Source: Botryllus schlosseri | Taxonomy: Eukaryota | Assembly (NCBI GenBank): GCA_051294905.1 | Contig: CM119373.1 | Coordinates: forward strand, 932,001 to 996,000 | Length of the DNA stretch: 64,000 nt | Reading direction: 5' to 3' | Shown: positions 1-64,000 of the stretch, one piece after another | How the letters are laid out: each line of letters opens with the position of its first letter | Position numbering within the stretch: the first letter of the stretch is position 1 | Program-made: the position numbers and the translations under genes | Notes under the pieces: generated by a model | Seen by the model: the letters and a program-made list of their open reading frames with translations, nothing else | What the model was told of the DNA's origin: nothing | Database searches by the model: none

Positions 1-455
1 GCAAGATATGATATAGGGTATTATAAATTCTAGATTCCAGGATCGAGAAATTTATGACGTCATAGACACTAAGATCAAGTTTATATTTAGAATGCATACA
101 GTAAGCTGTGTTCCCAAAATTAGATACTATGAGGTGTATGTATATATCGTATAATTCACGTGCAGAAAAGTTGTCAAGTCAGGTAGGCTAATGTAGCGTG
201 TAGTGCGAGACATGCACGGAGCGTATCAAATTTGTCAATTTCTTCTTGTGTAGTAGCCTATTGCTGAGGTTGTTTCCAACCAATACGTCGATAGTCACGT
301 CGTCGGTAAATGTACGTGGCGGGACCCGGCGTATCGAACAGTATTTTTTCATGTGCAGCATTATTTTAGTGAGAGTTTCGAGCAGGTTCAAAATTTCAAA
401 CAGTAGCATATATCAAACAAGACAAAATAAATTTTAATGGCATGCGATTAATGAA

Positions 456-2389
456 TCAGCGTGCGCGATTGACATATTCAAATTGACCACTTATTAAACC
501 AGCTGCGTTGGTAAAGTACTGCATGAAGGCTTCGCGTATAGCTTTTGCCTCTCTCGAGACACCTCTTCCAACCCGATCGAAGGAAACGAAGACTGCAGAC
601 GGGTGTTTGGGAAATGTAGGTTTGCGCCGAGATGAGCAATTGTATTTTCTGAGAAAATTGTGCAAACAGACACACGCTTTCACAACTTCATCCACATTTT
701 CTGGTTTCAAGCACAACGGCTTGCGAAACACGCGGAATTTAGCAGACATATTTCCGAAAGCATTTTCAACTGTCCTTCTGGCTTTTGATAACAGGTAATT
801 GAAAATTTTCTTAGACTGAGTGAGCTTTTTTGCCGGGAAGGGTCTCATCAAGTTGCGGCACAACGGAAATGCCTCATCCGCCAGCCGCCGCCATCATTAA
901 TCACATTCCCACGGAGCCATGGCGCAGAGGTGGCTGGAATCGGAGAACATGGCGCTCGACAATGGAGACTGATCTAGCGCAACGCGGGCTGTCGCTTGAA
1001 GACGCCCACGACCGCCCACGTTGGAGACGCTTAACACGAGCCCAAAACTGATTATCTCGATGTTCTTTTTGTCTCCTGTTTTCTTTTGCCCTTTTTTATT
1101 TTATCTAATTGAAAAGTCGATATATATATATATATAACGAAAACATGTGGCATACTGGGTAGTCTAGGTACTAATGGCTGGTCAGCAGGTAATTCCAATG
1201 TCCCGTCTATTATTTGCTTTCCGAAGTCGGAATGGCTAAATATCCCAGCATCAGCATTTCGTCCATTGGAGCCGATTGAAACCCACAGAAATTTATAATT
1301 TCCATCCGTTATTGCCATTAGCACCATGCTGAAGGTCTTTTCATAGTTGAAGTACCTGGAGCCGGAATTTGGTGGAGCGTCTATTACCACATGTTTTCCG
1401 TCGATTGCGCCGAAGCAGTTGGGGATGTTCCACCTTGATTGAAATTGCATGGATAGCTCCTCCAATCTTGAAGATGTAGGTCGAGGTAAAACGATAGGTT
1501 GAAGGCAATTCCATATGGCCTGAGATGTTTCTGGGACTATTTTACAGATTGTTGTGTGGTGTATCCGAAAACTATAGCCAAGTGAATGGTAGTCATTTCC
1601 GGTAGCAAGAAATGTATCAAACATAACGAAGTTACAATGAGATTAGTAGGTACAATAAAAGCACACTGCAATTCACCTCAAAGTCACAGCAAGCCTCTCA
1701 GGAGGACCAATGGGCTCCCTCATACATGTGGCTTGTTTGGTGATACTTGGTCCAACCAGTCGCAGTAGTGCTTGGTATTGCGCCTTGTTCATTCGGAAAA
1801 AGTTTATGAACATTTCTTCTCCCTCCAATGCCAATTCTTCAACAAGTTGGTGGAAATGACCTGTCGATTATGAAAATCCGTGAGTAAAAATGAGAAAATA
1901 AATACTGAACCACCAAAAATGCTCTCAACAAACTAGTTGTATCTTATATTAAGCCAAATCTCTGGTCGCATTATTAAGACCAGGCCAGACCAGACCAGCC
2001 CGCGATGCTTGTTGAGCAGTAGACTAGTAGTAAAATTTGTCTTTGAAACGAGACCAAAAAGCTGATGCAACAAAAATTGTTCCAGTAAGCTATTCGAGTT
2101 TTGTGTTCTTTTAATGTCAACGTTTCGGTATAAATTTCAAGACCACGGACCGGGTTCTTTCTTGATTAGCAAAATTTGTCTAAAAACAAGACCAAACAGA
2201 CTGATACGTTACAAATTGACAAAAGTGAACTTTGCAATGTACTGGACCGGTACATACCTTGTGACTGCGCAGGTACAACTGCCGCACCCATTTTGAGCGT
2301 TTTTTTTTCTCCTTTAATTCAAAATAACATGCACCGACCAAGGATGCACACGTAGCCAGCAAAATTTGACGTCTTCTCTCGTCGTCCAT
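456..2389 (-). pseudogene. PIF/Harbinger (HARBI1-like, DDE_Tnp_4) transposase, spliced, disrupted
   Basis: Segments: 2389-2258 (..KRSKWVRQL), ~1860-1677 (GHFHQLVEEL..FFRM..ERLAVTLR), ~1612-1136 (FLATG..GAIDGKHV..YFNYEKTFSMVLMA..GRNADAGIF) and 881-456 (ADEAFPL..FNYLLSKARRTVENAFG). These are Harbinger DDE motifs. The gene is broken by a LINE insertion and a frame/splice defect. Confidence 0.9.
882..1135 (+). mobile_element. 5'-truncated RTE-clade LINE 3' end with (TA)n tail
   Basis: Encodes ..RRTWRSTMETDLAQRGLSLEDAHDRPRWRRL..stop, resembling RTE ORF C-termini, followed by a short UTR and (TA)n. Removing it restores Harbinger VFV|ADEAF. Confidence 0.7.
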
Positions 2390-2467
2390 CACTCCACACT
2401 TGCAAGACCAATAAACTGAACAAACTCACAAAGTGCCTCGCGCTGATGCTCAAAAGACGCTACAGGC

Positions 2468-5400
2468 CAGTGATGAGCGGACTGTAATATTTTTCGGTCC
2501 AAGTCCAATCCTGAAAATTTTCAATTCAGTCCTAGTCCATCCTGATCCAAAAATATTTTCAGAATTTACTGTCCAAGTCCGGTCATGAAAATTTTCAATT
2601 CAGTCCTACTCCATCCTGATCCAAAAAAAAATTCAAAATCTTAAGTCCAATTCTAAAACTGAAAAAACAGAAGGACATGTTAGGGCGGTTATAAACACTG
2701 CACATCCAATTCGATTCAATTCCAGCTTGTAGAAGCGAAGTTATTACAACACGAGAATTTTCAATATACTAAAAAGTATACACATTTTGATAGTGGCTGC
2801 CCGTCCCTATGAAGTTTTGTGAGAAATTGGTGCATTACAAGTTTGATTCAATTCCAACCAATAGAAGCGTGAAAATCGTTGTATTTACTGTCGGAAATTC
2901 TTTCATTAATAATTATAGAGCTACAACCCTATTTTGAACAGCTTCTTGGAGGTCTGAACTTGCATATACAATTGACTAATATATTCATATTGAAATTTAC
3001 CCAAACATTTTCGACAGACACTCATCAGGGATAATCGTCAGCAACTAGTAGAGAATTAGGGATAATCGTCAGCAACTAGTAGAGAATTGGAAAGAACCTT
3101 GTATATCAACAATCGTATCACAAAACATGACAGGCGAAAATATCCGGGTTCATTCAAATATGAATATGCTATTCAACACTACACCTACACCGGTTGGAAT
3201 CCAACCAGTAGCATCTTCAGCAAGTAAATTTGAAAAAAGAAGTTATTTCTATCCAACACTAATGTACTTATACAAAACAAATGACTAACATATTCACTTT
3301 CAGGGGTCACTATACAACAAACTTGCCATAGCAGTTGTTCTATGAGCACATAAAATACTATAGACGAAAGAACCAGCCGGATCACAATATATAGGTTGGC
3401 AACTAATACTGCGCAGGACATTAACGATCAACATGAACGAAACGTGTAAGAATGATGACATGAAAAAGCAGATGGTAGCACCTTGTGACAAAATAGTGCC
3501 AAATTATCTCGAGTACGTAGAGATGTACAGGATCAGGATTTTGGATTGTAACAGGTCAGGAATCCGGGTGATTTTTTGGCAACAGGATTGGATCCGGATT
3601 CCAAATTTTACTGTTTTGCCCGATCCGGATCAGGACAGGATTTTTAATTTGACGAAAACCTGATCAGAATCATGTCCAACATGTTAAGATTCAGAAAAGG
3701 TAAAACTTATCTTCTCGGAATTTATAATCTATGTTTTGTACATGTAAAAGTCTGATAATATATATTATCCGCTTAGGAAATTTCAGCGGCAGAAACGTCA
3801 TGAGTTGCTTTTCCGTCTGGTCTTGATGTGGGTTCATTGGTTGATATCATTTTGGGTTTCTTTTGTAATTCAGAATGTCAGAGATTTTAGAATTGATATC
3901 TCGGAATGACGTTGTCATGGCTGACGAAAATACCGTCAAAAAGACGATAAGTTATGTTTGGTGACAGCTCCGACATTTGGTAGACAAACAAGATGGGAAA
4001 TATGCTGGGCTAGGTATGTTTTGTGCTGTCAATATCATCTCAAAGTTCAACTGATGAGCACGAAGACTATATTAGATTAGGAGTCCTTTGAGTGACTCAG
4101 GATGGAGATAGCATCGGCTTACTGAAGTATTGGATGAATCCCAGTGCAATTGCCAGGTATCCAAATCTCAGTAGACTTGCTGTTGGGGTACCGTAATCAA
4201 AATTAGTATTGCTGCATCAAATGCATCCAGTGAAAAGGCGTTCAGTTTGTGTGGGAATACTATTGACAAAAAATATCCGTACTCTCAGCTGATAGCTTGG
4301 ATGCTTTAGTTGCAGTGAAAAGTTCTGGTGACGATGTTTTCTAGTGAGGTCAGGCTGATTTTGTCATCATTTCTTTTTTTGTCAGTCTATATCTTAACGA
4401 TAACCATGTTGCTATTCTTGAATACAATTTCAGTTATCATCTGTCTGTTTGCAGCATGTAAACTACTCTTATTTTGTAAGTTCATCCTGCCTTTCATTCT
4501 GTTGATGTTTATTTTTTCCAGAAATCACATATGGTAGTATCATATTTACCGCTGCTCATAGTAACATGGATAATGAAGCAATTTTTGAAAACAGGGTTAT
4601 TTTTGGACTCGGATACTGAAATATTCGATTGCAACAGGATCAGGATTGGATCAGGATTATGATATCATGAAAAAGGATCCTAAAAAACCATGATCCGTAC
4701 ATCTCTACGAGTTCGGTGATGAGTTGCAGTAGGCCTTAAGCATCGCATTACCATCAAGCTTACGGTAATTTAGGCTGCAGAGAGAAGATTGTACCACCAC
4801 GACTTGGTAGAATTCGTGCTCTTCTACTATAGGGTTGAATTCAACTCAAGTTAGACCAAGAAGTCTACAACAGCATAAGTGGCACGAATATAGCATACGA
4901 ACTAGGCAAACTTTTCCTATGGATCAGCGAACCTAGTAGTATCTCGACTCGACCTAAATCCATGTGTCCAAGAAAGAGAAATATAATAGGTAGTAGCCCG
5001 ATGTCGAAGGATTGTTAACATTATACAAACAGTGCGCCTCTTGCCACCTGGGCAGCAGATACAGTGAACTCGACCTAATATTTTGATATCCACCCATATG
5101 CGAACATCAATTCCATATTTCTACAATTCTAACATCAAATACTACCTTAGGTGCTCATGTAAACAGCACTTGATAAGATCGAATGTGCTGTTAACAAATT
5201 TACATTGCTCAGGTTGAAGAAATTCGAAAGTGCCAATGTGCCATACGGGCATCCCTAAAAGACGGAACAGCGGTGCTAACCAGCATTAAAATGTGCCAAA
5301 ATTCCGTAATTTGGCTTCTAAATGCGTCAATTGACAACACTGGCAATAAGTTTTCTCTCCCGCCGCCCCTCACTTCTGGTTATGAAACCAGCGTGCCCGA

Positions 5401-5595
5401 GTCCGGATTTTGAAATGCTAAAAATCCAAGTCCAACCTGTTTTTTTTTAATCACAATCCGGTCCGATCCGGATCCGACATTTTTTTTCAAAATCACAATC
5501 CGGTCCGATCCGGTACCGACGAAAATATCCTGTCCAATATAATCTGTCGAATAATCTGTCGAAAATAATCCTGTCCAATCCAATGCTCATCTCTG
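2468..5595. mobile_element. Non-autonomous hAT-type element
   Basis: TIRs CAGTGATGAGC / GCTCATCTCTG; perfect 8-bp TSD CTACAGGC at 2460-2467 and 5596-5603; subterminal GTCCA/ATCCG repeats. Confidence 0.85.
3518..4707 (+). mobile_element. Nested hAT deletion derivative with hATC dimerisation-domain remnant
   Basis: TIRs TAGAGATGTAC..GTACATCTCTA; TSD CGAGTACG/CGAGTTCG (7/8). About 4110-4325 reads LLKYW..YPNLSRLA..SIAASNASSEKAFSLCGN..LSADSLDALV with breaks. Confidence 0.8.
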
Positions 5596-5770
5596 CTACA
5601 GGCGCGTTATCAAGCGCTACCGCGCGGCGGGACTTTCGCGTTAGCTCGCGACTCCGGTGCGCGTCAGGGCGAGTCGAAGCATGGTACAGGTAGTCTTTAG
5701 AATAAACAAAGAATTGGGCTCGAAAGTCACATGACTTCTGATTCGCTGGGGCCAAACCACTATCTTAGAT

Positions 5771-7470
5771 AGGCGCTGCGGTGTTAATGTCTGATATTGG
5801 TCTGTTTTCAATTCGTATTTTCTGTCTTAGTGAGGTTGTTTGTAGTACAGTTGGAGGTTTTATGGTATCATCGTAGTATAATTAGCGAGTTTCAGAGTTT
5901 TTAGATGGTTACTAGAATGGTTTGTTGTTTTACAGTCGCTCAAAATGCCACAGTATTGCGTGCCACAATGTCGTAATAGAAGAGAAACCAATCCAGAGTT
6001 GTCTTTCTATCGACTTCCGAAATGCAAGAAAGCCATGGGAAAGTGGCTGAAATTAATAAGGCATAAGGTGGATGATGAATTGTATTTGAATTAAAGGCTC
6101 TGCTTTTTGTATGCCAAGACCGTGTAATCAATGGCAATTATTTTGAGATGAACCATTTGAATTAGATATTTGTAGTGTATTTTAGGAGAGAGAAAGGGTT
6201 TACGCCAACGACAAATACAAGAATATGCAGCTGGCATTTTCCAATGGGCAAGGTGGCGGGACCTACTAGATTTGAATGGAACGAAGGCAAGAGAATAGAC
6301 TCCAGTAGCCTTGAGAAAAGAATGAGGATATCCACCCCCCCCCCCAAAAAAAAAAAACATTCAGATTTGTTGACAACAAATAGTGAATGTGCTACACCTA
6401 CAAGGATACATGCAGAAAATGATGATGTGGAAGAAATGAAAAAAAACAAATAGCTATTTTCAGGAAACGTGTGTTGGCTCTTGAGAAAAAAAAGAAGAAT
6501 TACGTTCAGACAATATAAAATTGAAACAGGCCAATCACAAGCAATTCATCGACAGTTTTAAAGATAGTGCAGAGAAGATAGCTATGTATAGCCTACTTCG
6601 TTACCGGACAAAAAAACTTTCGACATAGTTGTGGCTATGATACAGCGGTTTACGGTTAACTATCATTCCAACTGGAATGTTAAAATCCTATCAATCGAAG
6701 ACCAAGTGTTGCTAACTCTGGTGAAACTAAGACTCAACTTGCCAAATGTAGATTTGGCTGTTCGCTTCAATGTTAGTACAGGCACTGTTACCAATGTTTT
6801 TCGAAGTTTGATTGAGGTCATGCATGTCATTTTCCATACACGCATGATGGTCAAAAAGTTTCCGTCATTGCTCAAATGCCAGATTAGTGTTCCAGAGTGT
6901 TTCCTTAGTTTTCCTAACTGCAGAGTAATTTTAGATTGTACTGAAGTACGAACAGCCAAACCCGATGATATTGGCAAAAGTTGTCAAACGTTCAGCCACT
7001 ACAAAAAGGTAACACACTGAAAGCATTAGTTGGAGTCGCACCTAATGGAAAGATAACGTTTGTGTCAGAACTATATGCAGGCTCCACGTCGGATAAGGCC
7101 ATTACAAAAGATTGTGAAATCCTTGACTTATTGGAACCTGGGGACTTGATTTTAGCTGACAAGGGGTTTGCAATTCACAGCATACTTCCTCCAGGAGTTA
7201 CTGTGAACCATCCATCATTTTCAAGCAATCCTCAATTCACTCCTCAGGAAGTATCATGGTCATTTCAAAATGTCGGGGTTTCGCGTTTCAAACAGGGGGA
7301 ATTCGAATCCCTTGGCTGCGCGCCTGGAACACGCGCGTATCAAAAACGAAGACGTTTCTAACGAGATCGCATCGATTCGCCTGATTACTAATTATTGGTC
7401 ACAAACAACTTGGCGTTTCAGCATTTCGTACGAGGTGGCCGCCACCTCGTAACCTCGTAAGTCGGCGCCT
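5771..7470 (+). mobile_element. ISL2EU-like (Harbinger-related) element; THAP + HTH + DDE_Tnp_4 transposase pseudogene
   Basis: Ends AGGCGC..GCGCCT flanked by AT on both sides. THAP pieces (MPQYCVPQC..ELSFYRLP..KWLKLI / RICSWHF), an HTH (EDQVLLTLVKLRLNL..DLAVRFNVS) and a DDE (ILDCTE..HYK..TLKALVGVAPNG..GSTSDK..LADKGF). Frameshifted and truncated near 7250, before the catalytic Glu. Confidence 0.8.
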
Positions 7471-7500
7471 ATGGTCCCGCATAACTTGTAGGTGTCTCAG

Positions 7501-7785
7501 CGGTTGCCCGACGTATGAGCATGCGACACAATGGAAAACGACAGTTCAACATGGAACACATCAGCATGCGTCACTTCAGCATGTGACTGTATAACCCAAA
7601 AACTTACCCTAACCTGAAACATAGCCTAACCTAACCTAAAGCCTAACCCTAACCCAACCATAAATCCAACCCTAACCTACCCCTAACCCGTAATTTAACC
7701 CACATGCTCGTGTGTCGCATGCCAAATTGTCGCATGCTGAAGTCTCGCATGCTGTAATGTCGCATGCTCATATGTCCACGGACCG
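7501..7785. mobile_element. MITE with CGG..CCG ends, 6-bp TSD and internal (CCTAA/CCCTAA)-like repeats
   Basis: TSD TCTCAG at 7495-7500 and 7786-7791; left end CGGTTGCC; inverted AGCATGCGAC subterminal repeats. Confidence 0.75.
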
Positions 7786-9069
7786 TCTCAGCAACTTCAA
7801 AGTATACTTTTCTTGATATGATGGAGGACCACAAGTATATTAGCCTTTCTGGTACATACGTATTAGCTGCTGTAAAGGCTGTATCAAGGGGTATCTTTTT
7901 CTCCCCAGAGATCAGCTTGAAAAAGCTGCGATTGCTGGACGGACCGACCGTCTGCTACAACAGCATGGATCCCTCTGACTTCGCATTCATATAGCAGCTC
8001 CCAGAAGTATACTGCCAGGTCACCAGGTGGAAGCGAACGAGTTGGATACCATGCCAATGGTATGGAGAAATTTCCTTTCGAATTGATCGGACGTAGAAAA
8101 CTGTAAAAAGAAATCATGAAGACAAGCTGCAACTGTATGGAACATGCATTTTTTTACCCAAAATGTGTGTTGCTATCAGAGTTGGATCAATTACAATATT
8201 TTAATTCAATTACAATTACAATTACTTCCTTACATGTTTCAATTACATTACAATTACTTTTAAACAACAGGTAATTGATTCAGTAAAGAGGTATTCTTTG
8301 ACAACCGTAGCGACGTAATTAGCAACAATCTCAAGCTATTCATGTTTCAGTCCTGATACGTAGAATACCCTTCAATTTAAAAAAACTCGAACGTATTCGA
8401 ACTATTCCTAATCATGAGTATTGAAAACTACGAGCACAGAAAAATGTTTCAAGCGACTGTTAAGAACCATTGAGCGACTAACAGCGAATAGGCTACAGGA
8501 CAGTCAATGAAATGTAATCAAACGATTAGGCTACTCAGAGCTGAGTCAGGATCATTAAATGTAATTGCTAAGGCGTCAGCGATAAGGATGATACCGATAA
8601 GGTGCGTAAAATTAAAATAAACGCAAAAGGAAAGAACCTCCTGATAACTATGAATTACAATATTTTGGTTCGCATTTACATTTTCACTTGCTCGGGAACT
8701 ATTAGATTGCATTTGATGAACATTAGGGTGCGAAAAGTTTCTGGCCCCAGTAAATTTGGCCAAGATTGGGATAACATCTCTGCAAATGCGTGATCAAGTC
8801 TGATGAAGCCTTGGTTGGAAACTTGAACTTTTTTGTTATTGTTGCAACAAGCCTCGGTACTGGTTAGAGATTTAAAAAAAAAACTTTGACCGTGGTGTAG
8901 GAAATGGTTCAGCACAGGTTTCAGAAGAATTTATTTGCTGTTAATTCATTTTTGAAATATTAAGGTTTAGTTAAGCCCAATGGTTCTCTAACTTTTTTAG
9001 ACACACCCCCCTTTATGACCGTGAATATTTCGTGCCGCCGAGGCATAAAATATACTACTCTAATAGGAA

Positions 9070-10990
9070 ATTTTCCAAGAACTATTTCCTTACATTTTCT
9101 TCGGTTCACTCATATGCAGGCCGTGTTATTTTTGGCATATGCCAAAACTGCCAAAAATAGCTTATTTTTGGCATTTTTCAATTTTTATTTTTGGCAGTTT
9201 TGGCATCGACCTCTAAATAAATATTTTCAGACTCGAATTAGTCATAAAAACGCTTTATTTGGGTCAGTTTATCAATAAAGACCAAAAAATGTGCAGCTTC
9301 CACTTATAATAAGTACCAACAAACAATAATAAGAAGAAAAAACCTAGCGATTACATAGGCTAATAATATCAAACAAAACCACAAAATGTGCAGTATCCAT
9401 TCGGAATGGGTGCCAATAAGCAAAAAGAATGAGAAGCCTAACAAACACGCTCAACTCCTGATTGTTACAGCTTTTGAATAGACTTAAATTGTTTGCACTG
9501 TAACAGTGCTTCCAAACTCAGGTCAGCAAAGTTTCTTCAGAATTAATTTTTCGCCCAACGAATCTGGGAAATATTGGCTTCAACAGTAGCCGTTGAGGGA
9601 AAGAATGTTGCCAGTCCTCCACAAAAGGTTTTCAGGGCTTCAAAATTTCGGAGGGCAGAACCGGCTTCCAAGCATCATGAAAAGAGATCACTGCGCTAGT
9701 TCCATCGATCTCATCGCGGAAAGAATTTCCTTCCCGATACTTTTCTAGGAGTTCCCTGTGTTGTCTCTCAACACATTCTATTTTGTAGCGCGACCATCCC
9801 ATCTCCATCAGTCTACCGATATATCTTAGCAGGACTTTTGTCACGTCAGATGGCTTTAATATTACCAACTCACATGGAAGAGTCCTGGGAAGGTTAGCTT
9901 GTTTAAGAACATTAACGCAACAAGACTGTCTGGCAAAACGAGACTGCAGCTCAGAAATAGCCGGACTGTTTGTTGTGTCACAATGCTCAACTCGATCACA
10001 ATCCAAAAATCTTAGTTGAATTTGGGGGTTCCAGATCCACGAGCAGAATACAATTTATATTTTAGTATTCAGTAGAGCGGCAGCTTTCCATTGATACCCG
10101 TTTTATCAAATTTAGCGCTCGGCAAGCCGGTTAAAAATGGCCGTAAAATTGCCTTTGGACAAATGGAAAGTGTGACGTAAACCAAATGCAGTCAGCCGTT
10201 CAATCTCGCTGTGCCCACACCATTTAGGACACCATGCTTTCTCCCCTAATGGGTGGGCTGGACCCATAGAGTAAAAAACCTGCCCTTCACACTTGTAATG
10301 CGGTCCTGTTAACACAACACCATGAAAGAAATACACTATTGGCAGGTTGTGTTATTTTTGGCATATGCCAAAAATTAGTTATTTTTGGCATTTTCAAATT
10401 TTTATTTTTGGCAGTTTTGGCATCTGGCTCCCAAAATGCCAAAAATAACACGGCCTGCTCATATGGCACTAGATCTAGCTCTCAAGGTAAAATAACATTA
10501 CCTCAAGTTTCTAAGAAATTGTCACAAAACAGTTTCAACTTCAAGGGTGCCAAGGTCTGGAATAACCTTCCAGAAGAATATAGATCGATGCAGTTCAACC
10601 AGTTCAAGATCAAATACCGCAATTTTCTTGTTGAAAAATACTGAAATAGGTATAATTTGTAATGACTGTGATGTAATACTGTTCCACTTGGTTAGTCTTC
10701 ATTGTTCTTGCTTTGCTGCATATTTTTGCTGTGCACACTGTGCATTGTATACCAGTACTATGCTTGGATGCTTACTGCTGATTTTCCATGACTTTTATCT
10801 TGTTTATTTTTATGTCCACTGGTTAACTGTCATAATCGTTAGTATTGATCTTGCCATATTTACTCATTTATAACTCCGCTGGGTGGCGACTGAATCTAAG
10901 ACCTACCGGTCCCCCGTCGTCTCCCAATCTATACCAATTTACATGTGTTTGTTGGTGAGATGAATAAAAGCATACTGACTGACTGACTGA
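9070..10990 (+). mobile_element. CR1/L2-clade LINE 3' fragment split by a hAT element
   Basis: KNYFLTFSSVHSY|GTRSSSQGKITLP..SFNFKGAKVWNNLPEEYR..FKIKYR reads through once 9117-10457 is removed. AATAAA at ~10962 is followed by a (CTGA)n tail. Confidence 0.75.
9117..10457 (-). mobile_element. hAT deletion derivative with transposase C-terminal remnant
   Basis: TIR CAGGCCGTGTTATTTTTGGCAT at both ends; TSD CTCATATG at 9109-9116 and 10458-10465. The minus strand ~10000-9480 reads ..SFHDAWK..FCGGLATF..STATVEAN.SQIRWAKN..DLSLEALLQCKQF with breaks. Confidence 0.85.
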
Positions 10991-13900
10991 CGCCCTTATC
11001 GTCATAGCACACAATGAAACCAGAAAGTTAGCAATCCTTACATATAGTTTGATGGTATGGAAGGTCATGATTGTTGATGAGAGAATTCTCCAATACGAAA
11101 TTCAGACTATACATCGAGCAATAACCATAAAACGGAGGTGAATCAGGCCAAGCGCGGAAAAGATTTCAGTTCAATGAAGCGTCGCGCCCCGGTCAGATGC
11201 TTTCACGCCGCCCAAGGGGGCACGCCCCCAGTTTGAGAACCACTGGTTTAGCCTATATTGTAATTCACAAGGTTTTCTGTTGCTACTGAAGTATGGGAAA
11301 CAGTTTAGCGTGATTGAATTATCTAGTTATAACGCAGCACGCATAGAACACCATTGTAAATAGGCTAATCATTACATGTGGTGACTCTTTACTAAGGCCT
11401 TAAGGCCCCTCCTCGTTATCCTGGTTCGTACCGGATTTTCACTGGTGCGACGAATGATTGATTACAGTAAATGATTATTTTATGTTGTGATTGTCAGGTG
11501 TCCATGAAAATGTAATTGAGATTGTAGTTGAGCAAAATTTTGATCAAATTACAATTACACTAAATAGAAATGCTTAAATTACAATTAGGCTACATGAAAA
11601 AATGTAATTAATTACATTTAGCTCAATTACAAATTACAATTGATCCAACTCTGGTTGCTATCTCAGCTTTATTATTGAAAGGCGAGTCAACAAACCCGAT
11701 CAGTCTGCCATCTCTCACAACTAACTTTTCACCATCTCTCACAACTAACTTTTCACGAACTGTCAAAGACGAAGGAAGTTTTAATTGCTGTGCCTAATTT
11801 CATCATAAAAAAATTGATGCCAACTTTTCATTTCATCAAGCGTGATATAAGCCGGAAGAGACTTATGCTCTTCCATGACCTCCTCAATTTATTTGATGGC
11901 AATCATGTTAATTCCGGGAGTAGGCTTGATCTTATTCCTGTGGATAAATCTACTTTTGAACACATCATCGAGTAGCATAAATAAGCGTTACCGAAAACGT
12001 TGGATTGTCCTTGACGTTGGCAATACCAAGAAACCACTTTCTTGGACGAATTTGTATTGCAGCAATTAGAGCTTATTGTCTCTGGTGGTCTGTATAAAAG
12101 TACAGCTAACCAATCGTCTTGGTGCTCGGCTATACAATACTTAACTCGAGAAGCTGTTGCCTTGGGTGAAGTTCTTCGTATCAGATATATGCTCAATACA
12201 ACCGGTTTATTCAGACGTTTGCAGTAGTTGCGTATAGAGTCTCAATCAAAAGTAATCTCTAAGACGTGTTACATACACTCATATAGAGTCTCAAGACATC
12301 AAAACAAGAAGTAGTTTCTTATTCGAGACATAGCGGAATATCATGGACGAGTGATCACAGCTGGATAGCTGCAGTATGCAGCTGGGGACCTGGAAAACAG
12401 CTCAACAGCCCATTGAATCACTTCAGTGGGGTATCTTCGAGCATTTCTGTGGGATGACATGTTTCTCGACTGAGCATTGGACTGAATCCTGGACTGAATC
12501 CTGAAATAATTATTAATTTACAAACAAAGCTGATCTGGAAGCAATCTGATCTGGAAGCAATAACACCACCTGCTGATCACATTCAATCTCATCAATTTCT
12601 TGTTCTTCGTGAGTACGGAAACTGCCCATTTGCATAAAATTACTACAAGCGATGCAAATGCCATCTGTGTCAAAACTGTTCCCTGAAAAGTTATTCATGT
12701 TGCATTGAAATTACCTCATGGATGGCCTACTGCCTGCATACATGCAAATCATCTGAACCAAATTATACTACTTCCCTAGTACATAACAAACAGATGACCT
12801 AAATACATCCTTGGCCACTACTCTGATCCCCATTCCATCGTATGTATGATTCACACAGCCTGTCATGCTGTCTGCAAGATCCTTGCATAAAGCAATCCTG
12901 TTAAGTTGATCTGAACAAAACAACTTTCAAGTTTTGCAATCATCATGATGAACTCGAACCATTACTACTCACCTAGAAATGAAGTCAGAGTACAGAATGA
13001 TAGCCGAGGAAGCTGTACTTTTTCTGGTTCTACTTGCCAGCCATAACATGAGATTGACTGCATCGTGACAGTCTCGTCTATTACAACTCCTTTTCAAAAA
13101 ATAAAAACTCGTAATTTCACGCACATCTTAGACTAAGCAGCCTAATACTACAACAAACCTCAATTCAGGTACTACTATGCTTTCAAACAATCCAGTTCTT
13201 TTCTGTATGACCAAATGATTATCCTCCTCAGTTATGAGCCAGCAATCTAGCAATTCATATAGGCGTTATAACAAGACGAGTAGGTACAGCAGCACAACAA
13301 AACTTTTAACCCTTGTAAATTTCTTTCAAGTATTTAGCAGCCGTTTTCACGGTTGTCAAAGAGGCGTTAACCTTTTTGGAGGAAGTTCTTTCCTAGGTGT
13401 AGGAGACTTCCTGTGGGGTTGGCAGCTAGAGGATGATTGTTTTGAAATAATTTTCGTTGGTAGAGCACCTAGACGGAGCTTGGTTGTCTTACCACCAGTA
13501 GTCCAAACTACGTCATCTTTAGCGAAGTGATGGTCGCAAATGGCAGCACTGCAATAATAAATACTATATATAATTCTGATAGCGTCAACTAGATCACCAA
13601 TAACCATGCCACATTAGGTCACATTTACACGCAACACTTGCTGATCGGGAAGCATCGACTTACGTTTCTTTATGTAACATATCTTTTGTAATATCTCCCC
13701 GAGTGTGGTCTCTGAGAGACAAGATGAAATTTGTCAACTTTTCCCGATGAGATCTCTCTTCAGCAGTCTTTGCAAATTGGGGTTGGCGGATTATGAATAA
13801 TGCACGCTTTTGTCTTGCTGGAACGTGACCAATTACAGCCCGGTATTGCACAGTGTGTTGGTGCCATCGTTAAATAGGTTACATACAGTGACTGGATTGA

Positions 13901-14069
13901 TTAGAAAACCAATGATTTTACTGCATGCTACCACTTCGCAAATGGACGTGATGTCGCAGAAAGTCCGATATCACGTGAAATACCATAAAACATTTCTAAC
14001 AATGTCTTGAATATTTTACGGATTGTTTACTGCCCCTTGCTTTGATTCTGCATAGATCTTACCGATTAG

Positions 14070-14388
14070 TCAGTGATTGTGAGACTACACTCGACGTCGC
14101 TGCATTGTACTAGCCAGTCTTCAGGATTACCGGACAACGACCTAACATCGACCTCGTCCTCCGCCATATACCACCCCATTTTGTCGCTTGCGTCTTATAT
14201 TCTCTGCATTACTTTTCATTCAGTGTGCATGCCTCTTATTTACTTCGCCTAGGCTAAGGTGGGTGTCTGATCTTAATGGCTACTCCAAGTTGTTTCGACA
14301 CTTTCCTATCTTTTCATTGTATCGCAGTCCTGTGATGTTTTGAAACGATGAAAATAATAGTAAACCCGATTGATTGATTGATTGATTG
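14070..14388 (+). repeat. CR1/L2 3'-UTR fragment with (GATT)n tail
   Basis: Aligns by eye with 14895-15173 and 21620-21878 (GATTACCGGAC..CATTCAGTGTGC..AGGTGGGTGTC..TTCATTGTATCGCA). Confidence 0.7.
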
Positions 14389-14599
14389 TACTCTGCACGA
14401 ACCTCAACAGCTATATTGACCACATATCAGCGAACTCAATAGGCAAAACCCTGGTAACAACCTTGAGCCATGAGCCTTATATGAAATGATTATTCTTCGT
14501 AAAACAACCAATCATTATCCACTGAATCCACAGCAAAATGAAGCCGTAGATTGCCACACACAAATCGCAATATATTATGGTTTCTAAATTTATCACACA

Positions 14600-15329
14600 G
14601 TTAACTGCCTGTCAAGTAACAATAATAATTCTTATCACTGCAGCATAACTTCATGCATATCAAGATATCTCCAATATTAGAAGGGATTTAAATCAGGCCA
14701 ACTCAAAAGCGCACAAGTACATCACGCGCGCGTCCACGTCGTCCAAATATCATATGATCGACCGAAAAAATCATCGCTCTATCAAATATGCCGGACCTGG
14801 TGTGTGGAACAGTATCCCGCCGGCCATCCGGCAGTCGACGAGCATGTCCACATTCAAGTCGAAATACAAGCAATTGCTACTAAATGAATCCCCAAGATTA
14901 CCGGACCACGACTGACCTATAGATCTCGCCTTCCATGACATGCCAACCCCATTTTTGTCGCTTGCTTTTTCTATAGGGCCTACTATCTTCTTTACTTTTC
15001 ATTCAGTGTGCAATTACTGTGCATGCCTCCTCTTTACATCGCCTGGGCCAAGGTGGTTGTCCGATTTCATAGACTACTCCAAGTCGCTTCGACACCTTCC
15101 TATCTTTCATTGTATAGCATTTCTGTGGTGCAGTGAACTGATAAAATTGCTAATAAACCAATGATGATGATGATGTGCATGCCTCCTCTTTACATCGCCT
15201 ATAGGCAAAGGTGGGTGTCCGATTTCATAGACTACTCCAAGACGCTTCGACACCTTCCCATCTTTCATTGTATCGCATTTCTGTGGTGTATTGAACTAAT
15301 AAAATTACTAATAAACCAATGATGATGAT
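14600..15329 (+). mobile_element. CR1/L2 LINE 3' end plus a tandem second 3' UTR, (ATG)n tails
   Basis: RSIKYAGPGVWNSIPPAIRQSTSMSTFKSKYK..stop, followed by UTR-AATAAA-(ATG)n twice (ending ~15173 and ~15329). The left boundary is approximate. Confidence 0.75.
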
Positions 15330-16111
15330 GAGAATAGCTACCCATTGCTCCCGTCGTTTATCCGTCCGTTGCTAAGTTTCTCAACTTTGACATTCAGAGT
15401 TATATATTTCAGCAGAAACTCTACCTATATAGTGCTCTGAGTGTAAAAGTAAGGAAATTCAATATAGGAGCGGGTTGACGACGGGAGTATAGGTGACCCA
15501 GGGGGTCGCCAACTCAAAACGGGTCGCGGGCCACTTTTCAAATCCGAGAGATCGCGGGCTTCAATATCTAGATAAAAATAGGCAACGCCGGGGCCTCGGT
15601 AACGCAGTTTATTAACCGCGTTTGGATAACTCTACGTCAGTACAACGCTGTGCTAACATGGGCGACGGGCATAGTTACCACAGAAGAAATAATATGTTAT
15701 TGAAGAAATACAAATACAACAAAAATTATGATCATCACTTCATTCTATTTTGAACTATGAGCTGGGCACGATACCTGACAAAACTTTTCAGCAACAAAAG
15801 CACGAATGGCCGATCTTTTTGCTATTCCCGGCTGCATTTCGATTACTTGTAGTCTGGTCGCATTCACATGCATAGTCGCAACGAACTAGTTGAAGGCGAA
15901 ATACCCCCGTCGAACTGTCCATATCGATAATTGTTTAATGTCCATTGCCAGTGAACTCCGGACTAATCCAATGAATTTCCTTACTTTGACATTCAGAGCA
16001 CTATCGGTAGAGTTTCTGCTCTTTATTAAAAAAAAATATAACTCTGAATGTAAAAGTTGAGGAATTTAGCAACGGACGGGTAAACGGCGGTAGCAATGGG
16101 TAGCTATTCTC
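15330..16111. mobile_element. MITE with long (>80 bp) TIRs, GAGAATAGC ends
   Basis: GAGAATAGCTACCCATTGCT..CGTCCGTTGCTAA is inverted at ~16030-16111; flanked by AT on both sides. Superfamily uncertain. Confidence 0.75.
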
Positions 16112-17471
16112 ATTAATATGTACCCAAGGAACAGCTCTTGGTTTCAAATAGGTTCTTGGAAATTTACATATAGTCTTCAGGGATGGTGATGAATATAAGT
16201 TGAGCTGAACAAGGTGTGTTGAGTCAAAAAAGTATAGGAACCATCGGTTTACCATATTCCAAACTTAAGCATATCCATGTTCAAATGCAGTGTACTCTTG
16301 AGATTGCGATTGCTCCACCTTACAGTCAAAAAACCAAAATGAAAAAGCTAGGAAAAATTGTCTTTGTAACCAGCTTTCATATGATACCCTACTCGCTTGA
16401 ATATACTTATAAGGTTTTGCTCAATTCGCATTCTAAATTGTGTCACGCTTGACCGATTTCAGACCACCGACCAAGTTTCGCCTCAATTTAACCTTTATCA
16501 CTACACCGCATGGTATTCAATAACACATGGGAATATAGACCAATATACTAGCTATTCAGAAAACCCAGTGCCAAATCTCAACTGTAATCCAACATCTGTT
16601 TACATCTTTTTGAATTTTACATTGATAAACCTGAAGGCTGCAGAGCTGAAATGAGCAGAAAATCGTCAATTTTTCAAAATGACATAACTTTTGACCCCAG
16701 GGATCAATTTTCCTCAAATAAACTTTATTATGTTCGAAATTAACTAATCTATGCATGTACCAAATTTCAGAAGATTTGGGAATGTGGTGGTTCCAACTTT
16801 TGTTGTCCAGGTTGGGAATGGCCCTTTATCCCCATCAGTAGGGTCTCTCAATGTCAATATGAACTTCCTGGGAGCCTCTCTGTGAGCTCTCTCGGTCGGA
16901 CACTTTGCCAGATCAGCACGCAGGATGGTGAAAAGTTTCCTTCGCCGACTGGTTTGTCGACGTCGGCTCCAGTTGCATCCTGGTATCGTGTGCAGTGCGT
17001 TGAAGACATGATTTACACCTGACTGAGAATGAAAAAGTTGAAATTAGCAGCATAAATAAATGTAGAAAGTTTAAATATGTACCGTACTTTGTATGCAACC
17101 ACGAAGAATATGGACAGTTCTACATCACACTCAAGAAAACTTCCACTAAGCTTACTAGGCCTACTACATTTTTATATGCTTCAATGCGACCTATCAAGCT
17201 TTCTAGGTTCGTTGAAAATGATATGAAAACTGTAATTGTCGTTGTTAATATAACTGTCAGAGGAATGGAACATATAATTTCGGTACTCAGAAATATGATC
17301 TCTTACTATACTTTACTCGAATCGCTGACCTGACTAGTTGGAAAGTTGACTACGGACAGTGGTCACACGTTGATGCAACCTTTCAAATAATTTATTTGCA
17401 AAACTGTGTGAAAATAGTCTTATCATCAATTTGGTAACGTAGCAAAGTAGACCCCTTATATCAGTCTCAAC

Positions 17472-18216
17472 TTAATCCTCACCATTCATATCGCACACAC
17501 GGTGTACCATTGACTCATAAAACTGACCACTCAAGATATCATGGGTTACATTATCAAATTGGATATTCACAGCCGCTCTACTAGTTTCCTTTGCAAATTT
17601 CAGATATACATGCTGAACATAATACATGTACTCTTCAGATGGATATTTCAGTGACCCTGCCTTCCGCTCCATCATAAATAATAGGGATGATTGCCTAGGT
17701 AACTCATCAGAGTACAGAGTTTTCACAGCGATTAGTGGAAAGCGGCAAAATGCTTTCTTCAAAGTATAACCAGCAATGTACTCCAAGGCTTCATTTTCAA
17801 AGGCCTTTATCTCTCCACTAATCATTTTGTCTTCTTTTCCGTTGTTCATGGTGGCTATTTTTTTTTAAATATATCCAGCAATATTTTTGGTGGGCGGAAT
17901 GAGGTGTCTTGTACGAAGTACAACTTTGCATAGGTGCTTCCTTCGGATAATGATGGATTACAGTCGAGAGAGCCGGTGATTTGATGAATTCCATGATTAT
18001 TTCCGAAATTTTTTCTGTGCCGTAATCACTCAATGTTAGGGTGGAATCAACTTCGCTCAATACAGTTTGTGGGTTCGGATGTCCTACATTATCCGCACAG
18101 ACATCTCGGTTTGTCCTTTTTGGTAAAGTCTCGTCGTCCATATCCTCATAAAAACTCATGAACGAGTTTGTCCGTGAGAAAATCCCAGGAGAAATCATTA
18201 CAATCAGCAGTAGCAT
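17472..18216 (-). pseudogene. Frameshifted ORF with a P-element-type C-terminal motif (YIAGY..GSLKYPS)
   Basis: Overlapping ORFs 17818-18216 and 17472-17849; EALEYIAGYTLKK..RKAGSLKYPSEE resembles the YxAGY/GGLxxPS motif pair of P-type proteins. Confidence 0.5.
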
Positions 18217-18403
18217 CCATGTTGAAGCTATACCAGTATATCTGAAATAATAAACAATACGTATGTAATGGTATTTCTGAGTTGATAGATGATTACGGCT
18301 CTGGTAAAATCATCAGAAAGATCTTCAGAAGCCGCTATTTGCGTTCTGAATATTCCCGATTTCATGATACCATTCAGCAATAAATCCGGTAGTACTATAG
18401 TAT

Positions 18404-20687
18404 TGTGAAAACCCTGGTATTCGATTTGTAACAGTCCATAATTACATTGTTTCGTCACACTTGATTTGTTATACTCGCGCTTCCTTCGTAGAATCGCATG
18501 GAATGTTCGCTGAAGTTTTGGTAGACACGTGGTTTTTGGCTAGGGATGGAGCAGTAACGATTGTCTGTGTGTATTGTGTACTAGTGTACAGTACACTGGC
18601 GTATTTGGCTGTATTGAAGATTCGCCTTGGATTATGAAATTAAACTGATTTATATGGTCAACGGCTGGGCTCGTGTGTGTAACGTGTTAACAACCGTCCG
18701 TCGCCAGGAGAGGTTCCGGAACCCGAACACTCTGTTACGTCGTCCCCGCTAAGCAGTTATCGCCGAATCGGGGACGCTACAAAATTGGCGAGCACGCCAG
18801 GACCTCTTCTTAAAGTGACGGTTCGGTTGGAACGACATGGACTGGAAGACTGCCATGACGGAGCAGTGGCGTAGGGATGTTCTACAGAAGCTGTCGGACA
18901 AGGTACAGGCGTGCATTAACGGATACAATGAAAGGCTGCAGCGAGGGGACCAAGGGGCCGGAGTCACCGCTGGGATTGACCGTGTGCGCGACAGCCGGAC
19001 AGGGCTTCTTTCGGCTGGAACGAGCATTTCGAAGCGGAAATCAGAAGGCAAGAAGTCAGGCTTACCTGAGATTAAGACTGAGCAACAGAGCAGTGGCTGT
19101 CTTGACGACGCTGTGAGTGGGAGAGTAGACGCCCACTGGGATGGCACTGCTGCGGATGGACCTGCTTTGACGACACGAGCGTTATTGGCCGCGGAAGGCA
19201 AGGAGTCAGGCTTGCCTTGGACTGAGCAACAGAGCAGTGGCTGTCTTGATGACGCTGTGAGTGGGAGAGTAGACACTCACTGGGATGGCACTGCTGCTGT
19301 TGAGGCTGATTTGACAACACGTGTGTTACCGGCCACGGAAGGCATGGAGTCAGGCTTGCCTTGGACTGAGCTACAGAGTAGTGGCTGTCTTGATGACGCT
19401 GTGAGTGGGAGGGTAGACACCCACTGGGATGGCCCTACTGCTGTTGGAGCTGCTTTGGCGACGCGTGAGCTATCGGTCACGGAAAGCAAGGAGTCATGCT
19501 TGCCTTTGACTGAGCAGCAGGGTAGTGGCTACTGTGACGATGACGTGGGTGGGAGAGCGAACACCTACTGGGATGGCACTGCTGATGGAGTTGCGTCGAC
19601 GACATGCGCGATATTGGTCACGGAAGGCAAGGAGTCAAGCATGCCTGAGACTAAGCTGCCGTGTTCTGGCTGTCGTGACGACGAGGAAAGCAGGAAAACG
19701 GACATTTGCCGGGGTAACACTGCTGCGGACGGGATCGATTCGACGATACGGCCGGTTTTGGTCGTTGAGAGCAACGGTTCGTGTTTACCTGAGATCGAGC
19801 AGCAGGAGAATGATTGCCATAGTAATGCGGCTGCCGATGTTTTCTTCACTAAGCGTGAGAATAGTGTTGCGCTGAGTGCACGTGAGAGTTCAGCTGCCCA
19901 GGGATGTTGGAGCGAGCTGCGGAAATCCTTCGTCCCATTCGCGACCAACGGGATTTTTATTGAGTGTCTGAGGCTGACCATTCGGGGAGCGAGACAGACG
20001 ACGTCGAAGGAGCGAATCGGTGCAGTGACGTGAAGGAGTTGTAGAAATCGGACTGTGTGGGAATGACGAATTTGGAACGGACATTGTGGGAATGACGAAT
20101 TTGGAACGGACATTGTAGTTTAATCTTTTTTTTTTCTTTCGATTGAGTGGAACGAAGTGCTATACATTTGTATACTAGGCCTAATACTGTATGTGATTTG
20201 ATGAGCTAGCGATCACAACTGTCATTTGTAGGGTTGGTTAGTTGAGTAGATTTTGTGTGATTGAGATTTTTTTGTAGGGAAAATCCAATCAAGAAAGGTG
20301 AGGGTAGTGTGAAAACCCTGGTATTCGATTTGTAACTGTCCAGTAATTACATTGTGTCGTCACACTTGATTTGTTATACTCGCGCTTCCTTCGTAGAATC
20401 GCATGGAATGTTCGCTGAAGTTTTGGGTAGACACGTGGTTTTTGGCTAGGGATGGAGCAGTAACGATTGTCTGTGTGTATTGTGTACTAGTGTACAGTAC
20501 ACTGGCGTATTTGGCTGAATTGAAGATTCGCCTTGGATTATGAAATTAAACTGATTTATATGGTCAACGGCTGGGCTCGTGTGTGTAACGTGTTAACAAC
20601 CGTCCGTCGCCAGGAGAGGTTCCGGAACCCGAACACTCTGTTACGTCGTCCCCGCTAAGCAGTTATCGCCGAATCGGGGATGCTACA
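18404..20687 (+). mobile_element. Non-autonomous LTR retroelement (Gypsy-type cis signals)
   Basis: LTRs 18404-18781 and 20308-20687 (TG..CA; about 4 substitutions and 2 single-base indels between them); TSD GTAT; PBS TGGCGAGCACGCCAGG (tRNA-Arg(ACG)-like); PPT AAGAAAGGTGAGGGTAG at 20291-20307. Confidence 0.93.
18837..20033 (+). CDS. 398-aa orphan protein with ~5.5 tandem ~48-aa repeats, inside the LTR element
   Basis: Uninterrupted ATG..TGA ORF; repeat EGKESGLPWTEQQSSGCLDDAVSGRVDTHWDGTAA.. with a 144-nt period; no protease, RT, RNase H, integrase or CCHC motif seen. Confidence 0.65.
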   Translation: MDWKTAMTEQWRRDVLQKLSDKVQACINGYNERLQRGDQGAGVTAGIDRVRDSRTGLLSAGTSISKRKSEGKKSGLPEIKTEQQSSGCLDDAVSGRVDAHWDGTAADGPALTTRALLAAEGKESGLPWTEQQSSGCLDDAVSGRVDTHWDGTAAVEADLTTRVLPATEGMESGLPWTELQSSGCLDDAVSGRVDTHWDGPTAVGAALATRELSVTESKESCLPLTEQQGSGYCDDDVGGRANTYWDGTADGVASTTCAILVTEGKESSMPETKLPCSGCRDDEESRKTDICRGNTAADGIDSTIRPVLVVESNGSCLPEIEQQENDCHSNAAADVFFTKRENSVALSARESSAAQGCWSELRKSFVPFATNGIFIECLRLTIRGARQTTSKERIGAVT

Positions 20688-20865
20688 GTATGAATACTTA
20701 TTTACTCCCTGAAATTATCATACAAGTGTGGAATCGAAGTTGAAGTGAATTACAAGTGCTAATAACATCACCATATGTACATACTAAACTGCTGCACGAC
20801 GCCCGCTGAAGTGCTCAGCGTAACTGCTTGCGCAAGCGTGACGGCTGGGCCTGCGTAGTGCGTAT

Positions 20866-21323
20866 CAGAGTATAGATAACTAACCTACGTAGGTTAGTTA
20901 TCTATAATCAGAGATGAGCATGGATTAGGATTGAGTTTTGAAAAAACAGGATTTGTGAAATTTTGTCGGATTTGGATTGGATTTGACATTTTTTTTCATA
21001 ACGGATTAGGATTTGGATTGGATTTACCTATTTTCTGGGAGATTGAAATGTCGTGTGGCGAATGGCGACAAACTTTATTCAGATCAGTTATTAATGTACT
21101 TATGGTTACTAAGTTATCTTGAATCAAGTGAATCGTTGGTTATGAAAGAAAATTTTCGAATCCCTCCATTGCATAAATTGGTATTTTTCTGAATTTCCAT
21201 TTGAAATCGGATTAGGATTGGACATGGACTTGAATATGAAAAAGTTATGGATTAGGATTTGGATTAGAATTCGATGGTTTGGATTGGATTAGGACATATA
21301 AATTTCAAATCCGCTCATCTCTG
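20866..21323. mobile_element. hAT-type MITE (CAGAGATGAGC family)
   Basis: Same TIR as 2468-5595; TSD GTGCGTAT/CTGCGTAT (7/8); GGATT subterminal repeats; left TIR interrupted by the 36-bp palindrome. Confidence 0.8.
20871..20906. repeat. Perfect 36-bp palindrome flanked by a 7-bp duplication
   Basis: TATAGATAACTAACCTAC|GTAGGTTAGTTATCTATA, with ATCAGAG at 20864-20870 and 20907-20913. Confidence 0.9.
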
Positions 21324-21619
21324 CTGCGTATCTATCCGTAGGTTAGTAATCTATGATAGGTGGGTGTCCGATTCCATAGACAACTCCTAGTCGCTTCGAC
21401 ATCTTCCTTTCTCTTCATTGTATCGCATTTTTTGTGGTGTATTGAACTGATAAAATTGCTAATAAAACAATGATGATGATTATATCGTAAAGTATATTCG
21501 GAGCGTGAAATCACGTGACCATCGCGAGTGTCGGATCTACGGTTTACCTTAGTTATCTATAATCAAAACCCCACAACAGAATCATTTTATAGTGATTTCA
21601 AACGAATTCAGTCCATTCT

Positions 21620-21878
21620 CAAGATTACCGGACCACGACTGACCTATCGATCTCGCTTCCCATGACATGCCGCTCTATTTCTTGTCGCTTCCTTTTCCTG
21701 TACTATCTTCTTTACCCTCATTCAGTGTGCATGCCTCCTCTTTACATCGCCTAGGCCAAGGTGGGTGTCTGATTACATAGACAACTCCTAGTCGCTTCGA
21801 CATCTTCCTGTCTTTTCATTGTATCGCATTTTTGTGGTGTATTGAATTGATAAAATTGCTAATAAACCAATGATGATG
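21620..21878 (+). repeat. CR1/L2 3'-UTR fragment with (ATG)n tail
   Basis: Close match to 14895-15173; a shorter copy lies at ~21358-21480. Confidence 0.75.
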
Positions 21879-22036
21879 AAAAAAAAATCAGCAACGCCTA
21901 TATAAAATGAATGATTCCGGATTCTAGCGGGGGGACGGTGGATTTTGACCATATTCCCCGCGGTGGGTATCGCTATAGTTTCTTATGAATAGTCTTGCAG
22001 TGTGGTGGTGTCACTTTTCTCAATTTCACATATACG

Positions 22037-22933
22037 CAGGCCGTGTTATTTTTGGCATTTCAGGAGCCAGATGCCAAAACTGCCAAAAATAAAAATTTGA
22101 AAATGCCAAAAATAACGAATTTTTGGCATATGCCAAAAATAACACGGCTTGCCAAATAGTGTATTTCGTTCATGGTGTTGTGTTAACAGGACTGAATTAC
22201 AAGCGAGAAGAGCGTGTGTGAAGGGCAGGTATGTTACTATATGGGTCCAGCCCACCCATTAGGGAGAAAGCGTGGTGTCCTAAATGGTGTGGGCACAGCG
22301 AGATTAAACGGCTGACTGCACTTGGTTTACGTCATACTTTCCATTCGTCCAAAGGCAATTTTACGGCCATTTTTGACCAGCTTGCCGAGCGCTAAATTTG
22401 ATAAAACGGGTATCAATGGAAAGCTTCCGCTGTACTGATTACTAGAATATAAATTGTATTCTGCTCATGGATCTGGAACCCCCAAATTTCGTTTGGTGAA
22501 AAATTAATTCAGGAGAAACTTTGCTGACCTAAGTTTGGAAGCACTGTTACAGTGCAAACAATTTGAGTCTATTCAGAAGCGGTAACAATCAGGTGTTTAT
22601 CGTGTATGTTAGGCTTCTCATTCTTTTTGCTTATTGGCACCGATTCCGAATGGATACTGCACATTTTGTAGTTTCGTTTGATATTATGAACCTATGTAAT
22701 CACTAGGTTTTTCCTTCTTATTATTGTTTGTTGGTACTGATTATTAGTGGATGCTGCACATTTTTTGGTCTCTTTTGATAAACTGACCCAAATAAAGCGT
22801 TTTTATGACTAATTCGAGTCTGAAAATATCTATTTAGAGGTCGATGCCAAAACTGCCAAAAATAAAAATTGAAAAATGCCAAAAATAAGCTATTTTTGGC
22901 AGTTTTGGCATATGCCAAAAATAACACGGCCTG
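22037..22933 (+). mobile_element. hAT MITE, shorter inverted sister of 9117-10457
   Basis: Same TIRs; perfect TSD CATATACG at 22029-22036 and 22934-22941; lacks ~460 bp of transposase remnant. Confidence 0.9.
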
Positions 22934-24955
22934 CATATACGAGAAATCAAACGGTGGTCAGCCCAGGATATCACGTGATACATCCGTTACGTGTGTACCG
23001 CAAAATTATGCGCTTTAGTGGGTAAATTTTGATTTATGGCTGGAAAATTTTATGGGCAACTGGCAACTGCCCTCAGATCTGAAATTCCTGGTGTTTTACC
23101 TGGCCTGTTGTGATAAACTGAAATTTGATGATTTTATGTTTGTGTGAGTATATCACCAAAGCAGGATTTTAAGTGATTTTAAATGTCTAGCTAGGGTACA
23201 GTGAGTTTCGATGTAGAAACTTGGGCATATGATACTATATTGCCTAGGCCCTGCCGCCCAGGTAAGACTAAACTCCTAGTCGTTTCGTTCGGCATCTTCC
23301 TGTCATTCATTGTATTTCTGTCTTTTGATGTTTTGGAGTGATGAAATTTTATGAGTAAACTTGAACTTGAACGTCTTCCGGACCGGGTGTATACTGTGTA
23401 CCGTAGTCTACCGTACTTTCTTATCCACAAAGATATCAACACCACGAATCAGTACTCCCATGATCACGTCAAAATTTATGGCATTTACAATCGGTTTACG
23501 ATTAGGGATTAGGTTGACATGTCATAATATTATGGTAAGGGCTTGGTTGGGGCCACATAAAATTAGGGTTTAGGTTTAGGATTAGGATTCATTAGCTCAC
23601 AAAATTCTCAGAAGTTTCAGTGCCAGCACGGCACACAGTTATGAGTTCAATAATAATTTCATTTCAAAACACCACAAGACTGCGATATACAATGAAAGAC
23701 AAGTGTCAAAACGACTTGGACCAGTTGGTTTTTGAAATCAGTCACCCACCTGGGCCTAGAGTCAAGGTTTGGGAATCATATCTCTGTCTAATGGATGCAC
23801 TCCGTTCATTCATTTTGACTGAATAAGACAGTTGGTCATGGGTTGTATAATAAGGTAGTAAATAAGGTGTGGATAAGAAAGTTGACTAGACCCTAGTTGG
23901 GTTCTAGTTGTTTTCTTCTAAATCTTACTTCATGAATGGTGTAAAAGTAATCAATTCATCTTATATTGCCGTTTGCCACTTTGTGGCTATGTGAACAATT
24001 AACATAGCTCTTGTATATTAATTAAAATATGTAAGACAGACGGACATTTATGGATTCGTCAGTAATAAATTTTACTGAAGGTGACGATATGACCTATGAA
24101 GGCCTTGTTACTCGTCAACCTCCATGACTGAAGTGGGCTAATACTGTACTAATTTTTAAAATGTATATAACGGGACAGTCTGCAATAGAAGAAAATTATG
24201 GACACAAATATGTAACAAAGACAGTAGCCATGGTAACGTACTATATAAAGCAATATGAAATCAATAAGTACCGCAGTATAATATAGAAAGACTCTCAGAT
24301 GATATTGTCATTTGCAAAAAGGTAATCCAAGTTGTGAGTTTTGAATTCATGCTTCATTCTTCGATATTGTCAAGTACGCTATTGCAAATATTTGGGCCCA
24401 TATAGTCAATAGACTGTTAGGTCTGTCTAGATACCCATGCACAGTACAAGATTGCTAAAACAAGGTGGTATTAAAGTAAGGGGGTGGGGGTATTGGCGTC
24501 TGTAAATTTATGCATCAGGTTGGCTAGTTCATAATTATACAAATTGTAAACAAGAGAGACTACCAGGAGTTGGCGACAAAATACGGATATCTTTATCCAG
24601 AATTCAATCTCTCAAGTTGTAATAGTTGTATCGCATTAAACTTCTAATATATTTTAAAGCAACTTTTTGTCTCCTGGAAGTGTGCCGCGAGTGGCTATGC
24701 GCCTCAACCTGAAAAAGATTAGAAAGTGAATATAATATATTTAGGCAATCCGATTCTATGAGATACGTTAACACCAGACTTTGACAACTAAAATTTTTAT
24801 TTAGATCGTCAACATTTCGCTCAAATTAGTCTCAACAGCCAACTAGAATTATGTAATTGTCCATATCTGCCTGCTTAGCACATTGTATATATAATATGTA
24901 TGTTTTTATTACCCTCATTGCAGAATGACTTGAGTTGATAACAACCTTACGAGTT

Positions 24956-25601
24956 ATGCACTCAAGTGGGTTACTTGTTCTCTCATCTCATGTATCGGCA
25001 CTATGCAAGGGTGACGTGCTATCAAAGATTCTGAAAAATGCCAAGAAGCTGGTCAACTCTACGTTGTACGTTCACCTGAACAATGCCCATGCACCGCTCG
25101 GAGAGAACGCAAATTACTCTTGCCTACGTGACACCTTATCAAGGGGAATAGTAGCGCAACAAAATGCGGGTAACGCATTCCACGCAGATATGCTACCGTT
25201 TGTTGCAAAGTTCTATTCTGAAGCTTCTATTCTTTGCAACAACATTGATGTGAACCTGCTTCTACATAACATTGGCACTGATGCCAATGCACCGACAAAT
25301 CAATTCAACACCCCAATTAACTGCATCTTGATTGATCATCCAGCACCAAATCATTCGTTTTTGAGAGATTTTGTGGCATCAAGTCTTTGTGTTTGTGATA
25401 ATGACTCAAGGAACACAGTATTCTCAACTCCTGTGTACAGTGTGCTGGAGGATTTACAAATTCATGGGTCAGAGGAAGAATCATCTATGATTGGAAAATA
25501 TGATGCTACTGTCATAGGAGGCACTTTTGACCGCATTCATCATGGTCATAAGGTGCTAATGAGTGAAGCGATACTTCTTGCAAGGAGAAAGATTGTTATC
25601 G
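24956..25601 (+). CDS. COASY: COASY coding exon 1 (N-terminal region and PPAT HxGH motif)
   Basis: [29 protein letters not shown]; acceptor at 24923, donor GTAAG at 25602. Confidence 0.9.
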
Positions 25602-28600
25602 GTAAGGGATACCGGTACTTACATTAAAGGCATAGGCTTGCAAAGTAGCGCCCTTCAAAAAGAACTTCAAAATAATCCCAGACATTCAATTTTATTACTG
25701 TGTTGTGCACAATAGCGGTGTGCTAACTATATCTGTATCTCTTACTGTTAATTTATCAATGTGTATTAGGTCTGTTCCAAATTAACTTTGAAACAATTTG
25801 ATGCGGTACCGTAGCCAATATAATTTTAATAATTTTTATTACTACCTACTTCAAATGAATCCAACAATTTCTTCTAATACCAATGCCTCCACGGGTTGGA
25901 ATTGAGCCAAATTCAGTGTGTAACTTTTTATAGGAAACCTAACAATTTTATCGAGTAGCTCGTAAAATTAATAACAGGTATTTCTGAACACATAAATTAG
26001 CAGAATCTGCTTGAGATAGCCTACTTGAAGTTATATAATCTGAAGTTACTGTATACAATATTTTGTGGACAAAATAGTAATCAATTGTAATATGCAATGA
26101 GAAATCTTCCTGTGACCATAGGTGAAAAAATCAATATGATGCACACCTGCACTTATTCATGTGAAGATCACACAACTTAATTTCGAGTTACCTGATGATT
26201 TCCAAGATTTAGATTCTCATCTATTTTATTAAAAGCGCAGTTTTGATCATACTTAGACATCTAGATATTACTATTAGACTAATTAAAGCAAAATGTTGGT
26301 AATCTAATTCAAATCTAATTTCTGAAATGCTTATGCTATATATAATTTTAATTCTAATTAATTTCTGGTTTCCCGGAAAATTATACAGAACCTTAACCTA
26401 TGTTGCGAAACGAGCCAGGCTTACCATACAGACATATCCCGTTCTCATACTCGTGATAATGAACTCAGATTCATTCAGATTTGACATAAACTGAACTTCA
26501 TTCAATTACCAAATCTTTGCGAATTCAGTATGCCATTCAATCTAATTACGAAAAGCCTGTGTAGCTATAACTCTGATCAAATTTAGAAAAGCTGTATCTT
26601 TTCTAGTTGTCCGAATTTGGTGTCGATTTCATGATAGTCTGTGTTCAAGTGTCTAGCGTGGTAATTTATGGTGAATAGTAGTGACTAGTGACTGCATCAT
26701 ATGAATTACGCACTATTAGATGATAGGTGTATGCGAAAAGCATGATTTTGTGAGGAGTGTAACTCGGTCATCAGGTTGAATTTAGAAAAATATTTTGGAT
26801 TTCCCCATGATAATGACAGAAGAATCAATGTGCCAAATTTCATAGCCATCCATTAACCTTGGTTCTCATCTGAAAATAAATTTGCTCATTTGGCAGGAAA
26901 TTAACAGGAGACTTGAATATCTGTTATCTGGTAGCCTAGTGGCCAATCCTTACTTTTATATGCTTAACACATGACTGCAGGAGTCAATTCATAAGACATG
27001 AAAGTTGTGACAATGCCAGAAGCAGTGTGTTGGCTCTGTGAAATATGGAAAGCCACACAACCAACAGTGATTGATAAGCTCAGCCAATATGTGTATTCTG
27101 GTTATAGAATAATCCATCGATATCCCTGTGCAAGCAAAAATAGACACAGTATTCTTTATGGGTTCAATACACTTGTTATTTACTACAACACAGATAATTC
27201 TTGGACCAAACGAAACATGACAAGCTGATGCTAAAACGCTAGGAGCAATACAACAGTGTGACTACTGTATCAAATAATATTTCTGTCGATTTCGCATTCA
27301 TAGTTAGTTATTGGTTGGTGTGACTGAATTCGTTTGTATAATCTGTACACTAGTAATTTAGGCCTATCTATATTCTAAATCCCTCCATCCTATTTTAGGT
27401 GTTTCAGACGGACCACTCCTTGAAAGAAAAACTTTAAAAGAACTCATTCAACCTGTTGAAGATCGAAAAACGTCCTTAAAATGTTTTATCAGATTTGTTG
27501 CCAGGTATATATGCTTTTGTACTGTCTCCAATATATTCATATTTGATGAACTGTACTTTAGAATCCTGTTGATCGTTAGCACCAAAAATAAGTAACAAGT
27601 GATTGTTAATACTGCTATAACTCTTGGCAGTGAAATAATCAAGTGATCTATGTGCCAAATATTTCCAATAAAATGTTGGTTGCATGAAAACTCATTGTTG
27701 CAGTATAAGGTTCTTCCAAACAGCTTAAAACACAATACTACATAACTTGTGAGCATTTAGGAAGCTGCTGGAAGCTTTTGAAAAACTTGCCCCATATCAC
27801 TAGTCATAGTCGATCAATGTGCTACGAATTTGGTCAAATAAGCATCATTAGCAGCACATCACACTATTAGACAGCTAGCTTAGGCCGATACATACCTAAC
27901 GGAATAGTGAATATGAATATGGTAATAATGAATATGGTATGATTTTATTATCAGGCCGGATCTCGAGCTTCATTTGGAAACGATCACAGACCCGTATGGA
28001 CCGTCGATCACTGTGCCTGATTTGGACGTCATCTTAGTCAGCAAGGAGACGGAGAAGGGCGGGCATTTGGTGAACGCGAAACGGAAGGAAAGGGGATTGT
28101 CGCAGCTGAAAGTTCATGTTATCGGACAGGGTAAATTGTTGCTTGAATTCTCCTTACATGGGATCCATTGCACTAGTTAAGAGTTGAACATGCTACTGGA
28201 TTTTTGAAATGCGCATCAAGAACCGTTAACTTTTCTAACTGAAACTGGAACTAGCACTGCCGGTACTCATTTTTCAAAACTGGCAAGTGGAACTACCGTA
28301 ATTTTCCATGTATAATCTGCAAAATTTTCACGATTTTTTGCCCTAAAATAGGGGGGGGTGCGTATTATACATGGGTACAACAAACCTTGAAAAAAATCTC
28401 CCTCGATAAAAAACTTGAAATCACACCTATCTTCATGTTTGTTTCCAATCGTGCATCACTTTCAGCCATCGCGCGTAGTAATTATTGGGAAGAGTGTTGC
28501 AAATTAACGAGAGTCGTGTGCACAAGCACGCGATCTCCTGCTGAGTTGGTTTGCCATTTGTACGCGAGCGAAATTAGGTCACTAATAGACACTCGCGTGC

Positions 28601-31600
28601 ATCAATTCTCGCCAATTCATCGCGTCAAGGACAAGCCCGAACAATCGCATATGCAATTTAAACATACACAAGAGGCCATGTGCGCAAGATATAATCGCTT
28701 GCGTAATCAGTCGCATCTCCAACAGACCTGTTGCGCATGACATAACCGTTAGCCTAGGCGCAATCGCATCTGTAATAGGCATTGTGCGCAAGATGTCGGT
28801 TCGTTGGCCTAAACTAACTCGCCGCCGGCCTCGCAGGCTTTGGCTGCTATCTACTATCGTTTAGAGACAATGCCGTTAATTGTATAATGATTAGCAATCA
28901 CATCTGTAAAAGGTCTCCTCGTGCTCAAGATGTCGTGTCGCTAGCCTGAACTATCGTGCCGCCCGCCTCGTAGGCTTTGGCTGCTATCTACTGTCGTTTA
29001 AAGACAATCCCGCTAATTGTATAATGATTAGCGATCGTTGTGTAATGATTGTTCAAGAGTGACATCGCAAAACAGAATGACAGCGAATACAAATCGGAAC
29101 TATTCATGTACTGAAATGCAGGGTGCGTACTATACATGGGTACAGGCTTTTTCCCGGAATTTACATGCTATTTTAGGGGTGCGTTTTATACATGGGGGCG
29201 TACTATACTTGGAAAATTACGGTACTCAATTATCAAAGCTCGCGTCTAGTACTAGAACTACTCAATTTTAAAAATAACTCAGTTTTCAAAACTTGAAACT
29301 AGAACTATAGCCTACAATCATCAAAATTAGCAGCTAGAACTACTCAATTATCAAACCTTGCAACGACTTTTGAAAATACTCGACTAAAAGACAAGTAACT
29401 GGATTTAATTCAGAGGTAGCTTATTAATTATTGGAATCAGATCAGTTTTCTCATGAACGTCACTACCGTACGAGTTCAAAATGCCTACCCACCAAGCCTG
29501 TGGCTACAGGACCATCACCACCATCACCATCTAGGAATAGTACGTTGAGCTTGAGTGCTCTCTCTGCCCCGGTTATTCCAAATTTCATGCCAGAGTGATG
29601 CCATATTTCATGATACAATTGTTGATATACGATGTTCTTTCCTATTCTTTAACTAGTTGCTGACTATTAACCCCTGATGAGTGTCAGCCGAAAATATTCA
29701 GGTTCATTTCAATATCAATAGCCTATACTACTCCATTGTGTATTGAAGAATTTCTTCAAATAATTGTAATTCTAGTGTAATCTGAAAAAAAATGTATCGC
29801 TATAATTGTAATCCTAATCTAATTTGTTAAAAATATAATCCTTATTCTCGTCTCAATTGTAAGAAATGATTGTTTAGGAATAATTTTATTTCTAGTATAA
29901 TTTGGGATAAAATGTGTCGCTGTAATTCTAATTCTGGTCTAATTTCAAGAAATGAACTATAGCTATAATTGTAATCCTAATCTAACTGAAAAAAAACCGT
30001 AGCTATAATTCTAATTCTAGTCTGATTTGGAAAATAACTGTGAAGCTGCACGATAATTCTAATTTTAGTCTAATTCTAATCCTAATTTGAAAAATAACTG
30101 TAGGGCCTATAGCTAGTATTCTCATTCTAAACTAATTTGGAACAAACTGCACAGCTATAATTCTAGTTCTGGTCTTATTGGAAAAAAGATAACTGTGTAG
30201 CTATAATTCTAATCAAATTTATGAAAAAACGCGACTATAAATTATAGCCCATATTTTTGATGACTCGAGTCATTTTCTCTCAATATGGCAATGAGTCGAA
30301 CCAATTCATATTAGTCGAGACTCAGACGGCCAAGTCCGACATTTCATTATCATTTCGAAGAACAGTAAAGTGACCGCGCTATTGGGATTTTTTCCGTTGT
30401 TACTGGTACTTCGAAATGCGACCAGATACTGCTAAAAGTGAGTATATTATAAATGCGAACTATTCGATATCAACGGAACAGAGTCATGAAAAGTGGGTTT
30501 AACAACTTTAACTGACTTAGATTCCGACTTGAGTCATAAGGCTATGACTTGGACTTGACCCTCTGCTCCATGACTTGAACTCGGACTTGACTCGGTGGTG
30601 ATTTGAAAATGACTCGACTTGACTCGAGTCAAAACTATAAGAGTGAGTTCGACTTGTGTATGACTCGCAGTCTTGTGACTTGATTTCTGAACTTAATTTT
30701 ATTCGGAAGAACTGAAAATTTTCTAGTTTCTTAACTCTGCACCCAGGTAACCTATTTGTCCATCCCTATCCCTGACCCAGATACACTCGATTCTGACCAG
30801 TAATTTATTTTGCGTAGGTACCTTGCTCGGAGAAACAGAAAATGCAATCGACGATATTCCATTCGAAGAAATAAAAGTCAGTTCGTCCAGTGTCAGATTC
30901 AATCTGCTCGGTACGCTGTTGAAGCCTGCGAGAACGCCGACACACGATTTCATTCCCGAGTCTCTGCCTAAGCCTTACGTAATCGGTTTGACCGGGGGTA
31001 TAGCTTCCGGGAAATCGTCAATAGCCAAAAGACTTGAAAACCTGGGTGCAATCGTTATTGACTGCGACAAGCTAGGACATCAATCTTACTTGCCCGGCTC
31101 GAGGGCAAATCTTGAGATAGCCAAACATTTCGGCAGTGATATCGTGGACGATAACGGAGTGATTAATCGGAGAGCTCTGGGGGAGAGAGTGTTTTCCGAT
31201 AAGCGGGAAATGGACAAGTTAAATTCTATCGTGTGGCCAGAGATAGAATCGTTATGCAAGAAGGAGATTGTCACGTCTGTAGAGGTATGTGCGTTGATCG
31301 ATTCTTTCCTTTAGTGGTATTGACAATATGCAACATTGTACACTAGGGGTGTTCAGAAATGACTTTACCTCTCAAATTGTACTGGCTTTTGTTAGGTTAC
31401 CTAATTGAAGCCTGCACACAAAATTTGGTTAATTTCCAACCAGTAGCCGCATTGCTACAGGAGACGAAAGTTTTTTATTTATTATTAAAAAAATATATAT
31501 ATAAAAAAATTTCAAAATTTTTTGTTCACCCCATGAAAGTGTTAGGTTGTCTATAGAAACGATGTCCACCAAATTTGGCTCAATTCCAACCAGCGGAAGC

Positions 31601-34600
31601 GGAGTTATTGATGTAGAAGAATTTGGATTTGAATAAAATAGTATTTACGGTGGGCACAACTATAATATATAATTAAAGAATTGGTCACCGTAAATGCTAT
31701 TTTATTAAATTATAAAAACCGAACAATTTCATGAGGTGAACAGAAAATTTTGAGTTTGTAATCTTTATTTTTAGATGATAAATAAAAAACCTTCTTCTGC
31801 TGTAGCAATGCGGCAACTGGTTGGAATTTGTCCAAATTTGGTGTGCAGTCTTCAATTAGGTAACCTAACAATTTTATCGAGTAGCCAGTACAATTTGAGA
31901 GGAAAACTCATTTTTGAACCCCCTTACTGTACACTAAGGTTGTTGAAAATTTTTACCTCAAGTTTTTGCTCGGTATGCGATAAAATTGTTTGGTGCATAT
32001 AAACGCTGCACACCAAATTTTGCTCAATTCTAACGTGTAGACTGTAGAAGCAAAGTTGGTGTTTGGATATGAAATGATAATATTCGCGGCGGCTAATTAA
32101 AGAATTTCCCACTGGAAATGCCATCCTCTACAAATTCAAAATCTTGTACTACAATAAATTCGCCTCTACTGGTTGGAAATAAAACAAATTTGCTATGCGC
32201 GTTTTTTGAGGCAACCTGACAATTTTAACAATTATCCAGAGGAATTTGAAAAAAAAAATTTTTTTCAAGATGGGGTGGGCAGTCAAATTAAAAAAATAAT
32301 AATAATAATTCGGAGTTTTTTTTCACTCTTAAAGCTCATATTTGAAATGAGCCATGTTTCCTCTAATTTTTGACGAGTCAGCGCACGCTCACCGAATCAC
32401 TGCACTTGGACAACAGTGCGTAACGACTGAAAAAGGTCATCGCTCCGAATTTTTTGTGCGGAACGTCGATTTCCTGTGCACAGAGACCGAGTCAGCCCTG
32501 CGCACGTGCGCAGCTTAGAGGAAACATTGGAGATGAGTCAAATCGGTGCGCAACAATTAAAATTAGAAAGTATACTTATTTTTGGACAACCCTATTTATC
32601 CTCTACGACACCTTAGCCCTGCTGTCAAGGTTTGAATTGTTTCCTGTTACCAAAATCTACACTCCTATAATACAGTAGCCTATATATACTCGATGATTCG
32701 ATTTTGCAGAGACATTCGCATCCAAACGCACCTGTGATTGTGCTGGACGCAGCCATATTACTGGAGGCAAAGTGGGACCGTCTCGTCCACGAAGTGTGGG
32801 TTGTCAATATCCCTGCTGCAGAAGCCACCGTCCGTATTATGGAGCGCAACCGTTTGTCGGAGGAAAGTGCAATAAAGAGAATCGGGTCTCAGACAAGTAA
32901 CAAAAGCAGAACGGAGCAAGCCAACGTCGTTCTCAGTACTCTGTGGGAGCCTTCTGTAACTCAGAAGTTGGTGAGATGCCGAGATATGCAATTATACGTA
33001 GAGCAGACTTCTAGAAAACCCTTCGCTTTTCGAAATTAGATTACAATTAGAACTACAGCTGCAAAGTTTTGTCAAATTAAACTAGAATTAGAATAATAAC
33101 TACCCAGTTTTTTCAAAATTAGAATAAAATTAGAATTATAGATGCAGGGTTAAAATGACTCGTGTCATGATTTTTTGGTGACTCGATTTGACTCGAGTCA
33201 TTTTCTGAAATGCGTAAAATGACTCGAGTCAAGTCAACTTTTGTGTGGACTGGACTTGCACTCGAGTCATTGTGCATGACTCGAACCAAGTCATTGACTC
33301 GAGACTAGGACGCCCAAGACATACATTTCATTGAAATTTCGAAGAATAGTAGGTTACCACATTATTGGTATTTCATCTATCAGTCCTGATACATGGAAAA
33401 TCGGGCTATAATCTGTTAAGACAGAGGAAAATGACTATATTACTAATTCGAGCCGTACTATATCAGTCGGGTAGAGTTGGAGAAAGTGGGTTGAACTGGC
33501 TTAAACTGAAAAGTGAACAGTGAACAAAATGACTTGGGCTCGGACTCGAGTCAAAACACCATGACTCGGACTCGGGCCTCTATTCGATGACTTGGACTCG
33601 GACTTGACTCGATGGTGAATTGAAAATGACTCGCTTTGACTCGAGTCGAAACTGTAAATGTGAGATTGACTTATGACTCAGAACCTTGTGACTTGGTTAC
33701 TAACTAGAATTAGAATTATAGCCATCCAATTTTTTTCCAAATTAGATTAAACTCAGAATTACAGCTATAGGTTTTTTTACGAATTAGATAAGAAATAGAA
33801 TTATAGCTGTAATTTCTTTCGAACTAGAGACTAGAATGTGAACTATGGCTACACCGTTACTTCCAAATTAGATTCAAATTAGAATTATTGCTGCATTTTT
33901 TCCAAATTAGATTAGAATTTAATTACAACTAAAGTAGATTAAAATTTAAATTACAGCTACAGTTTTTGTCAAACTAGACTAGAATTGAAATTGCAGCTAT
34001 AAAGTCTTTTTTTCCAAATCAAACTAGAATCAGAACTATGGCTGCACATCTATTTCAGTAGTAGATCAGAATTAAAGCCACACAGATATTTCCAAATTAG
34101 ATTAAAAGTATAGCTAGTTTTTTTCAAATTTGACTAGAATAAGAATTATAGCTAGTTTTCTTCGAAATTAGATGTAAAGGTAAAGGTAAGTAAAATTCCA
34201 GCTACCAAGTTTTTTCCAAATCTTAGAACGAGAACTATACCTACCCTGTTTTTCTTTAAATTAGATTAAAATTAGACTTAAGCTACAGTTCTTTTTTTGC
34301 AAATTAGATTAGAATTGAAGTTACAGCTACAAAGTTTTTTCCAAATCACACCAGAATGAAAGCTATAGCTACGCAGATATTTCGAAATTAGATTAAAATG
34401 GTAGCTGCATTTTTTCCAAATTATACGACTACAACAGAATAATAGCTACATGTGATTAGAAATATAGCTAGACATGTTTCTAAACTTGAATTAGAATTAC
34501 TGAATACGCGAAAACTTGTCACATCAAACCCAATAAGCATGAGATTGCTGAATGCTTGTACCGCAAACTTGGCCCATTTTGCACCGTACAATTTTCCTGT

Positions 34601-36299
34601 AGCATTTTCTGGAAAAACAGAAATTAGATTAGAATTAGAACATGAAAGAATTCCACAAATTAGATTAGAATTAGATCAGCGTTGTCTCGTTCTATCTAGT
34701 TGTCCAAGTCTGCTGCAATGTTCCCTTTAATTTTTACGAGTCTGCGCGCACTCACCAACGCACTGCGCAGTCCCTTGGATAAAAGTGCGTAACGACTAAA
34801 AAAAAGGTCATTACTTGGCTTTTTTTGTGCGCGCCACACATTCGTCGGATGTAGAGGGCCAGAACCCAATCGATATCGGACTTTTGAGTCGATACCAAGG
34901 TGCTAATGACCCGAGTCACAATTTTTGGAGATTCGACTTGAGTCAATTTGTGTATTAACTCAGTCATATCATGAGCCCGTTATAAGTATAGGGGTGCCAG
35001 GTAGACATCGTGCCTACTCTAGTACAAGTGGAAGTGACGATGTAAATTTACACTAGTACAAGTAGCAGTAGCAAATTCTAAGTAAATGAAAAAGTAAGTA
35101 TTTTATGCGTAGTTTTGCCTAAAAAACGGAAGTACATGTACTCCAACATCATGTCCACTTGAGGAAGTAGTGCAAGTCGTCAAAATCGACGTTATTATTT
35201 GACGAAGTAGGAAGTATTTCCACAGACAAGTGTGATAAGGGTTGTAACCAAGTCACAAGGCTCCGAGTCCGAAGTCAATCTCACTTTTGTAGTTCTGACT
35301 TGAGTCAAGTCGAGTCATTTTCAATACACCACCCAGTCAAGTACGAGTCCAAATCAGCATTCAGTCAGGGGGTCGAGTCCAAGTCATTGTGTTGACGGCT
35401 CAGTTTCCAGTTAAAGTCTTGTTAAACCCACTTTTTATGACTCTGTTAGGTGATATCAAATGGTTTGCATTCATAGTATATCAATTTTCCTCACTCTTAG
35501 CAGTTTCTGGTCGCGGTGAAATAATCAAGTTATCTATTTGCATATAGTGGCAAATATTTCCACTAAAAAGTTAGTTGCATGGAAAATCGTTAAAACTTGA
35601 AAAAGTTTCATAAAAAAGCAAAGAAGTTCCATGAAAAAATGACAAGCTGCAAAAAATGATTCCTTCAAACAGCTAAAAACACCATACTACATTACTTCTG
35701 AGTATTTAGGAAGCTGCCGGGAGCTGTAAAAATGTTGCAAAAACTTGCCCTAGTTATGACCTAAGACCATTTCTACTTAATAGACGACAGTTTTCAGTGT
35801 TTTACTCTTAACACTGCCTAGACTACTCACTTTATTACTTGGAAATCGCTTCTTCACTATACTATTTCTACTTATGTACCAACAATAATTCCCTGTCTGT
35901 AAAGTATTTAAAATGGATCAATATTTGCAGTCGCAGATGATAGAATCCCTATTACCATTTATCTCTTCACGTAAATAACCGATACTTCCTAGACTTTTCT
36001 CATGGCCGATACCGATTTTTCTTTCCAATGCTAATGTTGACTCGATATGATCAGCGAACCGATAATTATAATCAGTTGCGCTCTAGTCATGCAAGTCTTT
36101 TCCAAATAATTTAGGTTGCGTGGCTGTTTGCCTAATATTATCATTCTCCTCGTTCATGTGATGTCTCTGTTATGATCTGCATTTTTCCGCACTGCCAAAT
36201 ATTTGCTATCAAGTCAAATTCAACTTACAGGTCGAAAAGTCGTGGCAGGCTTTGCAAGAGAGGATATCGAAAAAAGACCCGGAAAAACCAAAGTTGTAG
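24956..36299 (+). CDS. COASY: Bifunctional coenzyme A synthase (phosphopantetheine adenylyltransferase + dephospho-CoA kinase), 6 coding exons
   Basis: Exons 24956-25601, 27399-27504, 27955-28130, 30818-31284, 32710-32970 and 36231-36299. All introns are GT-AG with compatible phases; total 1725 nt (574 aa). Motifs [55 protein letters not shown]. Confidence 0.95.
27399..27504 (+). CDS. COASY: COASY coding exon 2
   Basis: [29 protein letters not shown]..|GTAT; not in the ORF track. Confidence 0.9.
27955..28130 (+). CDS. COASY: COASY coding exon 3
   Basis: [48 protein letters not shown]. Confidence 0.92.
28296..29222. mobile_element. Tc1/mariner-superfamily (pogo/Tc2-like) MITE in a COASY intron
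   Basis: TA|CCGTAATTTTCCA..TGGAAAATTACGG|TA; internal ~120-bp tandem duplication at ~28785-29035. Confidence 0.8.
29755..30247. repeat. Degenerate ~40-bp tandem array (GCTATAATTCTAATTCTAGTCTAATTTG..)
   Basis: Repeated AATTCTA/GCTATA units; the inverted counterpart is at 33030-34690. Confidence 0.75.
30818..31284 (+). CDS. COASY: COASY coding exon 4 (dephospho-CoA kinase P-loop)
   Basis: [55 protein letters not shown]. Confidence 0.95.
31344..31926. mobile_element. hAT-type MITE with long imperfect inverted arms (TAGGG family)
   Basis: TAGGGGTGTTCA..TGAACCCCCTTA; flanks TTGTACAC/CTGTACAC. A related element follows directly (~31935-32594). Confidence 0.65.
32710..32970 (+). CDS. COASY: COASY coding exon 5
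   Basis: [49 protein letters not shown]. Confidence 0.93.
33030..34690. repeat. Degenerate ~40-bp tandem array (AAATTAGATTAGAATT..AGCT) with an embedded GACTCGAGTC-family MITE (~33145-33700)
   Basis: Long run of ATTAGA/AGCTAC units; reverse complement of the 29755-30247 array. Confidence 0.75.
36231..36299 (+). CDS. COASY: COASY terminal coding exon
   Basis: [28 protein letters not shown]; matches the V.K.W..L ending of this family; not in the ORF track. Confidence 0.85.
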   Translation, partial: VEKSWQALQERISKKDPEKPKL

Positions 36300-36893
36300 C
36301 GGATGCATTCAAATGATCTATTTTAATTACCGGTAGCCCGACACCATACAATTCAGTGTTCTTTCGCAATTCTAATAATCATTTTATCCTTGAAATATTT
36401 ACTATGATATGTGTATACTGGTTACGCGGCTTTAGATCTGAGATAGGAAGGTGCCGAAACGGCTTTGAGCAGTCTGCCTATTAGGTGATGTAAAGAGGAG
36501 ACATCCACACTGAATGAGAAGTAAAAGAAGATAAAGACTAAATTAGATGGCATGTGACGGAAGGCCTGGTCGATATATCGAGCACTGCCGTCTAGTTAGG
36601 GGTTCGGGTGCAGCAGTTGTCCTGAATATGATTGATCGGGCGCGGCACCTGAGGTAAATCTGGAATATTAGAAATAACATCTAAAAAATACAGGTAACTT
36701 ATTGTGAAATTTGACCTCAAGATGTTCATGATTAAAAATCAGTTCCGACGCATTGGTGTAGCCAGGCGCCAGTCACATTTTTCGTACATCTTCATATATG
36801 ACCATAAAGTAGAATATTTTTTTTTGCAAATTTTCTTATCACTACGCCCGATTTATTGTCACTCGATTTCTTGCTTTCAGTAATGGACTAATG

Positions 36894-37532
36894 CAGGGGT
36901 GGGGAACCTGCGGCCGTCGACATGTAGTTCAATTAGTATGTGTTGGCGGCCGTTGACGACATGCAAATTGAAATTACGGATTCACTCGCTGAACTAGTGG
37001 TACCCCCCTATAAATTAATCATACACCCAAGTTTAACAATCGAGTCTAACTATATTCACATCGCTATTATGAGTGACAGTGTCGCCAAATCTAGGATTTC
37101 GCGTGTGTACTCGCAGAAAGATCGTCGACGATGAAAACTTTGCACCAAATGATCGACGCGCATGTTCGCCGAAATCTTCAATATTTATGTGTCAAAGCGC
37201 CGAATAATCAAGTCCTTGTTAAATGAGCCCAGCAATATACATTCGCGATCCGCAATATATGCAAGTAACAATAGAATATTATCGACTGAATTCATTAATT
37301 ACCGTTGAAAATTTTCCGAGCTGCGCGCGGCTAGGACGTGTATATGAACCCTGCGTCTTCATGTCATAATTGTTATCCATTTTGATGCGTATCAATTGGT
37401 CTTGTTTTCACCGTTACCTATTCCGTTTCGTTCCTAATGAAAAACTAAAAAATGTCATCTATATTCAAGTGGCTCGCGCAATGGTTCGTAAATTTCATAT
37501 GTGGCCATAGCCGAAAAGGTTGGTCACCCCTG
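36894..37532. mobile_element. hAT (Charlie-like) MITE
   Basis: CAGGGGTGGGGAACC..GGTTGGTCACCCCTG; no TSD visible. Confidence 0.55.
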
Positions 37533-38670
37533 CATTAGGGTTACCATATGCCTGAATGAATGTTCTCAATTTTGTAATTTCTCCCTTTTTCTATAGAAAA
37601 GGATTAAAATGCGACTGCGGCGCAGCGAACATCCGAATTTCGTAAAAAATCGGGATTCGAGACAAAGTTATGACCTTTTTTTTGTCAACACAGTAGGCCT
37701 ACTATCGGACAAATTTTTTTCAAAATCCCCAGTTTTCTTGTCCAGTGATAGAGCTTTCAGGATATTTGAAAACTGTCGTCTTAGGATCTCAAAATACGCT
37801 AACCCCAGTATTGATTCAACTATCGAGTGTAAACATGGAATGGCAACGGCCGATTTTGCGGCTTCGTTGAGGCTTATTCAGAATTGCTTCGCGACAGCGA
37901 CATGTAGGAGTTCTGACAATCCAAAAGTTATCGTCGAGACCGCAGAATTTACTGAATCTGGTCTTATCGAGCTACTGTCGCGCCGATTCCGAGAAAATAT
38001 AAATTAAAATACAGTATGATCAGGCACCGGTGTTGGGATGACTCGAGTCACATTTTTCGTATGACTTTACTTTGACTCGGCGTATCAGAAATGTGGATTG
38101 ACTCGGAGCAAAATTCACATGTAAATTTCAAGTCATCAAGTAATCGGTGTCGATAAAAATCACTGTATCTTGCATATGTTCGGATTGTTCGCTAAACGTT
38201 GGTATAACCCGTGACAGCGACCAATCTCGTGCGTTTTACTGAGTCTCCATATTGTTCTTTTACAAATAATTGACAACAAACGAAGCGATCGAAGCTTACA
38301 GCTTACGTTGTTGATAACTAGTAGTAACATAATTCAATAGCAAAATATCTGTATCTGTTCTTTGTTCTTACCTTGACCAAAAATCTAATTCGAATATATA
38401 CTCCTCAACCATTGGCGCAGGCTCGAATTGTAGCATATGAATTCGTTTCTCTACTCTCTATTTTGGCTGGTAACCATAAACTGAGTCTGCAAATATTTGC
38501 GTAATTTAACAGTTCTATACGTATATGTGAGCGATACTGCGCCCTATTGCGTGAAAATTTAACTCTGTATTCGTTCACCGGTTCAAAATTCTGATCTTTA
38601 GAATATAACTTTTGGATTGCCAGAAATTGTACAGTCGCCGCCGCAAATAATTCTGAATAAAGCCTAAGGC

Positions 38671-41122
38671 CAGTGCTTCCCAACCTTTTTCGACTCATCG
38701 CCCCCTTTTCAAACTCCACGCCGATCATGGCCCCCCAAATATTGGGAACCCAAAAATGGGCATACAGACTGATATCACCGACGAGTTGACTTGGAAAAAA
38801 GGCTAACTTTTCGGCTCAACCTCGAAATTACGCTTTTTCAGCTAAGTGTTGGTGAGTTACGTAACATAAAAGGTGATTTCTACGACTTGATTCCCAAATG
38901 ACCGTGACAGCACTTCGACAGCCCACCCGCCCCAATACGCTGGTCTTGACTCCCCCCCCCCTCCATAGGGCGAGAGAGCAAACTTTGCACCGATCAGGCC
39001 TAACTCCCCCGATACCTCTTTACCGCTACTTCTCAGCACAAATTCTTGGACTCTTTAGTTAGTCGGCTTAATTCGCGCAAAGCGCGAAAAATTTCTATCA
39101 TTCATGGTTCGGTCAATATGATCGGGAATTGCATATATATTGCTGTCAATTTTTTATCCTCTCTCTGCTCATGTATTCAGATTTACCGTACTCATGTAAT
39201 CATATTTACCGTAAAACTGAGTGAGCTGTCTTGGAAAATGTATAGGGGCCGTAAATAATAATTGAACATATTCGGCGGACTCGTAGGTATAATGACTTCG
39301 TTACGTAATGACATTTCGTGACCTGTCTGCTACGTCAAAAGATATTCAAATCGCCCATACGAACTAGACTAAAAGACACACACGATTTCAAATTGGTATA
39401 TCTGCACTGGCAATTAATTTTGCTCTGCGGGATGGCATTTTTTGAGGGGTTCTGATAGCCAGGACAGGAACATTTGGCGCCAGCCATTTAGGCCCCCTCG
39501 GACAATTAAATATATATGCAGGGTTGCCATCTACATGGATCTAAAAATAAGGACAGTCGAAAAATAGGATTAGCATGAAAAAGCGTTTTTGTACATACTT
39601 TGTATTAAACGAGCCGGGGCATATATCACATTCCATACTTTTCGCTATAGAAACAATCTGCTTCAGCAACTCCTTGTTATTAGAAAGTGCTTCGCGGTTC
39701 TCACGACGTCTCAGGTCAAGGTTTACCTTTACTCAGGGCCGAAACAGCACTTCGTCAGCCCCCCCCAAAAAAAACGTTAATCTTGGGCCCCCCATAGGAT
39801 GATAAACCAAACCTTGTTCACCTCGTTGTGATTATAAGCGTCAACCAAGATGGAAAAGGCAAAGCCGAACACCAAGTTTAGACAAAATCATTTTTAAGCG
39901 TATGGAGCAAGAACTCCTGGCCGAAAATAACTTATTTGCGATGTTGGAATCGGGGAATATTGCTTTGAACAATTGCGATGTGAAGACGTTGGCGAGGAGT
40001 GATTGCTGGTGTTTGACAGTATGGAATGCCCAGGTACCCTGTGCCTTTTTAGTTTCTAGCCTTATTAGTAGCTAAAACTATATGCGCAAGTGCAATATAA
40101 TTAAGAAAAATGTATCAATGATTTATAGTTTTTACTACTGCTTAACCAATGTGTCAGCCGCACTGCGCCTTTATCACTAAGCAATAAACGCTGCCTGCCC
40201 CCCAGCTTGAGCTTATTCTGCTGTAGACCAAACAGCAGGAACCGGGTACTGCTGTTTACTGCTAAAATGACGTCCGCTGCGGTAGCTTAATTGGTACAGA
40301 TGAAATTTCTATAACACCACTCACTGCCCGCCCTAGCTATCTCACCACTTAGAAGTCAAATCTTGTGGTGTGTACGTCACGAGAGTTCCTGTAATTTATG
40401 ATGTCATGAAATCACGACGCAAAAGCATAATTTTAGAATATTATGCAACACAGATACAAGAGGAAAACTATCGTAGTTATGTAGCGGTTGAAAATAAAAC
40501 AAAATAAGGACGCAAGTCGAAAATAAGGACATTTCTTAGAAATAATGGCAGTTAAGTTTTCTAAGACGTGGCCCTTCAAAATAAGGACAAATCTTAGAAA
40601 TAAGGACGGTATGGCAACCCTGTATATATGTATATCGTATAGGCCTATATATATCGAATTCGGTCAGCATAAAGGCAGTCCTTTTCGGCCAAGGTTTTCT
40701 CGTTCTGGCACACTTCTCGGAGTCGCATGTTACATGGCCTGAAACTTCATATGTCTTGGTGTGACAATGGCTGACGCCGAGATGCCCATTTCTATCTATC
40801 TATCCAATAAGCAAGAATTATGTGATATGGAATGGCGCGCAGCGCGAAACTTTTTGAAAAAGTTGCCTGAATTTTTAAAATAATACTCTATAATTATTGT
40901 AAATTCACGAAACGAATTGTGGGCCCCCTTCGAGCTCGGGTCCCCAATCCCAATTGGGGGTTTGGGTGTGGTAGTTACGGTCGTGGACGCTAATATAGCC
41001 ATCGCCCCCCTATCGTCCCCTTCGTCCGTTTTCGCCCCCCTATCGCCCCCTTGGCTATTTTCGTCCCCTGGACCGACAAATCGCCCCCTGGGGGGTGATA
41101 TCGCCCACGTTGGGAACCACTA
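38671..41122. mobile_element. hAT-type element with nested insertions
   Basis: CAGTGCTTCCCAAC..GTTGGGAACCACTA; flanks GCCTAAGGC/GCCTAAGC; ATCGCCCCC subterminal repeats. Confidence 0.6.
39519..40622. mobile_element. hAT-type MITE (CAGGGTTGCCAT family)
   Basis: Perfect 12-bp TIR; TSD TATATATG on both sides; AAATAAGGAC subterminal repeats. Confidence 0.85.
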
Positions 41123-41918
41123 GCCTAAGCGAAGCGGAATGAAGCTGCAAACTCGGTCGTTGCCATTCAATATGTTAACATTCGATAATTCGACAGTCAT
41201 ACGAGTTGAAGTGAAATGAATTATTCTAGGCCTAATTTTGCCTAAAGAGCCAAAACTGTGAATCAGGAAGTTTGAAATGATAACCACTTGTGTAAAGGGT
41301 GCGAGATTGCGAGACTTTCTGGAGTAGGCTTCTTCGCTTAATAGTAAAAGTACTTCGTTACTGATCATCTCTGGTTGAGAGTGAGACAAATAAGTAGGCC
41401 TATTTGAACGGGATGGATTTGTTTCATCCGAGAGTTTAACAAGATCGGATGCACTCTGACTAGGACTACGTGGTGGATTGAAAATGACTCCACTCCTAAT
41501 TTCCTTTTACACTTTGCAACGTAGACAGTAGTTATGTGATAATGCTATAATAATCACTACTACGCGAGTGATAATGTCACAACTGGGCGAAAATCGTCTA
41601 TTCTATGGTAAACCTAGTATCTTTGAAGAACCTATTTGTAGTATCAGTAATAATTTTGCGTGACTTGCGAAGACATAACCTGCAATTTACAAAGAAACCA
41701 TGACCTCAGATTAACTGTGAATGGTATATGATTCATCGATCACATCTATTTTTGCGGCTAAACTACTAGCATCAGAAATTTCCACACTTTCACTTTGTAG
41801 GTTGGTAGGTATAGGGGGAATGTGGCCTTAGCTACTTGGCTTTTTTCCCCGGGACGATATCTGGCGTCCTTGCGATATTGACTCCTGTACTATTTCAATG
41901 GCTTATAACTTCATATAG

Positions 41919-42636
41919 CAAGGTTGTAATGACTCGAGTCATGACTCGACTCGAGTCAGACTCGAGTCACGATTTTCGGATGACTCAACTCGAGTCATTT
42001 TCTCAAAATACGGAAATGACTGGACTCGACTTGGACTCGAGTCATTGCGCATGACTCGAAGTAAGTCATTGACTCGAGATTCAGACGGCGAAGACCATCA
42101 TTTCATTGTAATTTCGAAGCCTTAACACACTATTGGGATTTCGTTTGTTGTTACTGGTGCTTGAAAATGCGACCAGAAACTGCTATAAGTGAGGAAAATT
42201 GATATATTATAAATGCGAACCATTCAATATCACCAAACAGAAACTGGAAACTATGAGCAGTCAACACAATGACTTGGACTCGAGTCAGTCAGTCAGTCAG
42301 TCAGTCAGGTTTATTAATATTTTCATCGTTTCAAAACATCACAAGACTGCGATACAATGAAAAGATAGGAGGGTATCGAAACAACTTGGAGTAGCCATTA
42401 AGATCAGTCACCCACCTTAGCCTAGGCGAAGTAAATAAGAGGCATGCACAATTGCACACTGAATGAAAAGTAATGCAGAGTCATAATACCATGACTCGGA
42501 CTCGATCCTCTGTTCGCTGACTTGGACTCGGACTTGACTCGGTGGGAATTGAAAATGACTCGACTTGACTCGAGTCAAAAATATAGAAGTGAGATTGACT
42601 TGTGACTCGGAGCCTTGTGACTTGGTTACAACCCTG
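41919..42636. mobile_element. hAT-type MITE (GACTCGAGTC family) with a reverse CR1/L2 3'-UTR insertion (~42285-42478)
   Basis: CAAGGTTGTAA..TTACAACCCTG; perfect TSD TCATATAG. Related copies at ~30258-30690, ~33145-33700 and ~35238-35520. Confidence 0.85.
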
Positions 42637-42659
42637 TCATATAGCCCTTCCACTTGATA

Positions 42660-42880
42660 TCGTGAATTCGATGACTGGCCAATTGGCCATGTAGTATGCA
42701 CTTCTGTTAGTAGGGACTCTGGCGTTAGTGGTACTTTATTCCGCTCGGTGGTCTGAATTAGATTCATGCTGGGACGGTCATACTTAGGGCAATGGAGGAG
42801 GAAATGCTGCTTCACGTTTTCTTGGGTCCCGCATGCATCACAGGCCATTTTGGTGACTTTCACTTTGTGGTTTTGACATG
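42660..42880 (-). pseudogene. LINE ORF2 C-terminal CCHC fragment (I/Nimb-like)
   Basis: ACDACGTQENVKQHFLLHCPKY..LTPESLL. Confidence 0.5.
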
Positions 42881-45099
42881 TTTTGGAAGTTGCTAATTTT
42901 AATTGTAATTGAGAGCAAATTTACGAAGTTGAAACTAGTCCACAGACGCTCAAGGGATTTGTAGACCCCATGCGTTGAGAGCCTCGATGGCATAGGCCTT
43001 TTGAACTACACTAGCTGGTATTACAATAAGTCAGCAAATCTGGATTCTGGAATATCGGCCCGGTGCAAAATGACCGAAGACGTCGAAATGGTCTACAGCA
43101 AAAAGTACTTGAAGCGCAAAGCGAATATCTTTTGATCATTTTATCAATAGCGATTTCGAAATTAGGCGAAGCTGTCACTGGGGTGCGCAGTATCAATGGT
43201 CGGCCACGCTTGAATCACCTCAAGCCATTAGAGAAGCCGTAATAAATGTTTTCATACCGAAAGCGGCCGCACAGCAAACAGCGGTCGGGTGAGGGTCATC
43301 ATTCCTTTGAATCCGAAGAATCTCATCCAGACATCCACGCCAAATCCGCCTTGGATAGCTTTTTCAAGGAATCCGAACTGTACAGCAGAGCTGAGATACA
43401 TAAGGCATAACCTTTGCAGAGACCTTGGTCACTGGTCAGGGTTAGCAGGTGTTCATATACTCTTGAACTCTAGACGGCTCAACTGAGGAGTGCTCCTAGT
43501 CCTGTTATAAGGTGTTCACTGTCCGTGCTTGGATAACGAGCAGGCGATCGTTGGTTTTGGCTGGTTATTAAAGTAACTTCGGCTCAGAACGGCACGGATT
43601 CATCCGAAATGAAAAGTCATTTTAGTAATCAATAATCGTCAGATTTATTTTGATCCGCTCACAACCTACACACACAATGTATGATGCGATTTAATGAACA
43701 TATCAGAGGATGCCGAAACGTCCAGTCGCGGCTCGCGTTTATTGAATTAACTTCTCGCCCAATATACTCGCGAATGTTATTTATGTACCGATGTGTACAA
43801 TTTCCCCGTTGACGCTTAAAGGGGATACAAATGTTGAGACGACTCGCGTCACTATTTTCAGATGAAGTAATCGATGTTAACTTAATCACTCGCCCTGTAC
43901 AACGGTGGTTTCCAAACTTTTTAGGCTGCGACCTGAATTTGAGTTTTATTTCATCTCGCAGCCAAATGACAAATCAAAGAGATTACCGGTATGATAACAG
44001 CAATTTACAACTAAATATAATGAAGCAATAAATCTAACTGTTAAGGCGAAACTTGACAATCCATAAGCGATTCAACAGTGGATGCGGTCAGTCTCATTCG
44101 CCTTATGCTTCGACAGTAACTGAAAGCTCGGTCACTGTAGCAACTCGACACTTGGTTGCTGAGAAAGCCTTTGTCCAACCGCCTTGAAGTTGGCAGCGTA
44201 TTGTGGAATCGCACCAAAATTTCAATGCACATTGCACATGCCCCACAGGAACTGAAAGCTCGGTCACTGGAGCAACTCAACCCTTGGATGCTAGGAAAGC
44301 CTTTTGCCAACTGGCTAAAGGGTGCTTATTGTTTTATAACACCAAAATTTCAAGCACATGATGTCTTAGAAGCATCCTGGTCTCAAACGCCTTCCACAGT
44401 AACTGGAAGCTTGATCACTGGAGCAACTCGTCGTTTGGATGCTAAGAAAGCATTTGGCCAACCGGCTTGAAGTTGGAAGCATATTGTGAGATAATTCCAA
44501 AATTTCAATGTACACAATGCCCCAGCAGGATCTTGGAATCGAGAGTTCTCCATATCTTCTTTCAAGTAGCTAGGTTACTTCATCTTTCTATGGTTTTACT
44601 TCATTGTCATGTAATTCTAAGAAGTCTTAAACACTTGAACTTTGAGGTACATATCGTTGTTGAGGAGGATATTATTGCTCATTGACAGAATGAAGGAAAT
44701 AGTTTTAATATTGGCTTAGCTTGTTCCACAACTTGTTGTTTTCGGTCAGGATCAGACTTCGTGTAGCGTTGTAATATTTGAGAAAAGAGATGAACGGTGA
44801 TGCCACATTCGGTGCAGTTTCATCCTTGACTTGTATTAGAAATCAGCATTGAAAGTGTCGATCCCGACCGTGTAACATTACTTTGAATCAGCGAACTGCT
44901 TTGAGTTTTTCATTGAGGTCAGAGAGTTTGCAATAAGTCGCCCATGGCTGGTACTTAAGTCTTATCTGCCTGCGGCGAGTGTCTTCGCACAGTTGCGACC
45001 ATATACAGAGCGATCACGAATACCAATACAAGACAGTTCCACTCTAACAGAGTTGTGCTTTTACGAAGAGAACAAGCTTGGTTGCGCAGGACTTCTTTA

Positions 45100-45900
45100 T
45101 TATAGCCTCTTCAAGTTGCGCGACCGGTAAGTCCCGCTTCTGCTTCAGTCTTTCGCTTTCTTCACGGGTCGGACCCGCCGCATAAGCTTATGCGACATTT
45201 CGTCGAGCTTTCCGTGGGCATTAAATGCCAGTTTTTCAGGCACGTCATCGTATCCGTCTTTGCGTCCTGAACGTGGATTTGTTCCACTCCGTCCATATAT
45301 GGAAGCTCTCTTCGCATACAATGGCTGAGAGGGCCCTCAAATCATAGATTCCCGCGTCCTTGCATCTCAGAAGATTTCTTCTACGAAACAGCCGCCGCGC
45401 CAGTTCATAACGATGGCGCTGTGGACCACTCGGTCCACTTGAGCACGGGACGTAATCCACGCGTTGACTTGTTCCGTCCGATATTTCTCGCTTTTCTTGC
45501 GGAACTCTGCCGGCAGGGTGGCATTATCCGCGACGATTGTAATGTCGACCACCCTGGCGACCTTCTCGCTCTTATTTATTATAACAAGGTCGGGTTTACG
45601 GAGTCCATCATTCGTTCTTATATGTGGCTCCCACCAAGTTTCATCGCCATGATGTTCGGCTTTTCGCATGACATAGCGAGCGACGCGATCGTGGCGTCTG
45701 ATACGTGCGGCATGCGTCCTGGGGCACACTTGGAGTAAATGCCCCAGCGTCGCAATTCGTTCACAGCACTCACAGCGCTTATCGGATTCAGGACGTCCCC
45801 GTTCAACTTTGCGGTTCTGCAACCGCAGAACCTTGCGGCTCTTCAGCCACTGCCTACGCTGTCTGGCCCACGACTTCATTTGAAGGCGTCGGTAGCTCGT
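45100..45900 (-). mobile_element. 5'-truncated R2-like non-LTR retrotransposon (CCHC + restriction-like endonuclease)
   Basis: RGR..RCECCERIATLGHLLQVCPRTHAARIRRHDRV..WEPHIRT..GLRKPDLV..VVDITIV..KKSEKY..NWRG; frameshift near 45380, stop at 45245. Boundaries approximate. Confidence 0.85.
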
Positions 45901-48066
45901 ATCTGAAATGTTGCCGCAAGTTCAGCGAGGAAATGTGTTAACAAATATGCACTACACGTCATGTTTCAAGAGTCACATCAAGTATTAAGCATCAGCGTGC
46001 GAACATAAACTATTGGAGACATGTTATTTCGATTCCATTAAAAAATCTACTCATAAAGTCAACATCTGCAAACTGTTGAGCTTCTTCAATTAATTATCAC
46101 TGAAAGGCAGTTACACAGATCATTTTTCAAATTGAACTGTAATTCAATTACATACGGAAAGTAAGCCACAGTGCATTACGATTACTGCTAGCCGAGAGAA
46201 GCTTGCAAACTATAACACGGAAGCATGTAAATTTAGTCAGGTTTTAGTTAGTCAGGGTTCACAATATTTACCAATTTCTGCAACAACTAAATGACATCGA
46301 AACAGTTACTATCACATTGTATTATACAGAATGTTCTCATATTGGAATGGGACTATCACATTGCATTATACAGAATGTTCTCATATTGGAATGGCGATAT
46401 ATTATTCTATTAACTGAAATATTTACCTCGTTTTACATCGTTTTATCAAACGAATTTTGTTCCGCAGCTCTCGTGCGTCTATACGACTTCGTTCTTACAT
46501 ACGACACACATATCCATATTCTCAAAAATCACACCTCCGTCCCTCGCCCCGTCAAATCAGCAATGAGCAGACCACGCGTGGTCGATATGCGAGCAGAGTT
46601 ATTTTTGGCATTTTTCAGTTCTTGTTATGGCAGTTTTGGCATCACCCTCTTACGAGATTGTTTCAGACTCGAATCGAATTAGTAATGAAAACGCTGTATT
46701 TGGGTCAGTCACAAATCGAATTAGTAATGAAAACGCTTTATTTCGGTCAGTCACAAAATGTGCATCATTCACTTATTCAGTGCCAACCAACAACAATAGG
46801 TTTTTATTATCAAACGAAACCACAAAATGTGCAGTATCTACTTGGAATCGGTACCAACAAGCAAAACGAAAGAAAAGGCTGAAATATCATAAATCGTACG
46901 TGAATCGCTCCGTTCTCTCGCGATTAGTCGCCACGTTATTTTACTGCAGAAAGGCAAGGTTGAACCAGAAAATCACCATTTCTATACATGTTCCAAATAA
47001 GCGGGTGTGGCGTCACTAACAACATCGTCACGTTCTGGTGTTGAGGACGCATTTTCTGTGGTCAACAGAATATAAAAAGTTGTTAACGAAAGTTCGTGTC
47101 ATAGCCCGCCACACTAAACACTTGACAGTACATATCCTAACACCGGCATGTGCACTTTTGAGTAATTCCCTCTCAACATGCAAACGCCCGTCTCCACTAC
47201 AGTTTTAGATCCAATTAAAAATTTTCACATGGATAGGGTATCAAATTTGGAGCATAACAAACTTTGTTTCAAGAAAATCGGACAATTCGCTGCAGAGTTA
47301 TTGCAATTTGAAAAATGACACTTTGTGCTCACTCGGCCGTGACGCTATACTGCTTGAAACCTATGTCTAATTGGAATTGACATTATAGTGATAAAATTGC
47401 AGCCAGGCAGACTCAAATTTCTGTAGTAAGATATTTTATATATGCTTATTGTGATAGACCTAACCTTTTAACTTTACAAATAGGGTTTAGAGGTCAAATG
47501 TCAATTTAAAGTCATCATGTTTTCAAAATCAGTCATGCATAACAAATATTCAACTTTGCCTAGCGTAATTCTATTTAAACCGATTTTTTCGAGAAAGGTG
47601 TTGAATGAAAGCTTGAAAAGAGTAGAACACTGCTGAATTGATATTGAATGTGATATTTGACTGCCAATCATCTCAATACTTCATTGAAAAGATATGTTTA
47701 AATTTTTCATTTTTTTCTAGCGTTTATAGTTTTTTCCATATATCTTTCTGTTTCTAGACTGCCTGATTGCCACCGATCTCTGATCATACAATATTTACTA
47801 GAAAACTTATTTTATAAATGGCTGTCATGTTGATTAAAGATCATATCACTTGGCTGAAACACGGATACGGATAAATGTTCACCAGACATTCTGAAAACGA
47901 AAAGAGTAGATTAGCTGCATCAAAAACCAATAGGTGTAGTGTGGGGCGATTGTTAATGAACAAGAAAGTCGAACAGTAAGTAGAAAGCATATCAATAATC
48001 AGTTTTGAATACCAATATTAAACATCAGAACACATTTTCAAATTATTTCAATATATACTGTCCATA

Positions 48067-50662
48067 TTATGCACTTGACGTTTTTTCGGTGCATTTCGGA
48101 GTATGTAGGAACTTGGCAAATGCAGATTGAATTTGCTGAAGGGTGCCATTTGATAATTTGTGCTGGCCCCTTAATGTTGCCAAGGTTGGAGGTTCAACGA
48201 TACACAAGATATGAGCATAAGGAACATAACATACATCTTCATATTCAGGAAATCTGAATGAGACCGAAGGCCCTTTTGGATGCATAAATTTTACTTTAGC
48301 ATCATCATTTGCATGATCCACTTCGGTGATATATCCAATGAACCAGTCATTGTCATAAATAACAGATGCATAACTGCCCTGCTTGATGCCATCAACACAT
48401 GGGTGACATTTAGGCTGTAAAAAATCAAAAATTAAAATGTCCTTCTCATCAAAATTTATGCGTTTCATGGCAACTTTGCAATTAGATATTGGCCGAAAAT
48501 TATGAAAGGATCTGGTTCCTTTGATGGTGCTACCAAGAGCAAATCTTTTTTTCAATTGTTCTCTTGTAATTTGGAGGTATGTTTCTGGAAGCTCTTTGAA
48601 ATAGATGCTGGGAATTGCAGTTTTGCAGTACTTCATCATTTCTTGAACATTCAGAATTTGGGCATCGTATGGCCGTCGTCGAAGACTTTCCAAAGTGGCT
48701 GTACCTCCTATTCCATCGCAAACGGATTTGCCGTGACTAGTTGCGAAAAAGGACCATTCCGCTTTCACACCGAAGTCCTCTTCGTGCCAGCACAAATTGA
48801 TGAAGTTTTTGTAATTTTTATATTGCGCAGCGCAACCATCGGTAAAATATTCCACTTTTGTTACAGATGGCAATGAATTTTTCAAAAAGCTTATCGTTTC
48901 ACTTTGAATTTCATAAACCATGGCTACATCGTGGCGCAAGTCGCTCGAAAAAAAAAACAAAGCGACAAATGCTGCAGCTCGCCATTTTTGACATAGTAGC
49001 ATACCACTGGATGCACAGTACAATTACTATGAGACCAGTGATATCCTTGGGCTTCGTCTTGGACATGAAATGAATGGTTTTCACTGAAGTCCATCAAGAT
49101 AACTACAGATACTTCCTCCAATGTCTCCTTGCGCAGTTTAAGAAAAGTCGCCTGTTGTTTTGCAATGAAAGAATGCGGGAGGAGTTTGATCAGTTTAGTC
49201 ATGAGCACCGCAATAAACTCAGTCACAGGAAGTACCCTATAAACCAACTCTGTTCTGTCAGTGGCTGTCCACTGATTAAATGTAATTGGTTCATTGAAAT
49301 CTTCAAATTTCCTTTTTATATATTCCTCAACTACTTTGGGGCCTGGGCAATGAGAACAACGTTGCAACATACAGTCTTTGCTCTTTGTATCACACACCAT
49401 CATGCTGATCAACTCATGGTAACTCTCCTAAATTGTGCTGATTTCATCATCAATATCACATTCTGGTGTATTGTACACACGCAAACTGAATGTGTACCTG
49501 AGGATCCTGCCAATACACACCATTTTAGCCTTAAAGCTGCAAAGGTTGAAAATCCAACTTTGAGGTCATTGTGCTTCTCTCGAAATAGCTGATACAACTC
49601 TTTCAAGGTACATAAAATCAATTTTTTCTGCTGATATACGTTTCTTTTAACTGAGACCTTATCCCGAATTCCAGGCATTGTTCTTGAATTATCATCATTG
49701 CAGTAAAATTCTGAGATTGTTTCTTTTATTGACTGACTTGAAGCCTTTCCCTTTCTTGGTGGTGGTTTACTCAAAATACCATTTTCCTCGAGTATGCTTT
49801 TAGCAGCAGTCACTAAACAATATGGGACACCAAAATACTCGGATATTTCTTTTTTATTCCACGAATTTGGAGCTAATGTCAGTAGTTGGATTTTCTCTGC
49901 TCTTGTTGTATCAGTATGATTTATCTTGGCAAAAATTTCTCCCATTAAGATATCAAGATCATTAGCTTTTTGTTCCAATGATCTGTTGGAATAACTTTCC
50001 TCACTGACCTCATCTATTGAGAGGTCTAGTGCAGTTGCAACCTTTTTTGTCATTCTGTTTCTAATCTTCAATAATTTTCTTTTCCCGTACTGAGAGCGTC
50101 GATCTTTGGCCATACCATGCAGTTTCAAGGGGGACACTCCAATTTCGTTCAAACTTGAATTCAATACAAAACTTGATACCTGATCAATTGAACATTCTTC
50201 CTCACTATCTTCGCCATTTTCCTCACTATCTTCACCATTAGAAGAGTCACAGATTTGCGCACACATTGCTTTCAACTTAATATTGCAGTTATTACAAACT
50301 TTCTTTCCTGGAACAACTGTTACCATCTGCTTCTGCAAAGCCTTTGTCTGCTCAAGTGTTATGGCATGGATGTTCTTTCTAATTTTCCTTCTATGACACT
50401 TCAAGGGGTGACAACAAGTTACCTGCAATGCTTCATACTGGTCTATCATCAGTGCTTTGTGGTGTCCACATACTGTTTCAACTTTCCCCTCTTCGCTGAT
50501 CAAATTTGCTCTGTGTAGAAGTTTCTCTCTTTCCTCAACATCCAATTCTTTACATGGAACTAGTGATTTCTTGGTCACAAATGTTAGCTTATGGCACTCG
50601 CTGGGCTTGTCTAATAATATTCCCACACTGCAGGATTCTATCGCGTTCATTGTAAATAGCAT
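48067..50662 (-). pseudogene. Sola2-like DDD transposase in three frameshifted ORFs
   Basis: VCVCTIHQN, MDFSENHS..QDEAQGYHW..TVHP, SDLRHD, YFTDGCAAQYKN, WSFFATSHGKSVCDGIGGT, IKGTRSFH, C-terminal WFIG..VKFMHPKGPS. The Sola2 label rests on motif recall and the GAG terminus. Confidence 0.8.
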
Positions 50663-51004
50663 AAAACCTGATTGTAGCTGAACAACAAGACAGCACTATT
50701 ACTCAACAACTCATAGCTATTTCAAATTATTTATGCCATGTCTACTGATTAACATCGATCGAAAGATTGCAGATCATCAGAGATATCCTACACGGATTGG
50801 CAAGACATTAAATAGGCAATAATATGCATACATGACTCTGTGTACGTGATTGGAATTTTGACTGACATCACATGCAACAGTAAATCTTATGATGACATTT
50901 TGACACGTTACGTAGACCAACAATCGTATCAAATATTACTCATAATATAGGCATAGGATATAGAGCAAACAATGAACTTGTAGTCATAAAATATACTGTT
51001 TAGC

Positions 51005-52448
51005 AGATTACCAGAGAACCCGGCCCTTGGAGAACCCGGCCCTACCAACTCGGCCCTCGGAGAACACGGCCCTTGGAGAACCCGGCCCTCGGGAAATTTT
51101 GTATATCAAGCACGCGTGGTCTACTTGTTGTGGTATTCACGGTGTTTTTCGACTACTCTGGACCTCGGAGAATGCGGCCCTCGAACAATTTTGAATTAAA
51201 AATGCATTAAATGTGAAGCCGGCCCTCATGAAATATTGTATTCACCGGCAACCCTAATATCCCACCTCCGGCAACCCTAATATCCCACCTCTACCAACCC
51301 TAATATCCCACCCCCGGCAACCCTAATATCCTAACCCTAATATCCTACCCCAACCCTAATATCCCCCCTCCCCAACCCTAATATCCCACCCCCGGCAACC
51401 CTAACCCTAATATCCTACCCCAACCCTAATATCCCCCCTCCCCCAACCCTAATATCCCACCTCCGGCAACCCAAATATCCCAACCCTAACCCTAATATCC
51501 TACCCCAACCCTAATATCCCCCCTCCCCCAACCCTAATATCCCACGTCCGGCAACCCTAATATCCCACCCCGGCAACCCTAATATCCCACCTCCACGAAC
51601 CCTAATATCCCACCCCCGGCAACCCTAATATCCCACCTCCACGAACCCTAATATCCCAGCCCCGGCAACCCTTATATCCCACCCCCGGCAACCCTAATAT
51701 CCTAACCCAACCCTAATATCCCCCCTCCCCCAACCCTAATATCCCACCCCCGGCAACCCTAATATCCCACCCCCGGCAACCCTAATATCCCACCCCCGGC
51801 AACCCTAATATCCCACCCCCGGCAACCCTAATATCCCACCCCGCCAACCCTAATATCCCACCCCCGGCAACCCTAATATCCCACCCCCGGCAACCCTAAT
51901 ATCCCACCCCCGGCAACCCTAATATCCCACCCCCGGCAACCCTAATATCCCACCCCGGCAACCCTAATATCCCACCTCCGGCAACCCTAATATCCCACCC
52001 CGGCAACCCTAATATCCCACCCCGGCAACCCTAATATCCTAACCCTAACCCTAATATCCTACCCCAACCCTAATATCCCCCCTCCCCCAACCCTAATATC
52101 CCACCTCCGGCAACCCTAATATCCCGCCCCCGGCAACCCTAATATCCCACCCCCGGCAACCCTAATATCCCACCCCGGCAACCCTAATATCCCACCTCCG
52201 GCAACCCTAATATCCACCCCGGCAACCCTAATATCCCACCTCCGGCAGCCCTAATACCTCACCCCCGGCAACCCTAATATCCAAATCACACGTCTGCTTC
52301 TCGCCAAGTCAATTCAATAATGAGCCGACCACGCGTGTTGATAATAACATTATTACTTTATTAATTCATATTAATACTCGTGAATACACTTTTCCCGAGG
52401 AATTTTCCGAGGGCCGGGTTCTCCAAGGGCCGGGTTCTCCGGCAACCG
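51005..52448. mobile_element. 6-bp-TSD element (CGGTTGCC-type ends) carrying a minisatellite
   Basis: TSD TTTAGC at 50999-51004 and 52449-52454; inverted GAGAACCCGGCCCT subterminal repeats; right end CCGGCAACCG. Confidence 0.8.
51245..52282. repeat. ~23-bp minisatellite CCGGCAACCCTAATATCCCACCC with CCCTAA variants
   Basis: About 1 kb of tandem units with higher-order variant blocks (CCTAACCCTAATATCCTACCCC). Confidence 0.95.
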
Positions 52449-52607
52449 TTTAGCATGGATAAAACATGGATTAACTCACTACCTGTCATACTTACAGAAA
52501 GTCTAAATATCGTTTGAAAGGTAACCCATAAGTTCACTTGCAAGCATAATGAACATATCAAATTAATAAGATTACTCTCTGAGCATGGCAACAAGTATCT
52601 ACTCGAC

Positions 52608-53423
52608 TAGGGTTACCATATTTTTGTAATCCAAATTCCGGACGCTTTTTAGCGCCCACTAGCGGATTTCAGAATGTGGTATGAGCACATTGTGGATAAT
52701 ATGACGTCACACCAGCAAAGATTTGTCTATTGACTAGAGGTGGTCACGATCCGGTTCAGGAGTATGTTGTTCTGTGTTGTAGGTTGTAACCAGGGCCGAA
52801 GCCACATTTTCAGCCTCCTCCCGCCCAAATTATCACTGATCTTGAGCCCATCATAATCGATGCAACTTCTGGGGCTTTTACTATATGCATCTGGACGTTA
52901 AATGATTTGAATGATTTATGTCAATAATATTGGTTCTTCCATATATTACTATATAATTTTATCCTCTCTACGACCACATGGTCAGAGTTAACGGCAGAGC
53001 AGGTGGAGGATGATGACTTCGAAAATGCAAGGAGCGTCATTGTACATCGTTAACTCATGTCCAAACGGCCTAAACCGACTCTATGATCATATCGTTATCT
53101 TGTAATTGCGATAACAATTAGACTCATTTCTGTAACTGAAAGTTATTTTTATTTATTTTTGATCGCAGTTTTGCGAGGGTGGTAGTCGTAGTCCCCAAAT
53201 TAAAAGCAATATACATGTTACTAAATCGCGCCCAGCGCGAAGAGAAATTTCATGTAGCGTAAATCTGCCCAAAAATAATATTGTTTATGTTGATTTAGGA
53301 AAAATTATGAGCTTACTTCAAAATTCCGGACATTTAGGCATATTTTAGAAATTCCTCCCGGACGCAGTTTTTACAGTGAAATTCCGGACATGTCCGGGAA
53401 ATTCCGGACGTATGGCAACCCTA
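52608..53423. mobile_element. hAT-type MITE (TAGGGTTACCAT family)
   Basis: TAGGGTTACCATA..TATGGCAACCCTA; TSD TACTCGAC/TACTAGAC; TTCCGGAC subterminal repeats. Confidence 0.8.
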
Positions 53424-55852
53424 TACTAGACGCAAAATCAGATAGTTAGAATTTTACTTTTAATATTTATGAGAAATTGTGCTATTTTTCACTGAGTACC
53501 AAATCATATTTTACACTATGCTGTGGTCAAATATCAATATTACAACCAAGTTTATTGTATTCTAATTGGCAACAGCTTTCATATGACACCTTGTTCGTGA
53601 ATTTTGGTTTAAATAGAATTGCGCCAGATAAGTTTGAGAATAACGTTACGCATCACTGATTTCAACATATGGCAATTTTAAAACCAGGATTTGACCCTTG
53701 ACCCTATATTGTGAAGCAGGCAAATTCCTAGTAAGTAAAGACCATGCACCGACAATCATTGTTAAACAGCATGCAAACCAATACCTTGCAATACTAATGA
53801 TCTGTTGCAGTTACAATCATACACAGATTTTGAGCAGTAAAATTTCACGGTTGAGTAAGCACAAAACCATCATTTTTTGAAGTGTAATAACTTTAAGACC
53901 GTTCAACGAAAATTTCTGAAATCAATTTCATTTTACTCAGCACTAGTTACTCTAGTTGCACAAGATTTTACAGAAAATTCTAAAGAGGGTGTGGAGACGG
54001 ATTTAAAAAATATTTGCATCTTGAGAGGGAATTACTATAGTCGCCGACACTTCGTCGTGCCCGCAATCTGAAGCGTCCCCTTGCGAGTGCTCGAGACATG
54101 AGACGAAAGGCGGTTGCCGCGCCAGTAGCAATTGTGGTAATTCGCTGGATTCCATCGCAATGAGAATTTCCGACCTGCAGCGAATGCGATGAGGATGCTG
54201 CGATTTCATTTCTCTCGTGTATCGGCCGACCGCTGGCTATTGTTGTGACGGCCTTACGTATATGCTAATACGTGAAATCAACTAGTCCATGATGTCTGAG
54301 ATAGTTGCGCAATGCCGTGGCCAAAACATCGCGTAGCGCCGGGGCATCTGCTGGTTCAAGTTGTGGGTTGTGTAGCTGGCATATCTGCAATAAGTATGTT
54401 AGAAAATTAGTCTGATCCGTCAGACCGTCACTGCTGCTGTTGCGTCGTCGTCTCCCTTAACAAAAAAATAGATGAAGCGAAACAAAAAAATAGATGAAGC
54501 GAATGGAAAGAGCGACGACGTGGTCACTTTCTAACATCACATCTTTTGAACTATCCAGTCGACAAAGGATATAGCACTTTCGGCATCGTTGTCAGCAATC
54601 GTGGTACCGCGAAATTTCAAGTATGCCGCAGCTTTTTTGGACACATAATGTCCCGAAGCCCGTCATTTCCGTTTCTTCCGTTTTTGCATGGGAACCTTTA
54701 TGGAAAACTGTATCACAATATATTTCACAAGACTTTGTGATATTTTAGAATAAATTTATCCAATGCGCATTGTCAAAGTAAAAAATTTTTAATTGGAAAA
54801 ACTGTTCCTCAATCATCTCTTGGGTTCAATAGTTTTTGCATATAGACAGTATTCTCTTCATTACTTATTGCATTTCAAGATTATTGTAGAATTTGGAATT
54901 GGGAAGAATAGACCGATTTTTTCATTTACGTGAGGCAATAGATCCCCAAGCAACAGGCGGACGTTGCAGCAAGTTTTGGAAAGATTGTCAACATCAATTT
55001 TCCATAAAACTGTCGAAGTATTCTCCCCAGGAAATTCTTAACAGTTGCCGTTTTTGTATGATTCGATGTCCCTGAATTCGTAGATCATTTTTATCATATC
55101 GTAAATAGAAAGGCGACTTGACTTTTCCTGTCCAGCGACGCAACATTCGAGAAAAAATGTACAGTCTTCTTCAGACGCCAAGCAGCCTGATCCGTCAATA
55201 CTTTTGAGTTCTTGCAGATGTCGATAGCACGATACCACTTCTGGAGTATTTTGTCTTTGAAGGAAGACAATGCATAAATTAAGTATTATTATTATTACGC
55301 AATTGCCTCTTGTAATGATTATCGCACAGCCGAAACGCAGCTTTCATACAATGACTTGAACAATTCAAAACAAAACTGTGATCAAGACAATTATCAGGTA
55401 TTACGGATGTAACAATATCCAACGAATTGAACATTGCAGGATGCACAGTGATCAAAGTAATGCTACCTTGGACAACAGTGAAAGAAACTTCATCAAATTG
55501 TTGGAAGTGGCTTCTCGGTGATGACTGTTGCGGGAGATAACGAGCATGCAACAGCGTCCGATGTGGTGATAACATTTGAGAGGTAAGCTGATTATATAGC
55601 CACCAATGAGATTACGCCACGTGTCCAGCCACGCCCAATTTCAAATTTAAATATTCCCGCGTGTTTTTTTTCAAATTCTTTATTTTTGCTGTCTCGAATT
55701 TCAATGGATTATGAGAACGAATCCTCGCCGAGAATTGAACAGAGGACCTCACGACTCAGATATGAAAACGCGCCTTCTCCCGGAATCGAACCGAGAACTG
55801 TCTTCCACTATATTGCTCGCTGAAAATATGCGTATGTATTGAAGCTTTTAAC

Positions 55853-55920
55853 GTTCCCTGACTCGAACCGAGGACCCTTTGACTTGTAGAACATCACCGT
55901 AACCATTACACTATCGCGCT
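55853..55920 (-). pseudogene. Degenerate tRNA-like sequence (most similar to tRNA-Val TAC) or SINE head
   Basis: Minus strand ATAGTGTAATGGTTA..CTACAA..GGTCCTCGGTTCGAGTC..GGAAC has A-box and B-box motifs at tRNA spacing; the stems pair poorly. Confidence 0.5.
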
Positions 55921-56000
55921 CGCTACCAATCCCTGTCCGTATTGAAGCTTTTAAAAGGTTGTCTAATAAGGCACAAGCATTGAAAACACATTTGTTATTG

Positions 56001-56674
56001 TCACCATATATTTTCCGGGATATCCACATGATAGTGCTCCCTATAAAGTTCCTCATCGGAGGCGCTAAATAGCTCCGACGTAATGTCTGGCCTTAAGAAG
56101 ACCTCGAGGGCGCCGACTTGATTGTACTCGACTGGGCTAATTTCCGCAGTCCTTCCAGACGATCTGCGCGATGCATAATCCTCCATAAAGGGTTCCAGTG
56201 ATGCATCATCCGATTGAGGTTCTGTTTTTATCCTCACAGCAGAAAAATCCGCTACGCCGGCGCTCGACTCCTCAGCTTCAGCCCTCTCAACCTTCATTCC
56301 GTTATCTTCGCGAATGATAACCGGAACCTCACTCGCGTCCTCCTCCATTTGCTGGTTCGCACTTGCCTCGGCAGTCCCATCTTCGCGAGTTTCTGTTATC
56401 CCCCGCTCGAGCATAGTGGCTCGACATCTTAAAATTGCGTCTTTGTGACGTCTGTATCTCTGCTTCATGAACTCACGATCATTAGCTCTATCTTTTTTGT
56501 TCAAACGGTAGGGGCTTATAATCTTGTCTGGACACAGTCCCACATGCCCGGCGTATCCAGCATACCGTCGTCATATTTGCAGAGCATCTCCGCAAGACGG
56601 TCATTGCTAAAATCTTTCCGAACCTTTCTGGCGGCACCGGCTTTCTTCCTTGTCTTTTGCCGTCTGTTCTCCAT
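56001..56674 (-). pseudogene. Orphan ORF, probably one gene with a frameshift (basic N-terminus, acidic C-terminal half)
   Basis: The ATG at 56674 (MENRRQKTRKK.., stop at 56516) overlaps the 180-aa ORF 56543-56001. No family recognised. Confidence 0.4.
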
Positions 56675-58003
56675 ATTATTCTTTAATTACGAATCCTGTA
56701 ATAGAGATGATTATTACGATTTAGAATTCTTAACTCTAACAGCTCCGAGTTCTCGATGCAACTTCTCAGGGCGGAATGGATATTAATATAAAATATATCT
56801 CGTTTTAAAAGATACGAAGCGATTTACACCTACTGATGCATGAACATTTGCAACATCGTATCAGCGGCGTCCCCTTTCAATGTGCATGCTCGTTACATAG
56901 GGGAGAGAGTATCCATACGGTAATTATTCTGCCCCGCTATATACCTATAATTATATCTTCGCCGATTCGAAGCGCACATTTGATTTTGTAATTATTAAAA
57001 TTACGAATATTACAAAATCCGAATTGCTCATAAGCTTTGGAACCGTTTAAGTTATAAACACTTAAGTGTTTTATAAGTTCTATAGTACTCAATATAGAAC
57101 TATAGAACTTATAAAACACTTGAGTACTATAGAACTATCTCATTAACCAGATTCCTACGGAGCGATCAAAATCACCAATTGAATATGCCTGCATACGTTT
57201 AAATTAATTAGTACCCGACGGCGCGATATAAATATATAATCATGCTTCATCTCGAATAGAAACGTACGCTCATTATCTCCAGACGCGCTAAATACTGCGG
57301 CTCAATTAGCGTTATCAATTAAGACCTTTTACATTTATTCCACTTTGACCGTATACCTCATGTACCTAACGAATCATTCTATCTACTGCGAAAAATACTG
57401 TGACGTCACTTATTAATCACACCTCATTCATAATATATCTCAGTCGATTGGCCAATGCTAGTATCCTGTTTGCCCCGCAAATAGAATAAAAATATCCGCA
57501 CAATCTCGAAACACGAGACCTTAAAAACTACGAAAACGGATGCCAGCCTCCCACACGCAGCACGTTAAGTTTGCGATCATCCTCAGAACTAACGATGTGA
57601 AAACACGAAGAAAAATCATTTATCCCAAGCCCCGGTGCGGACAAGTCATCGCTTCCGACACGCACACTCTAGCATCCCTATAAGTAGGCGTATGATAATG
57701 ACGCAGGTCCCAGGTGTAGGGGCCGTAGACTCGTTACCGCGCTGCAGACGTGCCCGTTAATCATGCAGTTTCCCACAGATGCCAACACTGCCGAGAGGCG
57801 TTCACGATTTTGACCTTTACGATCCGCGTATCTCAGCCCCGGCGTAGGGTGACACTTAATCCTGAGACTGTGTTGAGATCATCAGGCCGACAGTCCCCGA
57901 CACCGAAAATTTTTCACGAGGATAATGCCTCAGTTATTCAAGTAACGCAGCGAACTTCGATAAGAACTTCATGGCTCCTGTAAGGCTGGGGGCCGATGTT
58001 CAT

Positions 58004-58616
58004 TAGGGCTGTTCAAAAATAACTTTTTTTTCCCGATTCAAGCCGGTCACCTCTTAAATCGTCAGGTTGCAGTAGAAAACCTTGCTCACCAAATTTCACT
58101 CGATTCCAACCAGTAACGGCCTCCGCAGACCCAATTAAATTTTTTAATTTATTATGGAAAATTAAAAAAAAAAATTTCCAAATTTTTCTGCCAACCCCAT
58201 GAAATTGTTAAGCTGTCTTCAAAGACGTTGCAAAACAAATTTGAGTCAATTCCGACCAGTAGAAGTGGAGTTATGTAAGTTTTTCGTTGATAAATCGCGG
58301 ATTATCACCGATCAAGGATAATCCGAGGATTATCATCGAAAAACTCACATAACGCCGCTTCTACTGGTCGGAATTGACTCAATTTTGTTTTGCAACGTCT
58401 TTGAAGACAGCTTAACAATTTCATGGGGTTGGCAGAAAAATTTGGAAATTTTTTTTTTCAATTTTCCATAATAAATTAAATTTAATTGGGTCTGCGGAGG
58501 CCGTTACTGGTTGGAATCGAGTGAAATTTGGTGAGCAAGGTTTTCTACTGCAACCTGACGATTTAAGAGGTGACCGGCTTGAATCGGAAAAAAAACGTTA
58601 TTTTTGAACAGCCCTA
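58004..58616. mobile_element. 613-bp fold-back hAT-type MITE
   Basis: Arms of ~285 bp are near-perfect reverse complements; ends TAGGGCTGTTCAAAAATAAC; perfect TSD ATGTTCAT. Confidence 0.92.
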
Positions 58617-58620
58617 ATGT

Positions 58621-58787
58621 TCATCCTGTATGAGTTCTCTTATGCAACTGCATAGATCCTTTATGTCTAAATCGGGCCCCGCAGATCACTTGAATGGCTT
58701 TTCACCTGTATGAGTTGTCCTATGCGACCGCATATGAACTCGTTGTCTAAATCGTTTCCCACAGATATCGCACTTGAATGGCTTTTC
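58621..58787 (-). pseudogene. Two Kruppel-type C2H2 zinc fingers (second one disrupted)
   Basis: [33 protein letters not shown], a small deletion, then ICGARFRHKGSMQLHKRTHTG-stop. Confidence 0.8.
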
Positions 58788-58945
58788 ACATTATAGCCCA
58801 TTATCTCCAGACGCGCTAAATACTGCGGCTCAATTAGCCTAGCCATAATAACCTACCGCTATTTGTCAATTAAATATTTCTACGGGCGCATTTCTGCTAC
58901 GCGGAGGCTCGAGTAGGTACGGTTTTCAGTTACCCATTACGGAGG

Positions 58946-61750
58946 TTAGCAGAGTAGCACGAGTGCCGTCACTGATTCTCGTAACCACCTGTCCATGTTA
59001 GGGAAAACGTAATGCCGTTTAGCCAATGCCAACGTCGCGCGCATTCCGGGGTGCGAAAGAGAATGTACATGTTCAAACAATTCACGCCTCATATGACGTG
59101 GGACCCACGCTCGTGGAATTACAGACGACTGCTGTGATTTAACGCCGATATCTGGGACGTGACAAATCACGCCCATCTCAAACCCAACCAACTTCAACTC
59201 TCTTAACTTCAAACCAGTCTCACTCAAGTACGCTCACGAAATTCTGTCAATTCCTTGTCCTCCTGTTGTGCCGCTGCAATACGCTTGATAAAATCAGGCT
59301 TCAAACCCTCTGGTACGACAAATTCATTAATCTCAACACGGGACAAGCAATCAGAAACGGAGTTGAAAATACCGCGGATACACGTAGTTTAGTTCACAAA
59401 GTAATTAATGTACTCAAGGTACCGAAACATGGCTGGGTCAGCACATTCCTTCGGATTGATAATCATCTTAGCCAACACCTGACCGTCCGTGACAAGGCTC
59501 ACTGACCTGCCCATGCAAAAATCTCGAAAATGCTGCAGAGCCATGTATACAGCGTACGTCTCTCTCTTCACAGCTGACCATTTTCGCTGAGACTCATTTA
59601 AACTCTTGCTGAAGAAAGCCAGAGGTACATATCTCCCATTTTGGTACTCATTGATTACTGCGCCCAACGCAACTTGACTTGCATGTGTGACAAGCTGTAT
59701 AGGTCCTTTGAACTTCGGAAAAGCCAATTTTGCTGCATCTATCAAAGCTGATTTGATCTGCTCAAATGCATTCTGCGCCACACTGGACCATTTGAGCTTA
59801 CTCCGAGCATTTGTTCCTTTCAATAAATCATAGAGCGGCTGCATAATAGACGAGCAATTCTTGATACTTCTCGAATAATAGTTGATCATGCCGATCATCC
59901 TTCTCACCTCACGAATAGTCTTTGGCACTGGAAATTTCACAATCGCCTCAACTCGTCTGGGATCTGGCCTGATGCCATCTTTGTCAATTAAAAACCCCAA
60001 AAATCGAACTGACTCTGCTCCGAACTTACACTTCTCAATAGACAACGAAAGGGACTCACTCTTCAATTTCTCAAAAATTACCCGCAACGTCTCCAAATGA
60101 GACTTCGTCAGGCGTCGCTACCACAATATCATCACGATACAGAAAAGTATTAGGAATATCCCCAAGCAACTCGTAAGCCAATTTACACCATTGATCTCCA
60201 CTGGACCGAAAACCGAACGCACACACATTGTACTGAAATTTACCGATTTCCTTCACATAAAACGCTGTCAAATGGCGGTCTGATTCCGCCACCTCAATGT
60301 TGTGGTACGCGCTTGCTATGTCAAGAGTGGAAAATACTTTGGCCCCTGCCATTTGTGTACGCATCGACGCAATATTCGGTAATGGATAACACTGAGGAGC
60401 CACATGCGAATTAAAGTAACGATAATCGATGCAGAACCGCACACCGGGAGGTTTGCCCTCAACGTGACTCTGTTTTGGAACACAAACGATTGGAGAGCAA
60501 AAATCCGAATCCGATTTTGAAATTACACCGCGCTCCAACATATCTTTAATTTGTCGCCGAACTTCTAACAAATACTGGGGTGGGATCGAACGTGGCTTCG
60601 GAGATCTTAGATAACCGAACGTTTTTATTCGCATGGCATGTTTCATTTCGCGCCGTTTAACAGGTTGCCGGACCAAGATCTCCGGAAACTCTTTGAGTAA
60701 CTCAGCGTATGGCGTGCGTTCATTCGCGTCGATATGCGCGATAAGAGACGAAAATTTGTTTTGAGACAATTTTATTACAGTACTGCGGTCACGAGTCGCG
60801 AGTTCATCCAATTCTGGATCTAAAAGCAATTTATGTTTTTTCATGAAATTCCAACCCAATATTGGCTTCGACACTTCGGTTATTACAAAAGGACACTCAA
60901 GTGGCTCATTATTACCGAACTGCAACTTCATACCGAACTGCAACTTCAAAGTTTTAGTGCCATACGCATTAATCACAGAACCATTTGCTCCCCGAAATTG
61001 CCATTTCGGCGTATAGTGCCGAATCACATGTTCACTCGCTGGTAAATTAGAAATCATGGAACCACTGTCACTCAAGAAATTCAAACCATTTAATTTATCA
61101 AACGCATAAGCCAGATACTCAAAATCAAAAGAATTAATACTTGGACCACTTGGATAGAAACCACTGCCATATAGTCATGAACTACGATCAAAACATTTAC
61201 GTTCACGATAGGCTGAAAAGCTCCGATCACCATATCGGTGATGATTCTGGCATACCCATTCAGTATTACTGCCACCTCGGGTACCGACGTTGCCGCCCCG
61301 ATAACATCGCGTACCTCCGCGGTTTGACTCAGCCCCATTCTGCGTCATGGGAGAATGGTTCAAAGAGTCATTGCAATCATCACTTGGTTGCACTTGAACG
61401 CCAGCCATTTTCAATTCCGCCATTTGGTTCTCCATCCTAGCAAGTTGCTTACTTATCGACTCGATAAACTTCGTATCTTCCTCAGCTCTAGCCACGCGCA
61501 AATTTCCCTGTTTTTCCACACTTACTTCATTAGTTTGAATTGAGTTATTACCGGGATTCGACCCCCCATACAGCTCAACCGCGCGCTGACACATAGTATC
61601 AAAATCATCTCTATAATGTCCACGTAATGCGAAAGCGATGTCGGGCATGCAGTACTGCAAGAACACGTGACGCTTGAATCCCGCGATATACGGTGAATTA
61701 TCGGCACCCGCACACTCATTAATCCGCGATCGCAACCTTCTGGAGTCAAT
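58946..61750 (-). mobile_element. Gypsy/Ty3 LTR retrotransposon internal remnant (gag, PR, RT, RNase H, integrase zinc-binding part)
   Basis: Gag with WVCQNHHRYGDRSFS; PR FLSDSGS..PILGWNF; RT SPIVCVPK..RFCIDYR..TLDIASAYHNI..LYRDDIVV; RNase H VTHASQ..GAV..AFFSKSL..RETYAV; IN H..SHPG..T. Frameshifted; integrase core and LTRs not found. Confidence 0.92.
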
Positions 61751-62033
61751 TATACAACTACAAACATTCGCTCTGCGTTATATGGTTGCAATTCTTCGTC
61801 TCTTCTGAGTAGGCGCTTTTCGTTTGTCAATTCTTCTTGCGAGAACGTCGCGATGACTCTTGATGTATGTCCTCGTCACTGATTGCTGATTGATCCTTCT
61901 CACCGTCGTGCAAGGCGAATTTTAATCTTGATTGTCTTCGGCCGGTCGGTCTTGATTAATTGAACGTCGGAAGGTCAACCATATAACGCAGAGCGAATGT
62001 TTGTAGTTGTATAATTGACTCCAGAAGGTTGCG
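61731..62033. repeat. Perfect 58-bp inverted repeat with a 187-bp spacer
   Basis: 61731-61788 is the exact reverse complement of 61976-62033. Confidence 0.9.
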
Positions 62034-62147
62034 TTTACAATTCGCTGCGTGTTTCTTCCTTTGACGGACCGGCATAACCGCGCCGTACGGCCTTGTTGGC
62101 TGACGTACCACGACCTGTCTATTGCACACGTATTCGATGGATCACAC

Positions 62148-63269
62148 CAGTGTTGCCACTCTACGTTTCCGGAAAAACACAAGATTGTGTCGTAAAAAAA
62201 CACTAGATCGGCGACTAGATTACTAAATTGCAGGAAAAATTTGCCGTTTTCAAGTAACCATGATGATCAAGGTACAAATCCATAGATAAGAAGTGTTCCA
62301 CACATGAATTCGATACATATGTATGATATACTGCATGATCATTCAACGAAAATTAATGAAACGAATTGATATACTGCAAGATTCATCAACGTAAATTATT
62401 GAAACGAATTCAACACAAGAAAAAATCAAATATTGTCGCTTTCGAATTGTACGGCATCATTAATATTATTTATCTTTCGATGGTACACCATCGATCAAAG
62501 AAAGTATATTTTGTGTGGCATATCGTTCTCACTACCGTACATCTTCAACCAAACAATGGGGAGGTGTCCATGTGCAGCATACTTCATTTCCATGCATGCA
62601 CAGGCATGTGACAATGCCAAGAGATTCGTCATGAGCTTCCCCAGTAAAGGGAATTTTGATTCACCGAATCCATTGTGCACATATTTCAATCCAGCCAAAA
62701 TTATGTTGGATGGCATTGACTGATAACCTGCAGCTCATTTTGCGAATTTGCCAAAGCAGACCATTCTTCTGACAAATCATTAAATTCAACAAATAATATC
62801 ACAGAGGGAAATTGCACAGCTAGAAGAACGATTGATTCTATTTCTCTTTGTGTTGACAAGGCTGTTAACGGATTCAATACACTCAAGTCGGCAAATGAAA
62901 ATCTTTCCCGAATCTGCAGAGTGAGTTCAACAAGAAACGACAAAGGATTTCACCGAAATCGCTTTTCATTTTTTCCGGTACATTCGCTTATAATTACGGA
63001 TTCACAGCGCACCCTATTACGTAATGATTGCTTCTAACTGCACCACCACAAGGAATTGTTGAAAACAAACACAGCCAGAGACACCAAATCGCCCTATTAG
63101 CGATAAATTTAACGTATGATTTAGTTGGTATGTTCTTAGAATATTCCTTCTTCGCACGATTGCAGAAAAACACTAGATTAGCAAAATTGTGCGACAAAAA
63201 ACACTAGAACACTAGGACGACCGAAAAAACACTAGATCTAGTGTTAAAACACTAGGAGTGGCGCCACTG
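62148..63269 (-). mobile_element. hAT deletion derivative with transposase C-terminal remnant
   Basis: CAGTGTTGCCACTC..GAGTGGCGCCACTG; perfect TSD GATCACAC; AACACTAG subterminal repeats; QIRERF..QFP..EEW..KFPLLGKLMTNLLALSHA.A (hATC-like). Confidence 0.85.
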
Positions 63270-64000
63270 GATCACACAGAAGAATATATTTTGTTTCTGT
63301 CTCCACGACTTGTAACTTTATTGCCAATCACGTACGGCCCAAAATGCAATATATTTTTCTCCCAATCAGCGAAATACTTATGAATGTCTATCGACTTCCG
63401 AATCAGCTAAATAATCATGAATGTATATCGACTTCCGAATCAGCTAATAATCACCAATGAATGCATCAATGTCTCTACGTGGTATTACACAGGTATATCT
63501 CGAACAGCCACGAGCGATTACATGCACCAAACATCGTACGATTTATTTCGTTATCTACGTTCACACGACAAATTATACGACTCACAAGGTATTATCAGGT
63601 TTCAGTTCAGGGAATTAAGTCCGTTCACAACACTCCCTATTGCTCAAATCTTAAAATGGCTTGAACAATATAGTATGTTAAAAATACCATGCCAGTAGAA
63701 ACTGCTTTCATAATGAAAGATGTCGTGGGACGCAAAATAAGGGTCTGCGGGCCGCATAGGGCTATCCTTTGTGGTTGATCCAGTGGTGGCCTTACGATTA
63801 GGGGGGCCCTAGGCGAAACTTCCGGGCCCCCCCCCTTATCTACATTATCGCAACTTCTGGGGGGCTACGCCCCCCAGACCCCCCTTACTAACGCTGAACG
63901 AAGCTTTTATTGTTGTACACCTCGTATGCACTGTTCCGGTAGTACATTGTCTGTACATCATGATAAAACTGTAACCATATTAAATAATTATAATGCCATG

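What the first reader, a model, noticed from the sequence alone, without database searches (positions are those of the whole stretch)
18404..20687. Young non-autonomous LTR element whose only content is an intact tandem-repeat protein
Seen: complete cis signals (near-identical LTRs, GTAT TSD, tRNA-Arg-like PBS, PPT) and one stop-free 398-aa ORF starting ~35 nt after the PBS. The ORF has ~5.5 copies of a ~48-aa unit that diverge progressively while keeping frame, and no gag or pol motif. It is the only TE-borne gene in the window that looks undisrupted. Inference: a TRIM/LARD-like parasite encoding a novel, possibly selected protein, for example one that aids packaging by a helper element.
Basis: partly seen in the sequence, partly recalled or inferred. 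Interest (0 to 1): 0.72.

Follow-up and report, generated by a model that had tools for sequence, protein, structure and literature searches.

The report
Parasitic retrotransposon keeps a drifting frame
This is a recently inserted, enzyme-less jumping gene whose two sister families keep one long repetitive reading frame free of stop codons while its amino acids change almost freely, so each copy likely needs its own RNA translated end to end in order to be copied, likely by a full-size helper element.

Summary
Observation confirmed: 378/380-bp LTRs (98.4% identical), 4-bp GTAT duplication, 18-nt tRNA-Arg(ACG) PBS, PPT and a 398-aa ORF with a 48-aa unit; no gag or pol domain. The genome holds this family (A, 7 copies with ORF sequence) and a sister family (B, 43-aa unit, 5 copies). 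8 of 9 young copies, 4-9% apart, keep the frame open. There are 0 in-frame stops where about 8 are expected (P about 4e-4), and 7 of 8 ORF indels are in frame against 4 of 22 outside it. Yet dN/dS is 0.75 (A) and 1.1 (B), neither different from 1. It falls to only 0.5-0.7 between families, like Gag spacers (0.5-0.9) and unlike Gag capsid (0.10-0.26) in this genome. So selection keeps the frame and barely constrains the protein. Autonomous Ty3/Gypsy elements with the same PBS, PPT and LTR ends exist. No protein relative was found except one unnamed 205-aa sequence; Gag ancestry is unproven. Best reading: translation in cis is needed, resembling mouse IAP 1delta1. Non-coding sister parasites thrive without an ORF, which argues against a general need. 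This scan noted the same open-but-drifting pattern in four unrelated retroelements on other genomes.

The parts
18400..18403 (.). left target-site duplication GTAT
   Evidence: single GTAT in 5 of 5 empty paralogous targets
18404..18781 (+). 5' LTR, 378 bp, TG...CA
18786..18803 (+). primer binding site, 18 nt, complementary to host tRNA-Arg(ACG) 3' end
18837..20033 (+). 398-aa ORF; ATG 56 nt after the LTR end, the same spacing as the gag ATG of autonomous family H2 (55 nt); stop 274 nt before the 3' LTR
18843..18944 (+). predicted N-terminal helix (residues 3-36), the only part folded with confidence; motif shared by families A, B and P0002
19044..19830 (+). array of about 5.5 units of 144 nt (48 aa), acidic, predicted disordered
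20049..20116 (+). 29-nt duplication in the 3' untranslated part, private to this copy among the five A copies aligned
20291..20307 (+). polypurine tract, similar to those of families B, T, H1, H2 and G
20308..20687 (+). 3' LTR, 380 bp; candidate poly(A) signal ATTAAA at 20545-20550
   Evidence: single-cell reads pile up just upstream
20688..20691 (.). right target-site duplication GTAT

Best explanation
The element is a non-autonomous LTR retrotransposon, likely copied by a Ty3/Gypsy helper, whose single frame is kept open by selection that likely acts on each copy's own RNA being translated from the gag-position start to a stop near the 3' LTR, with little constraint on the residues made. Shown: the cis signals, the copies, the lack of stops and frameshifts, near-neutral dN/dS, and autonomous elements with the same PBS, PPT and LTR ends. 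Inferred steps: (1) The LTR drives a plus-strand RNA that ends in the 3' LTR (weak read support). (2) Ribosomes run through the ORF. (3) Only RNAs translated to the end survive decay (a premature stop would leave up to about 1.5 kb untranslated) or reach the sites where helper Gag assembles. (4) Helper RT and integrase copy them using tRNA-Arg. (5) Resident copies drift neutrally, and the filter at the next transposition removes only those that lost the frame. The need must be in cis, because a product acting in trans would let frame-broken copies spread. The repeats are then in-frame filler that grows and shrinks by whole units.
For: Frame: 8 of 9 copies with LTRs at least 98.4% identical are open, at 90.6-96.4% identity within families. 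216 variable states in shared ORF columns include no stop, against 7.9 expected (P 3.6e-4). Polymorphic stops among the 8 open copies number 0 and 0 in the ORF frame against 9, 14, 8 and 14 in the other sense frames. ORF indels are multiples of 3 in 7 of 8 cases, against 4 of 22 in the same elements' non-coding parts (Fisher p 0.001; p 0.017 without the three whole-unit indels) and 7 of 43 in non-coding sister families. Residues: omega is 0.74-0.75 in A (p 0.18 against 1) and 1.02-1.14 in B (p 0.54), with variation about equal at the three codon positions. The same method finds omega 0.10-0.26 in Gag capsid+NC of three element sets here. AlphaFold2 gives mean pLDDT 26 outside one helix. Unit number varies freely (337-423 aa), while the stop stays about 220-275 nt before the 3' LTR in 8 of 8 open copies. 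Precedent: the IAP 1delta1 fusion ORF acts in cis (PMC6466679, PMC7411935, passages read), and Ty1 RNA nucleates assembly sites while being translated (PMC3945221, abstract).
Against: Families T and D use the same PBS and ends, are young and at least as numerous (19 copies examined), and have no long ORF, so translation is not a general need for parasites of these helpers. Between A and B there is weak purifying selection: N-terminus omega 0.49-0.52 (p 0.007-0.013) and repeat units 0.64-0.69 (p 0.004-0.018). A conserved helix and a shared C-terminal I-G-x-V-T end also hint that the product matters. One young copy (L003) is frameshifted. B has an out-of-frame ATG 20 nt upstream of the ORF start. 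Translation itself is not shown, and RNA depth is very low. Only 9 intact copies were available, and the window copy was chosen for being open.
Confidence: 0.52

Rival explanations
1. The protein itself acts in cis as a tether or spacer: the N-terminal helix and/or the C-terminal end binds helper Gag, a membrane or a host factor while still on the ribosome, and the acidic repeats are a length-tolerant disordered linker.
For: Omega is 0.5 on the N-terminus and 0.64-0.69 on units between families, the range of the Gag pre-capsid region (0.52-0.88). The helix motif is kept in A, B and P0002 at 34-51% overall identity, and the helix folds at pLDDT 77-90 alone. In a DNA-guided A/B alignment third positions differ more (62 of 142 against 86 of 283, p 0.009).
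Against: No region shows omega below 1 within a family (6 of 6 regional tests not significant). Copy L004 has six replacements in residues 5-49 yet is young and intact. There is no capsid, zinc knuckle or strong hydrophobic segment in A. Protein-guided alignment biases omega downward. P0002 lacks the C-terminal end, though it may be cut off.
Confidence: 0.27
2. On origin (compatible with either function): the ORF is the worn 5' third of a gag gene of an H2-like element, in which capsid, nucleocapsid and pol were deleted and a linker segment was amplified.
For: The ATG sits at the gag position (+56 against +55), and the leader and PPT region resemble H2. Gag here also begins with a predicted coiled-coil-type segment followed by a fast-evolving linker. 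One weak hhalign match links a unit to the H2 linker (E 0.2, probability 0.3%).
Against: No significant match: shuffle z at most 3.5 over 126 comparisons, the best ones being to an unrelated Gypsy family; hhalign probability below 1% in all 13 comparisons; nhmmer finds nothing; blastn matches only the ends.
Confidence: 0.35
3. The product acts in trans, for example to modulate the helper or counter host silencing, and benefits all copies.
For: A novel soluble acidic repeat protein is made from a single-gene element; antisense accessory ORFs of unknown function occur in plant Retand elements (PMC11963269, abstract).
Against: A trans product would not keep nearly every independent lineage open (8 of 9), and near-neutral omega gives no sign of a conserved interface or of an arms race.
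Confidence: 0.08
4. The open frame is a by-product: a stop-free 144-nt unit was amplified and the copies are too young or too few to show decay.
For: Omega is about 1; one antisense frame is also nearly stop-free (1-4 stops); the unit length is a multiple of 3.
Against: The copies are 4-9% apart and the units up to about 30% apart, yet no stop occurs. Indels are frame-biased. The three old copies do decay, with stops and frameshifts in 3 of 3. The repeat RNA folds no better than shuffles (z -0.8).
Confidence: 0.05

Closest known systems
Mouse IAP 1delta1 subtype (Saito et al. 2008, doi 10.1101/gr.069310.107: not held, known only from passages and reference lists in PMC6466679 and PMC7411935)
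   Same: Non-autonomous LTR element that needs Gag and Pol in trans but keeps one open frame reported to aid its own retrotransposition in cis.
   Different: The 1delta1 frame is a recognisable gag-pol fusion in a mammalian endogenous retrovirus; here the frame has no detectable gag or pol homology, is mostly tandem repeat, and the cis effect is inferred from evolution only.
TR-GAG / semi-autonomous elements, e.g. wheat RLG_Quinta with helper RLG_Cereba (PMC11302176, abstract and section 5 read; PMC13570524, passages read)
   Same: Single-ORF non-autonomous element sharing PBS, PPT and LTR termini with an autonomous Ty3/Gypsy partner.
   Different: Their ORF is a clear Gag; this one has no capsid or zinc knuckle and evolves almost neutrally. 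Family G in this genome is the true TR-GAG-like case (capsid+NC omega 0.17).
TRIM and LARD (PMC13570524, passages read; PMC3532108, search listing only)
   Same: Intact LTRs, PBS, PPT and no enzymes.
   Different: At 2.3 kb it lies in the 1.5-4 kb range for which PMC13570524 says no term exists, and it carries a selected open frame. That TRIMs and LARDs are non-coding is recalled and consistent with those passages.
Plant Retand elements (PMC11963269, abstract read)
   Same: Gypsy-type elements with tandem repeat arrays and extra ORFs of unknown function, some non-autonomous.
   Different: Their extra ORFs are antisense, lie between pol and the 3' LTR and carry a conserved TRP28 domain; here the ORF is sense, at the gag position, and is the repeat array itself.

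Membership tests
Non-autonomous LTR retrotransposon (Ty3/Gypsy-dependent) | paired TG...CA LTRs with a short target-site duplication | tested here: met
   4-bp TSD in 7 of 9 intact A/B copies
Non-autonomous LTR retrotransposon (Ty3/Gypsy-dependent) | tRNA PBS and PPT | tested here: met
Non-autonomous LTR retrotransposon (Ty3/Gypsy-dependent) | no RT, RNase H or integrase, yet several dispersed young copies | tested here: met
Non-autonomous LTR retrotransposon (Ty3/Gypsy-dependent) | autonomous partner with the same PBS, PPT and LTR termini | tested here: met
   H1 (L031) and H2 (L047 and kin), domain order PR-RT-RH-IN; which one helps is not settled, and LTR interiors are not alike
Non-autonomous LTR retrotransposon (Ty3/Gypsy-dependent) | mobilisation by the partner shown | not testable with these tools
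   inferred from shared cis signals only
TRIM | miniature size and non-coding interior (definition partly recalled) | tested here: not met
   2,284 bp with a 1,197-nt ORF
LARD | large (about 4 kb or more) and non-coding (definition partly recalled) | tested here: not met
   size gap noted in PMC13570524
TR-GAG / semi-autonomous | ORF is a Gag with capsid and nucleocapsid | tested here: not met
IAP 1delta1-like cis-acting ORF | ORF derived from gag-pol of the helper | tested here: inconclusive
   same start position, no significant homology
IAP 1delta1-like cis-acting ORF | translation needed in cis for retrotransposition | not testable with these tools
   evolutionary signature fits; no experiment

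The most novel reading that the evidence does not exclude
A class of LTR parasites has replaced gag-pol with a dummy gene: a repeat-built, freely drifting frame whose only job is to keep the parasite's RNA on ribosomes from the gag start to near the 3' LTR, so that it escapes decay and is routed into helper particles. With the similar cases this scan noted in LINE-, Penelope- and Gypsy-dependent elements, translation as a passport would be a general rule for non-autonomous retroelements.
Probability: 0.35. Interest if true: 0.75.

Novelty: new variant of a known kind. Interest (0 to 1): 0.52.

Why it matters
Non-autonomous LTR elements are usually sorted into non-coding (TRIM, LARD) or Gag-keeping (TR-GAG) types. 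This genome holds all three strategies on one helper clade (non-coding T and D, Gag-keeping G, and open-but-drifting A and B). That makes a natural comparison of what a parasite RNA needs in order to be packaged. It also warns annotators that a long stop-free, frame-selected TE ORF need not mean a conserved protein.

Tried and rejected
Protein relatives: no hit in three searches of the 5.8-billion set. The 1.84-billion representative search gave 2 hits: P0002 (205 aa, 51% identity, unnamed, Logan only, cluster of 1) and P0003 (E 6e-4, a 32-residue low-complexity match, rejected). No usable ESM Atlas hit for the whole A protein or the B N-terminus. Pfam: nothing above cut-off. The fold search of the N-terminal model against viral structures gave nothing; the full model was too poor to search. 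Gag ancestry: not significant by any test; a 9-residue look-alike between P0002 and H2 Gag falls inside a degenerate repeat unit. Complex prediction of the N-terminal helix with the helper Gag N-terminus returned no answer, and the alignments were not used. RNA structure: the repeats fold like shuffles, and the 3 Rfam matches are far below their gathering scores. Expression: no listed holder is on record as RNA. Contigs of guessed-RNA runs X1 and X5 cover most of the ORF but may be DNA, and bulk run X24 has no reads on the element. The empty-site contig in X13 and reads in X21 do not show that the insertion is polymorphic, because the target has at least 5 empty paralogs in this genome. No third family was found in this genome using P0002. 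Ten paper searches listed no description of such an element; Repbase/Dfam, subscription papers and supplements were not seen, so a library entry may exist.

Full report
Observation. The element is as described. It spans 18404-20687 with LTRs of 378 and 380 bp that differ by 4 mismatches and two 1-nt indels. It is flanked by GTAT on both sides and sits in a dispersed repeat whose 5 of 5 examined paralogs carry one GTAT and no insert. The PBS at 18786-18803 matches host tRNA-Arg(ACG) genes found in the same genome. A PPT precedes the 3' LTR. The ORF 18837-20033 encodes 398 aa: about 70 unique residues, about 5.5 units of 48 aa and a tail of about 70 residues. The window lies in a 496-Mb eukaryote genome in 219 contigs. 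An earlier scan note calls the host a tunicate; I did not test that.

Copies. A DNA search gave 18 matches, which resolve into two families. Family A has 5 intact elements (window, L002, L003, L004, L005) and 2 old interrupted ones (L026, L024); its LTR gave 29 matches, many of them unpaired. Family B has 4 intact elements (L020-L023) and 1 old interrupted one with ORF sequence (L019), and a 129-nt unit. A further B remnant (L063) gave no alignable ORF and was dropped. All 9 intact elements have LTR pairs within 0-4 mismatches, yet best alignments between members of a family are only 90.6-96.4% identical. So several separate lineages moved recently. 8 of 9 are open, at 337-423 aa; L003 has a private 7-nt duplication that shifts the frame and no in-frame stop in 68 changed codons. 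The 3 old copies have stops and frameshifts, and insertions. A third relative, P0002, comes from an unnamed public assembly and is not in this genome. A, B and P0002 share the N-terminal helix motif and the unit.

The frame is selected. Gap-free ORF columns hold 123 (A, 5 copies) and 93 (B, 4 copies) variable states and no stop. A random point change makes a stop with probability about 0.035-0.038 here, so 7.9 are expected and P(0) is 3.6e-4; the model ignores CpG effects. Among the 8 open copies, polymorphic stops number 0 in the ORF frame and 9, 14, 8 and 14 in the other sense frames; this count is conditioned on the copies being open. Gap events in the ORF are multiples of three in 7 of 8 cases (6, 144, 12, 6, 129, 3, 129 against 7). 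In the same elements' non-coding parts the figure is 4 of 22 (p 0.001; 0.017 without whole-unit events), and in non-coding sister families 7 of 43. Repeat units differ at about 30% of positions within an element, with all gaps in frame and no stop.

The residues are barely selected. Codon models give omega 0.74-0.75 for the 4 open A copies and 1.02-1.14 for the 4 B copies, neither different from 1. None of 6 regional tests within families is significant. At greater depth there is weak constraint: N-terminus A+B 0.49-0.52 (p 0.007-0.013) and units A+B 0.64-0.69 (p 0.004-0.018); units within A or B alone give 0.74-0.83, not significant. As a control, the same method gives 0.17, 0.26 and 0.10 for Gag capsid+NC in three element sets and 0.88, 0.73 and 0.52 for their pre-capsid regions. 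AlphaFold2 gives mean pLDDT 26 with one N-terminal helix; residues 1-70 alone give a helix at 3-36.

Helper. The pattern LTR end + PBS occurs 107 times. I examined 39 of these sites, besides the 11 that belong to A and B, choosing mainly those with a spacer like A's. Two autonomous Ty3/Gypsy families share the PBS, a similar PPT and the LTR 3' end with A and B. H1 (L031) has open gag and pol frames and identical LTRs, and was the only close full pol match in the genome. H2 (L047, L037, L051, L058) has stops or frameshifts in the copies seen. A's LTR 5' end resembles H1, while its leader and PPT region resemble H2; blastn finds only these ends in common. The same cis signals serve three more parasites: G (gag + protease + unrelated tail), and T and D (non-coding interiors of about 725-880 nt). 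The first ATG after the PBS lies at +56 in A, +55 in H2 gag, +53 in T and +56 in D, so A uses the gag start position. Descent of the ORF from gag could not be shown.

Expression. In 3-6% samples of four RNA runs, depth on the ORF was at most about 6 per direction in one bulk run, about 3 in a second and 0 in a third. A single-cell run put second-mate reads on the plus strand over the 3' untranslated part and the first half of the LTR, at depth up to 14, just upstream of an ATTAAA. If the library is a usual 3'-tag type (assumed), this fits a rare sense transcript ending in the LTR. Translation is not shown.

Mechanism. Each young lineage kept its own frame while its residues drifted, so the benefit is likely in cis and needs read-through of the whole array. 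I favour translation of the RNA itself (0.52): protection from decay or routing to assembly sites. A cis-acting tether protein is the main rival (0.27). The closest precedent is mouse IAP 1delta1, whose gag-pol fusion is reported to act in cis (PMC6466679 and PMC7411935, passages; the primary paper was not held). Ty1 RNA nucleates assembly sites while being translated (PMC3945221, abstract). The main evidence against is that T and D prosper with no ORF, and that weak residue constraint exists between families. I recorded this reading before seeing four earlier scan notes that report the same open-but-drifting pattern in other retroelements; they are unchecked AI notes and not independent evidence.

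Papers seen. PMC11963269: abstract. PMC11302176: abstract and section 5. PMC13570524, PMC10924933, PMC6466679 and PMC7411935: passages. PMC3945221: abstract. All others: search listings only. No supplements were read.

Verdict. Real; a new variant of a known kind (an ORF-bearing non-autonomous Ty3/Gypsy-dependent element whose ORF is not recognisable Gag). The novel protein is likely the lesser part of the story; the selected open frame is the finding. Interest 0.52.

Noticed in passing
L036, L043, L044, L045, L048, L056 (also L079, L081, L085): Family G: gag + protease kept from an H1-like element (87% DNA identity), RT-RH-IN replaced by an unrelated lysine/arginine-rich tail that continues the pol frame for about 250-340 codons in 5 of 6 copies; capsid+NC omega 0.17, tail omega 0.81. 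A TR-GAG-like parasite in an animal-type genome.
   Followed up: partly
L027, L029, L030, L032, L033, L035, L039, L042, L046, L049, L050, L052, L055, L057, L059, L061 and L028, L040, L060: Two non-coding non-autonomous families (D, LTR over 700 bp; T, LTR about 435 bp) with the same PBS; many have LTRs 99-100% identical over the part compared, and most keep an ATG near the gag start position.
   Followed up: partly
window 18400-18403; L036, L044, L056: GTAT is the target duplication in 4 of about 19 insertions read across these families, at unrelated flanks; possible target preference, not tested statistically.
   Followed up: no
L020:797-2041 minus strand; window 18749-20119 minus strand: One antisense frame is nearly stop-free (1-4 stops in all 8 open copies; 415 codons open in L020), probably a by-product of sense codon use.
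   Followed up: partly
window 17472-18403 and 20692-20860: The target is a dispersed repeat with at least 6 other matches; a nearby frame has a sub-threshold P-element transposase match.
   Followed up: partly
window 20865-20912: Near-perfect 24-bp-arm hairpin with no loop, next to a GGATT-rich repeat that draws many RNA reads from elsewhere.
   Followed up: no
window 24929-31314: Exons of a likely host CoA synthase gene (cytidylyltransferase-like and dephospho-CoA kinase matches).
   Followed up: no
window 59389-61777 minus strand: Broken Gypsy-type gag-pol split over several frames.
   Followed up: no
window 51245-52282: C-rich 23-bp tandem array of about 43 copies flanked by short inverted-looking repeats.
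   Followed up: no
L026:4277-5436; L019; L024: Old A and B copies are interrupted by multi-kb insertions; in L026 these include frames that look by eye like a LINE endonuclease and a Copia-type gag (not tested against Pfam).
   Followed up: no
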